Position numbers and translations under genes: made by a program. DNA of 64,000 nt from Candidatus Latescibacterota bacterium. Its GTDB lineage: Bacteria; Latescibacterota; UBA2968; UBA8231. The stretch's first letter is position 1. Each line of letters begins with the position of its first letter. Shown one piece after another: positions 1 through 64,000 of this stretch. The notes below the pieces were generated by a model that saw only the letters and a program-made list of their open reading frames with translations, was not told the DNA's origin and searched no databases. The stretch is from the NCBI GenBank assembly GCA_965197905.1, contig CBDAOB010000004.1, positions 192,001 to 256,000 of the forward strand, in the 5' to 3' direction.

Positions 1-50
1 TGTATATACCAGAAGTTTTTGCGGGCGCCAGTCTCCGCGCCCGTCGCCAT
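1..50 (-). CDS. Possible 5' end of a gene running off the window edge (MATGAETGARKNFWYI...)
   Basis: ATG on the minus strand at 50 with the frame open to position 1; same strand as, and downstream of, the sugar-nucleotide genes. Too short to assign a product. Confidence 0.3.
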   Translation of the reverse strand, partial: MATGAETGARKNFWYI

Positions 51-139
51 TGGGTCGTTGAAATTTCCTGCTACTCAACGTAGCAGACTTCGGTTTCGGA
101 AGTTATTCCGCCTTGTAAACAAGTGTAAAGACTGCCCTC

Positions 140-1078
140 TCAAACTCGTCTCAGATTCGCGGCGAACCAAGCGATGGTGCGTTTCAATCCTTCGTCTGGA
201 GAGACTTTGGGTTCCCAGCCCAACACCTCCCTGGCTTTCGTGATATCGGGAAGACGGATCTTCGGATCATCTGCGGGCAGTGGTCTGAACCCGATCTTGC
301 TGCTGCTTCCCGACAGCTCGACGATCTTGTTGGCGAGTTCCACCATGCTCAGCTCTGAGGGATTACCAATGTTGAACGGGGTGTTGACGTCCGCTTGCAT
401 GACCCGGTTTATCACCTCCACCAGGTCGCTTACATGGCACACACTTCGGGTCTGGCTGCCGTCGCCGTACACGGTGATTTCCCGGTCGGTCAGCGCCTGG
501 GTGATGAAGTTGGGAATAGCCCTCCCGTCGTCAGGTCGCATGCGCTCTCCGTAAGTGTTAAATATGCGCACAATGCGGGTGTCCACCCCGTGCAGTCGGT
601 GGTACGCCATGGTCATCGATTCGGCGAACCGTTTCGCCTCGTCATAGACCCCGCGAATGCCGATCGGGTTGACGTTGCCCCAGTAATCCTCGTTTTGAGG
701 ATGGATCAGCGGATCTCCGTAGACCTCCGAAGTCGAAGCGAGGAAAAACTTGGCCCCTTTGGCTACCGCCAATCCGAGTGTCTTGTGCGTACCCAGCGCT
801 CCAACCTTGAGGATGCGTATGCCCAGATCCTCGAAATCGGCCGGACTGGCCGGGCTGGCAAAATGCAGAATGAAGTCCAGGGGGCCGTCTACGTGAATGA
901 AATTCGTGACGTCGTATTGCACGAAGTTGAATTTCGGATTGCCAAAATGCTGGCTCACATTGTCGGTTCGTCCGGTTAGCAGGTTGTCCATGCAGATCAC
1001 TTCATGGCCATCCTTGAGAAATCTATCGCAGAGATGTGAGCCGATAAACCCAGCACCTCCGGTTACCAAGATGCGCAT
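140..1078 (-). CDS. UDP-glucuronate decarboxylase / NAD-dependent epimerase-dehydratase (extended SDR)
   Basis: [16 protein letters not shown]ossmann motif; [24 protein letters not shown] (YxxxK), RIFNTYG and [19 protein letters not shown] upstream of ATG 1078. Confidence 0.92.
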
Positions 1079-1109
1079 GTGTGCTCCTCGTCTATCAGGT
1101 TGTGAGCCA

Positions 1110-2213
1110 TTACCGGCGCTCGATACCCCGCCGTAGCACAGCGACCAAGCGTTCGGCGCTGTGCCCATCCCACAATTCCGGAACCTCGAAGGTTGTAGGG
1201 TCATTTTCAAGTGTCTCTAAGGCGGCGCTCACGATCTGTTCGGGATCCTGACCGACCAGCCGGTTCGTGCCCTTTTCGATCGTGATGGGTCGTTCCGTAT
1301 TGCGACGCAGCGTCAGGCACGGCACTCCGAGAATCGTTGCTTCTTCCTGCAAGCCGCCCGAGTCTGTCAGAACCAGTCGGGCCCCTTCCTGCAGTCGCAG
1401 AAAGTCGAGGTAACCCTGTGGTGGCAACAGACGCAGGTTTGGAATGCCCTCCAGATAGCTCTCCATACCGAATTCAGCCAGGCGTTGGCGTGCGCGGTGA
1501 TGGATCTGAAATAGGATCGGTAAATGACCTTGAATCTGGTCGAATGCTCCGAGGATGCCGCGGAGAGCGTTGGGATCGTCGACGTTGGAAGGCCGGTGCA
1601 GGGTCGCCAGCACGTACTCCCGGGGACTCAACTCCAGGCGCTCCAATATGTCCGATGCTGCAGCGCGCGGACGCAGGCGGACAAGGGTATCGATCATCAG
1701 GTTGCCCACCCGAAAGATACACGAAGCCGGAACATTCTCAGCCAGCAGGTTGTCGTCCGCGTCTGCCGAATAGGTGAACAGGAGATCCGAGAGCGCGTCG
1801 GTGGCCAGGCGGTTCAATTCCTCCGGCATGCGCCGGTCGCCGCTACGCAAACCTGCTTCCACATGGGCCACAGCCACATCCCGCTTGCTGGCCGCAACCG
1901 CGCAGGCAGGAGTGGAGGTGACGTCGCCGACCACGACGACGAGGTCGGGATGTTCCGATTCGAGAATAGGATCGAGCTTGTCGACGATCTGGGCGGTCTG
2001 ATGCGCAGGATTACCGCTCCCTGCGTGCAGGTAATACTGCGGATCGGGAAGATCGAGATCCTCGAAGAATACCTCAGACATCTGAAAGTCAAAATGCTGG
2101 CCGGTATGGACGAACAACAACTCGAATTCAGCAGGAAATTTGTGTAGCTCGGCCAGGAGGGGGGCGACCTTCATGAAATTGGGACGCGCCCCGGCAACTA
2201 CGAGTATCTTCAT
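1110..2213 (-). CDS. wecB: UDP-N-acetylglucosamine 2-epimerase (non-hydrolysing)
   Basis: [50 protein letters not shown] and TERP motifs; start set at the Met of MKILVV. Confidence 0.95.
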
Positions 2214-2434
2214 CGGTTTCGTGGGAGTCAGGTGCGATCGAGCCGCAACGGGGATAAAATATAGATTTCTGAGGGGGTCCCGGCAATGTGAAGCCGACCG
2301 CCGAGCGACCCCCTGCGCAAGGCTACGCAGCACGATGAAACCAGGTTATTGCCTTTTACGGCATACGTTGTAAGATGTTGTTAAATATTTACTTGCTGCA
2401 ATTATTTGCAGTGCGAACTGTGGTCGAGTCTCAA

Positions 2435-2463
2435 TTGACGACGCCCATAACAATCGCTATGTT
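2435..2463 (+). promoter_or_regulatory. sigma70-type promoter upstream of dnaE
   Basis: TTGACG-N17-TATGTT in an AT-rich intergenic region. Confidence 0.55.
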
Positions 2464-2627
2464 TGACCGCACGGAGCCGTTTCAACCCCATTATTTTCGG
2501 TTCCGGTCCCATCTCCCCGCAGGATCCATTTCATACATTGCCGAACGGCGAACCTCGATTGATGCCGCGACGTCGGTTCCATCGAGCCGCTGAAGGTGTC
2601 GCCACACCAGACGGAGGCAAGTGAACC

Positions 2628-5600
2628 ATGGCTACTGCTGATTTCGTACATCTGCATGGTCACAGCGAGTACAGTCTGCTAGACGGAGGCTGTCACGTTT
2701 CCAAGATGGCCACCAAGGCGGCCGATTTCGGTATGCCCGCGCTCGCTCTAACCGATCACGGCAATCTCTTTGGCGCAGTGGGACATTTCAAATCCTGCAA
2801 GGTTGCCGGCATAACCCCCATTATCGGGTGCGAGGTTTACGTCGCCGTCGGCAGCCGGCAACTGCGACAAGCCGCCAGAGGTTTGAATCATGCCTCGAAC
2901 CACCTGGTGCTGCTGGCACAAAACCAGATTGGGTATCGCAACCTCACCAAGCTGGTGTCCAAGGCCTACACCGAGGGGTACTACTACTTTCCTCGAATCG
3001 ACAAGAAGCTGTTGCGCCAGCACAGCGAAGGACTGATTTGCCTCTCCGCCTGCCTCAGCGGCGAGATCGCCCACCTCCTGGATCGGGAGGGACTGGAGGA
3101 AGCCGAGGGAGCGGCCCGCGAATACCAGGACATTTTCGGTGACCGTTATTATCTGGAGATTCAACGGCACGGCATCGACCGCGAAAAGAAGGTCAATGAG
3201 GGCCTCCTGAAGCTGCACGCAAAGCTTGGGATTCCCCTGGTAGCAACCAACGATTTTCACTTCCTGGGCGCCGACGACCATGCGGCTCACGACGCTCTCA
3301 TTTGCATCCAAACCGGCAAAACGGTAGCTGATCAAAACCGCATGTGTTATCCCGACGGTCTCTACATGAAAAGCCCGAAGGAGATGCAAAAGCTTTTCAG
3401 CGATCTGCCGGAAGCGGTCGAGAACACCCTGAAGATCGCCGATCAATGCCACGTCGAATTCGAATTCGATACCATGCATCTGCCCAAGTTCCCGATCCCG
3501 GAGGGGCATGCAGACGAGAAGGCGTATCTGACGTTTTTGGCCGAGGAGGGCTTGGTCCGTCGCTACGAGAGTCCCGATGACGGGATCCGCAAACGACTTC
3601 AGTACGAGTTGGACACCATCAATGGAATGGGCTATTCCGGGTATTTCCTGATTGTCCAGGACTACGTGCAATACGCCCGCAGTCACCGTATTCCGGTTGG
3701 GCCTGGCCGCGGTTCGGGGGCGGGGAGTCTGGTGGCCTATTGCTTGGGGATTACCGGCACCGACCCGATTGGCCGCGGCCTCCTTTTCGAGCGATTTCTC
3801 AATCCCGAGCGCAAGGAGTTTCCCGATATCGATGTGGACTTCGCCGACACGGGCCGCGATCAGGTAATCAAATACGTCATAGAAAAATACGGTGAAGAAA
3901 ATGTCTGCCAAGTCATCACCTTCGGCACCATGGGGGCAAAAGCGGTGATTCGCGACGTGGGTCGCGTGCTGGGCATGGAATTCGGAGAGGTGGATCGCAT
4001 CGCCAAGCTCATCCCGAACGAGCTCAAGATCACCCTGGAAAAAGCGATAGGTCGGGTTCCAGAGCTGCAGCAGATGAATGAATCGAGTGATGAGAAGGGG
4101 CAGCTCATCGCCCATGCGTTGAAGCTCGAAGGGTTGGCTCGCCATGCTTCGGTGCACGCCGCCGCGGTGATCATCGCACCGGGGGACCTGACCGACTTTG
4201 TCCCGCTGTATCGAGCGCCCAAGGATGGGCGCATTACGACGCAGTTCGACGGCAACACTTGCGATGATATCGGCCTGCTGAAGATGGATTTTCTGGGACT
4301 GAAGGAACTGTCTCTCATGGACGAAGCGGTGCGGCTGATTCGCTTGGATCAACCGGAGTTCGACCTGGAGACCGTGCCTTGGGACGACGCAGCTACCTTT
4401 CGACTATTTGGAGCCGGCGAGACGATCGGAGTGTTCCAGTTCGAGAGTGGCGGCCAGCGAGAATATCTGAAACAGCTGAAGCCAGACTGTATCGATGACA
4501 TTATCGCCATGAACGCCCTCTATCGCCCGGGCCCCATGGAGAAGATTCCCACTTTTATCGCGCGTAAGCACGGGCGGGAACCGGTCAACTACGATCACCC
4601 AGATATGGAGTCGTCGCTGGCCGAGACATACGGAGTCATGGTGTATCAGGAGCAGGTAATGTCCGTAGCTCAAAAACTGGCCGGATTCAGCCTCGGTCAA
4701 GCCTACACCATGATCAAAGCCATCAGCAAGAAAAAGACCGAGCAGATGGCGGAGATGAAGAAGGATTTTATCGCGGGGTGCACGGAACGCGGCGTCGACC
4801 AGCGGACCGCCGACAAGATCTTTGGCGACATCGCGGTTTTTGCCGGTTACGGTTTTAACCGCTCTCACTCGGCGCCGTACTCGGAGATTGCCTACAAAAA
4901 CGCCTACCTAAAAGCGAACTATCCGAAACAGTACATGGCTGCCAGCCTTACTGTGGCCCGCGACAACACCGATACGCTGACCGTGCTGTTGGATGAATGT
5001 CGCAGAATGGAGATCGAGGTGCTGCCGCCGGACATAAACGGCAGCGCGTTGAATTTCACCCCGACGAGCGACGGGATCCGCTTCGGTTTGGCGGCCATCA
5101 AGAACGTGGGTGCCGGCGCGGCCCAGAGTGTGGTGGACGCACGCGTACAGGACGGAAATTTCCTCACGCTCCTGGAATTCTGTGAGCGCGTGGACTTGCG
5201 ATCCGTCAATCGGCGGGTGATGGAGAGCCTTGTCGCCGCCGGGGCCTTGGACAGTCTGGAGGGCAATCGTGCGCAGCAGTTCGAAGCGCTCGATATGGCG
5301 CTCCGGTGGGCGCAGAAGGCGCAAGAGGATCGCGAGCGGGGGCAAATCAGCCTGTTCGGAGGTGAGCAGGGAGACGGTGGGGCGGCGGAATTGGGGCGTT
5401 TCGAACTTCCCGAGGTGCAGGAGTGGGACGACTCAGACAGGTTGCGCAAGGAACGCGAACTCCTCGGCTTCTATCTGTCCGGGCATCCTCTGCACCGCTA
5501 CGCCAACGATCTTCAAGCATTCGCGACACCCCTGGCAAGTCTGGCGCAGCTGGACGAGGGGATGCAGATACGGGTCGGCGGGTTGGTGACGCGGGTCAGC

Positions 5601-6107
5601 GACTTCGAACGCCGCGGGCAGCGCTTCGCCTTCGTCACGTTGGAGGATCTAACTGGTGCGGGAGATATCGCCTTCTTTTCCGAGTCCTACGAGGCGCACA
5701 GCGCCCTCCTTCAGGACGGCAAGGCGCTGCTTGTAGGTGGTCGTGTTTCGGTCCGCAACGGCAGATCGAGCGTGCAATCGGATGCGGCCTGGCCGCTGGA
5801 AGAAGTCCGCGAGCAGCTCACCAAATCGCTCAATCTGGAGCTTCCATTCGAAGAGGTGCGGGAAGAGGTGCTCGCCGAGCTGCGGCAGCTATTCCAGCGA
5901 TATCTCGGTGAGTGCGAGCTGTTACTCCACCTCAAGAACGGGGGGGAAAAGAACACGGTGGTGCGCTCGCGCAGCATACGGGTGCGACCATGCGATGAAT
6001 TGCTGAAGGAGATCGACGGAATCATCGGCCCGAAACGGACGTGGCTGACCGCTGCCCCGCAGCAATTTGCTGCTGTACCTACGAGGAATCGGTTCGCCCG
6101 CGCCTGA
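2628..6107 (+). CDS. dnaE: DNA polymerase III alpha subunit (DnaE1 type)
   Basis: PHP domain HLHGHSEYSLLDG; GPGRGSGAGS; FERFLNPER; catalytic PDIDVDF and KMDFLG; clamp motif QISLF; OB fold; GGAGG RBS. Confidence 0.98.
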   Translation: MATADFVHLHGHSEYSLLDGGCHVSKMATKAADFGMPALALTDHGNLFGAVGHFKSCKVAGITPIIGCEVYVAVGSRQLRQAARGLNHASNHLVLLAQNQIGYRNLTKLVSKAYTEGYYYFPRIDKKLLRQHSEGLICLSACLSGEIAHLLDREGLEEAEGAAREYQDIFGDRYYLEIQRHGIDREKKVNEGLLKLHAKLGIPLVATNDFHFLGADDHAAHDALICIQTGKTVADQNRMCYPDGLYMKSPKEMQKLFSDLPEAVENTLKIADQCHVEFEFDTMHLPKFPIPEGHADEKAYLTFLAEEGLVRRYESPDDGIRKRLQYELDTINGMGYSGYFLIVQDYVQYARSHRIPVGPGRGSGAGSLVAYCLGITGTDPIGRGLLFERFLNPERKEFPDIDVDFADTGRDQVIKYVIEKYGEENVCQVITFGTMGAKAVIRDVGRVLGMEFGEVDRIAKLIPNELKITLEKAIGRVPELQQMNESSDEKGQLIAHALKLEGLARHASVHAAAVIIAPGDLTDFVPLYRAPKDGRITTQFDGNTCDDIGLLKMDFLGLKELSLMDEAVRLIRLDQPEFDLETVPWDDAATFRLFGAGETIGVFQFESGGQREYLKQLKPDCIDDIIAMNALYRPGPMEKIPTFIARKHGREPVNYDHPDMESSLAETYGVMVYQEQVMSVAQKLAGFSLGQAYTMIKAISKKKTEQMAEMKKDFIAGCTERGVDQRTADKIFGDIAVFAGYGFNRSHSAPYSEIAYKNAYLKANYPKQYMAASLTVARDNTDTLTVLLDECRRMEIEVLPPDINGSALNFTPTSDGIRFGLAAIKNVGAGAAQSVVDARVQDGNFLTLLEFCERVDLRSVNRRVMESLVAAGALDSLEGNRAQQFEALDMALRWAQKAQEDRERGQISLFGGEQGDGGAAELGRFELPEVQEWDDSDRLRKERELLGFYLSGHPLHRYANDLQAFATPLASLAQLDEGMQIRVGGLVTRVSDFERRGQRFAFVTLEDLTGAGDIAFFSESYEAHSALLQDGKALLVGGRVSVRNGRSSVQSDAAWPLEEVREQLTKSLNLELPFEEVREEVLAELRQLFQRYLGECELLLHLKNGGEKNTVVRSRSIRVRPCDELLKEIDGIIGPKRTWLTAAPQQFAAVPTRNRFARA

Positions 6108-6258
6108 ATCCGAGGCTACACTAGAGACATCTAAAAGGACGACGAACTACGGTCCGCGATCGCATACCCGCTTGACCGTTTGACGCCGGCTGAGCGGTCT
6201 GTACTTTCAACCTCAACTCGGATTTTCCGGGTGACTCGCCGCAGAAAGCTGTTGGACT

Positions 6259-6753
6259 TTGGTTGCATTGCGCTACGTCACATTCCTGGCCTTGCTGGCA
6301 ACATTCCTGAATTGCTCGCCGCAGCAGGCACCCGCTACGGACGCCGCCGCCAGCATCCAACCCGCCTCAAGTCTCGATATAGGAGCCTACAAGGGTAAAG
6401 TGGTCTTGCTGAATTTCTGGGCCACCTGGTGCGGTCCCTGCCGCATCGAGATACCCGACCTGGTTCGCCTCAATCAACAGTTCGCCCCGAGCGAGGTGGT
6501 GATCATCGGCGTTTCCCTCGACAAGAACGGAACGCCTGAAGAGTTACGAGTTCAGTTGGAGAAGTTTGTAGAGGCCTACAAGATCGATTATCCGATTTTC
6601 CTCGATAACGAAGGTTTGTTGCACCGGCAATTCGGCAGTTTCGCCTTCGTGCCCGCTACCTTTTTGATCGACCGACAGGGGCAGGTCGCCCATTCATACT
6701 GGGGCGTAAAGTCTTTTGGTGAGTTTACCAAGGGAATAGAAGAGTTGCTGTAG
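6259..6753 (+). CDS. TlpA/ResA-family thiol:disulfide oxidoreductase, probable lipoprotein
   Basis: GKVVLLNFWATWCGPCRIEIP (CxxC), VPATFLIDRQG; hydrophobic N-terminus ending FLNC. Confidence 0.9.
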   Translation: MVALRYVTFLALLATFLNCSPQQAPATDAAASIQPASSLDIGAYKGKVVLLNFWATWCGPCRIEIPDLVRLNQQFAPSEVVIIGVSLDKNGTPEELRVQLEKFVEAYKIDYPIFLDNEGLLHRQFGSFAFVPATFLIDRQGQVAHSYWGVKSFGEFTKGIEELL

Positions 6754-6787
6754 AAAATTTGGTCCTCGCGATGCAGGGCCTAGGAAA

Positions 6788-6831
6788 TAGAAAAGCGGGT
6801 CGATTCGTTGGAATCGCCCCGCTTTTTCTAT
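6788..6831. terminator. Bidirectional intrinsic terminator between convergent genes
   Basis: TAGAAAAGCGGG-TCGATTC-GTTG-GAATCG-CCCCGCTTTTTCTA inverted repeat with A/T tracts on both sides. Confidence 0.8.
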
Positions 6832-6846
6832 CTGTAACGGATCTGG

Positions 6847-7158
6847 TTAGTGGGTGGAGTAGAGCCGTTCTACGATCCGTTTTCCATGTCGCTTAACCAG
6901 GACTTCCTTAAAGGTATCAATGGTCGTGTTGTCGCGGAGATGTTCGAGCATCGCCTTTCTGTTCATAACCATCATGGTGCCCTGTCGATAGTCGGGGAAC
7001 CGACAGAAGGAAGCCGGAACGGGGTCGCCCGTTAAGCAGCAGTTCTCTTCCAGCTCCAATTCGACCTGGGATCCTGGATCGAAGGAGAAGTCAGTGCCAT
7101 CGTCATCTCCCTGACTCTCACTTTTGGGGGCACGGCCACGCGATTCTGCCATCGTCAT
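6847..7158 (-). CDS. Hypothetical protein (103 aa)
   Basis: Fills the gap between the terminator and map; GGAG RBS; upstream TTGCCA-N16-TATATT; no family recognised. Confidence 0.7.
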   Translation of the reverse strand: MTMAESRGRAPKSESQGDDDGTDFSFDPGSQVELELEENCCLTGDPVPASFCRFPDYRQGTMMVMNRKAMLEHLRDNTTIDTFKEVLVKRHGKRIVERLYSTH

Positions 7159-7221
7159 TATCTCCGTTGAATTCGTTAGGGCATCAAATATAGCGGGGAT
7201 GGCGGGATTGGCAAGCGCGGC

Positions 7222-7983
7222 TCAGTACGGCAGGTCTTCGAATCTGGAGAGAACGTCGGCCCCGTTCTTCGTCACAGCCACGGTGTGCTCGAACTGCGCC
7301 GAAAGCGAGCCATCCGCTGTAACCGCGGTCCAGTTATCCCCCAGCAACCGGGTTTCGGCCTCACCGCTATTTACCATCGGCTCAACCGTAAATACCATGC
7401 CAGCCTGCAGTCGCCGGCCGGTTCCCGGATCACCGTAATGCAACAATTGCGGCTCTTCGTGGAAAGCGCGCCCGAGACCATGACCGCAATACTCGCGGAC
7501 CACCGACAACCCCTCCGCTTCGACAAAGGTCTGAATGACGTTGCCTACGTCGCCCAGCCGTTTCCCGAGCACACAGCATTCCAATCCAAGATTCAAGGCT
7601 TGTCGTGTGGCATCGGTCAAGTGCCGCGCCTCGCCCCCGATCTCACCGACACCGGTGGTCACATTCATGTCGCCGTGGTAGCCGTCTTTCTGCACCGCGA
7701 TGTCGATGGCCACGATGTCTCCTTCTTGGAGGATTCGCTTTCCGGGGATGCCGTGAACGACCTCCTCGTTCACCGACAAACATATGCTGCCCGGGTACCC
7801 CTTATACCCTTTGGCACTGGCTTTCGCGTCGCGACCGCGAATAAAATCTTCCGCCACCTTGTCGAGCTCCAATGTAGTTACACCCGGGGCGACTCTGTCG
7901 ATTACCTCCGTAATCGCCTCGGCGGCAATGCGGCAACTGGCTCTAATTTTTTCGATCTCGCGAGTCGATTTCAGATGGATCAT
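7222..7983 (-). CDS. map: Methionine aminopeptidase type I
   Basis: SICLSVNEEVVHGIP, DIAV..DGYHGD, GHGLG..FHEEP, VEPMV and SAQFEHT. Confidence 0.97.
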   Translation of the reverse strand: MIHLKSTREIEKIRASCRIAAEAITEVIDRVAPGVTTLELDKVAEDFIRGRDAKASAKGYKGYPGSICLSVNEEVVHGIPGKRILQEGDIVAIDIAVQKDGYHGDMNVTTGVGEIGGEARHLTDATRQALNLGLECCVLGKRLGDVGNVIQTFVEAEGLSVVREYCGHGLGRAFHEEPQLLHYGDPGTGRRLQAGMVFTVEPMVNSGEAETRLLGDNWTAVTADGSLSAQFEHTVAVTKNGADVLSRFEDLPY

Positions 7984-8105
7984 GGCGCGGTGAGAATCAT
8001 GAGTGACGGGAGGCGCAACCTACGGCTTTGCTTCGGAAAAGGTCGACACATAGATTCCATCCTGTCAAGAATACGCCCAACCAAACCGAGACCACACAAC
8101 CTCGT

Positions 8106-9125
8106 TTGATCCCGCGCGTTTCAGTTCTGCTACCCGTATTCAACGCAGCTGCAACCCTCGATGAGACCGTGCGTAGCCTTTTGGCCCAAACTCTCAAGGA
8201 GTTCGAAATCGTCGCGGTGAACGATGGATCCGACGACGGTTCGGTAGAGCTTCTAAAAAGCTGGAGCACAAAAGATGCCCGCCTGCGCGTGCAGAGTGGT
8301 CCCCACGCCGGTCTTATCGCTGCCCTGAATACGGGGCTGGAGCTGTGTCGTAGTCCCTTGGTGGCGCGCATGGACGCCGACGACACCGTTCATCCCCGGC
8401 GGCTCGAAAAGCAGTCGCAGATGTTTGCCGACCGTCCCGAGCTGAATGTGGTGGGCAGCTTGGTGGAAACCGTTCCGCGACAGGAAGTGGGCGCAGGTCT
8501 GCTCATATATGAACAATGGCTCAATAGCCTGGTGGACCATGCGGATATAACGAGGGAGATATTTATCGAGAGTCCGATCGCCCATCCAAGTGCCATGGTT
8601 CGTCGCGAGGAAATCTTGAAGCTGGGCGGTTACCGGGAGTGTGGTTGGCCCGAAGATTACGACCTATGGCTGCGGTACTACCTTCAAGGCAGCCGGTTTG
8701 CCAAGGTCAATGAAGTGCTGCTCTACTGGCGCGAACATCCGGGTCGGCTGTCTCGCACCGACGGCCGTTACTCCATCGAGAATTTTCTCAAAGTCAAAGC
8801 TCACTTTCTGATTGCCGGCCCCCTCGCCGACAGCGATGCGGTTTTCATGTGGGGGGCGGGCAAAACCGGACGCCGTCTCAGCAAACATCTCATCCGCGGG
8901 GGATGCACGCCGACTGCGGTGGTTGATATAGATCCGAAGAAGATCGGTTCAGTCTTGCGCGGCCGCCCGCTCGTGGCGCCGGATTCTCTGGAGCAGCAGT
9001 GGGCCCGATTCCAATCTCCGTTTCTGGTTGTCGCCGTCGCCTCGCGGGGCGCCCGCGCATTGATCCGCCGCACACTAGTGGCAAAAGGTCTGGTGGAAGG
9101 GAGGCATTTTCTCTTCGCGGCGTAG
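8106..9125 (+). CDS. Glycosyltransferase family 2 with C-terminal Rossmann-like domain
   Basis: VSVLLPVFN, VNDGSDD, ARMDADD, EDYDLWLR; C-terminal WGAGKTG. Start uncertain (TTG 8106; the ORF is open from 8028). Confidence 0.88.
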   Translation: MIPRVSVLLPVFNAAATLDETVRSLLAQTLKEFEIVAVNDGSDDGSVELLKSWSTKDARLRVQSGPHAGLIAALNTGLELCRSPLVARMDADDTVHPRRLEKQSQMFADRPELNVVGSLVETVPRQEVGAGLLIYEQWLNSLVDHADITREIFIESPIAHPSAMVRREEILKLGGYRECGWPEDYDLWLRYYLQGSRFAKVNEVLLYWREHPGRLSRTDGRYSIENFLKVKAHFLIAGPLADSDAVFMWGAGKTGRRLSKHLIRGGCTPTAVVDIDPKKIGSVLRGRPLVAPDSLEQQWARFQSPFLVVAVASRGARALIRRTLVAKGLVEGRHFLFAA

Positions 9126-9142
9126 AAAGGGGAAGGAGGCCA

Positions 9143-9667
9143 ATGAGCGTATTCGATCGAATGGAAGTCATCCGCGGCGACATCACGGAACTCGATGTGG
9201 ATGTCATCGTCAACGCAGCAAATCGAAGTTTACTCGGTGGTGGAGGCGTAGACGGCGCCATTCACCGTAAAGCCGGACCGGGCTTGCTGGCGGAGTGTCG
9301 TTTCCTGAACGGATGCGAAACCGGAAAGGCCAAGATCACCGAGGGACATTCGCTACCGGCGAGATTTGTGATCCACGCGGTGGGACCGATGTATGGTGGT
9401 GGACCGGACGATGCCCGGCAGCTGGAGAGCTGTTACCGCAACAGTCTTCAGCTTGCCGCGAATCGCGATCTCGACACGATTGCGTTTCCAGCCATCAGCT
9501 GCGGGGTGTACGGCTACCCGATCGAGGAGGCAGCCCCCATTGCAATCGAAACAGCGCGCGACTTCCTCCGCGAAAACCGGCAGCCGGCGAAGGTGATGTT
9601 CGTGCTTTTTTCCGAGAACCACCGGAAGATCTATTTGCGCAGGTTGAACCTGCTTGCCGCCGGGTGA
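9143..9667 (+). CDS. Macro-domain O-acetyl-ADP-ribose deacetylase (YmdB/MacroD type)
   Basis: GDIT, VNAAN..LLGGGGVDGAIH, HAVGP and FPAISCGVYGYP; AGGAGG RBS before ATG 9143. Confidence 0.93.
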   Translation: MSVFDRMEVIRGDITELDVDVIVNAANRSLLGGGGVDGAIHRKAGPGLLAECRFLNGCETGKAKITEGHSLPARFVIHAVGPMYGGGPDDARQLESCYRNSLQLAANRDLDTIAFPAISCGVYGYPIEEAAPIAIETARDFLRENRQPAKVMFVLFSENHRKIYLRRLNLLAAG

Positions 9668-9782
9668 GTCTTCGACGCATCTCGCTCGCCCCGCACCGAT
9701 TTTACAGGAATAATTTTCTCTTCCGGAAATTCGTTCCGCTTAACACCCGGGCCGGCTCACCTGATTTTCAGGTGGCGAAAAA

Positions 9783-9798
9783 TGGCATACATGTTGCT
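9783..9798 (+). promoter_or_regulatory. sigma-54 (RpoN) -24/-12 promoter
   Basis: TGGCATACATGTTGCT: exact GG-N10-GC spacing and near-consensus TGGCAC-N5-TTGCW, 38 nt before the ATG at 9837. Confidence 0.7.
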
Positions 9799-9836
9799 AA
9801 TTCAGAGGAAAGCATCTCCTCGAATAGGAGGGCAAC

Positions 9837-10583
9837 ATGCGAAACGTCGATTACATCGATCTGGCCAACGGCGAACGAGAAAAGAGCTTCTTCTTCGTCC
9901 TCAACGCATATCTGCACTCCCGCATCGATCGCAAGCGCGAATCGATCGATGACGAAGAGGTCAACGTCTATATGGCCCACCTCCTGCACTCGCTGGTCGA
10001 TGGTCGGTTCTACACCGACAATCACGAGCTCCTGGCGACCACCCCCACCGACGTATTCACGAAAGGGGAGGAGTGCGACAGCAACCACCACAAGCTCAAG
10101 GTCTACCGGGCGAACGCCGATCATCGCTTCATCTCCTTCGGCCTGTTTTCAGGTTTTGGGGACCACCGATCGCGCTACGGGGCCAACCAAAACAGCAGCG
10201 AAACCTATCTGGAGCAAGCCCAGCAGTTCTATTCCTGGGCAGCCGTGTTCTCTTCCAGGCTCCCGCGAAAATACCGGGGATTGTCCGCGACGCTGGAAAA
10301 GATCGCGGATCAATTCGAGATCTACCTCGAAATTCTCGGCCATATGGGCAGCAAGTACTTCAACCTGTTGCAGCGGCTGACCACCGGTGAGCTGTTCCAT
10401 TTGGAACGCGAGATCAACGATCGCGCAAAACCCGCCATCTGCGACGTGGCCCTGGACCGCATGCTAGACGCCTATAACTGCTGGCAGTCACACCGCAGCG
10501 ATAAGAGTCGCGCTCAGTTCGTCGAAGCGCGCGAACAGTACGGCGCTCTCAACCCACAGTTCTCCGCTCAAAGTCTCGACTAG
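9837..10583 (+). CDS. Hypothetical protein, predicted mostly helical (248 aa)
   Basis: AGGAGG RBS, own promoter, natural-looking composition; no named family recognised. Confidence 0.8.
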   Translation: MRNVDYIDLANGEREKSFFFVLNAYLHSRIDRKRESIDDEEVNVYMAHLLHSLVDGRFYTDNHELLATTPTDVFTKGEECDSNHHKLKVYRANADHRFISFGLFSGFGDHRSRYGANQNSSETYLEQAQQFYSWAAVFSSRLPRKYRGLSATLEKIADQFEIYLEILGHMGSKYFNLLQRLTTGELFHLEREINDRAKPAICDVALDRMLDAYNCWQSHRSDKSRAQFVEAREQYGALNPQFSAQSLD

Positions 10584-10625
10584 TCTCCTTCTCGGAAGAA
10601 CGACGACGCAACACATCGGTACGGC

Positions 10626-10654
10626 TTGAACTGCCATGGCCGTTTTGATAGGTT
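10626..10654 (+). promoter_or_regulatory. sigma70-type promoter for glcD
   Basis: TTGAAC-N17-TAGGTT with extended -10 TG. Confidence 0.4.
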
Positions 10655-10702
10655 GCTCGGTAGCTCTCCGCATTCCTGTACGCCTAACCACAGAATCCTT
10701 CC

Positions 10703-12190
10703 ATGCGACTTCCCGAACCAAAAGCCGAACGTCTGGCGAAGCGCCCCGAACTGCTACGACGACTCGGGGAGATCCTGTGCGAGGATCAGCTGATTCACCG
10801 TCCCGAACAGCTGGCCGTTTACGAGTGCGACGCATTGTCGGCCTATCGCCAGCGGCCGATGGTGGTGGTTCTGGCAAACGACACAGCCGATGTGGTGGGC
10901 ACGCTTCGCACCTGTTCCGAGCTCGAGATTCCACTCGTGCCGTGGGGAGCCGGCACGGGACTCTCGGGTGGTGCCCTCGCTCTCCAGGATGGGGTGATGT
11001 TGAGCCTGGCACGCATGAACCAGGTGATCGACATCGACCTGGACAACCGCACAGCCACGGTCCAACCAGGGGTCACCAATCTTGCCATTACCGAGGCAGT
11101 CAAAGACCGGGGGTTCTACTACGCACCCGATCCGTCGAGCCAACTCGCCTGCACCATAGGAGGCAACGTCGCCGAAAACTCTGGAGGCGTTCACTGCCTC
11201 AAATACGGCGTTACCACCAATAACGTCCTTGGTCTGGAGGTTGTTCTCGTAGACGGCGAGACCGTCAGAATGGGCGGCAAAGCGATGGACCAAGCAGGGT
11301 ATGATCTGCTCGCACTGCTGACCGGTTCGGAGGGTCTTCTCGCCGTAATTACAGAGGTGACGGTGAGATTGTTGCGCCGGCCGGAAACCGCGCGAGCGAT
11401 CATGGCCGTCTTCGATTCGATAGAAGCGGCCGGCAAAGCGGTCGCCGACACGATCGGGGCGGGCATGGTACCCGCGGGCATGGAGATTATGGACCGGCTC
11501 TCGATCCGAGCAGTAGAAGGGTTTGTGCACGCCGGTTATCCGACGGATGCGGAATCACTTTTGTTGGTTGAACTGGACGGACCTACCAGCGAAGTGGAAC
11601 AGCAAATAGGAAAGCTCGAAGTCTTGCTGCGTGACAGCGGTGCTCAGGAACTGCGCGTCTCGACGAACGAAGAGGATCGTGTTAAGCTGTGGGCGGGACG
11701 CAAGGCAGCCTTCGGCGCCATGGGCAACGTCAGTCCAGATTACTACTGCATGGACGGGACCATACCGCGGGGCAAACTCCCCGAGGTACTGGGTCGTATC
11801 GGCGAACTCAGCAAGAGTTTCGGTTTGCGCGTAGCCAACGTGTTTCACGCCGGAGACGGCAATCTTCACCCCCTGGTGCTGTACGACGGGAACGTGCCCG
11901 GTGAATTGGAAAAGGCCGAGACCCTAGGTGCCGAGATCTTGAAATATTGTGTGGAGGTGGGAGGTGTGCTGAGTGGTGAGCACGGCGTCGGCATCGAGAA
12001 ACGAGATCTCATGCCTTGCATGTTTGCGGATGCCGATCTGGATACCCAAGAGCGGGTTAAAGCGGCTTTCGATCCGCTGGGACTGTTGAATCCCGGTAAG
12101 GTTTTTCCCCAGCTGCGCCATTGCGTGGAAGGTGGTCGCATGCACGTACACGGGGACGACATGCAGTTTGAACATCTCGAGCGCTACTGA
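10703..12190 (+). CDS. glcD: Glycolate oxidase FAD-linked subunit GlcD
   Basis: YECDAL, GAGTGLSGGA, APDPSSQ.ACTIGGNVAENSGGVHCLKYG, HAGDGNLHP, GEHGVGIEK and LNPGK. Confidence 0.92.
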   Translation: MRLPEPKAERLAKRPELLRRLGEILCEDQLIHRPEQLAVYECDALSAYRQRPMVVVLANDTADVVGTLRTCSELEIPLVPWGAGTGLSGGALALQDGVMLSLARMNQVIDIDLDNRTATVQPGVTNLAITEAVKDRGFYYAPDPSSQLACTIGGNVAENSGGVHCLKYGVTTNNVLGLEVVLVDGETVRMGGKAMDQAGYDLLALLTGSEGLLAVITEVTVRLLRRPETARAIMAVFDSIEAAGKAVADTIGAGMVPAGMEIMDRLSIRAVEGFVHAGYPTDAESLLLVELDGPTSEVEQQIGKLEVLLRDSGAQELRVSTNEEDRVKLWAGRKAAFGAMGNVSPDYYCMDGTIPRGKLPEVLGRIGELSKSFGLRVANVFHAGDGNLHPLVLYDGNVPGELEKAETLGAEILKYCVEVGGVLSGEHGVGIEKRDLMPCMFADADLDTQERVKAAFDPLGLLNPGKVFPQLRHCVEGGRMHVHGDDMQFEHLERY

Positions 12191-12255
12191 TGCCCCTGGT
12201 TCTCTTCCTCCATGGTAGCTAGGTCCTCGGGCGATTCGCCCGCTAACACCCCGTA

Positions 12256-13419
12256 ATGGATAAATCAATTCTGTCCTTCCGCCCCGACACCACCGATGCG
12301 GTGACGGAGACCGTGCGCACGGCGTTGGCGGAAAGCAGCCCCCTCGCGATAAGCGGCGGCAACACCAAGTCGCATCTTGGACGTAGGGTCCCCGGGTTGA
12401 CGCCGCTGGATATGTCCCGGCTTTCGGGCGTTGTGGACTATGAACCGGCCGAGCTCATCCTCATCGCGAAACCGGGAACGAGATTGAGCGAGTTGGAGAC
12501 GATGTTGGAGGGGGAAGGCCAGCGCTTTGCTTTCGAACCTCCAAGCTGGGGGGCCGCGGCCACCATAGGTGGTACCGTTGCCTGCAATCTGTCGGGCCCG
12601 CGGCGATTCAAAGCAGGGGCACTACGAGACCATCTACTGGGCATCGAGATGGTGAACGGCCATGGAGAGCGGGTGCGAGCCGGGGGGCGGGTGGTCAAGA
12701 ATGTTACCGGCTACGATCTCGCCCGGGTGCTTGCGGGCTCGTTCGGCACCTTGGGCGTTCTCACCGAGGTCTGCCTCAAGGTGTTGCCCGCGGCTAAGTG
12801 TGAGCACACCCTCTGCGTTTCTGATATGACACCTAACGAAGCGTTGGAATACATGCTGTCATGGGCTGCTCTCCCCTTGGAGATAACGGGAATGGCGTAT
12901 TCGCCTGCTGCCGGTCTGCGCGTCCGCGTCGAAGGAGCAGGAAGAGCGGTCCAGTTGCAGGTGGACCGTCTGAAGCGGCTTTGCTCGGCGGAGACCGGGC
13001 TTTTGGACAACAACGCCTCGAGCGAATTCTGGCGCCAATGGCGAGAGTTGGAATGGCTGCAGCCGGCCGAACGCGAGCAGCGCTGGCGGTTTTCATGTCC
13101 ACCTGCACGGGCGTCGCGGTTGATGGAGGCGCTACGGGCACATGGGCTGCAGACCTATGGATTCGACTGGGCGGGCGGCTTGCTTTGGGGCCTCTTTCCC
13201 ACGGAAGCTGAAATTGGCGTGATTCACCGCACCGCCGTTCGACACGAAGCCATCGCCTGGCGTTTCGCGAGCGGGAACGGAGGACGCAACGAAGAGGCTT
13301 TTACACCACCGTGCGGCCCCGTGGTTCGCATGAACCAGACCCTAAAACGGGCGCTCGACCCCCAGGCCATCTTCAATCCCGGACGTATTTCCGCCCTCGA
13401 CGAAGTTCAGCCGGTGTAA
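12256..13419 (+). CDS. glcE: Glycolate oxidase FAD-binding subunit GlcE
   Basis: YEPAEL, ATIGG..CNLSGPRR, GGRVVKNVTGYDL, GSFGTLG and DP..FNPGR; follows glcD. Confidence 0.9.
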   Translation: MDKSILSFRPDTTDAVTETVRTALAESSPLAISGGNTKSHLGRRVPGLTPLDMSRLSGVVDYEPAELILIAKPGTRLSELETMLEGEGQRFAFEPPSWGAAATIGGTVACNLSGPRRFKAGALRDHLLGIEMVNGHGERVRAGGRVVKNVTGYDLARVLAGSFGTLGVLTEVCLKVLPAAKCEHTLCVSDMTPNEALEYMLSWAALPLEITGMAYSPAAGLRVRVEGAGRAVQLQVDRLKRLCSAETGLLDNNASSEFWRQWRELEWLQPAEREQRWRFSCPPARASRLMEALRAHGLQTYGFDWAGGLLWGLFPTEAEIGVIHRTAVRHEAIAWRFASGNGGRNEEAFTPPCGPVVRMNQTLKRALDPQAIFNPGRISALDEVQPV

Positions 13420-13451
13420 GTCTCCCGCTGTGTTCACTCGGCGCCGCTGCG

Positions 13452-13480
13452 TTGACACCCGGTAACCCAATCCTTAGCAT
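13452..13480 (+). promoter_or_regulatory. sigma70-type promoter
   Basis: TTGACA-N17-TAGCAT upstream of the polyprenyl synthase gene. Confidence 0.6.
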
Positions 13481-13546
13481 TTCGATTTCCCGCGTCAGAA
13501 CGCGAAGACTGTCCGTTCCAACCACTCCAAAACTAATCCTCTGTAG

Positions 13547-14515
13547 ATGGACCGATTTCTAGCTCCCGTCCAACGAGAAATGCAGAGCGTCGAAGAATGC
13601 CTGGACGCCGCTTTGAAGTCGGATGTGGCGATGGTCCACGAGATCGCACGCTATATGTCGACCATGAAGGGGAAGCGTCTGCGTCCGGCGCTGGCGCTCC
13701 TCGGGGCCAAAGCAACCGAATCCTGGGACGACCGGATCATCGAGGGCGCCGCGGCCGTGGAGATGATCCACGCGGCAACCATGATTCATGATGACGTGGT
13801 CGATTCGGCGACCATGCGACGGGGAAAGTCCTCCGTCAACTCGGTGTGGAGCGGCCAGGTAGCCGTTCTCATGGGCGACTTTCTGCTAGCCAGGGCTCTC
13901 GGCATGCTCGTCGATCTGGGCAATCTCGACGCGCTCGGAGCGGTGGCACGGGCGACGGAACGACTCAGTCAGGGCGAGATCTTCGAGATCCAGATCAGCC
14001 GCGAAACCGACACCAGTCGCGCATCGTATTTTGCGATGGTGGGTGACAAGACCGCTTCCCTGATCGCCGCCGCCTGTAAACTGGGACCCCACCTTGCAGG
14101 TGCGTCGCCGGCGGCCACCAAAGCCATGGGCGAGTACGGCGAGGCCCTGGGGTTGGCCTTTCAGATAGCTGACGATGTACTCGATTTCACCGGCGATGCG
14201 TCGACTCTGGGAAAGCCGGTGGGGCACGACCTGCAAGAGGGCAAGATCACCCTGCCTCTCATAATGGCTCTCGGCGATGCGCCCCCCGCGGAACGAACCC
14301 AGGTCGAAGAAATCCTCGAAAAGCCGCAGAAGTCCCCTGAAGAATGGGCCAGAGTCGTCCGCTTCGTCGATGAAGGTGGTGGAGTTGACGCGGCGCGGCA
14401 GCTGGCTTTGGAATATGCCGACAAGGCGCAGACCTGTCTGCGTGAGCTACCCTCCTCTCCAGCGCGAGACGTGCTCGAATTGGGCGTGCGACTCGTCGTG
14501 AACCGCAACAGCTGA
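13547..14515 (+). CDS. Polyprenyl diphosphate synthase (IspB/HepT-like)
   Basis: GKRLRP, first DDxxD motif (HDDVVD..RRG), KTA, second motif FQIADDVLD, GKPVGHDL.EGKITLP. Confidence 0.93.
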   Translation: MDRFLAPVQREMQSVEECLDAALKSDVAMVHEIARYMSTMKGKRLRPALALLGAKATESWDDRIIEGAAAVEMIHAATMIHDDVVDSATMRRGKSSVNSVWSGQVAVLMGDFLLARALGMLVDLGNLDALGAVARATERLSQGEIFEIQISRETDTSRASYFAMVGDKTASLIAAACKLGPHLAGASPAATKAMGEYGEALGLAFQIADDVLDFTGDASTLGKPVGHDLQEGKITLPLIMALGDAPPAERTQVEEILEKPQKSPEEWARVVRFVDEGGGVDAARQLALEYADKAQTCLRELPSSPARDVLELGVRLVVNRNS

Positions 14516-14519
14516 AGCG

Positions 14520-15527
14520 ATGAAGACCAGGTTGCTCATGGCGGCGGCCGGTCTTCTCCTCATCATATATCTGCTACCCAGCTGGCGAGAAGCCGGCCCT
14601 GTGCGTCGAGCCCATGTGGCGATGGGTACCCTGGTTACCGTCAAGCTATACGGCGACCGGGAAACGTCCCTGGTCGCAATGGAGTCCGGCACCGCCGAGA
14701 TCGACCGCATCGAATCGATCATGAGTCACTACTCCGCTGCCAGCGAGCTGGCCCGGGTGGAGTCTTTGGCGGCGATCTCGGCCACGGCTTGCTCCCCGGA
14801 ATTGGCTCAGGTCATCCGGCGATCGCAAGAGCTTGCCAGCTCCAGTGGCGGCGCGTTCGACATCACGGTCGGTGCGTTCTCCCGCCTGTGGAACTTCCCC
14901 GACGGCAACACGGTGCCCCCACTGGCGGCGCTCCAGTCCGCGAGCGGAAAGGTGGATTTTCGCCTGGTGCACCTCGAGGGTAATAGACTGCGATTGCAAA
15001 CAGCGGGCATGAGCCTGGATCTGGGCGCGGCCGCCAAGGGATACGCGGTCGACCGCGCGGCGACGACGTTTCAACGGCACGGGGTGACCTGCGGACTGAT
15101 CGAGGCGGGTGGCGATATCCGCTACTGGGGCCGCAAGCCGGACGGTTCCTCCTGGCGCTTCGGCATTCAGCATCCGCGGCGGCCGGATGAGATTATTGAA
15201 GCGGAGGATATCGGCTTGAGTGCTCTGGCCACGTCGGGGGACTACGAGCAGTTTTTCGAATTCGAAGGCCGACGATTTCACCACATCCTCGACCCCGCTA
15301 CGGGATACCCGTCGCGCGCCTCGACCAGCGCTACCGTCTGGGCAGACAACGCGATGGACGCCGATATTCTCGCCACCGCCGCCTTCGTGATGGGTCCGTC
15401 CGACGCCATTTCGTGGATCGAGTCCCTGCCGCGGACGGAAGCTCTCATCTTTTTCGAACGGGAGGGAGTGTTGGACCACCGCGTAACCAGTGGCGTCGAG
15501 GGCCGCTTACGCTTCGCGCAGCCGTGA
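14520..15527 (+). CDS. apbE: FAD:protein FMN transferase (ApbE family)
   Basis: AMGT, FDITVG, DLGAAAKGYAVD, GGDI, ATSGDYE, HHILDP.TG and ADILATA. Confidence 0.93.
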   Translation: MKTRLLMAAAGLLLIIYLLPSWREAGPVRRAHVAMGTLVTVKLYGDRETSLVAMESGTAEIDRIESIMSHYSAASELARVESLAAISATACSPELAQVIRRSQELASSSGGAFDITVGAFSRLWNFPDGNTVPPLAALQSASGKVDFRLVHLEGNRLRLQTAGMSLDLGAAAKGYAVDRAATTFQRHGVTCGLIEAGGDIRYWGRKPDGSSWRFGIQHPRRPDEIIEAEDIGLSALATSGDYEQFFEFEGRRFHHILDPATGYPSRASTSATVWADNAMDADILATAAFVMGPSDAISWIESLPRTEALIFFEREGVLDHRVTSGVEGRLRFAQP

Positions 15528-15595
15528 CATTTTTCTTATGTTACAAGTTTTGAACCGGATCAAAAGCACCACGTGAAGAGAGTTCTTAAGACACC

Positions 15596-18160
15596 ATGAC
15601 GAAACACTGGAAGCCGATTCTAATCATCGGTCTTATCGCCGCCGCGGTGGTGTATCTCTACCCCAGCCTGCAATTCTACGGCATGAGTTCGGCGGAACGC
15701 ACGCTGATGGGAACCTCCTCACCCGAGCGTCTCGCCGATCTGCACAGAAGATCTCTCAATCTCGGTCTGGATTTGCAGGGCGGGATCCATCTCGTGTTGG
15801 AGGTAGACCTCAGCGAACTTCCGGAAGAGGAAGCCCTGGATGCCGTCGACCGCGCGCAGGAGGTCATTCGAAATCGAATCGACCAGTTCGGCGTCGCCGA
15901 ACCCACCATCCAGCGCCAGGGCGACAACCGCATTATCGTTGAGCTTCCCGGCGTCCAGAATGTGCAGCGGGCAAAGGATCTCGTAGGCCAAACGGCGCTG
16001 CTGGAGTTCCAGCTGCTTGAAACCGAATCTGAGCGCGATCGCGTGATACAGCGGGTGGACGCGGTTTTGGACACCGAATCGGGAACCGCCTTTTCCGACA
16101 CCTCGGAAAGCGTGTCGGAAACGGGACTGTTCGAGGAATCGGAGGAGGTGGACGAGCCGTTGGAGACGCGGACGCTGAGCTCGCTGCTGGCCCCAATTGG
16201 CGAAGATCTGGCTTTTTCCGCCAAGAGCCTTCCCCGAATCCGGTCCATCTTGGGGGATCCTTCGACGGCGGAGATCCTGCCCAACGACATGGAGTTTGTC
16301 CACAGTAGCAAGCCGGAGGGACCTGAAGGAAACAGGTATTACCGCCTGTATCTGGTGCGCAAGAAGCCGGAGATGACCGGCAACGTAGTGCAGGATGCCT
16401 TTGTCTCTTTCGGCCAAAGCGTCGAATACCTGGGTCAGCCGATCGTCAATTTCACGACCACGGATGATGGGGTGCGGCTCTTCGCCCGCATCACCGGCTC
16501 ACACGTCGGCGATCGCCTGGCGATCGTACTTGACGGGACGGTCTATTCGGCGCCCACGATTCAAACGCGGATCCCGAACGGACGCTCGATCATTACCGGA
16601 AGCACCGATGAGGCGGAGGCAAAAGATCTGGCTATCGTTCTGCGTGCCGGCGCCCTGCCCGCCAAGGTCGAAATCATCGAGGACCGCACCGTCGGTCCGT
16701 CTTTGGGTCGGGACTCCATCCAACAGGGGAAAACGGCAGCGACCTACAGCATGATCCTCGTAGTTGTTTTCATGCTGCTCTACTATCGTCTCGCGGGTCT
16801 CCTAGCTGACATCGCGTTGAGTTTGAATATCCTCTTCGTACTAGGGGTTCTTTCCGGCTTTCACGCCACGTTGACTCTTCCAGGCATCGCGGGAATCATT
16901 CTGACTATCGGCATGGCCGTCGATGCCAACGTGCTCATATTCGAACGGATCAGGGAAGAGCTGCGATCCGGAAAAACCGTACGCGCCGCCATCGACAGCG
17001 GGTACAACAACGCTCTGTCTGCCATCATCGACGCCAACCTGACAACCCTCATGGTGGGGATCGTGTTGTATCAGTTCGGCACCGGGCCGATTCGCGGATT
17101 CGCGTTGACGTTGTGCATCGGCATTATCTCCAGCTTGTTTACCGCGTTTTTCGTTACCCGAACCTTATTTGACCTGATTACCCGCGGCCGGCAGTCAGAC
17201 AGTCTCAGCATCGGTCCGCTGGCCCTGTTCTCGGGATTGCGCTTCAGGTTTTTGTCCATGCGCAAGGCGGCGGCCACGATTTCCCTGGCCGTCTTCGGAC
17301 TGGGACTGGTCTCCGTAGTCGGAATCAACGGTGTGCCTCTTGGCATCGACTTCGCCGGCGGCACGCTCCTCGAGGTTCACTTCGAGCCGGCGGTGGCAGT
17401 CAAAGATATCCGCGCCAAGATGGCCGACGTCCTCGTGGACGACAAGATTCTCGACCTCAGTTCGAGCGAAATCAAACAGTTCGGCTCCGAGAACGACATC
17501 TTGATTCGCACCGCCGAAAGCGAGACTGGCACGGATGTCGCCGACGGCATCAAACAGGTTTTGAAGTCCGGTTTCGCGTCGAACATACCGGACGAGCTGG
17601 AATGGATCCGCCGGCAGGAGAAGGTGGGGCCGAAGATCGGCACCGAGTTGAGCGAGGCCGCCGTCAAGGCGGTGTTGGTTTCGCTCTTGCTGATTTTAAT
17701 CTACATGGCCTGGAGATTCCACCGTTTTCTCTACGGCATAGCCGCTGTCATTGCCTTGTTTCATGACGTCCTCATTACCGTGGGGCTGCTTTCGATCTTC
17801 AATATCGAGATAACCCTCGCCGTGGTCGCGGCCTTGCTGGCCATCGTGGGGTATTCGCTGAACGACACCATCGTCGTTTTCGATCGCATCCGCGAAAACC
17901 TGCACACGACGCGCAAGGAGGGTTTCGCCGCAACCCTGGACCTCAGCGTAAACGAGTGCCTGAGCAGAACGCTGGTGACGTCTGTAACGACGTTGATGGC
18001 GGTGTTGGTGTTGATGGTTTGGGGAGGGGAGGTCAACAGGGACTTCACCATAACGCTGATGATCGGCGTCTTGATCGGAACCTACTCTTCCGTATTCATC
18101 GCTACCCCCGCTGTATACCTCGGTCAGATCTACTCCGAGCAAAAGGAGAAGAAGGGATAG
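15596..18160 (+). CDS. secDF: Protein translocase SecDF fusion
   Basis: SecD motifs LGLDLQGG, RIDQFGVAEP, VGPSLG and GMAVDANV, then SecF motifs GIDFAGG, VGPKIG and GYSLNDTIVVFDRIRE, all in one ORF. Confidence 0.96.
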   Translation: MTKHWKPILIIGLIAAAVVYLYPSLQFYGMSSAERTLMGTSSPERLADLHRRSLNLGLDLQGGIHLVLEVDLSELPEEEALDAVDRAQEVIRNRIDQFGVAEPTIQRQGDNRIIVELPGVQNVQRAKDLVGQTALLEFQLLETESERDRVIQRVDAVLDTESGTAFSDTSESVSETGLFEESEEVDEPLETRTLSSLLAPIGEDLAFSAKSLPRIRSILGDPSTAEILPNDMEFVHSSKPEGPEGNRYYRLYLVRKKPEMTGNVVQDAFVSFGQSVEYLGQPIVNFTTTDDGVRLFARITGSHVGDRLAIVLDGTVYSAPTIQTRIPNGRSIITGSTDEAEAKDLAIVLRAGALPAKVEIIEDRTVGPSLGRDSIQQGKTAATYSMILVVVFMLLYYRLAGLLADIALSLNILFVLGVLSGFHATLTLPGIAGIILTIGMAVDANVLIFERIREELRSGKTVRAAIDSGYNNALSAIIDANLTTLMVGIVLYQFGTGPIRGFALTLCIGIISSLFTAFFVTRTLFDLITRGRQSDSLSIGPLALFSGLRFRFLSMRKAAATISLAVFGLGLVSVVGINGVPLGIDFAGGTLLEVHFEPAVAVKDIRAKMADVLVDDKILDLSSSEIKQFGSENDILIRTAESETGTDVADGIKQVLKSGFASNIPDELEWIRRQEKVGPKIGTELSEAAVKAVLVSLLLILIYMAWRFHRFLYGIAAVIALFHDVLITVGLLSIFNIEITLAVVAALLAIVGYSLNDTIVVFDRIRENLHTTRKEGFAATLDLSVNECLSRTLVTSVTTLMAVLVLMVWGGEVNRDFTITLMIGVLIGTYSSVFIATPAVYLGQIYSEQKEKKG

Positions 18161-18247
18161 TGTGAGTTTCGGGTTCCTTCTCGCAGACCGGAATTCGGCG
18201 AATGGATGGGGTCGTCCTACAAAGGGCTACCCCATTTTCGTTGTCAG

Positions 18248-19504
18248 ATGAAAGCTCTCGTAATCTTCAGCTTCGTCATCGTGTTGGGTGCTTTCGGTCC
18301 CCAGCGAGCCATAACCAGCAATCTGGATCCCTTGTGGATTCTGGGCATGGCGGGGATAGTAGCGTTTCTCTTCCACCAAATCTGTCAACGGCTGCATCTT
18401 GCACCCGTCGCCGGGTGGTTGTGCGCCGGCGTGGTTCTCGGTGTCGGGGGGTTGAAAATCCTGACGCCGGGGATCTCGTTTCCGATGTCTCACGCGTTCG
18501 CCATGGTGGCAGCCTGGGTCGGATTCGACGTCGGAATCAGATTGCGTTGGCAGCCACCGACTCGTTGGTCGCTGTTTATTGCCATCGCTGTAAACGGTTG
18601 CCTCACCGGAGCGCTGGTCGCAGTGGCCCTGGTTCTTCTGCTCCAAACACCCCTCTGGGTAGCGCTTGTGTTTGGGGCCTTTGCAAGCCTTTGGGGCCCT
18701 ATCTTTTCGTCGGCCAACAGCGCCGCGGACGACGAGGTGCTTCTCGTCTCGATGATCGGAACGGGGGTCGGCCTGGCATTTCTGATCTTCCTGATGGCCA
18801 TCTCCTACACCCACGGACCGTTCGGGAACGCGGCTCTGCAATTCGCTGGGAAACTCGGTCTTTCCCTCGCGTGCGGCGCACTGGCTGGCGAGGTCATCAG
18901 AAGTCTGCGGTTCTTTTCCTCGCGCCCCTCCGCGCTTTCCGTTTCCTTGGTTGGAGTCGCGATCGTAGCTGCCGCCGTTATCGCCCAGACCGGTCTCTTT
19001 GCTGTGCTGTTCGGGTTGACCGCCGGAGCCAGTCTCTCTTGGAGTCCCGAGATATCCCGTCGAAGTCGTGCGGTTTTTGACACCTCTCGGCCGATCGCGT
19101 TTATGATCTTCTTCGCCCTGATCGGTGCTTCGATAGATCCTGCCTCCTTTATCAAGCCGCCCCAAGGTTTCGTTCAGATCTTTGCGATTCAGATAGTCGC
19201 GCTGGTAATTGCGCGGATTCTATTTCCGCGCTTGTCGCGCTTTCTCGCAATTGGCGGCGGACAGCGGACGTGGATGTGGATCCCGCGGGGCGTACTCTTG
19301 TTCGAACTGGCGACTCACCTTCATGAGACAGCCACCGGCATGCTGCCCGACCCCTGGCCTCTTTTGCTGCGGCAGGTGGTGCATGCCGAGATCCTCCTGC
19401 ACGGGCTGGTAATCGCGCCAATAGCCTTGGCGTTGTCGCCGCGCCGCCGGCGGGAAGATCTGGCACCGGAGGGCAATCTCGCGCCGGCGTTCGATAGCGG
19501 CTGA
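18248..19504 (+). CDS. Polytopic membrane protein, distantly like cation:proton antiporters (CPA)
   Basis: About 12 hydrophobic segments; P.VAGWLCAGVVLG and IFFALIGASID resemble CPA-family segments. Start uncertain (18206 or 18248). Confidence 0.6.
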   Translation: MKALVIFSFVIVLGAFGPQRAITSNLDPLWILGMAGIVAFLFHQICQRLHLAPVAGWLCAGVVLGVGGLKILTPGISFPMSHAFAMVAAWVGFDVGIRLRWQPPTRWSLFIAIAVNGCLTGALVAVALVLLLQTPLWVALVFGAFASLWGPIFSSANSAADDEVLLVSMIGTGVGLAFLIFLMAISYTHGPFGNAALQFAGKLGLSLACGALAGEVIRSLRFFSSRPSALSVSLVGVAIVAAAVIAQTGLFAVLFGLTAGASLSWSPEISRRSRAVFDTSRPIAFMIFFALIGASIDPASFIKPPQGFVQIFAIQIVALVIARILFPRLSRFLAIGGGQRTWMWIPRGVLLFELATHLHETATGMLPDPWPLLLRQVVHAEILLHGLVIAPIALALSPRRRREDLAPEGNLAPAFDSG

Positions 19505-19603
19505 CAAGGCGCCTGCCGGCCTTATCTCCGGTCATTTGCTATGGATCTCAGGCGAATTGTGTCTGTTTTGCTAACGGGCTATATTGAATAATTCCATTTT
19601 TTT

Positions 19604-20290
19604 ATGGAAAAACTCGACAAGAATTGGGCATCGTTGAAGGACCGCATTATGCGGGCCTGCGACCGCACGCAACGCGATTCCGACGAGATCGAGGTCGTCG
19701 CCGTCGGAAAAACCAGAACTGCCGACGAGATCAAAGCGGCGCTGGACTGCGGTCTCCACGTCGTTGGCGAAAACCGGGTTCAGGAAGCTGAAGCCAAATC
19801 CGGTTCTCTGGCAGCCTCGATCTCGTGGCACTTGATCGGGCACCTGCAGCGCAACAAAGCCAAGAAGGCGGCGGCACTGTTCGATATGATCCAATCGCTG
19901 GACAGTTTGCGATTGGCGCAGGCACTGGATCTCCAGGCGCGCGAACTGAACAAAAACCAGGAGGTACTCCTCCAGGTGAACACGTCCGGGGAGGAGAGCA
20001 AGTTTGGGGCGGCCCCGGCCGAGGCGAGAAGCTTGGCGGAGGACCTCGGCGAATGTGCCAATCTCAGGGTTCGCGGTTTGATGACCATTGGCGCGCACAC
20101 CGACGATGAGAATGAGATTCGGACCAGCTTTCGCACGCTTCGAGAAACGGCGGAAGAGCTTCGCGAGATATCCGGGATCGAGATGTCAATTCTATCCATG
20201 GGCATGAGCGGTGACTTCGAGATTGCCATTTCCGAAGGCGCGAACATGATTCGCCTGGGAACGGCTCTCTTCGGTCCGCGGGCTCACTAG
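19604..20290 (+). CDS. yggS: PLP homeostasis protein (YggS/PROSC)
   Basis: VAVGK, GENRVQE, WHLIGHLQRNK, GLMTIG, LSMGMSGDF and IRLGTALFG. Confidence 0.95.
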   Translation: MEKLDKNWASLKDRIMRACDRTQRDSDEIEVVAVGKTRTADEIKAALDCGLHVVGENRVQEAEAKSGSLAASISWHLIGHLQRNKAKKAAALFDMIQSLDSLRLAQALDLQARELNKNQEVLLQVNTSGEESKFGAAPAEARSLAEDLGECANLRVRGLMTIGAHTDDENEIRTSFRTLRETAEELREISGIEMSILSMGMSGDFEIAISEGANMIRLGTALFGPRAH

Positions 20291-20297
20291 AGGATGC

Positions 20298-20588
20298 GTG
20301 AACGTGTTTGACTACGGCGGCTTTACCAACGGCGTCATCGGCATCATCACCTCCTTGCTGACTATCTATATGTGGGTCGTCATCATCAGGGTCTTGATCT
20401 CGTGGATCAATCCGGATCCCTACAACCCCATCGTTCAGTTCCTGAGGGGTGTCACCGATCCGGCCATAGATGGGGTGCGGAAGTTGGTGCCGGGATTCCT
20501 CTACTCGACCGGACTGGACTTCTCTCCGCTCATACTGATCTTGCTGCTTCAACTGGTCATTCTCTTTTTGGAGAGTTTTAGATTCTGA
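20298..20588 (+). CDS. yggT: YggT family membrane protein
   Basis: IIRVLISWINPDPYNPIV..L..VTDP and LDFSP; follows yggS. Confidence 0.92.
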   Translation: MNVFDYGGFTNGVIGIITSLLTIYMWVVIIRVLISWINPDPYNPIVQFLRGVTDPAIDGVRKLVPGFLYSTGLDFSPLILILLLQLVILFLESFRF

Positions 20589-20594
20589 AATTTC

Positions 20595-23500
20595 ATGGCG
20601 ACAATGGAACCGACCCGCCTATTTGCCGAGGTTTCCTCACAAGTAGACTTTCCGGAACTAGAACGAAACGTTCTGCAATTCTGGGCCGAGCACGGACTGT
20701 ACGAAAAGTCCGTTCAGAATCGCGCCGATGCCGAGCATTTCATCTTCAATGATGGTCCCCCGTTCGCCAGCGGTCTGCCTCACTACGGTCATCTCCTAGC
20801 ATCCATCATAAAGGACGTGGTACCGCGCTACTGGACCATGCGCGGCTTCCGGGTCGACAGGCGGTTCGGATGGGACTGCCACGGTCTGCCGGTCGAAAAC
20901 GACGCCGAGCAGCAGCTCGGTCTCAAATCGCGGCGCGATATCCTCGACTACGGCGTAGCGGAATTCAACGAGTTCTGTCGCGGACTGGTGCAGCGATACA
21001 CCCGCGAGTGGCAAGAGGTTATTCAACGAGTGGGTCGCTGGGTCGACTGGTCCAATCAGTATCGCACCATGGACCCGGAGTTCATGGAGTCTGTGTGGTG
21101 GGTCTTCAAATCGCTCTGGGATCAGGACCTGCTGTACGAGGGATACAAATCCCTGGCCTATTGTCCACGTTGCGCGACTCCGCTCTCAAATTTTGAAGTT
21201 AATCAGGGATATCAGGATACTCAGGACCCGTCCATCACGGTCCGGTTCAAGCTGCTGGATGCGCCCAATACATCCCTCCTGGCGTGGACCACGACCCCGT
21301 GGACGCTGCCGTCCAACACCGGATTGGCTATTGGCCGGGGCATACCCTACGTCAAGGTCACGCTTAAGGATCAGGAGCAGCTGGTCGTTGCCGAAGCCCT
21401 CCGCGGCCGGGTGTTTTCGAAGATCGAAGAGGAGGTGTCCGCCGTCGAGGAGCAGCCGGTAGACGAGCTCCTGGGCAGAAGTTATGAACCCCTGTTCGAT
21501 TATTTCTCCGATCGCCGCACCGAAGGCGCGTTCCGGGTTGTAGCTGCGGACTTCGTGTCGACCGAAGACGGCACCGGCATCGTTCACATCGCCCCCGGAT
21601 TCGGCGAAGACGACTACACCTTGGGACAAAAGGAGGGGTTGCCCGCCCTGTGCCCCATCGATGAGGACTGTCGATTCACGTCGGAGGTACCCGATTTCGA
21701 GGGTGAGTTTGTCAAGGATACGGACACGCCCATCATCCGGCGTTTGCGGGCGAGTGGTCAGCTGTTCGACGAAGGATCCATAAATCACAGCTACCCGTTT
21801 TGCTGGCGTTGCGATTCACCGCTGATCTACCGCGCGGTGACCACGTGGTTTGTACGGATGGATCCCATCAAAGAGAGACTCGTCAACGCCAACCGGCAGA
21901 TCTGGTGGATCCCAGAGCATATCAAGGACGGTCGCTTCGGGAAGTGGCTTGAAGGAGCGCGCGACTGGGCGATCAGCCGCAATCGGTACTGGGGCACGCC
22001 GCTGCCGATCTGGCGCAACGAAGAGTCGGGCGAGATCGTGTGCGTAGGCAGCCGCGCCGATCTGGAGCGCCATTGCGGGCAGACGGTCGACGACCTGCAC
22101 AAACACCACGTCGATCAAATCGAACTGCCCAGCTCCAATGGCGGAGGCTCGCTGCGGCGAGTGCCCGAGGTACTCGATTGCTGGTTCGAATCCGGATCCA
22201 TGCCCTACGGTCAGAGTCACTATCCGTTCGATAACAAGGAACAGTTCGACCGCAACTTTCCTGCCGATTTCATCTCGGAGGGTCTGGATCAGACGCGGGG
22301 TTGGTTCTATACACTCACCGTGCTGGCAGCGGCCCTGTTCGACAAGCCGGCCTTCAAGAATTGCATCGTCTACGGCATGCTGCTGGCCGAGGACGGCCGC
22401 AAGATGAGCAAGCGGCTCAAGAACTACCCGGAGCCGACGGTGATGATGGACACCTATGGGGCTGACGCCCTGCGCCTGTATCTGTTGAATTCGGCGGCCC
22501 TAAAAGCGGAAGAAATTCGGCTCACCGAATCCGGCATCAAGGAGAGCATGCGCTCGGTGATCATTCCCCTGTGGAACGCCTACAGCTTTTTCGTGACCTA
22601 CGCCAATATCGACCACTGGTCTCCGGCAAAAGGTCTGGGCGTGGGCCCCACTCATCTTCTCGACCGCTGGATATTGTCCGAGCTGCAGACCCTGGTACAC
22701 GACATCAACCAGGAGATGGAAGCTTACCGCCTGTACCGCACGGTTCCGTGCATGGTTCAGTTCGTAGAGAAACTCACCAACTGGTACATCAGACGCAGCC
22801 GCCGCCGCTTCTGGAAGTCGGAAGACGACATCGACAAGACCTCCGCTTACGCGACGCTGTACAGGGTGCTGATGGATCTGACCAAGTGTCTGGCCCCGGT
22901 TCTTCCCTTCGTCACCGAGACGATCTATCAGAACCTGGCTCCTACCCACGCGGATGATCAACCGGAGAGCGTGCATCTGTGCGACATGCCTCTCGCCGAC
23001 GAATCCCGTCGCGACGGCCGATTGGAGAGTCAAATGGAGCTCACCACGCGGGCGGTTGTGCTCGGTCGGGCGTTGCGCAACAAACACAACCTCAAAACGC
23101 GACAGCCACTGCGGCGGTTATATCTTCTGCCGCCAGACGAGAGCGGGAGGGAACAGCTGGCAGAGATGGCAACCCTCATAGCCGACGAACTGAACATCAA
23201 GGAGGTGGAGCTGGTCGACGACGCCGCAGTGTTCAGCGACGAGTCATATCGCCCGAATTTTCCGGCCTTGGGCCCCCGTTTCGGCAAGAAAATGAAAGAG
23301 GTAACCCAGCGCATCCAAGCACTTACCAACGAGGAGTTGACGACTCTGCGTTCGGGCGCGGCTCTGGATGTCGCCGGAGGGCAGGTGACGCTTGACGACA
23401 TCGACGTCCAGCGGCGGGGAAAGGACGACATGGTCGTCACCATAGACAACAACCTGGGTGTCGGATTGGACGTCCATCTCGACGGGGATCTCGTCTTCGA

Positions 23501-23756
23501 ATGCACCGCGCGCGAGTTCGTCAACCGGGTGCAAAACATGCGCAAGGATGCCGGGCTTCAAGTTTCGGACCGGGTCAAGGTGGGGGTTCGTGGGGACGAT
23601 GAATTGGAGGAAGCCGTTGATCGGCACCGTGAATACGTGGCGGAAGAAACCCTGTCGCTCGAGGTGTTGATCGGCAGCATGTTTCCCAACGCTCTCAACC
23701 AACAAGATTTCGAGATCAACGGTCACAAGGGATCCATTTCTATCATCCGCGCCTGA
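20595..23756 (+). CDS. ileS: Isoleucine--tRNA ligase, type 2
   Basis: DGPPFASGLPHYGH, GWDCHGLPVE, WTTTPWTLPSN, GTGIVHIAP, DWAISRNRYWG, EGLDQTRGWFY and KMSKR; long IleRS2-type C-terminus. Confidence 0.97.
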   Translation: MATMEPTRLFAEVSSQVDFPELERNVLQFWAEHGLYEKSVQNRADAEHFIFNDGPPFASGLPHYGHLLASIIKDVVPRYWTMRGFRVDRRFGWDCHGLPVENDAEQQLGLKSRRDILDYGVAEFNEFCRGLVQRYTREWQEVIQRVGRWVDWSNQYRTMDPEFMESVWWVFKSLWDQDLLYEGYKSLAYCPRCATPLSNFEVNQGYQDTQDPSITVRFKLLDAPNTSLLAWTTTPWTLPSNTGLAIGRGIPYVKVTLKDQEQLVVAEALRGRVFSKIEEEVSAVEEQPVDELLGRSYEPLFDYFSDRRTEGAFRVVAADFVSTEDGTGIVHIAPGFGEDDYTLGQKEGLPALCPIDEDCRFTSEVPDFEGEFVKDTDTPIIRRLRASGQLFDEGSINHSYPFCWRCDSPLIYRAVTTWFVRMDPIKERLVNANRQIWWIPEHIKDGRFGKWLEGARDWAISRNRYWGTPLPIWRNEESGEIVCVGSRADLERHCGQTVDDLHKHHVDQIELPSSNGGGSLRRVPEVLDCWFESGSMPYGQSHYPFDNKEQFDRNFPADFISEGLDQTRGWFYTLTVLAAALFDKPAFKNCIVYGMLLAEDGRKMSKRLKNYPEPTVMMDTYGADALRLYLLNSAALKAEEIRLTESGIKESMRSVIIPLWNAYSFFVTYANIDHWSPAKGLGVGPTHLLDRWILSELQTLVHDINQEMEAYRLYRTVPCMVQFVEKLTNWYIRRSRRRFWKSEDDIDKTSAYATLYRVLMDLTKCLAPVLPFVTETIYQNLAPTHADDQPESVHLCDMPLADESRRDGRLESQMELTTRAVVLGRALRNKHNLKTRQPLRRLYLLPPDESGREQLAEMATLIADELNIKEVELVDDAAVFSDESYRPNFPALGPRFGKKMKEVTQRIQALTNEELTTLRSGAALDVAGGQVTLDDIDVQRRGKDDMVVTIDNNLGVGLDVHLDGDLVFECTAREFVNRVQNMRKDAGLQVSDRVKVGVRGDDELEEAVDRHREYVAEETLSLEVLIGSMFPNALNQQDFEINGHKGSISIIRA

Positions 23757-23779
23757 CCACAGTACGGAGTCGCACTAGG

Positions 23780-23808
23780 TAGACTTCGCTTCCCGGAGGT
23801 GGTACCTT
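23780..23808 (+). promoter_or_regulatory. sigma70-type promoter for dksA-like/lspA/rluD
   Basis: TAGACT-N17-TACCTT with extended TG. Confidence 0.4.
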
Positions 23809-23865
23809 CCTATGGTTGATCGCGCCTAGGCAGAATATCAAAGCGGAGAAGTTGGAGGTACAGAA

Positions 23866-24249
23866 ATGCCGTTGTCCAAAAGAGATTTGAAACACTTCAA
23901 AACCCTGCTGCTCCAGCGCCGCGAGGAGACAACCGCGGAGGCCAGAACGCTGGAGGACGCCTCGCGAGACAAAGAAATCCAGGGCACTTCGGGAGATCGG
24001 TCCACCTATTCCATGCACATGGCCGATCACGGGACCGATGCCATGGAGCGGGAAAAGTCAATGCTGTTAGCTCAGAGAGAAGTGGACTACGTTGACGACA
24101 TCGATGAAGCGCTGCAGCGGATCGAGGACGGAAACTACGGCATCTGCCGAGTTACGGGAAAGGACATACCCAAGGCCAGACTCGAAGCGGTGCCCACTAC
24201 GAGCGTCAGCGTGGAGGGAAAGATGAAGGAAAAAGAGCAAGCAGAGTGA
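23866..24249 (+). CDS. TraR/DksA-family transcription factor (single-Cys variant)
   Basis: Coiled coil with HMADHGTD tip; IDEALQRIEDGNYGICRVTGKDIPKARLEAVP; GGAGG RBS. Confidence 0.9.
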   Translation: MPLSKRDLKHFKTLLLQRREETTAEARTLEDASRDKEIQGTSGDRSTYSMHMADHGTDAMEREKSMLLAQREVDYVDDIDEALQRIEDGNYGICRVTGKDIPKARLEAVPTTSVSVEGKMKEKEQAE

Positions 24250-24743
24250 AGTTTCTTGGGTTGGCGTCGGTCGTAATTGTTGCCGATCAGGTCACCAAGT
24301 GGATTGTTCAGACATCGATGGCGTTGCAGGATTCGACGCCGGTGCTGGGCGATTTCTTCCGTCTGACCTACATACACAACCCGGGCGCTGCTTTCGGACT
24401 GAAGATAGGCACCCCGTTCGTCCACACCGCGATCTCCATCGTGGCGCTGTTCGCCTTGGTCTGGCTTTTCAGATCAGTCCCCAGCGACAATCGAATAATG
24501 CGACCCGCTCTGAGCATGGTGCTTGGCGGTGCGTTGGGTAATATCATTGATCGGGTCCGGCTGGGGATGGTGGTCGATTTCTTCGACGTGGGCATTGGCG
24601 CCATGCGATGGCCGGTGTTCAACGTCGCGGACTCGTGCGTGACCATCGGTATTCTGCTGATAGCCTTAAGCTATCTCCAACAGAGACCCCATAAGGAAGT
24701 TGCCCCTTCCGATTCGGACCCCGAACCGGAACCCACCGGTTGA
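24246..24743 (+). CDS. lspA: Lipoprotein signal peptidase II
   Basis: DQVTK, NPGAAFG, GGALGNIIDR, VVDFF and FNVAD. Confidence 0.96.
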   Translation: MKFLGLASVVIVADQVTKWIVQTSMALQDSTPVLGDFFRLTYIHNPGAAFGLKIGTPFVHTAISIVALFALVWLFRSVPSDNRIMRPALSMVLGGALGNIIDRVRLGMVVDFFDVGIGAMRWPVFNVADSCVTIGILLIALSYLQQRPHKEVAPSDSDPEPEPTG

Positions 24744-24759
24744 CCTCGCGACCTCCGCA

Positions 24760-25710
24760 ATGGAGATCCGCGTCCCACCCGAAGCAGAATCCCAACGACT
24801 CGATCTGTTTTTGAGCAGCACCTGTCCCAATCTATCCAGAAGCCGCATTCAACAGCTGATCAAAACCGGCGCGGTAACGGTGAACGGAGGTGAGCGGAGG
24901 GTAAGCTACTCCGTGTGCGCAGAGGATCTGGTCTTAGTCGATGTTCCCGCGCCTGAGCGTTCGGTGTTGGCGGCGGAAGACATACCTTTGGCCATCATCT
25001 ACGAAGACGAGGATCTCCTGGTACTCGACAAGCCGGCAGGCATGGTCGTCCACCCGGCTCCCGGGGTGAATTCAGGCACCTTGGTCAACGCACTCCTGCA
25101 TCATTGTGGTGATCTATCGGGTATTGGCGGCATCCTGCGACCGGGAATCGTACATCGGCTGGACAAGGATACCACGGGGCTGTTGGTGGTGGCCAAGTCC
25201 GCCCGTGCGCATCGAGGTCTCGCCGCGCAGCTAGAAGCCCGATCGATGCGGCGCACCTACATCGCTTTGGTCTGGGGTATCGTCGATGCAGAGGAAGACC
25301 GCATCGAGGCGCCGATCGGAAGACATCCGCGGGATCGCAAACGACTGGCGGTGGTACGGAGCGGGCGCGCTGCGGCAACCCGAGTGCGCAAGCTCCGGCA
25401 CTTCGAGTTCACCTCCATGCTGGAGGTGAGGTTGGAGACAGGTCGCACTCACCAGATTCGCGTGCATCTTCAACATTACGGGTTCCCCGTTTTCGGGGAT
25501 CCAGTGTACGGAGGCCGCAATCGGACCAGTGGCATCAAAGCCGATTTGCATCGCCGCGCCGATTTACTGCTGAAGCTCATAGACCGGCAAGCGCTTCACG
25601 CGGCCGGTTTGCAGTTCGAGCATCCAGTTTCGGGAGAGCAATTTCAGTTTTCGGCCCCTCTGCCCGACGACTTCGACCGCCTCGTGAAAGCGGCAAGCGC
25701 CACCCCCTAA
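24760..25710 (+). CDS. rluD: RluA/RluD-family 23S rRNA pseudouridine synthase
   Basis: S4 domain RLD..L...SRS.IQ; KPAGMVVHP, RPGIVHRLDKDTTG, TGRTHQIRVH, GDPVYG and QALHA. Confidence 0.93.
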   Translation: MEIRVPPEAESQRLDLFLSSTCPNLSRSRIQQLIKTGAVTVNGGERRVSYSVCAEDLVLVDVPAPERSVLAAEDIPLAIIYEDEDLLVLDKPAGMVVHPAPGVNSGTLVNALLHHCGDLSGIGGILRPGIVHRLDKDTTGLLVVAKSARAHRGLAAQLEARSMRRTYIALVWGIVDAEEDRIEAPIGRHPRDRKRLAVVRSGRAAATRVRKLRHFEFTSMLEVRLETGRTHQIRVHLQHYGFPVFGDPVYGGRNRTSGIKADLHRRADLLLKLIDRQALHAAGLQFEHPVSGEQFQFSAPLPDDFDRLVKAASATP

Positions 25711-25818
25711 TCGGACCGGGCAGCGACCATCGATCCAGGCCAACCTGGAGCCACTTGCGCCCACCGTGATTATGGCAATACTAGTGCTACGCCCTGAAGA
25801 CGGAAAGGAGCCGATGAC

Positions 25819-26136
25819 ATGATTTCTATCGGATTGAGCATGAGGGTGCGACCGGGTTGTTACGCCGAGTACAAGGAGGCTCACGACAATCTTTGGTCCG
25901 ACCTGGCCGAGAGTATGACGGACAACAACGTCAGCATGGCGATTTACCGTTTTGAAGACCAACTGTTTCTTCACGCGGTAGCCCCAACCAGGGACGACTG
26001 GGATAAGAGCAGGAAGGTGGAGGTGCTCGATCGGTGGAGCGAGTACATGTCCAAGCTTTTAGAGACCGACGCCGACGGTGATATCATCTTCCACGAGTTG
26101 CCGGAGGCGTTCGCCTTCGGCTCGTTCAAGGAGTGA
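25819..26136 (+). CDS. rhaM: L-rhamnose mutarotase-family protein
   Basis: EYKEAHDNLW motif, W..YM..L, about 105 aa; AAGGAG RBS. Confidence 0.75.
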   Translation: MISIGLSMRVRPGCYAEYKEAHDNLWSDLAESMTDNNVSMAIYRFEDQLFLHAVAPTRDDWDKSRKVEVLDRWSEYMSKLLETDADGDIIFHELPEAFAFGSFKE

Positions 26137-26148
26137 GGGAAGAACAAT

Positions 26149-27792
26149 ATGAGCACACCACAAAGCGCATTGAATCCAATGGGGTTCCCACCCCAGATCG
26201 AGCCTCTGGCTATGGCGCCGCGACTGGAGAGCATAGCTGGCAAGACGGTGTACCTGGTCGACTGTCGCTTTGACGACGGCGACATTCTGATCGGCCAGAT
26301 GCAGGAATGGTTCTCCGAAAACATGCCGGACGTGCATACCGAGGTGCGCCGGAAGTCAGGGGTGTACACCAAACGGGATCCCGATCTTTACGACGAAATC
26401 AGGGAAAGGGGAGACGCGGCCATAGTCGGCGTCGGCCACTGAAGCACCTGCGCGCCGGCGGTCGCCGACCAATGCCAGATACTCGAAGCGGAGTACGGGG
26501 TGCCAACAGCATCCGTGCAGACGGACATATTCGAACCCGTAGTCCGGGCTTCCTCGCGTCAACGGGGAATGCCCCATCAGCGATTCGTTTTCGTGCCGCA
26601 ACCGGTGATGGGAAAGTCGCCAGAAGAGTTGCGGGCATACGTGGATGGACCGGATGCGATTACCGGGCGTCCGTTCATGGAAGAGGTTGTTACCTCGCTC
26701 ACCGCCCCGCTCACCGATCGGGACACCGGGCACGGGCACTACGATCGCTCCACTCCCCGAACCGTTGAGGCCGGCAGCGAGCAAGAGCTTCACGATCTCT
26801 TTCTCGCCAACAACTGGACCGACCAGCTGCCCGTCGTACTGCCCACGGTGGAACGGGTGGAAGCCATGCTTGCGGGTAGCAGCCGACCGGCCGATGAGGT
26901 GGTTGGGCACATGCAGCCAACTTCGACGCGGGAGGCCTGGGAGTTCACCGTCGAGAAGGTGGCGGTCAATGCGGTAATGGCGGGGGCAAAACCCGAGTAC
27001 TTCCCGGTCATACTCGCGCTGGCCGCCAGTGAATCCACCGCCCGCGGCAGCACGACCAGCTCATCGGCGAACATGGTCATGGTGAACGGCCCGATCCGCG
27101 AAGAAATCGCCATGAACAGCGGTATCGGCGCCATGGGACCGTACAATCATGCCAATGCCACCATCGGCAGGGCGTATGGCCTGCTCTCCCAGAACCTGCA
27201 GGGCGGATCGGTTCCGCAACTGACCTACCTAGGGTCTCAGGGAAACGGATACGGCTATGGAAATCCAACATTCGCCGAAAATGAGGAGCGCAGCCCCTGG
27301 GTCCCTTTTCACGTTGAAAAAGGGTTCGACAAGAATCAAAGCGTCGTCAGCATTATAGCCGATGTTAAGACGACCTCCTTCTTGCTGGGACTGCGGGAGA
27401 AACACTGGCGTGAGCACGTCACTCACATGCTTCGCGGGATGAACCCCTTCAATCCGCCCACCCTCGTACTTGATCCGATTACGGCACGCCAGTTTGTCGA
27501 CCGAGGTGGGTTCGACACGAAAGAGAAGCTGGCGGAGTGGATCTATGAAGCGGCAACGATCAAAGCGGGAGAATACTGGGACTACCAGCTCATACAGAAC
27601 TACGTCTACCCGCGAGCCCTGAATGGCCAAGAGCCCTACGCTTCGTTGCTTGAGGCCGATCCCGAGGAGCAGATCCCCATGTTCCGACGGGAGACAATAA
27701 ACGTCGTGGTGGTCGGCGGTGAGACCAACGGATACTGGCGCATAATGGGCTGCAAACATGCGAAGAGTGTGTGTATCGATGACTGGCGGTAG
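26149..27792 (+). CDS. Probable selenoprotein: UGSC-family domain (Sec at codon 98, U-S-T-C) fused to a large C-terminal domain, 547 aa with TGA readthrough
   Basis: TGA at 26440-26442 is in frame with the 26500..27792 ORF, with 19 sense codons between (STCAPAVADQCQILEAEYG). The context APRL..IAGKTV...DAAIVGVGH-U-STC...E..GVP matches UGSC-type proteins as I recall them. SECIS-like hairpin directly downstream. Confidence 0.8.
26448..26478 (+). promoter_or_regulatory. Candidate bacterial SECIS element
   Basis: Upper stem CGGC/GCCG closes a GGUC loop (26460-26463) that starts 17 nt after the UGA; lower stem CUG-c-GCG / UGC-CAG. Confidence 0.6.
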
Positions 27793-27794
27793 AG

Positions 27795-29129
27795 ATGAAT
27801 AGAGCGTCGAAGGCAGACGATGCTAGCTCTTCCAAATTGACGATGATTGTCGGTGTCGTAGCCGTATTGGCAGCGATCGCCGCAGCAACGTCTTTCGGAT
27901 TCGAGCTGTGGTCGCAAAAGCAGGCCGACCGGCACCTGGCAAAAGGCGCAGAGCAGCTGCAACTTGGTCGGCCTGGTCAGGCTGCGATCGAATTCAACCG
28001 CGCCATGGAGCTGGACCCTCTACGCGTCGACGCCATGCACCAGCTGGGGCGACTGTATGTAGGACAGGGTCGCCTGGAAGAGGCGGATTCACTGCTACAG
28101 CGCGCTTTAGAGATCGCGCCGGAAAACACGGAGCTTCATCTGGATCTAGGGGATATCTATCTCAGAATGAAGGATATGGACCGCGCCCTCGACATTATTC
28201 AACGGGCGCTCGAGATAGATCCCGAACTGGCCTTGGCACACCACAACATGGGGTATCTGCGCATTATCCGCAGCGAGGTTCCAGAGGCGGAGGAGTCGTT
28301 TCGCAAGGCGGTTGAGCTCGGCGCCGACTTCCCCATGGCGCATTTCAATCTCGGGAAGGCCTTAGCGCTTCAGGACGACCATGCGGCGGCGTTGGTCTCC
28401 TTTCAGCGAGCTGTCGAGAAGGACTCTACCGTGTCGGTGGCTTACCTCGCCATGGGCCAGTCGCTGGTTTCTCTCGGGGAACCAGGCCGTGCGTTGAAGG
28501 CGTATCACACTGCAATGAAGCTGCAAGGAAAAAACCCGAGGCTGCTGACGATGATCGGCGATCTCCACGCCAGCGGCGAAAAGTATGAGGAGGCCATCGA
28601 GTTCTACAGGTCGGCGATCGCGCTACAACCCACCTATCCGTGGCCTCATTCCGGTTTGGGCAGGGTCTACGTCAAGACCGGAAAAACGGAGGAAGGCCAT
28701 CGGGAGCTCCGCCGTTTCGAGCACCTTCAGAACGTCGACCGGAAGCTAAGCGCCGCAAACCGCAGAATCGACGAAAATCCGCAGGATCCAGGAACGCACC
28801 TCGCTTTAGCGCGACTGTACGTCAACGAAAGCCGAATGCAGGATGCCGTGCGCGCCTTGCAGCGGCTGGCGCAACTGAATCCGGGAATCCAGGAGACCTA
28901 CTATCTGCTCGGAATTGCCTACGAGGGATTGAACGACTATACGTCCGCGGAACTGGCATTGCGGAAGAGCATCGAGCTAAACCGCGGGCATGTTCCATCC
29001 TACATCGCAATTGCCGGAGTATATAAGAATCTGGGACAGCATGAGGCAGCGCTGGCTGCGTTCGAAGCAGCCGCCAAAGTGAACCCCGGAAATACGGGTT
29101 CTGCTCGCGGCAAGATGTTCACGAAATAA
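27795..29129 (+). CDS. Membrane-anchored tetratricopeptide-repeat protein
   Basis: N-terminal TM helix followed by about 11 TPR units (A..LG..Y...G...EA...ALE.P); starts 2 nt after the previous stop. Confidence 0.9.
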   Translation: MNRASKADDASSSKLTMIVGVVAVLAAIAAATSFGFELWSQKQADRHLAKGAEQLQLGRPGQAAIEFNRAMELDPLRVDAMHQLGRLYVGQGRLEEADSLLQRALEIAPENTELHLDLGDIYLRMKDMDRALDIIQRALEIDPELALAHHNMGYLRIIRSEVPEAEESFRKAVELGADFPMAHFNLGKALALQDDHAAALVSFQRAVEKDSTVSVAYLAMGQSLVSLGEPGRALKAYHTAMKLQGKNPRLLTMIGDLHASGEKYEEAIEFYRSAIALQPTYPWPHSGLGRVYVKTGKTEEGHRELRRFEHLQNVDRKLSAANRRIDENPQDPGTHLALARLYVNESRMQDAVRALQRLAQLNPGIQETYYLLGIAYEGLNDYTSAELALRKSIELNRGHVPSYIAIAGVYKNLGQHEAALAAFEAAAKVNPGNTGSARGKMFTK

Positions 29130-29134
29130 CAGGC

Positions 29135-30031
29135 CTATTCGAGCTCGTAGAACCGCAAGGCATTTCCATGCCAGAGCTTCTGATTTTCCGCTGTCGAACG
29201 TAGTGCAACGATCTGCCGCAACGCTTCGACCCATTCGCGGAAAGAAGCAACCATCGTGCAGACCGGCCAATCTCCTCCGAAAATCACGCGTTCGGGTCCG
29301 AAGCTCCCGAGGCAATGATTGACGATGGGGGCGAGATCGTCCGCCGACCATTGCGGCCGCGCGCGGGCGACAATCCCCGATATCTTGCACATCATGTTCG
29401 CTCTCTCTCCCAGTGCTCCCATGTCCCGCATCCATTGATCGCGGTTGTGTCCCGCCTCTCCGGTATCCCCGGGTTGGGAGCCGTTGATCACATTCGGATC
29501 GGCGTTGCCGCAGTGATCAACCACGAATCGGGTGCCGGGGCATGAATCCGCCAGAGTTACCGCATCCGCAAGCTCGCCGGCCCGCATACACAGGTCGAAA
29601 CGCAATCCGATCTCACCCAGATAGCGAATGTTGGCCAGGAATGTTTCTTCTAGACAGAGCCCTCGAGGCGCAGAAACGGGATGCAAGACCTGGCGGATCC
29701 CTTTGATGTATTCCGAGGTCTTGAAGGTATCGACGTAGGCGCGAAAACCATCCTCGATGGGCCTGCCGGACAGTACGGCGGCGCAGGTTGGGTTGTCATC
29801 TCGTTGGCATAAATCTATGATGAATTCGGCTTCAGCCTCCCGTTGCTCATCCGGCACGTCCACTTCCATATAGATAGCCCTGTCAAGTCCCAGTTCCGAC
29901 GTGGCGTCCAGATAGTCGGCCGTGGAGTAGGTCCGGTCCAAGGGTGCTGCTCCTGCTGTCCAGGGCAGATCGAACTTCTCGAGGTCCCAAAGATGCTGGT
30001 GCGTATCAATGATCGTTTCCATGGGCGTCAT
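29135..30031 (-). CDS. Amidohydrolase_2 family protein (sugar-lactonase-like)
   Basis: IDTHQHLWD, GIRQVL, VVDHCG, CKISG, FGPERVIFGGDWPVC and NALRFY. Confidence 0.88.
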   Translation of the reverse strand: MTPMETIIDTHQHLWDLEKFDLPWTAGAAPLDRTYSTADYLDATSELGLDRAIYMEVDVPDEQREAEAEFIIDLCQRDDNPTCAAVLSGRPIEDGFRAYVDTFKTSEYIKGIRQVLHPVSAPRGLCLEETFLANIRYLGEIGLRFDLCMRAGELADAVTLADSCPGTRFVVDHCGNADPNVINGSQPGDTGEAGHNRDQWMRDMGALGERANMMCKISGIVARARPQWSADDLAPIVNHCLGSFGPERVIFGGDWPVCTMVASFREWVEALRQIVALRSTAENQKLWHGNALRFYELE

Positions 30032-30856
30032 TCTCCGAAGATTGCAACAGCTCGACCAACTCCCCGAGGATGACGTTCGACGCCACTACGAGGTCGGAAC
30101 CGTCGATGTCGTCGGGTAGGTCCGAGGTGGAAGGTCGCCACCGGCCGCGCTTTGCTCCGGCTTCGGTCGCGATCAGTGACGCGGCTGCTTGATCCCAGGG
30201 TTTGACGTTTTCGTAATAACCGTCGAGGCGTCCCATGGCGACCCAACATAGATCGAGGGCGGCCGAACCCGTCCTGCGCACGTCGCGACAATGCTCGAGA
30301 ACCTTGTGGAGTTGGGCGACCAGAGGGGCGACAACACTCTTATCGTACGGGAACCCGGTCGCAATGAGCAAATTGCGCAGATCAGCCGGGGAGGAGGCTG
30401 CGATGTTGGCGCCGTTCAACAACGCTCCTTTCCCTTTCGCGAAGATTGCAACGCGCGCTAAAGGTCTCGCCCAAGAACGGACAGTGAACCACCCCTGCTC
30501 GAACGGAACCCTCTTCGGCGTAGGCAATCGAGATGGCGACCTGATAATGATGGTATGCGTAATTTACCGTGCCATCGATGGGATCGATAATCCACAGCGG
30601 CTGCCGCAACATCCGCGGATCTTTGATAAGTGGCGCCGACTCTTCCGACAGGATCTGATGGCTTGGGAATCGCCTGGCTATTCGCGAGCAGATAAGCCGA
30701 TCCGCTTCCAGGTCGGCCGGGGTCACCATTTCGATGCTCTCTTTGTACTCTATCGTGATTCCGTTCGAGGAACGATGATCGAAAACCAACTGGCCCGCCT
30801 GCTGCGCCAAGTCAAGTGGCGAAATCGAGAGCCTCCATTGGGTCGATACGGGTCAT
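30006..30856 (-). pseudogene. Inositol monophosphatase (SuhB-like) broken by two frameshifts
   Basis: MTRIDPMEALDFAT is followed by one extra base at about 30814; then DLAQQAG...SEE...WIIDPIDGTVNY...GETFSA; then a 13-nt insert at about 30440-30452; then KGKGALLNG...GSAALDLCWVAMGRLDGYYE.VKPWDQAA. Confidence 0.82.
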
Positions 30857-30946
30857 GGGCACTCGGTCGGGGTGGGCGGTTGGTGGTGATGACACCGGCC
30901 GGGGCGCCCCCAACAGTGAGGGAAGGCTGCCCCGCCGCATTTTGTG

Positions 30947-31486
30947 TCAGTCCCGATGGCTCTCCCCAAGCGGGATGTAGGTAATGGGAGGCGTGTGTTT
31001 CTTGAACAATTTGCGTTTCTCCTTCTGCAGCTTGCGGAAAACCTGTGGGGTCATGGCGAGCCCTCTGGAGCTCAGTGTGGCAGCGATGTTCACGGTTTCG
31101 CCAAAGAGGTCGAATCTCTTTTCCGATCGAGTCCCCACCGGGCCGCAAACAACCGGACCGTAGTGGGCGCGAATGTAGTGCCGACAGGGCATCTCGCGTT
31201 GTGTCAACCAGGCGTCGCCGGTCTCTTTGATGGCAAGCAAGGCATCGACCCCGCGGTCGACGTCGCCATCGGGAAAAACAACCAGCGCCTCGTCGCCAAT
31301 AAACTTGACCACCTTGCCTCCGGCGTCGCCGACGATGCCGCCGATGACTTCGTAATAGGCTGAAACGGTGTCGAAAAGCTCGCGGGCTGAACAGGTTTTG
31401 GCGTATCGGGAGAATAGAGTCAGGTCGGTAAACGCCACCAGCACATCCAGTTCGGTGGGGGTAGAAATGGAGTCTATATCAATCAT
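30947..31486 (-). CDS. Stand-alone class III adenylate/guanylate cyclase domain protein
   Basis: VAFTDLTLFS, VKFIGD, HYGPVVCG.VG and RFDLFGETVNIAA; AGGAG RBS. Confidence 0.87.
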   Translation of the reverse strand: MIDIDSISTPTELDVLVAFTDLTLFSRYAKTCSARELFDTVSAYYEVIGGIVGDAGGKVVKFIGDEALVVFPDGDVDRGVDALLAIKETGDAWLTQREMPCRHYIRAHYGPVVCGPVGTRSEKRFDLFGETVNIAATLSSRGLAMTPQVFRKLQKEKRKLFKKHTPPITYIPLGESHRD

Positions 31487-31560
31487 TTCTGTCGCTCCTG
31501 AGTATCGGTCGTATAACGACGGCCCGTTCGTCCGTCAGATCGAAAAGGAATCGCCAGCCC

Positions 31561-32472
31561 CTATGTCTGGCAGTCTATTCGATTGTTCCTGCGTCGGCCT
31601 CCTTCTTCAAGAGTTTTGGGACCTCGGGCAATCGAGATCGCCCACGGGTATTGGCGTTGCCATTGCGCGTAGATCTCAGGCCGGCGGAAATGACGATAAA
31701 AGTGATCCGTCGAGGTCCGTGGGGTTTGGAGATCGGCTGCGTTGAGGTCGGCCACAACAATTTCCTCCCGGTCACCTGTTGCTTGCGCGATGACCGCTCC
31801 CTCAGGATTGCAGATAAAGGTGACCCCGGCGAAGGTTCTACCCATGCCGTTGTCTCCAACCTGATTGCAGATGGCAACGAACAACGCGTTATCGCAGGCA
31901 CGGGCCGGAAGGTAGCGCAACCAGCGGTCCATCTTCGCGTCGCGCACCTCGTCGCCACCAGAGGCATGCGGCATGAAGATCAGCTCGGCCCCGCGTTCAG
32001 CCAGGTTACTGCTGACCTCGGGAAAGTGGGAATCGTAACAAATTTCCACTCCGAAGCGGATTTTTTCGTGTTCGAATACCGGCAACTGGCTGCCGGGGCG
32101 AAAGGTGCCGATTTCCGAGGTCGGCACGTGCGTCTTGCGGTAGCTGCCGATCAATCCTGATGGTCCGCACACGACCTGAGTGTTGTAGATGATGCCGCTG
32201 CGGTCTAGCTCCAACAGTCCGGCCAGCAACATGATGTCGTGTTCGCGGGCGATGGCATTAAGGGCTGCCACCGAGTTGCCATCGAGCCGCTCGGGCTGTG
32301 GAGTCGACAGATCTCCGGCATTGTATCCGCACACACACAACTCGGGGAAACAGACGATCTCCACGTCCTGCTGCACCGCAGCAGCCGTAATTCGCCGTAT
32401 CGATTCCAGGTTGCCATCGACCTCGGCAACCTGACAATTCATCTGCACGGCCGCGATTCTCAAGTCTTGCAT
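31561..32472 (-). CDS. Carbon-nitrogen hydrolase (nitrilase superfamily)
   Basis: Catalytic triad FPE, YRKTH and EICYD; ARA.DN; RRPEIY. Confidence 0.9.
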   Translation of the reverse strand: MQDLRIAAVQMNCQVAEVDGNLESIRRITAAAVQQDVEIVCFPELCVCGYNAGDLSTPQPERLDGNSVAALNAIAREHDIMLLAGLLELDRSGIIYNTQVVCGPSGLIGSYRKTHVPTSEIGTFRPGSQLPVFEHEKIRFGVEICYDSHFPEVSSNLAERGAELIFMPHASGGDEVRDAKMDRWLRYLPARACDNALFVAICNQVGDNGMGRTFAGVTFICNPEGAVIAQATGDREEIVVADLNAADLQTPRTSTDHFYRHFRRPEIYAQWQRQYPWAISIARGPKTLEEGGRRRNNRIDCQT

Positions 32473-32476
32473 GTTG

Positions 32477-32650
32477 TCATGCCTGCTTCAGCTCGGTGCC
32501 GGGCCATTGAGCGTCGATGGCCGTGACGTCCACTGAGATTCCATCGGGATCTTCCACCTTGAAAGCGGTGTCTTTAATTGTGTCCCCCTCGGGTATCTTT
32601 CCTTCGATGTCACTTGCTCGAACACCAACGTGTACGAGGGTTGTCGTCAT
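32477..32650 (-). pseudogene. VOC/glyoxalase-family remnant with an apparent internal deletion (57 aa)
   Basis: The N-terminal motif HVGVRASDIE is joined almost directly to the C-terminal motif FKVEDPDGISVDV; GGAGAAGG upstream. Confidence 0.55.
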
Positions 32651-32779
32651 GCTGCCTTCTCCAAGGATTCGTTCCTCATGCATGGGACAAGAAGTGAAAA
32701 TCTTCAAGCAACCATATAATGTCGCCAGTCGACGAAGAACCGCCAGGAATCCACACGTGTTGGTCAGGTGCCGGCAGGG

Positions 32780-33208
32780 TTACTGAATCTCAAGGAGCTC
32801 GACCTCGAAAATCAACGTAGCGTTCTTCGGGATGACGGGTGGTGAACCGGGGGCGCCGTACCCAAGGGCGGGGGGGACCTTCAACTGCCGTATTCCTCCG
32901 ACCTTCATCGACATCACCCCTTCATCCCAACCGCGGATTACCTTGCGGCGCCCTATCTCGAACGAAAAGGGACGGTTCTTCGTTCTGGAACTGTCAAAAC
33001 GGCGCCCGCTCTGTAGCCATCCTGTATAGTGAACAGTCACGTTCTTGCCTTTGCTGGGGGAGGCGCCTTTGCCCTGCACCAGGTCGAAATAGAGCAGCCC
33101 CGTATCTGTGCGGACGTAATCACCTTCCTGTACTGGCGTCGGAGCGGCCGTGACATCTTCTCCAGTAGAGTTGCCGCCTCCCAACAATAGCTTCTTCAGC
33201 CAGCCCAT
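32780..33208 (-). CDS. FKBP-type peptidyl-prolyl cis-trans isomerase
   Basis: VHYTGWL..G..FDSS, VIRGWDEG, LGYG and IPKNATLIFEVELL; GAGGAGG RBS. Confidence 0.95.
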   Translation of the reverse strand: MGWLKKLLLGGGNSTGEDVTAAPTPVQEGDYVRTDTGLLYFDLVQGKGASPSKGKNVTVHYTGWLQSGRRFDSSRTKNRPFSFEIGRRKVIRGWDEGVMSMKVGGIRQLKVPPALGYGAPGSPPVIPKNATLIFEVELLEIQ

Positions 33209-33220
33209 GACTACCTCCTC

Positions 33221-33937
33221 TTATTCGAAAAACCCTTCGTCGTGCGGCCTGAGGTCGATCTCGAAGCTCCATGCGCCCTGTTTCTGATGGACGAGATCAG
33301 AATAGGACTTTGCCACCGCATCGATGTCAAGCAGCGGTTCGCCTTCCGCGGCGATGCCGTTGGCGCGGACGTCCGGCGTGTCGAGAATGCCGTCGATGAT
33401 GATGTGTGCTACGTGAATATTCGAGGGCCAAAGTTCGCGGGCAAGAGACCAGGCCAACCCGCGAGTGCCAAATTTCGCGCTGCTGAAGGCGGCGGCGCCG
33501 GCGCGGCCGCGCATTCCGGAGGTAGCTCCCGTGAAGAGGATGGCACCCCCGCCGCGTGTTTGCATATCGCCCGCGGCTTCCTTGCAACATAGAAACGCGC
33601 CATACGTACACACGCGCCAGGAGCGCTCGAAATCGTCAGGAGTCAGATCGTCAAGACCTGCCCACGTGGCGTTGCCCGCGTGATTGATCAGGAGGTCAAC
33701 CGGACCCAGGCTTTCACGGACGATCTCGAATCCCTTGCTGACCTGATGGGGATCGGTGATATCCGTTGGCACCGCCAGCGCACTTTCGTTTCGCGTCGCA
33801 AGCTCGGACGCCAATTCGCCTATGAATTGAGCCGTTCTGGCGAACATCGCCACGCGGTATCCCTCGTTCGCAAATCTGCGCACCAAGGCGGCGCCCAAAC
33901 CCGAGCCGACTCCTGTAACCAATGCGGTTTTAGTCAT
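33221..33937 (-). CDS. Short-chain dehydrogenase/reductase
   Basis: TGVGSGLG, FTGATSG, FSSAK (Phe in place of Tyr in YxxxK), IHVAHIIIDG and EIDLRP. Confidence 0.9.
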   Translation of the reverse strand: MTKTALVTGVGSGLGAALVRRFANEGYRVAMFARTAQFIGELASELATRNESALAVPTDITDPHQVSKGFEIVRESLGPVDLLINHAGNATWAGLDDLTPDDFERSWRVCTYGAFLCCKEAAGDMQTRGGGAILFTGATSGMRGRAGAAAFSSAKFGTRGLAWSLARELWPSNIHVAHIIIDGILDTPDVRANGIAAEGEPLLDIDAVAKSYSDLVHQKQGAWSFEIDLRPHDEGFFE

Positions 33938-33956
33938 AATTCCTTCACGCGGTCTA

Positions 33957-34385
33957 TCATGGCATGGGTTCGATCCTGATAAGGATCTTTACTTGCCCGT
34001 CGAGGTTCGCCGCCCGGGCAAAACCGATAGCCCCTTTGGTGCTGGCGACCCTGGCCACCAGATCTTCCTCCGACGGCATCGCTTCCGGGGGGTCTCCCTC
34101 ACCTGACAGTACCTTCTTGAGCCAGATCGACTTCATTCGGGAAGGTCGTTTACCGAGGAACTGGTAGAAGGCGTCTCGCGTTTCGCCTTTCGGTTTCAGG
34201 TCGAGCACGACCACCGGTTGTTGATCGGGCCACTTCACGATGTCAAACAGGTAGAAGTCCAGGAGTTCGCTCTTTTTAAGTGCATCGACAGGTACCGAGG
34301 GGTGGGCGATGACAGCTACTTCTGTGCTGTCGTCGGCCACGGCTAACAAAGGCATCATCAACAAGGTCGCAATCAACGATCGCAT
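33957..34385 (-). CDS. Small periplasmic binding-protein-like (PstS-like fold) protein
   Basis: Signal peptide; VAVIAHPS, FY..LGK..W....SG...PP and V..VA...GAIGF pattern. Confidence 0.75.
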   Translation of the reverse strand: MRSLIATLLMMPLLAVADDSTEVAVIAHPSVPVDALKKSELLDFYLFDIVKWPDQQPVVVLDLKPKGETRDAFYQFLGKRPSRMKSIWLKKVLSGEGDPPEAMPSEEDLVARVASTKGAIGFARAANLDGQVKILIRIEPMP

Positions 34386-34397
34386 ACAAGGCCTAAC

Positions 34398-35552
34398 CTA
34401 AAACAGGACGGACACCGCTACACTCGATACGCCGAAGCGATTCTTCTTCTTCTCCGTCGTGCCGGTGGAAAAATATCTCAGCCGATCGTCGTCGACGACA
34501 CGCGCGTATTGTGCCTTGAGGCGAATGCGTTCTCCGACGCTGTATGATGTCCCGGCCCCGTATACGCGAATATCCTCGTGCAACTCATCTTCGGGGGAGG
34601 TAGTGGAGGATTCTGCCAACTCATGTACCTCCGTGTCCCAGTAGGTGATGTAAGCCAGCAACTGCTCGCTGAGATTGTACCCGAGGGTCCAATAATAGAA
34701 ATCGAGATCCAGTTCCAGTCTGGGAGTGCCGGTGTCGAAATTGGCGACAATATACTCGCCGTTAAACCACCAGCTGCCTTGACCGTAGGAGAAATCTGCG
34801 CCGTATCTCACCTTGGGACGATCTTCGAGTTTTCTGGCCGGCATTCCCAGTTCGGTGGCAAACATCGCTAGCACATTCGTTTTCTCGTACGTGCCGGAGA
34901 CCCCGGCCTTCAGGTCACCGCGCCGTAAACCTAGGCGCGCTCCCACCAGAAAAGCCTCTGTGGTATCCAATCCGGTCTGAAACAGATCGGGGTTGTCGTT
35001 GATATTGGAACTGTTTCCCAGGTAGACGGCATAGTCGAGCTTGATCTCGCCCGCCGGGAGATACCCGTAGCTCTGCACAAAGGCCGTTGGAGGAACCCAC
35101 TCGTCTAGGGGCAGGAAGTCGCTGAAGGAAGATTCGTAGACCAGGGGACGCGTAATATAGGGCAACAAAGGGGTCCGGTTGTTGATCTCGTTCAGGTTGT
35201 TGAAGATCGGGATCTGAAGCCCGAGCTTCAGGTTGAGCTTCTCGTTCAGCCGGTATCGGACCCAGGCCTCTTCGAGCCGAGCCGCGCCCCATCGTTGCTG
35301 GGAAGAGTAGTTGTTCAAGAACTCGAAGTTGAGGAAGGCCGCCCAACTGTTGTTGAGATCCTTCTGAAAAAGGAGGTTCAGCTGCTGAAGATTGAAGAAA
35401 GTTTGAGCGCGATGATCCTCAAAGTCGGTCCAGCGCTGCAACGAGTTCTGGAAATAGCCGAATATTCGCAGCGGTTTCTCGCCGTCGTCGGCGACGCTCG
35501 ATCCGGCGCACAGGACCAGCAGCAGAATGGGTATCAAACAGCGAAATCTCAT
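34398..35552 (-). CDS. Outer-membrane beta-barrel / porin-like protein
   Basis: Signal peptide from MRFRCLIP; IFGYFQ, LEEAWVRY..LNLKLG; amphipathic strands; terminal Phe. Confidence 0.8.
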   Translation of the reverse strand: MRFRCLIPILLLVLCAGSSVADDGEKPLRIFGYFQNSLQRWTDFEDHRAQTFFNLQQLNLLFQKDLNNSWAAFLNFEFLNNYSSQQRWGAARLEEAWVRYRLNEKLNLKLGLQIPIFNNLNEINNRTPLLPYITRPLVYESSFSDFLPLDEWVPPTAFVQSYGYLPAGEIKLDYAVYLGNSSNINDNPDLFQTGLDTTEAFLVGARLGLRRGDLKAGVSGTYEKTNVLAMFATELGMPARKLEDRPKVRYGADFSYGQGSWWFNGEYIVANFDTGTPRLELDLDFYYWTLGYNLSEQLLAYITYWDTEVHELAESSTTSPEDELHEDIRVYGAGTSYSVGERIRLKAQYARVVDDDRLRYFSTGTTEKKKNRFGVSSVAVSVLF

Positions 35553-35645
35553 TTGGACAAACCTTCTTTGAGAACGGTCCCGCCCGAAAAGATAGTCGCG
35601 TTCAAGACGGCTCTCAAGACGAAGTGCGTAACTCCGCACTGGGAC

Positions 35646-38357
35646 TCAGATGGAGTAGCTTACGGACACCTCCGAAACGCGCGGAGACCGCATTCCGTTT
35701 ACCGCGCCCAGGGCGAGGCGGTACTGGATCCAGCGGCTGCCTCCGAGATGCCCATGGACAGCGTCACCGTTTTGGTACCAGCTGTCATTACCGTCCGGAC
35801 CCGACCACGGCGCACTTTCGAGTCTGTTCTCGCTATCAGACCAGCGAAGCTGGGCGCCTAGCCAGGTTTTTGCCGGCAGCTCGGCTTCCCATTGCACACG
35901 CTCTAGTTCAATGCCGTTCGGTACCTGGAATGGAACCGATTCGTAGTACTCCTCTTGACCGCGGTCGGCGATGTTTCCCGGATCGACGCAAATCATGCCG
36001 TGTGGCCCCATGGTTGGCAGCTTCGTCTGCCGAGCTTCCGAGAATCCCTCGGGCCCGTTCCACCACACTCCGGACCAGCCGATGTGGTCTCCCTCGATCT
36101 TGTGGTTGGCGATAGCCAGGTCGATCCAGCCATCCTCATCGAAATCGACAGCTACACATCCCGAAGCCGAGTGCGCGAAGAGCCGGGTAAAATCAAGGGC
36201 GGAGAAACCCCGATCGGGCTTGTTCCAGTATATGTAAGATTCGATGTCACGAGTACGGCCGTTGTGATAACACGGTACGAACAGATCCAATCTTCCGTCG
36301 TTGTCCAGATCTGCCACGCCGACAGAGAGAACATTGTTGGCGGGAAGCAAGGTTTTTCGCGACTCGTCCAGGCCGTCCGGTCCGTTCCAGTAAATGTGCA
36401 GGAAACAGTCGTCCGGCTCGCCCAGGGACGGAGGGCCTCCGCCAACCAGGAGATCCAAATATCCGTTACCCGTCAGATCGGCAGCCCGCGCGCAGACGCC
36501 TTTCCAGACCGACAGGATCTGCGACCGCTCCATGCTGAATCCCTGCGGTCCCCCCCAGAGAACAAAACTGCGATCGCCTTTGCTCTGTGGTACCACCAGG
36601 TCGAGCCAGCCGTCGTTGTTGAGGTCGGCCAGATAGATCCACAGGGGGCTGTCGCATTCGGTGTCCTCCAACTCCAGGTGAATGCCCTCGGGGTGTTCCA
36701 GATCGAAACCATGCTCCCCGCCGTAGAAGATCAGCAGATCGGGGCTTCGGTGGCCGCCGAAAACCAGGTCCAGATAACCGTCGCGATTCAGGTCGGCGCA
36801 ACAACCGCCATGCGCCAGGTTCGATGGCAGGCTCCAGGTCGGCTGGCGCTCGAACCCGGCGCCGGTATTGAGAAACACGTAGGAACCGGGATCGCGGGAC
36901 GGGGTGTTATGGGAAGAGTTGACCAGCACGAGATCCGGTAATCCGTCGTCGTTGAGATCGCAGCAAAGAGCTCCGATGGCACCCCAACCGGGAAGGTCCT
37001 GGCGTCGGTCGGGATGGAATCCGTCGGGGCCGCCGAAATAGATGGAGACGTCTACCTCTTCGGTCTTGTTGCGCGCCCGAGTGTTGACGAACACGAGATC
37101 GGGCCGCCGCGCACCGGATGGCCGCGCCATGAACACCCGCCGGGCATCGTGTCCGGTAAGACGTTCGACCTGGTGGCATCGTCCATCCTTCGAGACCTTG
37201 TACACGGGCGATTCGTGGGTAAACATGTCTTCCGTGTGACCCTGGCACAGGACGAACTCGTCGCGACCGTCATCGTCCAGATCGCCCACCGCAACGTCGC
37301 AGGCGCGAAAGCTCGCAACCTCGGTTCGGGTGGATTCGTTCACTGCCGCGTCAACGCCCCAGTATATGCAGGAAAATTCCCCTTCGCGCTCACGCGGGCG
37401 GCAGGCAAAAACAAGATCGGTGTTACCGCTTCCCGTCAGATCGCCGCCGGCGACTGCCAACGCCTGTGGACACTCGAAACGCAGTGCGGTGCCAAAATTC
37501 CGGTTCGGTTCGACGGGAACAAGAAGGGCGTGTTCGGCGCGGCCCACGAAGAGGTGAGGTTGGCCATGGAGTTGCACAAACTGGACCAGCGGTTTCGCGT
37601 CCTGCACAAACTCGGCCGCGGTCTTGTCCAGATCCGATGCGCCGTCGACCTCAGCGTTATCCAATGAGGTGGGGACTTGCGTTTTCGAACCTGGATCCAA
37701 CCCTTCGGGAGAGCCCCAGAATATGGTCATCTCACCGGTGGGATACCGCACCACCAGATCGTCACAGCCGTCGCCATCGAGATCCAAAGCCCCCAGCTGT
37801 TCACCGCCGATCTCGGTCTGAACGAACCGTTTGGGTTCGAAGCCAATCTCGGACTGGAAAAACAAACGCACCTTCTCCTCGCTCAGAAAGGCAAGGTCAG
37901 GTCGCCCATCCCCGTCGAAGTCGCCGGCCGCCACCGAGGTGCAACGAGGCGCCGGCAAACGCAAGTGGCCTTTTTCACTCCATCCGTCAGGCGAACCGAA
38001 ATAGATGAAGGCGTTCATGTGCATCCCGATACCGTTGTACCAGTTGCCGAGTACAAGGTCGTCGAAGCCGTCTCCGTTCAGATCCAGCACCGCCCCCGAC
38101 CAAGCGCCGTCTGCGGGGAGTTCGAGATTGGAGCGATCGCCCAGCGGGTCGCTGTAGATACCGACCGGAGCCATCTCCAGGTGGGATTGGCTATTGCTGA
38201 ATACCAGGTCGAAGTAGCCGTTGCCGTTGAAGTCGAATTGATGGATACGTTGTAGAAGCCCCGCCCTGGAGACGTAGAGATTGTGCCCCGCGTTGCCGAA
38301 GGTGCCCCGGCGGAACGCCTCGAATCCTTTGGTGACCCAAACCTCTTTCGTCGGCAT
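35646..38357 (-). CDS. FG-GAP/VCBS-repeat protein (903 aa)
   Basis: About a dozen DLN/DxDGxxDL and IY(F/W)G/N...GF repeats; no signal peptide. Confidence 0.88.
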   Translation of the reverse strand: MPTKEVWVTKGFEAFRRGTFGNAGHNLYVSRAGLLQRIHQFDFNGNGYFDLVFSNSQSHLEMAPVGIYSDPLGDRSNLELPADGAWSGAVLDLNGDGFDDLVLGNWYNGIGMHMNAFIYFGSPDGWSEKGHLRLPAPRCTSVAAGDFDGDGRPDLAFLSEEKVRLFFQSEIGFEPKRFVQTEIGGEQLGALDLDGDGCDDLVVRYPTGEMTIFWGSPEGLDPGSKTQVPTSLDNAEVDGASDLDKTAAEFVQDAKPLVQFVQLHGQPHLFVGRAEHALLVPVEPNRNFGTALRFECPQALAVAGGDLTGSGNTDLVFACRPREREGEFSCIYWGVDAAVNESTRTEVASFRACDVAVGDLDDDGRDEFVLCQGHTEDMFTHESPVYKVSKDGRCHQVERLTGHDARRVFMARPSGARRPDLVFVNTRARNKTEEVDVSIYFGGPDGFHPDRRQDLPGWGAIGALCCDLNDDGLPDLVLVNSSHNTPSRDPGSYVFLNTGAGFERQPTWSLPSNLAHGGCCADLNRDGYLDLVFGGHRSPDLLIFYGGEHGFDLEHPEGIHLELEDTECDSPLWIYLADLNNDGWLDLVVPQSKGDRSFVLWGGPQGFSMERSQILSVWKGVCARAADLTGNGYLDLLVGGGPPSLGEPDDCFLHIYWNGPDGLDESRKTLLPANNVLSVGVADLDNDGRLDLFVPCYHNGRTRDIESYIYWNKPDRGFSALDFTRLFAHSASGCVAVDFDEDGWIDLAIANHKIEGDHIGWSGVWWNGPEGFSEARQTKLPTMGPHGMICVDPGNIADRGQEEYYESVPFQVPNGIELERVQWEAELPAKTWLGAQLRWSDSENRLESAPWSGPDGNDSWYQNGDAVHGHLGGSRWIQYRLALGAVNGMRSPRVSEVSVSYSI

Positions 38358-38373
38358 TGTTGCTCCGGCGAAT

Positions 38374-41300
38374 CTATCGAAGCACGGTCATCTTGTGGGT
38401 CAGATGGACCGGATCGAGTCCGCGCCCCGACACCTCAAGGCGATAGAAATAGACCCCGCTTCCGACCGCTTGTCCGTCCCCATCGCGTCCCGACCAGGAG
38501 AGGTTGAAGGTGCCCGAAGGTTTGAACCCCGAGTCGAGTACGCGAACTACCCCGCCCGTCACATCGTAGATCGTCAGCCGCACATGGGCGGGCGCGGGCA
38601 AACCGTAGGTGATAACGGTCTCAGGATTGAACGGATTGGGGAAGTTCTGATCCAACCGGAATGCGGCTGGTTGAGACTCCACGATATCCTCGATGGAGGT
38701 CGGGATTTCGGGGCGGGAGCCTATGGTGAACCAGGTGGGCAGCTGGCCTTCGCTGGCGTACGGCTCGGATACGGTTTCGGGAGTGATCTTGTCTTCCAGA
38801 ATGTCGATCCGCCTCAATGTCGGAGTCTCCCCTTCGAAACGTTGGAACAGGAGCTCGGAATCATCCGGAGAATAGCGGGGGTACCCGATGGAGCTATCGT
38901 TGTCCTCGATCAGGTTCGTGGAACCGGTGAACAGATCCCCCGCCCATATCTCGTCGAGGTCGTTGATTTCGTCGTACAGGTCGAATGCAAATGCGTCGTC
39001 GCTGGTCTGTCCGAACGATGGATTCCCGGTGTGTAATCCTTCGGGCAGTGCCGGAAAGAGCGGGAAGATGATCTCGTTGTCCACATCGAGCATGTTGATC
39101 GACCAGAAGGTCAGAGAGTCGCCGTTGGCCTGGGGCACGCTGTTGAAGGCATCGTAGATGATGAACTCGCTGGTGAGATTCCAGTCGAGCGCGTCGGCGT
39201 AAAGGGTTACGTCCGCCTTGATGCCTTCCTGGGTCGTCGGGTTGTAGAGCGTTATTTCTTTGCTGCGTTCGGGATCCTCCAGGTTGAAGATATATATGGT
39301 CGTATCCTGGAATACGGAAGTGGCTGCAAGTCGTTTACCGTCCGGCGACAGGGCGATGGAGGACCAGTTCGCATCCTCACTGATCACTTCCTCGCCGGTA
39401 CCGTCGGAAAAGATGAAGCGAATGAAGTTGTCGGCGTCCACGAACAGAATGATCGAACCGTCGTCCGAAACGCTGACCGGGTTGCCCGTTCCAGTAAATA
39501 CCTGCGTACCGGTCAGCTGTACGACATCTTCCGCCGCCGCGATTTCCGGACGCACCAGCAACAGGCTGTTGTCGTCCGGCTCGCCGTTAACGACAGCGAT
39601 CCATTGCTCACCATCAACCGGGTTGCGATCCTGAGGTGCCGATTCACCTTCGCTGCCGACGATTCCCACCCCATCAAAGGCGGCCGCAACCGCATCTATC
39701 TCCGCTCCCGATTCCCCGAATAGATCAGTGGCAGCGCGCAGCGCCGCCAGGCGCAGATCGACGAAATTCGATCTGCTGTTCAGGTAGCGGGCATCGAGTA
39801 TGCGGTAGTAGATCTGCTCGGTCTTTTCCCGTCCCAACGCCTCGGCGATCAGAAAACAGGCGCGATTGGGAATACCACTGTTTATGTGTACGCCGCCGTT
39901 GTCCTCCGTAATCTCCAGCTCGACGAATTCATCCATGTGTGCCGGCTGCCAGGTAAAATCATTGGCATCGCTCCCGTTATGGGGATCCTGCATATCCCGC
40001 AAGACACCAGAGGCAAATACGCTTTCGTTGGCAATGTCCTCGGCCAGGGTCCAGTCGTCGCGGTCCACCATGGCGCCGAATACGTCCGCAAAAGACTCGT
40101 TCAGCGCGCCGGATTGAAAACGGTACTCGAGATTGACGGTACGTTCGATAACACCGTGGGTCATTTCGTGGGCAACCACGTCCAAAGCGGCTGCCAACGG
40201 ACGAAATCCGACGTCGCCATCTCCATATGCCGTAAACGCCCCGTTCCAGAAGGCGTTGTCCATGGGTTGGTCGTCCTCGGTCACGTGAACAATCGAGATG
40301 ACGGTACCGCCACGGCCGTCGAAGAAGTACTGGAAGGCTCGTCCTGTATGGTGGTGGGCCGATACGGCCACCGGGTCGTCCCAGCTGTTGTCGCTGGACA
40401 TAACGTGAAAAACGGAAGCATCGCTGGAGAGGTCGTTTCCTCGAACATCCAAGGTCCAGATTGCCCCGCGTGGATTATTCAGCAGGTTCGGCTGCTCCGA
40501 GGCGAAGGTCACTCGAGACGCATCGATCATAAAGAAGCTGTCGTCCACCTCGTATGTATTGACGGTCTGGGTTTGCCCGGCTACATCTACGCCGCGTCCC
40601 GTAGCGGGCCCGTCGAACACCGTTCCGTTGTAGAAATCGAGGACGGTTCCGTCATTGGCCGCGACCACGTAGTACCATCGCTCTCTCCAGTTGGGCCGCA
40701 TCATCAGGTGCCAGGCAAGTCGCGGATTCTGTGTGTCCGGGTCTATCCAGATGCCAAGTTCCACGATAGGTCCGTCATAGTCGAGCAGGTTCCGCAAGTC
40801 GTCGGGAATGCGGTTGAGGCTGGTTTGTTTCTCAAGGTGTGATGCCGCGATTTCAACAGCGTTGTTCGCCGCTACAGTCGGCGCGAGGTTCTCTATGGCC
40901 GTGGGCGTCGGCGCGTACCTGCCGTTGATGGCATACGGTTCACCGTCACGCAGGTGCACCACGAGATCGTGCGCCCATACGGGCAACCCCTGGTAGGTCT
41001 GCCGAAAGCAGACATGCTGGTTGCCCAACGGACCGTCAAGTGTGGCGACGGCTTCGAGCTCAACGCGCGGATCGCGGATGCGGAACAGCGCCCGGTTAGC
41101 GGAAATGAAACCTTGGGCTCTTTCCCCCGCGGTGATCTGCACCGATTTGGCTCGGCTATTGGCCGGGGGGCGGGACATGAAGGCGGGCGTGCCATTGCGG
41201 TCGTTATATTGAATGTTCCACCCCGACAGCCTGGTAGCCAGCGACTTCGACGAGCTCCCTCGGATCGGGGCCGCTAGCATTCCCAGGTTCTGCATGGCGG

Positions 41301-41541
41301 GAGTGATGCTCTTACCCTTCCCATGCGCCCGCAGGGCGCGGACCGGTTGAGCCGCGCTGGCGACGAGGCGGGGCCGCACCTCGGTGGCGGCGATACTCCG
41401 CTTTCTCTTCTTCTGCCATGCCTCAGCGGCGGAGGTTGTGGCGGCCGCCGTCAACGGTCCAAAAAAAATCGAGCCCAGCATCATCGTAGCGGTGACGCGG
41501 TTTACAAAGCTCGCCGAACTTATCGATTTTGATGGTCCCAT
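38374..41541 (-). CDS. M4 (thermolysin-family) metallopeptidase with propeptide, beta-propeller-like region and FlgD-Ig/T9SS-like C-terminal domain
   Basis: DNAFWNG, DVVAHEMTHG, GALNESFAD and DNGGVHINSG; SPDG-type repeats; C-terminal QNFPNPFNP...SGVYFYRL...KMTVLR. Confidence 0.92.
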   Translation of the reverse strand: MGPSKSISSASFVNRVTATMMLGSIFFGPLTAAATTSAAEAWQKKRKRSIAATEVRPRLVASAAQPVRALRAHGKGKSITPAMQNLGMLAAPIRGSSSKSLATRLSGWNIQYNDRNGTPAFMSRPPANSRAKSVQITAGERAQGFISANRALFRIRDPRVELEAVATLDGPLGNQHVCFRQTYQGLPVWAHDLVVHLRDGEPYAINGRYAPTPTAIENLAPTVAANNAVEIAASHLEKQTSLNRIPDDLRNLLDYDGPIVELGIWIDPDTQNPRLAWHLMMRPNWRERWYYVVAANDGTVLDFYNGTVFDGPATGRGVDVAGQTQTVNTYEVDDSFFMIDASRVTFASEQPNLLNNPRGAIWTLDVRGNDLSSDASVFHVMSSDNSWDDPVAVSAHHHTGRAFQYFFDGRGGTVISIVHVTEDDQPMDNAFWNGAFTAYGDGDVGFRPLAAALDVVAHEMTHGVIERTVNLEYRFQSGALNESFADVFGAMVDRDDWTLAEDIANESVFASGVLRDMQDPHNGSDANDFTWQPAHMDEFVELEITEDNGGVHINSGIPNRACFLIAEALGREKTEQIYYRILDARYLNSRSNFVDLRLAALRAATDLFGESGAEIDAVAAAFDGVGIVGSEGESAPQDRNPVDGEQWIAVVNGEPDDNSLLLVRPEIAAAEDVVQLTGTQVFTGTGNPVSVSDDGSIILFVDADNFIRFIFSDGTGEEVISEDANWSSIALSPDGKRLAATSVFQDTTIYIFNLEDPERSKEITLYNPTTQEGIKADVTLYADALDWNLTSEFIIYDAFNSVPQANGDSLTFWSINMLDVDNEIIFPLFPALPEGLHTGNPSFGQTSDDAFAFDLYDEINDLDEIWAGDLFTGSTNLIEDNDSSIGYPRYSPDDSELLFQRFEGETPTLRRIDILEDKITPETVSEPYASEGQLPTWFTIGSRPEIPTSIEDIVESQPAAFRLDQNFPNPFNPETVITYGLPAPAHVRLTIYDVTGGVVRVLDSGFKPSGTFNLSWSGRDGDGQAVGSGVYFYRLEVSGRGLDPVHLTHKMTVLR

Positions 41542-42014
41542 TAGATCCCGTTTCTAGGAGGCGATGAATCTGGTCCGAGGCCGGAACAATACCGCATCAC
41601 TTCTCGGTACCAACCGGCTACCGCCGCCGGCTTCGGTTCTGAGCCCGACCACGTCCAAACGAAGGTGCTATCGGACGACTGGTACACAATGCGAGAAGTG
41701 ACGTTCCCGTATTCCTGCGCTCTCTGGTCGAGCAGACCGGTAGCCAACAGTTTCTGAGCGAACGAGCGCATCGTTCCGGCGTCTATACTTCGGGTCCAAA
41801 GAATCGACTCGTCCTTAGCGGTTCTGCGCTCAAAGGCGACGACCTGGCCCTCGGACTGCAACCGATAGCCGCGAACAAGCCCGCTGAAACCGCCACCGGA
41901 GCTGATGGAAATGGAAAAGAATCGGGCGTCTTGAGTGGTGCAGCTACAAACCAGCGACAGCGCCCACAACCAGCGAGGTAGGCTCGATGGTGCTTTCGAA
42001 AAAGCTGCGGGCAC
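41541..42014 (-). CDS. Putative lipoprotein with a GGGFSG motif
   Basis: Lipobox-like LVCSC; its stop overlaps the protease start (TAATG). Confidence 0.7.
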   Translation of the reverse strand: MPAAFSKAPSSLPRWLWALSLVCSCTTQDARFFSISISSGGGFSGLVRGYRLQSEGQVVAFERRTAKDESILWTRSIDAGTMRSFAQKLLATGLLDQRAQEYGNVTSRIVYQSSDSTFVWTWSGSEPKPAAVAGWYREVMRYCSGLGPDSSPPRNGI

Positions 42015-42241
42015 GGAGTACCGACTTTCTGAACCTCACCTTACTCGAAAATTCAAACGCGAGGGCAGCCCGAATCGTCTGAAACCGCCGCAACCCAGAA
42101 ATACAGAAGGGTAGCTAAGTAAGTCAACGCCATGGCATCTCGCCTGTATATACCAGATGTTGTAGGGTATTCCGAAAGGCTGCACAATGAGCTAATCCAA
42201 GGGCACATAAACATAAAGTCGCTATAAACTTAGTCGATATT

Positions 42242-43000
42242 ATGGAGGCAGGAGGAAGCAGTGTGAACACGAGGCGCAAGAGCAAACGGCGAGGCGGCCG
42301 CAGCTCACTCGGAATTCGATTAGTCGGATTGGGCGGCGTAGTCTGTATCGCCTGGGCTGTCATCGGGTTGGCGCTTTCACTTTCGAATCCAGAAGTAGCA
42401 ACCGTCTCCGACGACGTGGCCGAGCAGGAACACGAGTCGGGTGATTTGATCGACCGCGAGGAGAACGCAGCTCCCTCCTCGAGCGGGCGAGAATCCGACT
42501 CTTACTACCCGCTGCACGTGGGACGGTTCTGGATATACAAGCACGTTGACCACAAAACCGGTAGCGAAATGGAAATCGAGCGTCGCATCGTTCGCAGGGA
42601 ACGGCGCGACGATCGTGAACTCTTCTTCTTTGACGATGGTAGCATGGTATACGACCAGGATGGAAAGATTTTCGAGATAGGTCCAGAGGGCGGCGTCAAC
42701 GTCGTTCCAATACGCGGAAGGGCCGATGACGTTCCGTACATCTATCGTACCGAAGGCTTGCACATCGAAAAGAGGATCGGCGCAACCTCGACCGCCCTGG
42801 TGCTGGGAGAACGAGAGTTCGCCGATTGCATGGAGGTGGTTACTCGCTTCAGACGCGTCGAGCAAGATTCGTCGCGCTCCCTGGCTTACTCATCCTACTA
42901 CTCCCGTGGGGTCGGGCTAGTTGCCCGCGCCCAGTGGTTTAACGGAAGACATTCCGAACCTACTATGATTCTGCAGGATTTCGGACCCAACGGATTGTAG
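42242..43000 (+). CDS. Hypothetical membrane-anchored beta-rich protein
   Basis: Basic N-terminus and TM helix, acidic linker, YYPL.VG..W.Y and YY..GVGLV motifs. Confidence 0.75.
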   Translation: MEAGGSSVNTRRKSKRRGGRSSLGIRLVGLGGVVCIAWAVIGLALSLSNPEVATVSDDVAEQEHESGDLIDREENAAPSSSGRESDSYYPLHVGRFWIYKHVDHKTGSEMEIERRIVRRERRDDRELFFFDDGSMVYDQDGKIFEIGPEGGVNVVPIRGRADDVPYIYRTEGLHIEKRIGATSTALVLGEREFADCMEVVTRFRRVEQDSSRSLAYSSYYSRGVGLVARAQWFNGRHSEPTMILQDFGPNGL

Positions 43001-43024
43001 CGACGTGAAGAGAGATAGGTTTTC

Positions 43025-44010
43025 ATGCTAGGTAGATGTTGGATTCCATTGCTGAGCGCAATCTGCCTGCTGGGCCACGCATACGCAGCCGATATGGTTG
43101 CCACCGAAGTGGTCCGGGTCGAACGCTCTAATGGAGAGGTCACTGGCGTAGTCCTGGCGGCCGGCCGCATGGACGGCGTGGTTTTGGATACCCATGTCAC
43201 TCTGCTGCGCGACGGGGAACCCATCGTTCACCCCCTCACCGGTGAGCCGCTCGGCACACCGCAGGAGCCGGTGGGCGTTATCATGGTGTACGAGGTTTCC
43301 GACCGCCAATCCAAGGGGGTCATGGTCAAGACCTATTCGGAACCCGCTGCGGGAGACATGGCCGAGTACGAGAAGGCGGCCATGATGCCAACGGCGAAAG
43401 AACCGGAGCCGGAAGCTATGGACGCCATGACCGAGCGTGTGAAAAAACTGGAGAACAGCGTCAAGAAGTACGGCAAGTCCAACCGCGCGCTGCAGAGATT
43501 GCCTGGCATGTCACAACAGGTTCTAGATGAAATCGGTGCCATGAAGTCGTATCTCGTTGGCCTGGACGAACGACTCGTCGAGCTGGAAGAGCGCCAGGAC
43601 GAGGATCAAAACCGGTTGGCATCGGTAATACGCGGTGAATATAGCTCCGAAGATATGAAGGAGTTGACGATTCGTTATGCCCCCGATACCAACCTGCGAC
43701 TGCGCGTCGCAGGAAAAACCCTGATCATTGGTGTGGAGCGGGATTCCGTATTCCTCGAGGAGCCCGTCGAGCAATTTATGTTCGAGGACGAATCGCTCGA
43801 AGAGGACGTGGAAGAAGATACGCGGCCGATGATGGAGCGCCTCGAGTCGTTCATGCAAACGCCGTACGGAATCGGAACTGGAATCGGATTTTCATCATTG
43901 TCGCCGGCGTAATTTCATGGCTGATCAAACGCCGTTACGACAACGTCATGCAGGGGATCGACGATTGGGAGGATGAGTACACGGATGACGACGAGGAAGA
44001 GGACATATAA
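43025..44010 (+). CDS. Exported protein with FlgT-C-like domain, coiled coil and C-terminal TM/acidic tail; frameshift at about 43890
   Basis: The main ORF stops at 43912. The -1 frame from 43891 reads FIIVAGVISWLIKRRYDNVMQGIDDWEDEYTDDDEEEDI and stops at 44010, 2 nt before the next ATG. Confidence 0.7.
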
Positions 44011-44012
44011 TC

Positions 44013-44879
44013 ATGAAACGGCTAGCATACGTCCTCGCTTCCATCTGCCTTTTCGGCACCGCCGTCGCGGCAGAGAACATGAACTACGTCATCAAGGTGA
44101 CGCCCACGTTGGTGTATATCGATGGCGGGCAGACCCATGGAATCCATGTGGGGGACGCGTTCATGATCTTGCGCGCCGAGAAGAAGGCGGATCAATTCGC
44201 CCAGGTGGCGCAGGTGAACGTCATCCGCGTCTTCGAAGAATTCAGCATCGCCGAAATCTCCAGCGTCGTCGAGGGTGAGAAGATCGACATGCTGCAGCGA
44301 GCCATTTCGCGCATGGATTGGGAACAGATGGGCCGAATGGCCAAAATCGGCGCGAAGAAGGGGCGTAAATCGAAAGCGGGCAAGAGGTTCGTCTATCTTG
44401 TTGGCGGTGGTGAATGGTCGAAGGAAACAAAGCTGCAGTGGCAGAACGACCGCTTGATGGGTGTCGGCGGTTCGAACGAGGCCGGAATCGGACTTAGAAT
44501 CGGCAAGGTGTTCGCCGAACATCTGCGGCTGAGCTTTACCTATCGAGTTTCGGGGGATCTCCTTGGGGTTGGGGACGGCGACGTGACCCAGCTATCGATT
44601 GAAGTCGACGGCCAGATCCTACCGCGTCCCGACTATAAGGTTGGACCATATATAGGCGTCGGTGTTGGTATGCACCAGCTCAACTGGGACGCCGTAGGAA
44701 ACAACGCCGATTCCGCCAATAAGGTGGGGTTGAATCTGCTGGCAGGTTTGCAGTTTCCGATTAGCGACGCCCGTTGGCGCTTCCTTCTGGAAGCGGGGTA
44801 CCAGAGGGTGGCCAAGTTTGACGACCTGATCGATGCCAGCCATGTGAGGAGTTATCTCGGCTTCGGTCGGAATTTCTGA
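44013..44879 (+). CDS. Outer-membrane protein: FlgT-C-like N-domain plus small beta-barrel
   Basis: Signal peptide; VYIDGG..HGI.VGD.F and V.V..V.E.FS.A; PYIGVGVG; terminal YLGFGRNF. Confidence 0.75.
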   Translation: MKRLAYVLASICLFGTAVAAENMNYVIKVTPTLVYIDGGQTHGIHVGDAFMILRAEKKADQFAQVAQVNVIRVFEEFSIAEISSVVEGEKIDMLQRAISRMDWEQMGRMAKIGAKKGRKSKAGKRFVYLVGGGEWSKETKLQWQNDRLMGVGGSNEAGIGLRIGKVFAEHLRLSFTYRVSGDLLGVGDGDVTQLSIEVDGQILPRPDYKVGPYIGVGVGMHQLNWDAVGNNADSANKVGLNLLAGLQFPISDARWRFLLEAGYQRVAKFDDLIDASHVRSYLGFGRNF

Positions 44880-44939
44880 TCGACAGACTGTAACAGGACG
44901 GGATTCAAATCCCGATACCAGAATCCGAGCCGGTTGCGT

Positions 44940-45857
44940 TTACGCAGCCGGCTTTTTTCGTCGATTTCGTCCAAATGTTCCGGAGACCCAAATGCTGACC
45001 TCGTACAGCAAAAGCAACGGTAGCGCCATCAAGAGCTGCGAGAGGGGATCAGGCGGCGTAAAAATCGCGCCCAGAACAAAGATGATGATGATGGCGTAGC
45101 GGCGGATACTGCGCATGTATTCGGGGGTGAGAATTCCTATGCGTGAGAGAATCAGAGCCACCACCGGCATCTCGAACACGATTCCGAATCCCAGCAATAG
45201 TCGAAGCACAAAGCTGATGTAGATATCCACAGCCCACTGAGAGGTCATGTCCGGTGGCTCGAGAGCCAGGAAAAAGCGCAGCCCCAGTGGCAACACGATC
45301 CAGTAGGCTGCCGCGGTGCCGAGACAGAAGCAACCCACACTGGCGCCCACGACCGGAATCGCCAGGCGCCGTTCCTCGGAGAGCAGACCGGGGGCCACGA
45401 ACTGCCAGAACTGATAGAAGACTACGGGTAACGCGATAATGAATCCGCCAATGAGCGCGATCTGCAAGCTGATGAAGAAATAGGTCATCGGTTTCAGGGC
45501 TTGCAGCTGACGCGTTTCCGGAAGCTCCGCCGGCACCGGTGGGGCAGGCGCTTCGGCATACTTGGGGTCGATTCCCGCCGCCCATCGCTTCAGCAACTGT
45601 TTCACTGCTTCAACGGCGCCCGAAGAGCGTTCGCTCTCCAAGCTTCGCACCGCATCTTCGTACGGATAGGTGAGGACCTTGAGCAGGGAGTCGGAGAAGA
45701 CGAAACAGACCACGGCGCCCAGTAGGATGGCAGCCAGCGCTTTGAGTATCCGCCACCGCAACTCTTCCAAATGGTCGAGAAAAGGCATTTCAGCGCGCCC
45801 GCCTTCCGTCTCGACCAGTTCGGAGTCGTGGGTTGTTGTCAGGTCGCGATCGCTCAT
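44940..45857 (-). CDS. tatC: Twin-arginine translocase subunit TatC
   Basis: MPFLDHLEELRWR, YQFWQFVAPGL, GIVFEMPV, RRYA, TPPDPLSQ and PL.LLYE. Confidence 0.96.
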   Translation of the reverse strand: MSDRDLTTTHDSELVETEGGRAEMPFLDHLEELRWRILKALAAILLGAVVCFVFSDSLLKVLTYPYEDAVRSLESERSSGAVEAVKQLLKRWAAGIDPKYAEAPAPPVPAELPETRQLQALKPMTYFFISLQIALIGGFIIALPVVFYQFWQFVAPGLLSEERRLAIPVVGASVGCFCLGTAAAYWIVLPLGLRFFLALEPPDMTSQWAVDIYISFVLRLLLGFGIVFEMPVVALILSRIGILTPEYMRSIRRYAIIIIFVLGAIFTPPDPLSQLLMALPLLLLYEVSIWVSGTFGRNRRKKPAA

Positions 45858-47428
45858 GTCTTTTTTTCGGCAAGGCGCAGGAACGCAACAGCAAGCGCCG
45901 TCAGGGCGAATACGAGATGGGCGAAGAGATCCCCATTTCTTGTGTAGAAGGTAGTCTCCGTGCGCACGGGGACATCGGCAACGCGATAATCGGGTTCATA
46001 GATGGACGTCGCTTCGAACGATCGCCCAAAGGGGTCAATGAATACTGAAATACCGGTCGTTGCGCAACGGGCTATGGAGCTCCGATTCTCCACCGCGCGA
46101 AGTATCGCCAGAAGCGCATGCTGATAGGGACCCGATGTGCGCCCGAACCAGGAATCGTTGGTTATGTTTACCAGCAGCCGGGCTCCGTTCAAGACCGCCC
46201 GCCGGGTCAAATCGGGAAACACCGACTCGAAACAGATCAACACGGCGTAGTCGGCCTTTGCATTGCGGAAGAGGGTGCGCTCTTTCCCACGAGCGAATTC
46301 GGCCGATCCCAGGTCGCCGGTCAGCTTGGACCAGTCTATGTTCCGCAAGAACGGGATCCGATCCCGGAAGGGAGTCCGTTCGCCGAAGGGCACCAGGTGC
46401 ATCTTGGCGTAGGCCGCCATCTCACCTCCGTCGGGCCGCACCAAGAACGCCGCATTGTAAGGCTCGCGTTGCTCCCGGTTGTAGTCAGATGCACCGGTAA
46501 GCACGGGCACCTGAATCTCGCGCACGAAGCTCTCAAGCCGTTCGCGGCAATCGGGTCGCAGGCGCAGGTAACACGGAAGCGCCGTCTCAGGCCAGACCAA
46601 CAGGTCCGGCCGTTGTTGCGCCGCCCCCCGGCTGAGTCTTTCCAGGACCTCGAAGCTGCGTTCCAACCCTCCCGGCCCCCACTTGCCTTCGCGCATCAGA
46701 TTCGGCTGAACAACGGCAACTCGAATCGTTTCGTTGGTCTCGGAGCCATCGGGAATCACCCATCGTCCGTAGAGCCAGGGAATCGCAATCCAGGCCGCCA
46801 GCGAACCCATCACCACGAACCGCATGCGGCCTCGAGACCACATGACAAGAAAGAGCGCAGTGCTAGCGGCGGCGACCCAGAAGCTGACGCCGTATACACC
46901 GGTGATCGAAGCGTATTGGATGATCGCTGGAAAAACGGCCTGGCTATGCCCTAACAGAAGCCATGGAAATCCCAACTCGCCGAGAGAAAGCACGTACTCC
47001 TGTATGGTCCAGACAAATGGAACGAGAAGAAAGCCGCGCGTGCCCCAACGTCCCACCGCCACATTGATTGACCCCGCGAAGAACCCCACGAAGAGCCCAA
47101 GATAACCTCCGATCAGAATCGTTCCTCCCACTACTGCCAAACCTCCACCCTGCGTATGCCCCACCCAGTACAGACCGACCATGGTAAGAACAAACCCGGT
47201 CAACAGACCCCGTTTGAAGCCATGGCCGAAATCACTTCCCGGAAGGGCAGCTAGCAACGGTACCAGGCCGAAATAAGCCCACAATGGGTGAAACAAAACC
47301 GCAAACACTTGGTCGGGATTGCATGGAAAAGCCAGGCCCAGAAAAAGCCCGCTGGCGCCCGCGAGAATCCAGGAGTTGCGAAAGAGAATCCCGGAGGTGA
47401 ACCGGTCCGCGGAAGAATGGGAGTGCAT
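45854..47428 (-). CDS. lnt: Apolipoprotein N-acyltransferase
   Basis: GFPW..LGHSQ, VQPN, WPETA, KMHLVPFGE, ICFES, NITNDSWFG and RAVE; start uncertain. Confidence 0.95.
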   Translation of the reverse strand: MHSHSSADRFTSGILFRNSWILAGASGLFLGLAFPCNPDQVFAVLFHPLWAYFGLVPLLAALPGSDFGHGFKRGLLTGFVLTMVGLYWVGHTQGGGLAVVGGTILIGGYLGLFVGFFAGSINVAVGRWGTRGFLLVPFVWTIQEYVLSLGELGFPWLLLGHSQAVFPAIIQYASITGVYGVSFWVAAASTALFLVMWSRGRMRFVVMGSLAAWIAIPWLYGRWVIPDGSETNETIRVAVVQPNLMREGKWGPGGLERSFEVLERLSRGAAQQRPDLLVWPETALPCYLRLRPDCRERLESFVREIQVPVLTGASDYNREQREPYNAAFLVRPDGGEMAAYAKMHLVPFGERTPFRDRIPFLRNIDWSKLTGDLGSAEFARGKERTLFRNAKADYAVLICFESVFPDLTRRAVLNGARLLVNITNDSWFGRTSGPYQHALLAILRAVENRSSIARCATTGISVFIDPFGRSFEATSIYEPDYRVADVPVRTETTFYTRNGDLFAHLVFALTALAVAFLRLAEKKT

Positions 47429-47527
47429 CGATTGGCAGGAGAAAATGAAAGGCGAATCACATGCGGTCATTGCCGCGTCCAAAATATAGTCGGGATAGTC
47501 GGGCCGACAACTCCGATGCAGGATCGG

Positions 47528-47543
47528 CGGCACGCAATCTGCT
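47528..47543 (+). promoter_or_regulatory. Possible sigma-54 promoter upstream of radC
   Basis: CGGCACGCAATCTGCT with GG-N10-GC spacing. Confidence 0.4.
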
Positions 47544-47642
47544 TGTCGTAAGGCGCTCCGCCAGCATCCGCGCAACAATAGGTCTGGATGCTTCACAGTC
47601 CCGCTTCTATTCCTACACGGTCTATTCGGAGGATACTACTGC

Positions 47643-48365
47643 ATGCAGCCGATGCGAATCCATGGCGAACCCAATCCTCGAGCACGTTTCAAACCCTCGC
47701 CGATCGTTGGGGTGACCTCCCTCGAGCTCCCCAGAGAACGACTTTTCAACGAAGGTCCCGAAGCGCTTCGAGACTACGAACTGCTCGCCGTGGTCCTTGG
47801 CACCGGTTGCAAGGGGCAAAACGTGTTGGAGCTGGCGAAGGAGATGCTGTCTCGTTACCCCAAGGAACGCTTGATCCATGCCGAAATTCTTGAATTGCAG
47901 GGGCTCAAGGGGGTCGGGGCGACGAAATCAGCTGTGTTAGTCGCGGCGTTCGAGCTTGCCCGGCGGGCATTGCAGGTGGGAGTGGGTATCTTACCAGGAG
48001 TTACGACCCCGCACCAGGTAGTGCCTCTCCTCGCCGATATCAAGGACGAACTTAGAGAACACTTTGTTTGCTTGTATCTGAATGCACGACACCAGGTTAT
48101 CGAGAAGCAGATCATCTCCATCGGGAGTCTCTCCGCATCGATCGTACACCCACGCGAGGTGTTTCAATCGGCGGTGCTCCACTCCGCTGCCAGTATTATC
48201 GTGGCTCACAATCACCCTTCTGGTGATGTGTCGCCAAGCGCCGACGATATTCAGTTGACCAAACGTCTGGTCAAGGCCGCGGAAATCATGGGCATAGATC
48301 TCTTGGACCACGTGATCATCGCCTCTGACGATTTTCTGAGCTTCAAGGACCAAGGTCTGCTGTGA
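47643..48365 (+). CDS. radC: RadC / JAB-domain protein
   Basis: PRERL..G.EAL.D.ELLA, HhH KGVG..K, VHPREVF, HNHPSGD..PS.DD and LLDHVII. Confidence 0.95.
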   Translation: MQPMRIHGEPNPRARFKPSPIVGVTSLELPRERLFNEGPEALRDYELLAVVLGTGCKGQNVLELAKEMLSRYPKERLIHAEILELQGLKGVGATKSAVLVAAFELARRALQVGVGILPGVTTPHQVVPLLADIKDELREHFVCLYLNARHQVIEKQIISIGSLSASIVHPREVFQSAVLHSAASIIVAHNHPSGDVSPSADDIQLTKRLVKAAEIMGIDLLDHVIIASDDFLSFKDQGLL

Positions 48366-48611
48366 CACCACCCAGCCAACCGCAGAAGGGCGTGACAAAA
48401 TCCGCACTTTCCTTGCCGATCCTGTGACTGCGATCACGGCCGCGAACGCCGGTATCCCATAAGTTGTCATAGAGACCAAATATTGCACCTGGATTTCGCA
48501 ATATGTTGCGTTGCCGAGCGGAAAAAAGAGAGAGTTTTCGGTACGAAATGCGAATTTCCGCCGGGTTTGCAGCGGCGCGGTAGGTTGATCCGAAATGGGC
48601 GCGAAACACCC

Positions 48612-48639
48612 TTGATATTAAAGTTCGAAAAGGTATATT
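48612..48639 (+). promoter_or_regulatory. sigma70-type promoter
   Basis: TTGATA-N16-TATATT in AT-rich sequence upstream of the 48691 gene. Confidence 0.5.
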
Positions 48640-48690
48640 TGGGGTAACCGAGGCGGCACGTTCGAGAAATTTCTTCAGCGTTGAGGATGT

Positions 48691-49425
48691 ATGAAAAGAA
48701 CAGGCAATGACCACTTAATTCCGGTCGAGATTCTCCGGATTTATCCTTACGCTGAAACGCAACAGTCTCTTGGTTTTCACGAAACGTTCATGGTGTTTCT
48801 CAAGGGAGATGACGATACCCGAGTCGTTGCCATAACCATCGGGCGCTCCGAAGGTCAGGCGTTGCATCTGGCGATCAAAAAAATTGCGCCTCCGAGACCG
48901 CTTACACACAACCTGCTGCAGAATCTGCTAGAGAAAATCAGGGGGAAGGTACACAAGCTGGTGATCCACTCCATAAAGGATGGAGTGTTCCATGCCTACT
49001 TGTTGGTCGAGACTCCAGAAGAAACCTACCATCTGGATTGCCGCTCCAGCGATGGCATGATTATTTCCACTTTGGTGGGTGCGCCTATCTACATGAGTCC
49101 CGAGGTCATGGAGGAGGCGGGTCAGGAATTTGAACTCACCGAGTTGGAGGAGGCCGCAGAAGAGTCGTTAGAGGAAGAAGTGAACGCCCAGATCTCCGAG
49201 TTGGAAGAAGTGGCTGATGATGTGGAAGAGGAGGATCTGGATCTGGAGTTGGAGCTTGAGGAGGGAGACTTCGAGCTACACGCCGATGTCGTCGTGCTGC
49301 CAAAGAATCTGGGTGCCAGCGAGCTGGACCAACTGCGAGCCCAGTTGGGCCGTTTGATCGCAGAAGAAGCATACGAGGAAGCCGCCAAGATTAGAGATAA
49401 GATAATCCAGCTGGAGAGCAGCTGA
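48691..49425 (+). CDS. Bifunctional nuclease (DUF151/BFN) with acidic linker and C-terminal UVR domain
   Basis: I.IG..E, RPLTHNL, DGVFHA, DCRSSD and APIY; UVR motif EEAYEEAAKIRDKI. Confidence 0.88.
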   Translation: MKRTGNDHLIPVEILRIYPYAETQQSLGFHETFMVFLKGDDDTRVVAITIGRSEGQALHLAIKKIAPPRPLTHNLLQNLLEKIRGKVHKLVIHSIKDGVFHAYLLVETPEETYHLDCRSSDGMIISTLVGAPIYMSPEVMEEAGQEFELTELEEAAEESLEEEVNAQISELEEVADDVEEEDLDLELELEEGDFELHADVVVLPKNLGASELDQLRAQLGRLIAEEAYEEAAKIRDKIIQLESS

Positions 49426-49455
49426 GCAGAACTCAGTTCATTCATTTCTTACGGG

Positions 49456-49486
49456 TCCCTCGGGTGTCGGCACTCCGGGGGTTTTT
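49456..49486 (+). terminator. Intrinsic terminator
   Basis: CCCTCGGGTG-TCGG-CACTCCGGGGG hairpin followed by TTTTT, between convergent genes. Confidence 0.7.
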
Positions 49487-49499
49487 AGTTGCCGCCACG

Positions 49500-52400
49500 T
49501 CAACGCAAGCAAAGCAGTTTTCGCACCAGTTGTCTGCCGTTGTACTCCACCACCGCAAGATAGACGCCAGATCCAACCTGAGCCCCGCGATCATTCGTCC
49601 CGTTCCACACCGCCACCGGTGTTGCCGCTGAGAGATGGTCGAACCGGAGAGTGCGCAGCTTCTGCCCGGCTAGGTCGAACAAGCCGGCGTCGACGGGAAC
49701 CGTGGTTGTGGCACCCCGAATCGCCAGGTTCACCGCAGCCGAGAACGGGTTGGGCCAGGCCACCAGGTGGGGATCAGGTGAGGTAGCCGAGAGTTTCGCG
49801 GCGGGTCGATGCACTGACAGCGTGAAACTGGATAACGTGCTGTTAAAACCGTCCGACACGTTTATCTTCAGCTCGTGCGAACCGAGGTCGGACACGGTCG
49901 GCCGCCAGGAAATCCTTCCGGTCCGTTGATTCAGTGCCAACCCCTGTGGTCCGCTTTCCAAGGTGTAGGCCAGCGCGTCCCCGTCGGCGTCGACGCCAAC
50001 CAGCTGTAACGCGAACAGCCTCCCAACGATCACCACGGAGTCCGCGGCGGTTATGGTAGGGGCGCGATTGGCGAAAAGCACCCACCGTCGTCGCACCCGC
50101 TCATGAAACAAGCCGACCTCTACTTCAACCGTATCTTCCCCCGCGCCGCTCCAGCTGTAGGCCAGCCTTGCTCCCGTTTCCTGCAGTCGGCCCCCGTTCC
50201 GCTTCCAGCCGTAGGTTGGCCTGTCCTCCCCGGAGAATCGAACGTTTAACAGCACGACGCGACCCTCCGGTATCGCCTGTTTGCTCCAGGTGGGGGAGAA
50301 GGTCAGCTGTTGAGTCAGGGGGCGTTTCACGGTCACATGGCTCGACCGCACCTCAAAGGTATCCACCCGGGCACGGATCTCAACGATGCCTGGCGCAACG
50401 GCGGTCAGGTCGCCGTCGTTGGTGACGGCAACGACGGAGGCATCGCTGGAAACCCAAACGGCCTCATCAACAATCGCTTGGTCCATTCCGTCAGAGTACC
50501 GGCCCACCACCTGGAGTCGAGCGGCAGTATCGGCGATCAACCGCAGATGACCGGGGACCAGTCTGGCGAAACGAAGAACGGGCCGAGGGAGACCTGGCGA
50601 ATGACGATCGCGCCCGGGGAGCAGACTGTGGAGAAAAGGAGTTTTGTTCCCGGGGTCCCAGCACAGGGACTGTCCGGGATCCTGACGTAGATCGTAGCTC
50701 TGCCGGGCAAGGGTATCCGGACCTTCGGGGTCGATGACGAAAACGGAATCCGCGCGGTTTCCAAGGCCACCGCCGATGCGTCCCTGAGCCGAGAAGAAGA
50801 CCCCATTCTCGAAGTTACCGCTGCCAAAGACCGCCACACGACCCCCCGCGGGCAACACGCTCCAGTCGGGAAAACTAAAAGCGCGATTGGACCTGGATCT
50901 TGCATCCTTGAGGTGCAGTCCTGCCAAACGCAACGGGATTGTGCCAAAATTATGCAGCTCGACGAATTCGTCTCCATAGGTCTCCCGGCGCCCGTTCCGA
51001 TTGACGTCGCCACCCATCCCCGTCGGCGGATCGGCGAGGATCTCCGAGATGAGCACCCGTGGGCGCGGCAGAATCCTCAACTTGTACTCCTGTACCTCCA
51101 ACCCGCCCCGGCCGTCGGTCACCTGGAACGCCACCTCTTCCGTTCGTGCCGCTGAAGGTACCTTGCCCGTCATGAGGCCGGTGGCGTGGTGCAGTTCCAA
51201 CCAGTCAGGCGCCTTTACGAACGTGAAGTTCAGAGAGTTATGCTCCGGATCCTCGGCGCGCACCGGGTATCTGTAGTGGCCTCCGGAATAAGCGGTGGAG
51301 TCTGGCGTGGATAACACAATCGGTTTGAGATTGGGTGGATCGGGCGGGGGCCGCACGCGCACGCGACCGATGGTCAGATAGTTGCTGCGAACCCATGCTT
51401 CGATGCGAGCGGTGCCTGCTCTGAGCGGTTCGACTAGACCCGCCGCATTTACCTGTGCGATGCCATCCTCACGGAACAGCCAGTGGGGTAACGATGGATC
51501 GATTTTGACGCTGCCCTCCTCACTGTGACCCCAGAGCGCGAGCGCACGGGGTTCATCGCCGACGGCGATATCGAGGATGTCCAGGCTAAAACGATCATAC
51601 TCGTTTCTCGCGGTGCCCGGAGAGAACAGGCCGCGACCCGGAAGCTGGGTATGGGGGACGTAGCGGTCATGTCTCCGCAGGAGCGACTGGTCGATATTGG
51701 CGCGCGAGCTGTATTCCAGACTGATGATCGTATCGGCCTCCGCACCCGACAGCAACAGAACACGATCTCCGGAGTTGGTGAGACCGTTTCCCAGTTTGCC
51801 GTCATCGACGAATACCTTGCCGGGCACCGAACGCGGCTGCCCACCCCCGAACAGGACCAAGTATTCACCGGTTCGCAGCACGGTTCCCTGGGGGAACACG
51901 AACTGACGACTTACGGCGGTATCGTCGTCGGAGAGGCGCCAACTGGACAGATCCACAGAAGCTCCCCTATTGTGTATCTCCACAAATTCATCCTCGAAGC
52001 GGTCGCTGGTTCCATCGCCATTCGCATCGCCCGAATTCCCCGAGGGCGGATCGGCAAGCAGCTCGGTCACCACGAGGTCGGGTAGCGGTGCAACGCGCAG
52101 CGAAAACCGTTGCTCCACCCAGTGGATGCCATCCGAGAGGTCCAGGGACACGGTAGCTTTCCCCCTACCCTCTGCGCGGCCGGATAGCAGCCGATCGTTC
52201 AGCCCCAGCCAGGGTGGACCTTCTCGCAGCTGCAAATCCAGCGGATCACCGTCCGGATCGGCGATGTCGACCGTATAGCGATATAGCAAGTTCTCCCGCG
52301 CCGTCGTATCCGGATCCGAGACAAAGACCGGAGGTCGGTTCGGGGGTGGAGATACCACCGTCGTTTCCACCTCGCTTTCGACCTCGAGGTATCGGACCCA

Positions 52401-53948
52401 CACCACCACCGATCCCGGTCTCTTGAAGCAGATGCTGTCCCCTATCGTGGCGGCGATGGTCGTATCGGACATCGACCAATCGCCGGCACCCACGATCACC
52501 TCCTCGTTGCCGTCGGAAAAACGGGCTCTCAGCTCCGCGGCATGGCGCTCACCGGCCCGCACCGCCCGAGGGAGTTTCGTTAGCACCCGTTCGAGGACGG
52601 TCCTAGGTTCCCCGGGAGAGAAGAGCTCGCCTTTCCCCGGCGGGGAGCTGTGACCGAGAAAAGGTCCTTTCCCCTCTGGCCAACGAACGACCGACTGGTC
52701 GTTACCCCAATCGGTGTGAAACATCGAATCGACGGTGTCGCCAAATGCGGAAAAGAGCAATACCCGATCGCCCCCATTGGTCAGACCGTTGCCGATGCGA
52801 CCGTTGGCGGCGTACCACACCTTGGAACCCGTTGAACCGCCGCCGCCGAACACGACGAGGTGTGCTGCAGGGGGAAGGATTGCGCCAGCTGGGAACTCGA
52901 ACATCTCGTCTGGGGGCTGATCGTCATCTCCAAGCCGCCACCCTGCCAGCGACACCGTGTCCGCACCGGCGTTGAACAGCTCCACGAATTCGTCCTCGTA
53001 ACTGTGTCGTACACCGTCGCCGTTAGCGTCTCCAGGCGAGCCTGCCGGGGGATCTGCCAGCACCTCATTGATAACGACCTTCAAATTCGCCGGCGGTTGA
53101 GGTATAGTCGGCTGCACGACCTGGATTTGAGCCTCCGTACTGGTTCTGCCACCGAATTCCGATCGCACGCCCGCAGTACCTTGCGACAACGCTTGAATCT
53201 GGCCCGCAAGATCGACTTGCAGAACGGCTGTGTCGGTGGAAATCCCGTTGAGTGTTGTAGAGTCGTTTCCCCCATCCGACCAGTAGAGGATCGACCGAAT
53301 CGAGACACGGGCACCGATCTCCACGGTCGTGTCGGCGGGTTCGATGGAGACAGAGTCCAGGACGGCCCGCGGTGTGCCGGGCGAGAAACAATCTCCTCTT
53401 CCCGGGGGATCGGCATGGGGCAGGAATTCGTCGCAGTTCTGCCTAGATCGCACAATGGATTGGTCCGCTGGCCACTCTGCGCTGACGGCCGAATCGATGG
53501 TATCGCCGGCCGCGTCGATCAGGAAGAGGACATCGCCACCATTGGAGAGACCGTTCCCCAAACGTCCGTCATCAACAAACGCCGCGGCCGCGAAACCCGT
53601 AGGTGCTCCGCCCCCAAAAACCAGCGCTCGCGCTCCAGGCGCCAGCAGCGAAGCTGCGGGAAACTTAAACCAGGATGGGATCGAGGTGTCGTCGTCACCC
53701 AGGCGCCAGCCGGAGAGATCAACCTGGTCCGGCCCGAGGTTCAGAATCTCTACAAACTCATCCTCGTAGGTATGCCGGGTGCCGTCGCCGTTGGCATCCC
53801 CTTCGATTCCGGGGGCAGGATCGGCAAGCACCTCATCGATCCGCACGCCGGATTCGCACGCCGCCGGTATCTCGGGCGGGGAGGAGACCGCGATAACGCA
53901 GACGCTGATAATTCGCCAAGGGGGTGAAACCCTGCGCAGCCCAGACAT
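49500..53948 (-). CDS. Large exported protein: four lamin-tail domains, Ig-like/cadherin-like domains and FlgD-Ig/T9SS-like CTD
   Basis: Four copies of I.E.LADP...GD.N.DG...DEFVE..N; Big_2-like W.SSD..V; D.DGD.L.Y/F motifs; C-terminal PNPF...WNG....G..VGSGVY...RKL. Confidence 0.88.
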   Translation of the reverse strand: MSGLRRVSPPWRIISVCVIAVSSPPEIPAACESGVRIDEVLADPAPGIEGDANGDGTRHTYEDEFVEILNLGPDQVDLSGWRLGDDDTSIPSWFKFPAASLLAPGARALVFGGGAPTGFAAAAFVDDGRLGNGLSNGGDVLFLIDAAGDTIDSAVSAEWPADQSIVRSRQNCDEFLPHADPPGRGDCFSPGTPRAVLDSVSIEPADTTVEIGARVSIRSILYWSDGGNDSTTLNGISTDTAVLQVDLAGQIQALSQGTAGVRSEFGGRTSTEAQIQVVQPTIPQPPANLKVVINEVLADPPAGSPGDANGDGVRHSYEDEFVELFNAGADTVSLAGWRLGDDDQPPDEMFEFPAGAILPPAAHLVVFGGGGSTGSKVWYAANGRIGNGLTNGGDRVLLFSAFGDTVDSMFHTDWGNDQSVVRWPEGKGPFLGHSSPPGKGELFSPGEPRTVLERVLTKLPRAVRAGERHAAELRARFSDGNEEVIVGAGDWSMSDTTIAATIGDSICFKRPGSVVVWVRYLEVESEVETTVVSPPPNRPPVFVSDPDTTARENLLYRYTVDIADPDGDPLDLQLREGPPWLGLNDRLLSGRAEGRGKATVSLDLSDGIHWVEQRFSLRVAPLPDLVVTELLADPPSGNSGDANGDGTSDRFEDEFVEIHNRGASVDLSSWRLSDDDTAVSRQFVFPQGTVLRTGEYLVLFGGGQPRSVPGKVFVDDGKLGNGLTNSGDRVLLLSGAEADTIISLEYSSRANIDQSLLRRHDRYVPHTQLPGRGLFSPGTARNEYDRFSLDILDIAVGDEPRALALWGHSEEGSVKIDPSLPHWLFREDGIAQVNAAGLVEPLRAGTARIEAWVRSNYLTIGRVRVRPPPDPPNLKPIVLSTPDSTAYSGGHYRYPVRAEDPEHNSLNFTFVKAPDWLELHHATGLMTGKVPSAARTEEVAFQVTDGRGGLEVQEYKLRILPRPRVLISEILADPPTGMGGDVNRNGRRETYGDEFVELHNFGTIPLRLAGLHLKDARSRSNRAFSFPDWSVLPAGGRVAVFGSGNFENGVFFSAQGRIGGGLGNRADSVFVIDPEGPDTLARQSYDLRQDPGQSLCWDPGNKTPFLHSLLPGRDRHSPGLPRPVLRFARLVPGHLRLIADTAARLQVVGRYSDGMDQAIVDEAVWVSSDASVVAVTNDGDLTAVAPGIVEIRARVDTFEVRSSHVTVKRPLTQQLTFSPTWSKQAIPEGRVVLLNVRFSGEDRPTYGWKRNGGRLQETGARLAYSWSGAGEDTVEVEVGLFHERVRRRWVLFANRAPTITAADSVVIVGRLFALQLVGVDADGDALAYTLESGPQGLALNQRTGRISWRPTVSDLGSHELKINVSDGFNSTLSSFTLSVHRPAAKLSATSPDPHLVAWPNPFSAAVNLAIRGATTTVPVDAGLFDLAGQKLRTLRFDHLSAATPVAVWNGTNDRGAQVGSGVYLAVVEYNGRQLVRKLLCLR
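50583..53846 (-). repeat. Four diverged intragenic lamin-tail domain repeats
   Basis: Units at about 53846-53368, 53078-52602, 52077-51606 and 51056-50583, each from xxxEvLADP to (F/H)SPGxxR. Confidence 0.85.
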
Positions 53949-54111
53949 GGGCTCCGCGGGGGCAATATCCGCACCAGGGTCGTATTCTCACTAACTTCTG
54001 AAAGCGACGGAACTTAGGAAGGAAGAAGGAAAACGAGGTTGTTACGGAACGGCTACAGTGGTGCCTGTTGGACGAATCGTTGACGGTGCGAGATCCGGAG
54101 GGGTTATGATC

Positions 54112-55035
54112 TCAGAAGGTGCCGCTTACGGATACCCGGTGGACATCTCCGAGGTCGGGGAAGGAAGTGAAGGCATAGTCCAGCCGATACCCCTGCATCA
54201 AGAAGCCGGTGCCGGCGCTGACACCGAGCGGGTCGTTTCCCTCCAAGCCGGTTTGCTGAAGACTGTAGCCCGGGCGCAGGTAGAAACCCCGACCAACACG
54301 AAACTCGGCGCCGAACGCGAAATAGGCGTCGTTGTCATTGGGCACATTGAGATCGGCTAGAATGATCACCGGAACGGGGGCGTGCGCCGGTCTGTGGGTG
54401 ATGCCGACGCTGAAGTTTACCGGCAGCGAATCCTTGGATCCGCCGGCAAACGCGCTGCGCACCGTACCCACATTCGACAACGCCGCTCCGACGGTCATAC
54501 CCGGAATCGGGGCCGGTGCCAGCAGACCGACATCGGCCATGTAGGCATCGGATGAAAAGTCGTCTATCCGCGAGAAAACCGCCTTGAGGTTGACGCCGAG
54601 GGTCAACCAATCGCGCCACATCGGCTGCGCGCGGGTCAGATAAACCGCCAGATCGGAAGCGCCAAAGCTGCCGAGGTCCTGACCCTGAGCGTCCGTGCGG
54701 CGCATATCTCCGTAGTTGAAATAGTTCAGGCTCAATGCCCACACGTGCCCGTCGCCAGGGAATGCGGCACTGGCAAATCCCGCTTCCGTATCGACGAGAT
54801 ACCGGGTGATGGAAACGGTGCCGGCGCGATCGTTCAATCCTAGAAGTCCCGCAGGATTCCAGGTCGTTGATTCCAAATCGCCACTCACCGCCACAAAGGC
54901 GCCGCCCAGCGCGGAGGCGCGGGCGCCGACGGGGATCTTGAGGAAGTTGAAACCGGTGGTGCCGGCGTTTTCGTTAATGGCAAACGCGGGACACGATGCC
55001 AAAAGCAAGATGAGAATTCGGTTCAGGTTGCGCAT
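54112..55035 (-). CDS. PorV/PorQ-family (UPF0164) outer-membrane beta-barrel
   Basis: FLKIPVGARASALGGAF, WNPAGL, LDYAF..DLG.VHRVS and terminal Phe; AAGGAG RBS before ATG 55035. Confidence 0.85.
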   Translation of the reverse strand: MRNLNRILILLLASCPAFAINENAGTTGFNFLKIPVGARASALGGAFVAVSGDLESTTWNPAGLLGLNDRAGTVSITRYLVDTEAGFASAAFPGDGHVWALSLNYFNYGDMRRTDAQGQDLGSFGASDLAVYLTRAQPMWRDWLTLGVNLKAVFSRIDDFSSDAYMADVGLLAPAPIPGMTVGAALSNVGTVRSAFAGGSKDSLPVNFSVGITHRPAHAPVPVIILADLNVPNDNDAYFAFGAEFRVGRGFYLRPGYSLQQTGLEGNDPLGVSAGTGFLMQGYRLDYAFTSFPDLGDVHRVSVSGTF

Positions 55036-55063
55036 ATACTCCTTCAAACGGTTGAATCGCTCG

Positions 55064-56521
55064 TTAAACGCACCAGTCGGCCGCCTGTTCCAGAGCTCGC
55101 CCGGCGCGCAGCAGGAGCTGTTCCTGGAACGGCGCTGCCAGGAGCTGCACACCGATCGGCAAACCCTCGCTGTTGGCGGTGTACGGAATCGAAATTCCAG
55201 GTATGCCAGCCAGGTTCACCGAAACGGTGTATACGTCATTCAGGTACATCTGCAGCGGATCGTCCATGTTTTCCCCGATGGGAAAGGCCACCGTTGGAGC
55301 AACCGGTGCCAGAAGAACCTCAACCGTCTCGAACGCCCGCTCGAAGTCGTTCTTTATCAACGTGCGAACCTTTTGGGCTTTGAGATAATAGGCATCGTAA
55401 TACCCGGCGCTCAAGGCGTAGGTTCCGAGCATGATCCTGCGTTTGACCTCAGCGCCGAATCCCGTACTGCGTGTTTGCCGGTACATCTCCTGAAGGTCAG
55501 CATCCCCATCAGCCCGGTAGCCGTACTTCACTCCGTCGTAGCGGGTGAGATTTGCGGACGCTTCACCCATGGCGATGAGGTAGTAGGCGCCGATGCAATA
55601 CTCCGGATGGCCGGCAACCGGGAGATCGAGCTCTACCACCTCGGCTCCCTGCTGGCGCAGGTTTTCAGCGGCGCTCATCACTGCGGTGTGGATCTCCGGA
55701 TCGAGACCGGGGCCGAAATGCTCTTTAGCGAGACCGACCCTCAATCCCGAGACGCCGTTGTCCAATCCGGCACAATAATCCGTGGCCGGCATCTTTACGG
55801 ACGTGGCATCACGCTGATCGTACCCGGCCACCACGTTGAGGAGAAGAGCGGCGTCTTCCACGTCCTTGGCTACGGGGCCGATCTGGTCGAGTGAGGAGGC
55901 GTACGCCACCAAACCGTATCGGGAAACCCTGCCGTAGGTCGGTTTCAAACCCACGACGCCGCAGTAGCCTGCCGGCTGCCGCACCGACCCGCCGGTGTCG
56001 GACCCCAACGCCAGGATGGTCTCGTGGGCGGCTACGGCTGCCGCAGACCCACCACTGGAGCCACCTGGCACGCGGGCGGGGTCTCGCGGATTGCGTGTCG
56101 GACCGAAGTGGGAATTCTCCGTGGAGGATCCCATCGCGAACTCATCCATATTCGTCTTGCCGACGAGTACCGCATCAGCTTCTCGCAATCTGGCCACCGC
56201 GGTGGCGTCATACGGCGCCACGAAATCGCTCAGAATCCGCGAACCACAGGTGGTCCTTCCCTTTTTGACGCAGATCACGTCTTTGATGGCAACGGGGATT
56301 CCCCCGAGCGCCCCTAACTCTTCCCCCGAGGCACGGCGCGCATCGACCGCACTGGCCTGTTCGCGGGCGGACTCGGAATCGACGCTGATGTAAGCGTTGA
56401 TCTCGCCATCGTTAGACTCAATAGCGCGCAGCACCGCTTCGGTCACCTCCAGCGAGCTGACCCGACCCGCAGCCATCTGCGCGGACAGATGATGGGCGGT
56501 GGTTCTATTGAGCGAGTTCAC
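55064..56521 (-). CDS. gatA: Glu/Asp-tRNA amidotransferase subunit A
   Basis: IKD, GKTNMDEFAMGSS, PGGSSGGS, GSDTGGSVRQPA, RYDG, GFG.EVKRRIMLGT and PLQMYLND. Confidence 0.97.
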   Translation of the reverse strand: MNSLNRTTAHHLSAQMAAGRVSSLEVTEAVLRAIESNDGEINAYISVDSESAREQASAVDARRASGEELGALGGIPVAIKDVICVKKGRTTCGSRILSDFVAPYDATAVARLREADAVLVGKTNMDEFAMGSSTENSHFGPTRNPRDPARVPGGSSGGSAAAVAAHETILALGSDTGGSVRQPAGYCGVVGLKPTYGRVSRYGLVAYASSLDQIGPVAKDVEDAALLLNVVAGYDQRDATSVKMPATDYCAGLDNGVSGLRVGLAKEHFGPGLDPEIHTAVMSAAENLRQQGAEVVELDLPVAGHPEYCIGAYYLIAMGEASANLTRYDGVKYGYRADGDADLQEMYRQTRSTGFGAEVKRRIMLGTYALSAGYYDAYYLKAQKVRTLIKNDFERAFETVEVLLAPVAPTVAFPIGENMDDPLQMYLNDVYTVSVNLAGIPGISIPYTANSEGLPIGVQLLAAPFQEQLLLRAGRALEQAADWCV

Positions 56522-56656
56522 GGGGGCGAATAATCCTGAAGAAGCACTGAGGAGCTACAAATTACGGATGCCCTGTAACCGGGTACCACGAAGACGGACC
56601 GTCTGGCACGCGGGGGAAACGCACAGAGCGGGAGGCCGACTGGCTAGGAGTCGATC

Positions 56657-56935
56657 TCAACGCTTCGGAGTCTCGGTTGTCGTGGTGGATTCCGGGGTCG
56701 AGCTGTTGGAGGGGTCTTGAGGGACCGATTGCTGGGGGGTCGAGGTTTCGATGGTACTGGACGAATTCGAAGAATTGCTGACGTCTATCTCCTCCTGCAC
56801 GTCGCGCATGGCGCGGCGGAATTCGCGAATGCCCTTTCCAAGTCCCTGGGCCATTTCGGGAATCCGCTTGGCGCCAAAGATGAGCAAGATTACCAAGAAT
56901 ATGATCAGAATTTCCCAATGACCCATGCCGAACAT
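56657..56935 (-). CDS. tatA: Twin-arginine translocase subunit TatA
   Basis: G..EIL.I...L.IFG.KRIPE...GLGKGIREFR; GGAGG RBS. Confidence 0.93.
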   Translation of the reverse strand: MFGMGHWEILIIFLVILLIFGAKRIPEMAQGLGKGIREFRRAMRDVQEEIDVSNSSNSSSTIETSTPQQSVPQDPSNSSTPESTTTTETPKR

Positions 56936-56976
56936 GGCGATACCTCCAGAAGTAGGAAACTCGGCCTACAATGCGG

Positions 56977-57273
56977 TCAATACGAATATTTGTAGTAATA
57001 CCAACCGACAAAAATGCCGAGCAGGGTGACCAGATTGAACTTGAGTAGCAATTCGAAAGAGAAGGACAGAATGATGAGGTTGAACATGTGTGGCCCGATG
57101 TTGTACTCGATGTACTGCAGCAGGGCCCGCTCAACGATGCTACCCTCGCCGGCGATGAAGTGCAGCACCGATCGCAGCGCTTCGCCGATGATGTTGGCGC
57201 CCAGCATACTGACGAACAGAATCAGGATCAGGACGCCGATGCTCTTTCGCAGCAACATGAGAGCGCTGATCAA
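56977..57273 (-). CDS. Small membrane protein (DUF4321-like)
   Basis: Hydrophobic; G..IGE, FNL.I.SF.F.L..KFNL..LLG pattern; start uncertain. Confidence 0.65.
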   Translation of the reverse strand: MISALMLLRKSIGVLILILFVSMLGANIIGEALRSVLHFIAGEGSIVERALLQYIEYNIGPHMFNLIILSFSFELLLKFNLVTLLGIFVGWYYYKYSY

Positions 57274-57278
57274 TCAAT

Positions 57279-58004
57279 TCAGGCGTGTTGGGTCGCCGTA
57301 TCGCTGAGAACACCTGCTGCCCAGCGGTAGATGCCCGATAGAATGTAGATCATCACCAGCGGGAAGAAGAGATGTTGGGTGTTTGGGTGAATGATCAATA
57401 CCACGGCCACGACGAAGTAAGTCTGTTTGAAGCGATCCCCGAAACCGGAACCACGAAAATTCGGCATGGCGTCGTACTCGACGCGACTGACCATCATCGC
57501 GCTCAGCAGCAAAACCACCAGGGTCGAGATTGCCACCCCGTGACTGCTTTCCCAAGTGTGTTCGGTAAAGACCACGTACTGACTCAAACACACGGCCGCC
57601 ATTGGAATTGGAAGACCCGTATAGAACGAACTCTTCTCTTCGTCATCGTTCTCGTCCAAGGTCAAGGTATTAAAACGCGCCAGACGCAGGGCTCCGCAGA
57701 GCAGGAAAATAAACGCCGCCACGAGCCCCCAGCCGTGACCGAGCTGGCTATGATAGATCAGCAGGGCGGGGACGACGCCAAAGGTGCAGACGTCAACCAG
57801 TGAATCGAATTCGATGCCGAAATGAGAGTCTTTGCCGACGAAGCGGGCGATCTTGCCGTCCATCTTGTCCAACACGGCGCCCAATACAATGAGCCAGGCC
57901 GCCGAGGTGTAATTCGCTTTGAGTCCGTAGTGCAGCGCGAGAAACCCACAAAACAGGTTTCCGATGGTGAACAGATTCGGAAGAATGGTTCTATACATTG
58001 CCAA
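57279..58004 (-). CDS. pssA: CDP-diacylglycerol--serine O-phosphatidyltransferase
   Basis: LPNLFT.GNL.CG, D.MDG.IAR, FG.EFDSL.D..TFG..PA, ALRLARFN and GLP.P. Confidence 0.93.
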   Translation of the reverse strand: MAMYRTILPNLFTIGNLFCGFLALHYGLKANYTSAAWLIVLGAVLDKMDGKIARFVGKDSHFGIEFDSLVDVCTFGVVPALLIYHSQLGHGWGLVAAFIFLLCGALRLARFNTLTLDENDDEEKSSFYTGLPIPMAAVCLSQYVVFTEHTWESSHGVAISTLVVLLLSAMMVSRVEYDAMPNFRGSGFGDRFKQTYFVVAVVLIIHPNTQHLFFPLVMIYILSGIYRWAAGVLSDTATQHA

Positions 58005-58635
58005 GAACCCCCATTACGGTTACTCCGGCTCGAACCCGATCGCCGACGGCAACGCGTATCTCCGAGTTAGCGGGTAAGATCAGGTCGACCCGCGATCCAA
58101 ATCGAATGAGCCCAAAGCGGTCCCCTTTTTCCACGGTGTCTCCATTCTGCAGCCGGCAAACGATCCGGCGGGCAACGATGCCGACGATCTGTTTCACAAC
58201 AATGAGCGTCGAGCCGGTCTGAATTCCGACAACGCTCTGGTGGTTGTCCACCGACGCCGCATCGACGAAAGCGGCGCGAAACCGGTCCCCGCGCCATTTG
58301 ACGAAGTCCACGACGCCCGAAACGGGGACGCGGTTGACATGGACGTCGAAGACCGAGAGAAAGGTGCTGATCTGAACCGCTTCGCCACCACCGTGCGGTT
58401 CGCTTTCGATCTGCTCGATCCCCACCACCTTGCCGTCGGCGGCGGCCAGAACAAGGCTCGGGTCGATCGGCGACAAACGTTCGGGATCGCGAAAAAAATA
58501 GGCCATGAAAAGCCCGACAATCCCGAAGATCCCGGCGCCGTAGACCAGTTCAGGCACCCACCGCGATGCCACTAAAAAGACCAACGCAAGCAGCAGCGCA
58601 ACGCCAAGAAACGGCCATCCCTCTCGAGCCATCAA
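57991..58635 (-). CDS. psd: Phosphatidylserine decarboxylase proenzyme (short type)
   Basis: YFFRDPER, ADGKV, FLSVFDVHVNR, ARRIVC and the FGSRVD cleavage motif. Confidence 0.95.
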   Translation of the reverse strand: MMAREGWPFLGVALLLALVFLVASRWVPELVYGAGIFGIVGLFMAYFFRDPERLSPIDPSLVLAAADGKVVGIEQIESEPHGGGEAVQISTFLSVFDVHVNRVPVSGVVDFVKWRGDRFRAAFVDAASVDNHQSVVGIQTGSTLIVVKQIVGIVARRIVCRLQNGDTVEKGDRFGLIRFGSRVDLILPANSEIRVAVGDRVRAGVTVMGVLGNV

Positions 58636-59753
58636 TAGTATCTGGCGCGCCTCTGCGGCCGTTCTCCGATGCGCATGCGAATGGCACGCACCTCACCCCC
58701 CCGGACCACCTCCACGGTACATTCCTCGTCTACCCGCAGGCTGCGCAGCACGGCTCCGGCTTCTTCGGCGCTGCGAATCTTCTCGCCGTTGATTCCGACG
58801 ATGACATCGCCATGTTCGAGTCCGGCAACATAAGCGGGGCTTTCGACGGCAATCTTTGCCACCAGCGCACCGTCGGTCGAGGTGAGGTCCAGATATTCCA
58901 CCAAAAGCTGGGTCAGATCCTGAAGACCCAGGATTCCGGACCAGGGCCTCCGGGCCTGCCCGTGTAACCTAACCTCTTCCAGAAAGCTGCGGGCGGCATT
59001 GATCGGGATCGCAAATCCGATGCCGATTGAGCCGATGCTGTATTCGCTACCCGTATAGATGAAACTATTGATTCCGATAACGTCGCCCGCGGCATTTACC
59101 AGGGCTCCGCCGCTGTTTCCAGGATTGATGGCGGCATCGGTCTGAATCATGTCGCGGTAGTAGTAATTTCCCTTTGGCTGCTGGAAATCGCGATTGACCG
59201 CGCTGACTACTCCGATACTGACCGTCGGTCCCAGGTCGAATGGGTTGCCGATAGCGATCGCCCATTCACCCACCAGAATATCGTCCGAATCACCTAGGGG
59301 CGCAAATGGAAGATCGGTCTCCTGGACCCTCAGAACAGCCAGGTCCGAAGCCCAATCGCCGGCGACGTATCTGGCTTTGACGGAACGCCCGTCCGGTAGC
59401 GAAATGGCTATCCGGCTGAGGCCCCGACGATCGCCGATGACGTGGTCATTGGTAAGTATAAACCCTTCTCCTGCAATGATTCCCGACCCTCCAGACGTGC
59501 GATCACGCTCCTGCAAAAAGTAGGGCGAGAAGGGCATCAGGAACTCTCTGAAGGGATCGCGATAGCGCCGGTACAGCACACGGTGGGTCACGTGAACGCT
59601 GGCCACAGCGGGTTGAACCCGCTCCACGGCGCGCACGACGGCGGTACGCCTCGACGCGTCGATCTCAGTGGTCGACGCGTCCGAACCATACGGAGGGAGA
59701 AACAGAACCGACACCGCGGCAAGCGCCAACGAACGAAGCGGCAGAAACGTCAT
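58632..59753 (-). CDS. HtrA/DegQ-family serine protease with one PDZ domain
   Basis: GSG, LTNDHV, DLAVL, AIGNPF and IQTDAAINPGNSGG; PDZ motif SPA..AGL..GDVI. Confidence 0.93.
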   Translation of the reverse strand: MTFLPLRSLALAAVSVLFLPPYGSDASTTEIDASRRTAVVRAVERVQPAVASVHVTHRVLYRRYRDPFREFLMPFSPYFLQERDRTSGGSGIIAGEGFILTNDHVIGDRRGLSRIAISLPDGRSVKARYVAGDWASDLAVLRVQETDLPFAPLGDSDDILVGEWAIAIGNPFDLGPTVSIGVVSAVNRDFQQPKGNYYYRDMIQTDAAINPGNSGGALVNAAGDVIGINSFIYTGSEYSIGSIGIGFAIPINAARSFLEEVRLHGQARRPWSGILGLQDLTQLLVEYLDLTSTDGALVAKIAVESPAYVAGLEHGDVIVGINGEKIRSAEEAGAVLRSLRVDEECTVEVVRGGEVRAIRMRIGERPQRRARYY

Positions 59754-59821
59754 AATATTAAGAATAACAAATATATACGTGCGATTCAAGACGACGAAGA
59801 CGGGCTCGAAGTCGGATAGGA

Positions 59822-60580
59822 TCAGGGATAGATGACCGACACCAGGCACAGACCGCGGGCTGGCGCGGTTGGACCGGCCTGGGTACGGTCGCCAGAAGCC
59901 AGCAGGCCGGGGATGTCGCTGGCCGGACGCCGACCAACGCCGATCTCGACCAAGGTTCCGACGAGGATGCGCACCATGTGACGCAGAAACCGGTTGGCTT
60001 CGATCTCCAGGACGATCTCGCGGCCCTGTGACTCTATCTCACATTCGCGAACCTGGCATTCGAACCGATCGGGGGGTGGGTCCTTCTTGCAAAATGCCGC
60101 GAAATGGTGCTCGCCCACCAAGTGAGAAGCTGCCGCCCGCATCGATTCGAGATGGAGCGGTCGATAGCAGCTCCAACTCTGGTTGCGGGCAACGGCCGAT
60201 TTATCGGTGATAATGCGATACCGGTAGCGTTTGCCGATCGCGTTGTAGCGGGAGTGAAACTGTTCGGACACCGCCTCCACGCGATGAACGGCGATGTCGG
60301 AGGGTAAGAGGCCGTTTAGTCCGCGGTGAAGGCGATACAGAGGGATCGTTCCTCGCGCTTTGACGTGGGCCACCTGGGCCAGGGCGTGGGTGCCTGCGTC
60401 CGTTCGTCCAGAAGCCACCGGAACCACCCGCTCACCCAAGAGTATGCTCAACGCACTGGAGAGTTCACCCTGAACCGTGCGCCCCTCGCACTGACTCTGC
60501 CAACCGTGGAAGTCGGTGCCGTCGTACTCGATGGTGAGGCGGAGATTGCTCCAGGCTAAGGGAGATTCCGTGGCAGCCAT
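59822..60580 (-). CDS. truA: tRNA pseudouridine(38-40) synthase
   Basis: YDGTDFHGWQ, SGRTDAGTHA, FHSRY, FLRHMVR and APARGL.L. Confidence 0.96.
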   Translation of the reverse strand: MAATESPLAWSNLRLTIEYDGTDFHGWQSQCEGRTVQGELSSALSILLGERVVPVASGRTDAGTHALAQVAHVKARGTIPLYRLHRGLNGLLPSDIAVHRVEAVSEQFHSRYNAIGKRYRYRIITDKSAVARNQSWSCYRPLHLESMRAAASHLVGEHHFAAFCKKDPPPDRFECQVRECEIESQGREIVLEIEANRFLRHMVRILVGTLVEIGVGRRPASDIPGLLASGDRTQAGPTAPARGLCLVSVIYP

Positions 60581-61368
60581 ATCAGAAACAACGCGACGGC
60601 AATGACGGCGATGGCAGCTCTGGCATCGCCCTGGTGGAAGCGCAACTCGCGGTAGTTGGTGCGTTCGATCCCACCGCGGTAGCAGCGGCTCTCCATGGCC
60701 AGTGCCAAACGATCGGCGCGGCCGAATGCCGATATGAACAGTGGTACCAAGAGGGGTATGAGTCGGCGAAGTCGTTGGATGGGATTGCCGCCGAAATCGG
60801 CGCCCCGCGCCAACTGGGCTTTGTAGAGGCGCTCCGCTTCCTCTATGAGAACCGGGACGAAACGCAACGAGATGGTCACCAACATCGCCATCTCGTGGGC
60901 CGGGAAACCGACGATGCGAAGCGGGTTTAGCAGGCGTTCCAGCCCATCGGTCAATTCTACCGGTGCTGTGGTCAGGGTCATCAAGGCTGCGGTGGTAATC
61001 ACAAGCGACAGCCGCACCGTGAAGAATGCACCCTGGTACAATCCTTCGCGGCTTATCGCCGCATTCGCCAACGGAAGCTCGACCAAAACGGATCCGGGCG
61101 TCATCAGCGCGTGCATGGCGAGGGTGAAGAAGAACAGCCAGATAAACGGACGGAGATTCCTTACGATCATGGCCGCGGGAAGCTTCGACAATGCGACGGT
61201 GAATATGAGGAAGATCGAGAAGGCGAGCAGCGGCGCGAATCCATCCGCGATCAGCACCGCTGTCATGAGGACGACAGTGCCCAGAAACTTGGTGCGCGGA
61301 TCCAGCCGGTGGACCGGCGAATCGGACTCCACGTATTTGCCGATGGTGATGTCCTTGAGTACCGGCAT
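60556..61368 (-). CDS. ecfT: Energy-coupling factor transmembrane component T
   Basis: S.VHRLDPRTK, LTTAP, LRFVP, AQLARG, P.LVPLF and AMESRCY. Confidence 0.93.
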   Translation of the reverse strand: MPVLKDITIGKYVESDSPVHRLDPRTKFLGTVVLMTAVLIADGFAPLLAFSIFLIFTVALSKLPAAMIVRNLRPFIWLFFFTLAMHALMTPGSVLVELPLANAAISREGLYQGAFFTVRLSLVITTAALMTLTTAPVELTDGLERLLNPLRIVGFPAHEMAMLVTISLRFVPVLIEEAERLYKAQLARGADFGGNPIQRLRRLIPLLVPLFISAFGRADRLALAMESRCYRGGIERTNYRELRFHQGDARAAIAVIAVALFLIWLPRNLP

Positions 61369-61374
61369 GGAACC

Positions 61375-62349
61375 TTACCCATCAAGGAATTTGGTGCTGA
61401 ACGCCCGATCCACATCGATGGCGCCCGGTTCGATCAATTCAGCCTCGATCATCTGGTTCAGCAGGATCTGCCAGCGTTCCTGGCTCATGTGGCCGATTCC
61501 GTGTTTCTCGGCGACTTCGTCCAGCACTAGGGGCCTGGATTCCCGCGCGCCAAAATCCAGGATGTCCAGTCCCATCTCCGGGTTGAGGCGATGGATGTGC
61601 GCGTTGGTTTGACCCGGATTATCGAGGTAGATCCGCCAGCCCTCTACCGTCGCTCGAACAACGGCTTTAACAAGCTCCGGCTGCCTGGCAATGGTTTCCT
61701 CGGTGGCGACCAGAACACTGGCGTACGGATTGAAGCCGGTGTCGGAAACCAGGAGCGCCCGTGGGGACGCGCCCAGTCGGCGCGCGACGAACGGCTCGCT
61801 GAACACATAGCCCTGTTGAGCGAAGTTGGGGTCCATGAGGAACTGGGTGACATTTCCCGGATAAGGTACGAGCTTAACCCCGGGAAACGGGTATTTCTTC
61901 TGCAGGTAGTGGGAAAATGCGGGTCGCTGTGACAACGCCAAAGTGATGTTGCCGATGTCCCCAATCCTTGCGATGTCCGAAGCAGAGTGGACCATGATGC
62001 AGCGTGGGTTGATCTGGTAGGGAGCCATTATGGCAACGACTGTCGCTTCCTGAGCCCGAGCATTCAGAACGTCGTCGGCGTTGGTGACGCCAAATTCGAC
62101 CGCGCCCGTCGCTACCTGCTGAATCACCGGCGCTTCAGGACCCCCACCAAGTATCTCCACCTCCACCTTTCGCGTGCGATAGAGGTCGTGAACCACGGCG
62201 GCGTAGAACCCTCCGTGTTCCGCCTCCGGGAACCAGTTCAAGGCCAGCCTGACGTCAGTGGCGGTGGGGTCGCCTTTTTCGATCTCCCCCCCGCCACACC
62301 CTACCAGCGCTGCCGTCGCAACCGACATGAAAAGCAAGAACACACGCAT
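61375..62349 (-). CDS. ABC transporter substrate-binding lipoprotein (NMT1/THI5-like)
   Basis: Lipobox LVGC; LNWFPEAEHGGFY, GGP and GY..SEP. Confidence 0.88.
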   Translation of the reverse strand: MRVFLLFMSVATAALVGCGGGEIEKGDPTATDVRLALNWFPEAEHGGFYAAVVHDLYRTRKVEVEILGGGPEAPVIQQVATGAVEFGVTNADDVLNARAQEATVVAIMAPYQINPRCIMVHSASDIARIGDIGNITLALSQRPAFSHYLQKKYPFPGVKLVPYPGNVTQFLMDPNFAQQGYVFSEPFVARRLGASPRALLVSDTGFNPYASVLVATEETIARQPELVKAVVRATVEGWRIYLDNPGQTNAHIHRLNPEMGLDILDFGARESRPLVLDEVAEKHGIGHMSQERWQILLNQMIEAELIEPGAIDVDRAFSTKFLDG

Positions 62350-62360
62350 GGGAGATCCTT

Positions 62361-63143
62361 TCAGTTAACCTGGCCACTCCAGCGGGACAGCAGCATATTG
62401 CTCATGAGATTGACGCTCGAAAAAATTCCAAGGCCCAATACCGTGCAAAACAATATGCAGGCAAAGAGATAGTCGGTCTTGGCCTGGCCGCTGGCAAAGA
62501 TGATCAGGTATCCAAGGCCGAAATCTTCGGTGGCGTATCCGGTAAAGAACTCGCCGACGATGGCGCCAATAACCGAAAGCCCGCTCGATATTCGGGCCCC
62601 CGTCAAGAGATTCGGAACGGCGTTTGGCACGCGCAACTTCGTCAACAACTGCCAGCGACTGGCGTTGTTCATATGAAAGAGGTCGATGAGGTTGGGCTCC
62701 ACGGACGTCAACCCGTTCGTCGCATTGGCGATGATCGGGAAGAGAGAGATAATGAACGATACCGCGACGACGCCGTGGAAGCCGTAGCCGATCCAAAGAA
62801 TAATGAGCGGTGCAACAGCAACGATAGGCACGGTCTGGAAGAAAATGGCATACGGGTAGAGACTGCGTTCGATAATCCTGGACTGGGAGAATACCAGGGC
62901 GATGAAAAATCCGACGACAAAACTCAGTAGAAATCCGCAGAGAGCGCCCATAGCCGTCAACCATGCCGCCCGCAGCAGAGTGATGAAATGGGCATCGATG
63001 GCCGCGGCCACGCGAAGCGGTCCGGGGAGGAGAAACGGCTTGATTGAAAACCCCGTCACCGCCAGATGCCAAAGTATCAGTACTGCCAGGAAGAAACTGA
63101 CGGGCGGCAACACAACACGCGCGAACCAGGCAACATGGCGCAT
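62361..63143 (-). CDS. ABC transporter permease (NitT/TauT family)
   Basis: LLPGP, QTVPIVAVAPL..W.G.G, FP, SVIGAIVGEF and GLGY. Confidence 0.92.
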   Translation of the reverse strand: MRHVAWFARVVLPPVSFFLAVLILWHLAVTGFSIKPFLLPGPLRVAAAIDAHFITLLRAAWLTAMGALCGFLLSFVVGFFIALVFSQSRIIERSLYPYAIFFQTVPIVAVAPLIILWIGYGFHGVVAVSFIISLFPIIANATNGLTSVEPNLIDLFHMNNASRWQLLTKLRVPNAVPNLLTGARISSGLSVIGAIVGEFFTGYATEDFGLGYLIIFASGQAKTDYLFACILFCTVLGLGIFSSVNLMSNMLLSRWSGQVN

Positions 63144-63931
63144 CAGGTCTGGACCTCGTGCAGGGTACAGGCAACCTGTTCGACGATTTCGTTGAAGCCG
63201 GGCTCCGTCCGTAGGGTCGAAGAACGCGGGTATTCGAACGGCACGGCCACGTCGGCAACCAATCTTCCGGGTCGTGCGCTCATGACCAGCACCCGCTGGC
63301 TTAGATAGACCGCTTCAGACACGTTGTGGGTTACGAACAGCCCGGTCCAGCGATCTCGCTGCCATAGCTCCGAAATCTCTTCATTCAATCGCTGGCGTGA
63401 GATCTCGTCCAATGCGCCGAACGGTTCGTCCATCAGCAACAGGCCAGGATCGGTGACGATAGCCCGCGCGATGGATACCCTCATCCGCATGCCGCCGGAT
63501 AGCTGCTTGGGAAAGCTGCGGCGGAATTCGGTCAGCCCAACCAACTCCAGCGCTGCGGTCACCAAGGTGCTGCGCTCTTCTCTCCGGTGATTTTTCAGCT
63601 CGAGAGGCAGAGAGACATTCCGCTCCACGGTGCGCCATGGCAGCAACGTGGGGTCTTGAAATACGAAAGCCACATCGCCCCGGGAGCGCCGGGATATGTC
63701 GGGTGCGGTTTCCTCCACCGTTAGTGTGCCGGCGCTGGTCTCCGTTAACCCGGCAATCATCCGCAACAGGGTTGATTTACCGCATCCCGACGGACCGACG
63801 ATGGAGACGAATTCTCCTCGCCGGATCTGGAGCTCCACATTTTCCAGCGCCCGAGTGCCGTCTTGAAACTGTTTGCCGGCGCCTTGCGCAACGACCATCG
63901 CCAGAATTGGTTTCACCGCTGATTCAACCAC
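63143..63931 (-). CDS. ABC transporter ATP-binding protein (NitT/TauT family)
   Basis: GPSGCGKST, LSGGMRMR, LMDEPFGALD and VTH. Confidence 0.94.
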   Translation of the reverse strand: MVESAVKPILAMVVAQGAGKQFQDGTRALENVELQIRRGEFVSIVGPSGCGKSTLLRMIAGLTETSAGTLTVEETAPDISRRSRGDVAFVFQDPTLLPWRTVERNVSLPLELKNHRREERSTLVTAALELVGLTEFRRSFPKQLSGGMRMRVSIARAIVTDPGLLLMDEPFGALDEISRQRLNEEISELWQRDRWTGLFVTHNVSEAVYLSQRVLVMSARPGRLVADVAVPFEYPRSSTLRTEPGFNEIVEQVACTLHEVQT

Positions 63932-64000
63932 GCGGATGGTAGGCTCGATGAACCTCTCTCAGGTCCCGGCGGTCAACCTGAGCGTACACCTGGGTGGTGG
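63924..64000 (-). CDS. 3' end of a XerC/XerD tyrosine recombinase (partial; not in the ORF track)
   Basis: Translates TTQVYAQVDRRDLREVHRAYHPRG*, with the catalytic Tyr motif TTQxY and the HPR terminus typical of XerC/D. Confidence 0.85.
   Translation of the reverse strand, partial: TTQVYAQVDRRDLREVHRAYHPRG

Follow-up and report, generated by a model that had tools for sequence, protein, structure and literature searches.

Two open reading frames in the window (the whole stretch of 64,000 nucleotides analyzed here) are best explained, with high confidence, as a single gene for a 547-residue selenoprotein in which an in-frame UGA is decoded as selenocysteine (Sec) and whose product we propose to be a selenol/thiol reductase. 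The gene, its candidate Sec codon, and the start that gene callers assign to its 3' part are:

26149..27792, + strand: selenoprotein gene of 547 codons plus stop, with ATG at 26149, Sec codon 98, and TAG at 27790-27792; full-length homologues cover residues 1-547
26440..26442, + strand: TGA read as selenocysteine, U98 in H-U-S-T-C; Cys or TGA in homologues, and no variant in contigs of four runs
26500..26502, + strand: GTG, the gene-caller start of the 430-aa ORF; codon 118, within the UGSC domain, through which homologues continue

The first-pass annotation had joined the two ORFs into one 547-aa frame containing H-U98-S-T-C101, and inspection of the reading frames confirmed this. A single frame extends from ATG 26149 to TAG 27792, and its sole interruption is TGA 26440-26442. 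The 97-aa ORF (26149-26442) terminates at this TGA after ...DAAIVGVGH, past which the same frame is stop-free (STCAPAVADQCQILEAEYGVPT...) until TAG 27790-27792; reading TGA as U yields 547 residues, including H97-U98-S99-T100-C101. A GAGGG at 26135-26139 is located 9 nt ahead of ATG 26149. The read-through protein aligns over 99-100% of its length with full-length homologues of ≈550 aa, to which it is 59-63% identical. Since these homologues cover the read-through protein and a Pfam UGSC match runs straight across the TGA, we judge that the arrangement of frames is not due to chance. It had also been anticipated that standard gene callers would split the gene, and homologues in the sequence collection indeed include truncated products of 383-438 aa, among them the window's own 430-aa product (P0002). 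This gene-splitting error is common in public data, and the gene should be annotated as one selenoprotein instead of 97-aa and 430-aa hypothetical proteins.

Homologues were expected to align across codon 98 with Cys or TGA at that position, and they did. All 16 aligned full-length homologues have Cys there (GVGH-C-STC-AP), and among 94 related loci the codon is TGA in 64 and TGC or TGT in 30, with Cys at this position in 30/30 of the Cys-type loci. The TGA-bearing loci come from several phyla and the protein is conserved on both sides of the TGA; moreover, matches in 13 related genomes (same family or class, 66-96% identity) each contain exactly one TGA. TGA is a normal stop elsewhere in the window, where the upstream gene terminates at TGA 26134-26136. 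Public contigs from four runs of four studies show no alternative letter at 26440-26442, and two of them span 26149-26463 with 0 differences; none of the 21 runs listed is an RNA run. These contigs carry TGA, and neither TGC nor TGT, the codons for which a check of the reads had been suggested.

Shortly 3' of the UGA is a small hairpin that we take to be the SECIS element and a putative SelB site:

26456..26467, + strand: SECIS-like hairpin CGGC-GGUC-GCCG, with stem 26456-59 paired with 26464-67 and loop 26460-63

The GGUC loop occupies +20 to +23, counted from the U of UGA. A conserved 13-nt core (26455-26467, CCGGCGGTCGCCG) was present in 58/60 distinct Sec forms and in 0/30 Cys forms, most forms encoding the same peptide, A-P-A-V-A, so that this core could be used to flag Sec forms automatically. 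Third codon positions around the hairpin are frozen in Sec forms only: entropy at +17, +20, +23, and +26 was 0-0.12 bit in Sec forms versus 0.97-1.50 bit in Cys forms, and position +27 is G in 59/60 Sec forms and A in 30/30 Cys forms. RNAalifold predicted exactly the four stem pairs and the GGUC loop. Covariation support comes from one paralogue (L097; CCCCAC-GGUC-GUGGGG in the same register, with two pairs changed on both sides in a compensatory manner) and one C to U change that retains a G.U pair (L042); apart from these, the stem does not vary. Just 4 base pairs make up the hairpin (local energy -6.5 kcal/mol), and the 91-nt region 26430-26520 folded no better than shuffled sequences (z 0.33). 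We dropped the minimum-energy helix of this region, as the bases that it pairs upstream of the UGA change without compensatory partners. An Rfam scan of 26300-26700 at E≤10 found no matching family, only a lone chance match to Moco-II (14.1 bits, E 8.4). The bacterial SECIS of E. coli fdhF has a GGUC apical loop, and the genome's own selD has a UGA followed by CAGUCC-GGUC-GGACUG. Like both of these, the UGSC gene has a GGUC-apical-loop hairpin just 3' of the UGA, with the loop at +20 to +23 as in selD; unlike them, it has no evident bulged U, and its stem has only 4 conserved base pairs compared to 7+7 in the selD element.

A search of the genome for selA, selB, selD, and tRNA-Sec, which had been recommended as a check, recovered all four: tRNA-Sec (69 bits; anticodon tca by ARAGORN), selA (471.6 bits), selB (wing domain 53.3 bits, 687-aa frame), and selD (344.7 bits, with one in-frame TGA), in an assembly that is 91% complete with an estimated contamination of 4.5%. 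We conclude that TGA 26440-26442 is very probably a selenocysteine codon. The UGA opposite an invariant Cys, the hairpin present only in UGA forms, and the full Sec machinery together imply that SelB with Sec-tRNA would decode the codon-98 UGA as selenocysteine.

The protein encoded by the read-through frame has two domains:

26170..26643, + strand: UGSC redox domain, residues 8-165; PF24696 match and AlphaFold model with a flavodoxin/CheY-like alpha/beta fold
26746..27789, + strand: C-terminal domain of ≈350 residues with no Pfam family; motifs WTDxLPxVLPT, VEKVAVNAVMAG, NGPIR, GPYNHANATIGRA, and FAENEE

Assignment to the UGSC family with a variant USTC motif, made from the letters alone in the first-pass annotation, was upheld by the Pfam UGSC profile (PF24696), which matched residues 8-165 across codon 98 (E 3.4e-22, 79.8 bits versus a cut-off of 25). 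The U/C-x-x-C motif is present as U98-S-T-C101, USTC instead of UGSC. The equivalog NCBIfam NF041046 (UGSC_fam) scored 66.7 bits, under its cut-off of 125, and therefore, judged by profile score, the window gene represents a divergent branch within the family. The AlphaFold model of the domain is a confidently folded alpha/beta unit (pLDDT 94.5), in which U98 and C101 are placed between strand 90-96 and helix 101-116. By VIA, this model matched many flavodoxin-like chains at Z 8-10; receiver, Rossmann-type, and further flavodoxin-like alpha/beta domains make up most of the matches listed, among which there is no thioredoxin-fold entry. The UGSC module is thus modeled as flavodoxin-like, with beta-alpha units as in flavodoxin or CheY.

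The proposed fusion to a large partner domain was likewise substantiated, the partner being the ≈350-residue C-terminal domain with its WTDxLPxVLPT and FAENEE motifs. A search with this domain returned 3949 representative clusters at E≤0.001. It is the most conserved part of the protein, and its invariant polar residues (D225, E269, N333-H334-x-N336, R341, and E377-x-E379-E380) suggest a catalytic pocket; no Cys is invariant in wider alignments of the domain. The model of the domain is also confident (pLDDT 94.7). The Pfam scan gave no match to the domain, a profile search of the PDB by sequence gave nothing below E 0.05, Foldseek with the whole model gave no match at E≤0.001, and the ESM Atlas gave unnamed clusters only. 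We rejected a class I fumarate hydratase fold, for which the best Foldseek E was 2.5e-3 but TM was 0.22 and rmsd 17, and a fold assignment by VIA, where the best Z was 5.6 over 75 residues and 0/48,161 chains reached Z≥8. The modeled domain therefore has no convincing solved fold, which does not by itself prove that the fold is novel. In one relative (P0257), an AhpC/Redoxin domain replaces UGSC ahead of the same C-terminal domain.

Other explanations of the interrupted frame were weighed against Sec decoding. The TGA could be a true stop, arising by nonsense mutation, pseudogene formation, or a sequencing error that splits a former Cys gene; such accidents do happen in the family, as locus L105 (a Rhodospirillales MAG) combines a TGA with the codon usage of Cys forms and lacks the hairpin. 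We consider this extremely improbable for the window gene, given that TGA recurs in 64/94 loci of several phyla with the protein conserved on either side, that the hairpin is confined to TGA forms, that contigs of four studies concur on TGA, and that the Sec machinery is present. A pair of genes, one for a 97-aa protein that stops at the TGA and one for a 430-aa protein initiated at GTG 26500, is the output of gene callers (P0002) and is favored by the Shine-Dalgarno-like GGAG that the first-pass annotation had pointed out 6 nt ahead of the GTG, which is indeed present at 26490-26493; in addition, the domains are genuinely separate genes in one genus, where the C-terminal domain and a canonical UGSC selenoprotein are adjacent. 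However, in that genus the break falls between the domains and the gene order is reversed, whereas a cut at the TGA would bisect one Pfam UGSC match and one confidently folded alpha/beta unit. Moreover, the GGAG encodes part of a conserved through-frame E-Y-G, and GGAG-TAC-GGG-GTG as a whole encodes E-Y-G-V, which is conserved in all homologues. We judge from this conservation that GTG 26500 is not a genuine start and that two genes are very unlikely. Finally, the open frame itself, and nothing further, would fit an altered genetic code in which TGA specifies an ordinary amino acid such as Trp or Gly. We give this practically no credence: the upstream gene terminates at TGA, the homologous position is Cys and not Trp or Gly, and tRNA-Sec and SelB are present. 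Sec decoding of one 547-residue frame is retained as the preferred reading.

The neighborhood of the gene bears on its possible electron supply. The gene immediately upstream is:

25819..26136, + strand: L-rhamnose-mutarotase-family protein, 105 aa (PF05336, E 2.9e-14)

A gap of 12 nt separates its TGA stop from the selenoprotein ATG, and hence the two genes may be co-transcribed. A family-wide link to such a neighbor was not found in an ORF-calling survey of neighborhoods (28 of 80 loci, 141 proteins), and neighbors of UGSC genes vary between loci. A malonyl-CoA decarboxylase gene occurs near L095, L098, L100, L102, and L106, and an acyl-CoA synthetase gene adjoins it in L095, L098, and L106. 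The same survey detected a thioredoxin reductase (TrxR)-like gene in 10/28 loci, an undercount due to antisense ORFs picked in GC-rich DNA; we therefore substituted counts by tblastn, which placed a TrxR-like gene in the flanks of 28/94 loci (19/30 Cys forms and 9/64 Sec forms), in most cases directly downstream of the UGSC gene. These partners are ≈300-330 aa, retain a CA[ST]C redox motif in 9/9 aligned, and, for the 10 scanned, scored 214-319 bits on TIGR01292, under the cut-off of 343. No TrxR-like gene is located beside the window's copy, in whose clade a third Cys (C109) is present and a TrxR-like neighbor absent; the sole TrxR of the window genome is of the housekeeping type and is encoded 1.2 Mb distant on the same contig. 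This split between clades may mark different electron donors.

A complex between a Rhizobium UGSC domain and its TrxR-like neighbor was predicted with a score of 0.53 versus 0.00 for the best of three controls. In the calibration of the tool, 116/157 solved complexes and 2/215 mismatches attained the mark, but scores ≤0.60 were given to only 18 of those 157 solved complexes and to both of the passing mismatches. Runs for the Rhizobium pair shared at least 70% of their contacts, and the partner had a pLDDT of 86. TrxR-substrate complexes have already been solved, and so the pass may merely reflect likeness to them; the prediction lends weak support to a UGSC-TrxR-like complex.

We infer from these features that the protein functions as a selenol/thiol reductase, and the earlier label "oxidoreductase" is to be taken in the same conditional sense. 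The UGSC module, with U98-S-T-C101 at a strand-to-helix turn, would cycle between selenol/thiol and selenenylsulfide and would hand on reducing equivalents to whatever substrate the conserved polar C-terminal domain binds, a relay that we take to be loosely like those of the Sec-dependent glycine and proline reductases. In many other genomes, the adjacent dedicated TrxR-like flavoprotein would re-reduce the UGSC module; for the window's copy, with C109 and no TrxR neighbor, reduction would have to come from the housekeeping thioredoxin system or from a different donor. Our fuller proposal is that catalysis resides in the C-terminal domain, that the fold of this domain is absent from solved structures, and that the protein is a new type of reductase dependent on selenium or thiol. 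The family would have split into two regimes of electron supply, one with a dedicated TrxR-like partner and the other, the window's clade included, in which an additional resolving Cys (C109) and a general cellular reductant have taken that partner's place. This proposal is tentative, and we regard it as possible but more apt to be wrong than right in its entirety. The well-predicted C-terminal domain without a convincing solved relative, the natural swap of Redoxin for UGSC, and the TrxR-like partner in many genomes all provide testable handles. Alternatively, the gene would encode a real selenoprotein whose UGSC module does not relay electrons to the C-terminal domain but acts, for example, as a peroxidase-like or protein-disulfide-acting center, or as a redox sensor controlling that domain. 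The AhpC/TSA type of the domain swapped in P0257 and the C-terminal domain's lack of an invariant Cys in wider alignments are consistent with this. Against it, conservation is highest in the C-terminal domain, whose many invariant polar residues are suggestive of a catalytic pocket, and the two domains stay linked across phyla as fusions or neighbors; we think a role other than a relay rather unlikely.

Among known systems, the UGSC protein presumably resembles GrdB/PrdB in being a UxxC selenoprotein and probably a reductase that relies on a system of the thioredoxin type. Unlike for GrdB/PrdB, no pyruvoyl-protein partner was found in UGSC neighborhoods (28 of 80 loci), and a sequence-to-profile Pfam scan at E≤1 gave no match to GRDB or Gly_reductase. 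The TrxR-like gene adjoining the UGSC gene in 28/94 loci, with its CA[ST]C motif retained, parallels TrxR/Trx and AhpF/AhpC; in contrast to those pairs, the acceptor is modeled as a flavodoxin-like U/CxxC domain and not a thioredoxin fold, and, in contrast to TrxR/Trx, the partners score under the TrxR equivalog cut-off and the window genome has no such neighbor.

The closest comparison is with the UGSC family itself. The parts of Zhang and Gladyshev (PLoS Genet 2008; PMC2398784) that concern this family describe a UGSC-containing protein of unknown function, including a "UGSC/Unknown_1 fusion," count it among the most abundant selenoprotein families of an ocean survey, and guess a thioredoxin-like fold for its N-terminal domain, unlike the flavodoxin-like fold modeled here. 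According to the relevant section of a 2026 review, nearly all such predicted selenoproteins are functionally largely uncharacterized, and the sections of reviews that treat them mention no biochemical study of any UGSC member. As in the 2008 fusion, the UGSC domain of the window protein precedes a C-terminal domain with the AVNxVMAG-x-PEY-P...NGP motif; AVNAVMAGAKPEYFPV...VNGPIR agrees by eye with Fig. S1A of that paper, and this domain thus appears to be Unknown_1, differing in that the Cys highlighted there (MAGC) is Ala (MAGA) in the window protein. The novelty implied when the fusion was called "hidden" consequently does not stand, and NCBI already names Cys relatives with 61-62% identity (P0022 and P0082) "UGSC family (seleno)protein." The window protein shares with the family a Pfam match over the Sec codon and a U-x-x-C motif with Cys-type homologues; it departs from it in U-S-T-C instead of U-G-S-C, in an NF041046 score under the cut-off, and in the third Cys, C109, of its clade. 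The gene is a member of the catalogued, widespread UGSC selenoprotein family and not a new kind of gene.

We found a single reading frame broken by one TGA, as the first-pass annotation had described. The frame runs from an ATG at 26149, with GAGGG (26135-26139) 9 nt 5' of it, to a TAG at 27790-27792; the TGA (26440-26442) follows ...DAAIVGVGH, and reading it through gives a protein of 547 residues containing H97-U98-S99-T100-C101. TGA is an ordinary stop in the DNA of the window, because the upstream gene ends at TGA 26134-26136. The signals proposed for an internal start do exist (GGAG, 26490-26493; GTG, 26500); in the through-frame, these bases specify the conserved residues E-Y-G-V.

The Pfam UGSC family (PF24696) spans codon 98 unbroken (residues 8-165; 79.8 bits, cut-off 25). 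In a search of 5.8 billion proteins, 6760 of the 8000 candidates scored were relatives, and most of the best of these were ≈550 aa long with 59-63% identity over 99-100% of the query. Homologues align over codon 98 with Cys, GVGH-C-STC-AP being invariant in an alignment of 16 relatives. A six-frame search of 60 related genomes returned 13 full-length orthologues (66-96% identity), with exactly one TGA per match. Scanning a single genome for each species gave 574 confirmed matches, and the best 80 were kept. The alternation of Cys and TGA named earlier as a check was recovered: codon 98 is TGA at 64 of 94 loci and TGC or TGT at 30. Judged by record titles, the TGA (Sec) forms span Chloroflexota, Latescibacterota, Rokubacteria, Binatia, and deltaproteobacteria, among others, and the Cys forms belong mainly to Alphaproteobacteria.

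A TGA at this codon could also arise by nonsense mutation, gene decay, or assembly error, and one locus shows that such accidents occur in the UGSC family. In a Rhodospirillales MAG (L105, about 2451-2528), TGA stands at the Sec/Cys codon among Cys-type codons and lacks the hairpin described below (TGA TCC ACC TGC GCG CCT GCC GTG…); it is probably one of these accidents and not a Sec codon. The window gene does not look like one. Contigs of four public runs from four studies, one run perhaps being the source of the assembly, gave no alternative letter at 26440-26442, at a resolution where rare variants could be hidden because contigs were compared. In four metagenome runs, contig depth across the Sec codon and hairpin (26424-26478) was 100-650, compared to ≈10-30 in the majority of bins; depth also rose in some other conserved bins, and many contigs stop at 26463-26475. 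It seems that a near-identical SECIS stretch common to many organisms breaks assemblies there. Separately, one orthologue (L031, G032:C3:6426572-6428196) matches as two abutting pieces, one of residues 6-136 that includes the TGA and one of residues 138-547, a pattern that suggests a frameshift or a second interruption close to codon 137.

Most Sec and Cys forms share the peptide (C/U)-S-T-C-A-P-A-V-A, and the Sec forms encode it in a constrained way. Of 60 distinct Sec contexts, 58 contain the 13-nt core CCGGCGGTCGCCG (26455-26467); none of 30 Cys contexts does. Within this core, entropy at third codon positions is 0-0.12 bit in Sec forms versus 0.97-1.50 bit in Cys forms; in Sec forms, the third positions that flank the core are free to vary (0.8-1.9 bit). 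Immediately 3' of the core, 59/60 Sec forms have G (the first base of a D, E, V, A, or G codon) and 30/30 Cys forms have A (Thr). The core folds as CGGC-GGUC-GCCG, and exactly these four pairs were predicted by RNAalifold from 60 sequences, a set that left out L105. Covariation is thin because the stem is nearly invariant: L042 has a C to U change that retains a G.U pair, and a paralogue (L097, 9195-9272, minus strand; GVGL-U-STCSP) in a Xanthobacteraceae MAG that also has a Cys-type orthologue forms CCCCAC-GGUC-GUGGGG at the same register, with compensatory changes on both sides at two pairs. Stronger than covariation is an internal control from the window's own genome (G000):

L013 (G000:C4:605494-609411), TGA at locus position 1528: selD, a selenoprotein gene, motif …TCG-U-AAK…

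The in-frame UGA of this gene is followed by CAGUCC-GGUC-GGACUG, whose GGUC loop, at +20 to +23, is as far from the UGA as that of the window gene. The SECIS of E. coli fdhF also has a GGUC loop. The selD hairpin is long, with a 7-bp lower stem in addition; that of the window gene is short (-6.5 kcal/mol), the wider region around it folds no better than shuffles, and no Rfam family matches the hairpin region.

The selenocysteine machinery sought by the first-pass annotation is present in the assembly (6.69 Mb, 91% complete, 4.5% contamination): tRNA-Sec (69 bits; ARAGORN anticodon tca), selA (471.6 bits), selB (wing domain in a 687-aa frame), and selD (344.7 bits). The same genome encodes another candidate selenoprotein of the UGSC family, a small one (L017, G000:C3:421051-424365, minus strand, about 1501-1815; PF24696 E 3.0e-17, 1 TGA), whose motif, …LVMGVVD-U-CGASSC-SLHD…, is neither UGSC nor USTC. 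Domain continuity, Sec/Cys pairing, the SECIS-like hairpin, and the Sec machinery are concordant and support the readthrough interpretation. On these sequence grounds, the window gene is very probably a genuine selenoprotein gene, prone to mis-splitting, of a known family.

The AlphaFold model of the readthrough protein is confident throughout (pLDDT 94.5, pTM 0.92). It places U98 and C101 between a strand (90-96) and a helix (101-116), in a five-unit beta-alpha domain formed by the N-terminal ≈190 residues. Most of the structural matches listed for this domain (Z 8-10) are to receiver, Rossmann-type, and other flavodoxin-like alpha/beta domains, and no thioredoxin fold is among those listed; such a flavodoxin-like layout is a common arrangement. 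The C-terminal 350 residues (C-domain) are the best-conserved part of the protein, with invariants in a 17-sequence alignment that include D225, E269, N333, H334, N336, R341, E377, E379, and E380. The C-domain has no Pfam family; its relatives fill 3949 representative clusters (E<=0.001), among them ≈710-aa proteins with two C-domains in tandem and stand-alone proteins of 343-371 aa. Folded alone it gave a confident model (pLDDT 94.7) with no convincing solved relative (best VIA Z 5.6 over 75 residues; best Foldseek E 2.5e-3 at TM 0.22), which is not proof of a new fold.

In most relatives the C-domain is fused to UGSC. In a 530-aa relative (P0257), an AhpC-TSA/Redoxin domain with CPTT replaces UGSC at its N-terminal side. 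One genus of the same class has a split arrangement (L033-L037; in L033 around 2787): a stand-alone C-domain gene (38-42% identity) and, a short distance after it, a canonical UGSC selenoprotein encoded separately (EGLAD-U-GSC-TTC), whose hairpin differs from that of the window gene. We infer that the C-domain is always paired with a thiol or selenol module. By tblastn, a thioredoxin-reductase-like (TrxR-like) gene lies in the flanks of 28/94 loci (19/30 Cys forms, 9/64 Sec forms), usually directly downstream. The CA[ST]C redox motif is kept in all nine partners aligned, and the ten partners scanned fall short of the 343-bit cut-off of the TrxR model (214-319 bits); these genes resemble dedicated paralogues. 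The predicted complex of one Rhizobium pair scored 0.53 versus 0.00 for the best control (at least 70% of contacts agreeing between runs; partner pLDDT 86), in a range (<=0.60) that held only 18/157 solved complexes and both of the 2/215 mismatched pairs that passed in calibration. The prediction weakly supports the pairing, and the pass may reflect likeness to solved TrxR complexes. In the simplest reading, the TrxR-like flavoprotein would take electrons from NAD(P)H and hand them to the U/C98-C101 centre, which would pass them on to a substrate held by the C-domain.

The window gene belongs to a clade marked by a third Cys, C109 (26473-26475), in the order U98...C101...C109. A TrxR-like neighbour occurs at 0/40 Sec loci with C109 versus 28/54 loci without it; where both flanks extend for at least 1.5 kb, the counts are 0/20 and 26/41. 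The loci are related and ancestry was not controlled, so the pattern applies at the level of the clade and is no statistical test. In the window's genome, the only good TrxR match (407.6 bits) is of the housekeeping type and lies elsewhere on the contig. Neighbours of UGSC genes vary widely among loci; downstream of the window gene lie:

27795-29129: TPR-repeat protein, 444 aa, starting 3 nt after the selenoprotein stop
29135-30031, other strand: Amidohydro_2 protein

The orthologue at L112 likewise has an Amidohydro_2 gene nearby. At L095, L098, L100, L102, and L106, the UGSC gene or its TrxR-like neighbour adjoins a gene for malonyl-CoA decarboxylase, accompanied by an acyl-CoA synthetase (AMP-binding) gene at L095, L098, and L106. 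These loci come from several Alphaproteobacteria and an Agromyces, and the adjacency may be lineage synteny only.

UGSC was listed as a selenoprotein of unknown function in a 2007 paper. An ocean survey counts the 'UGSC-containing protein' among the major selenoprotein families (255 Sec sequences, 21 Cys homologues) and describes a 'UGSC/Unknown_1 fusion' (Zhang and Gladyshev, PLoS Genet 2008; PMC2398784); compared by eye, the Unknown_1 motif of its Fig S1A, AVNxVMAGCxPEYxP...NGP, is that of the window C-domain. Reviews of 2022 and 2026 list the UGSC family, the latter describing nearly all such predicted selenoproteins as still largely uncharacterized in function, and two Cys relatives carry the NCBI name 'UGSC family (seleno)protein'. 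The window protein scores 66.7 bits on NF041046, below the cut-off of 125, and has USTC in place of the family's UGSC; it therefore represents a divergent branch, not a new kind, and its kind is already known as a prediction.
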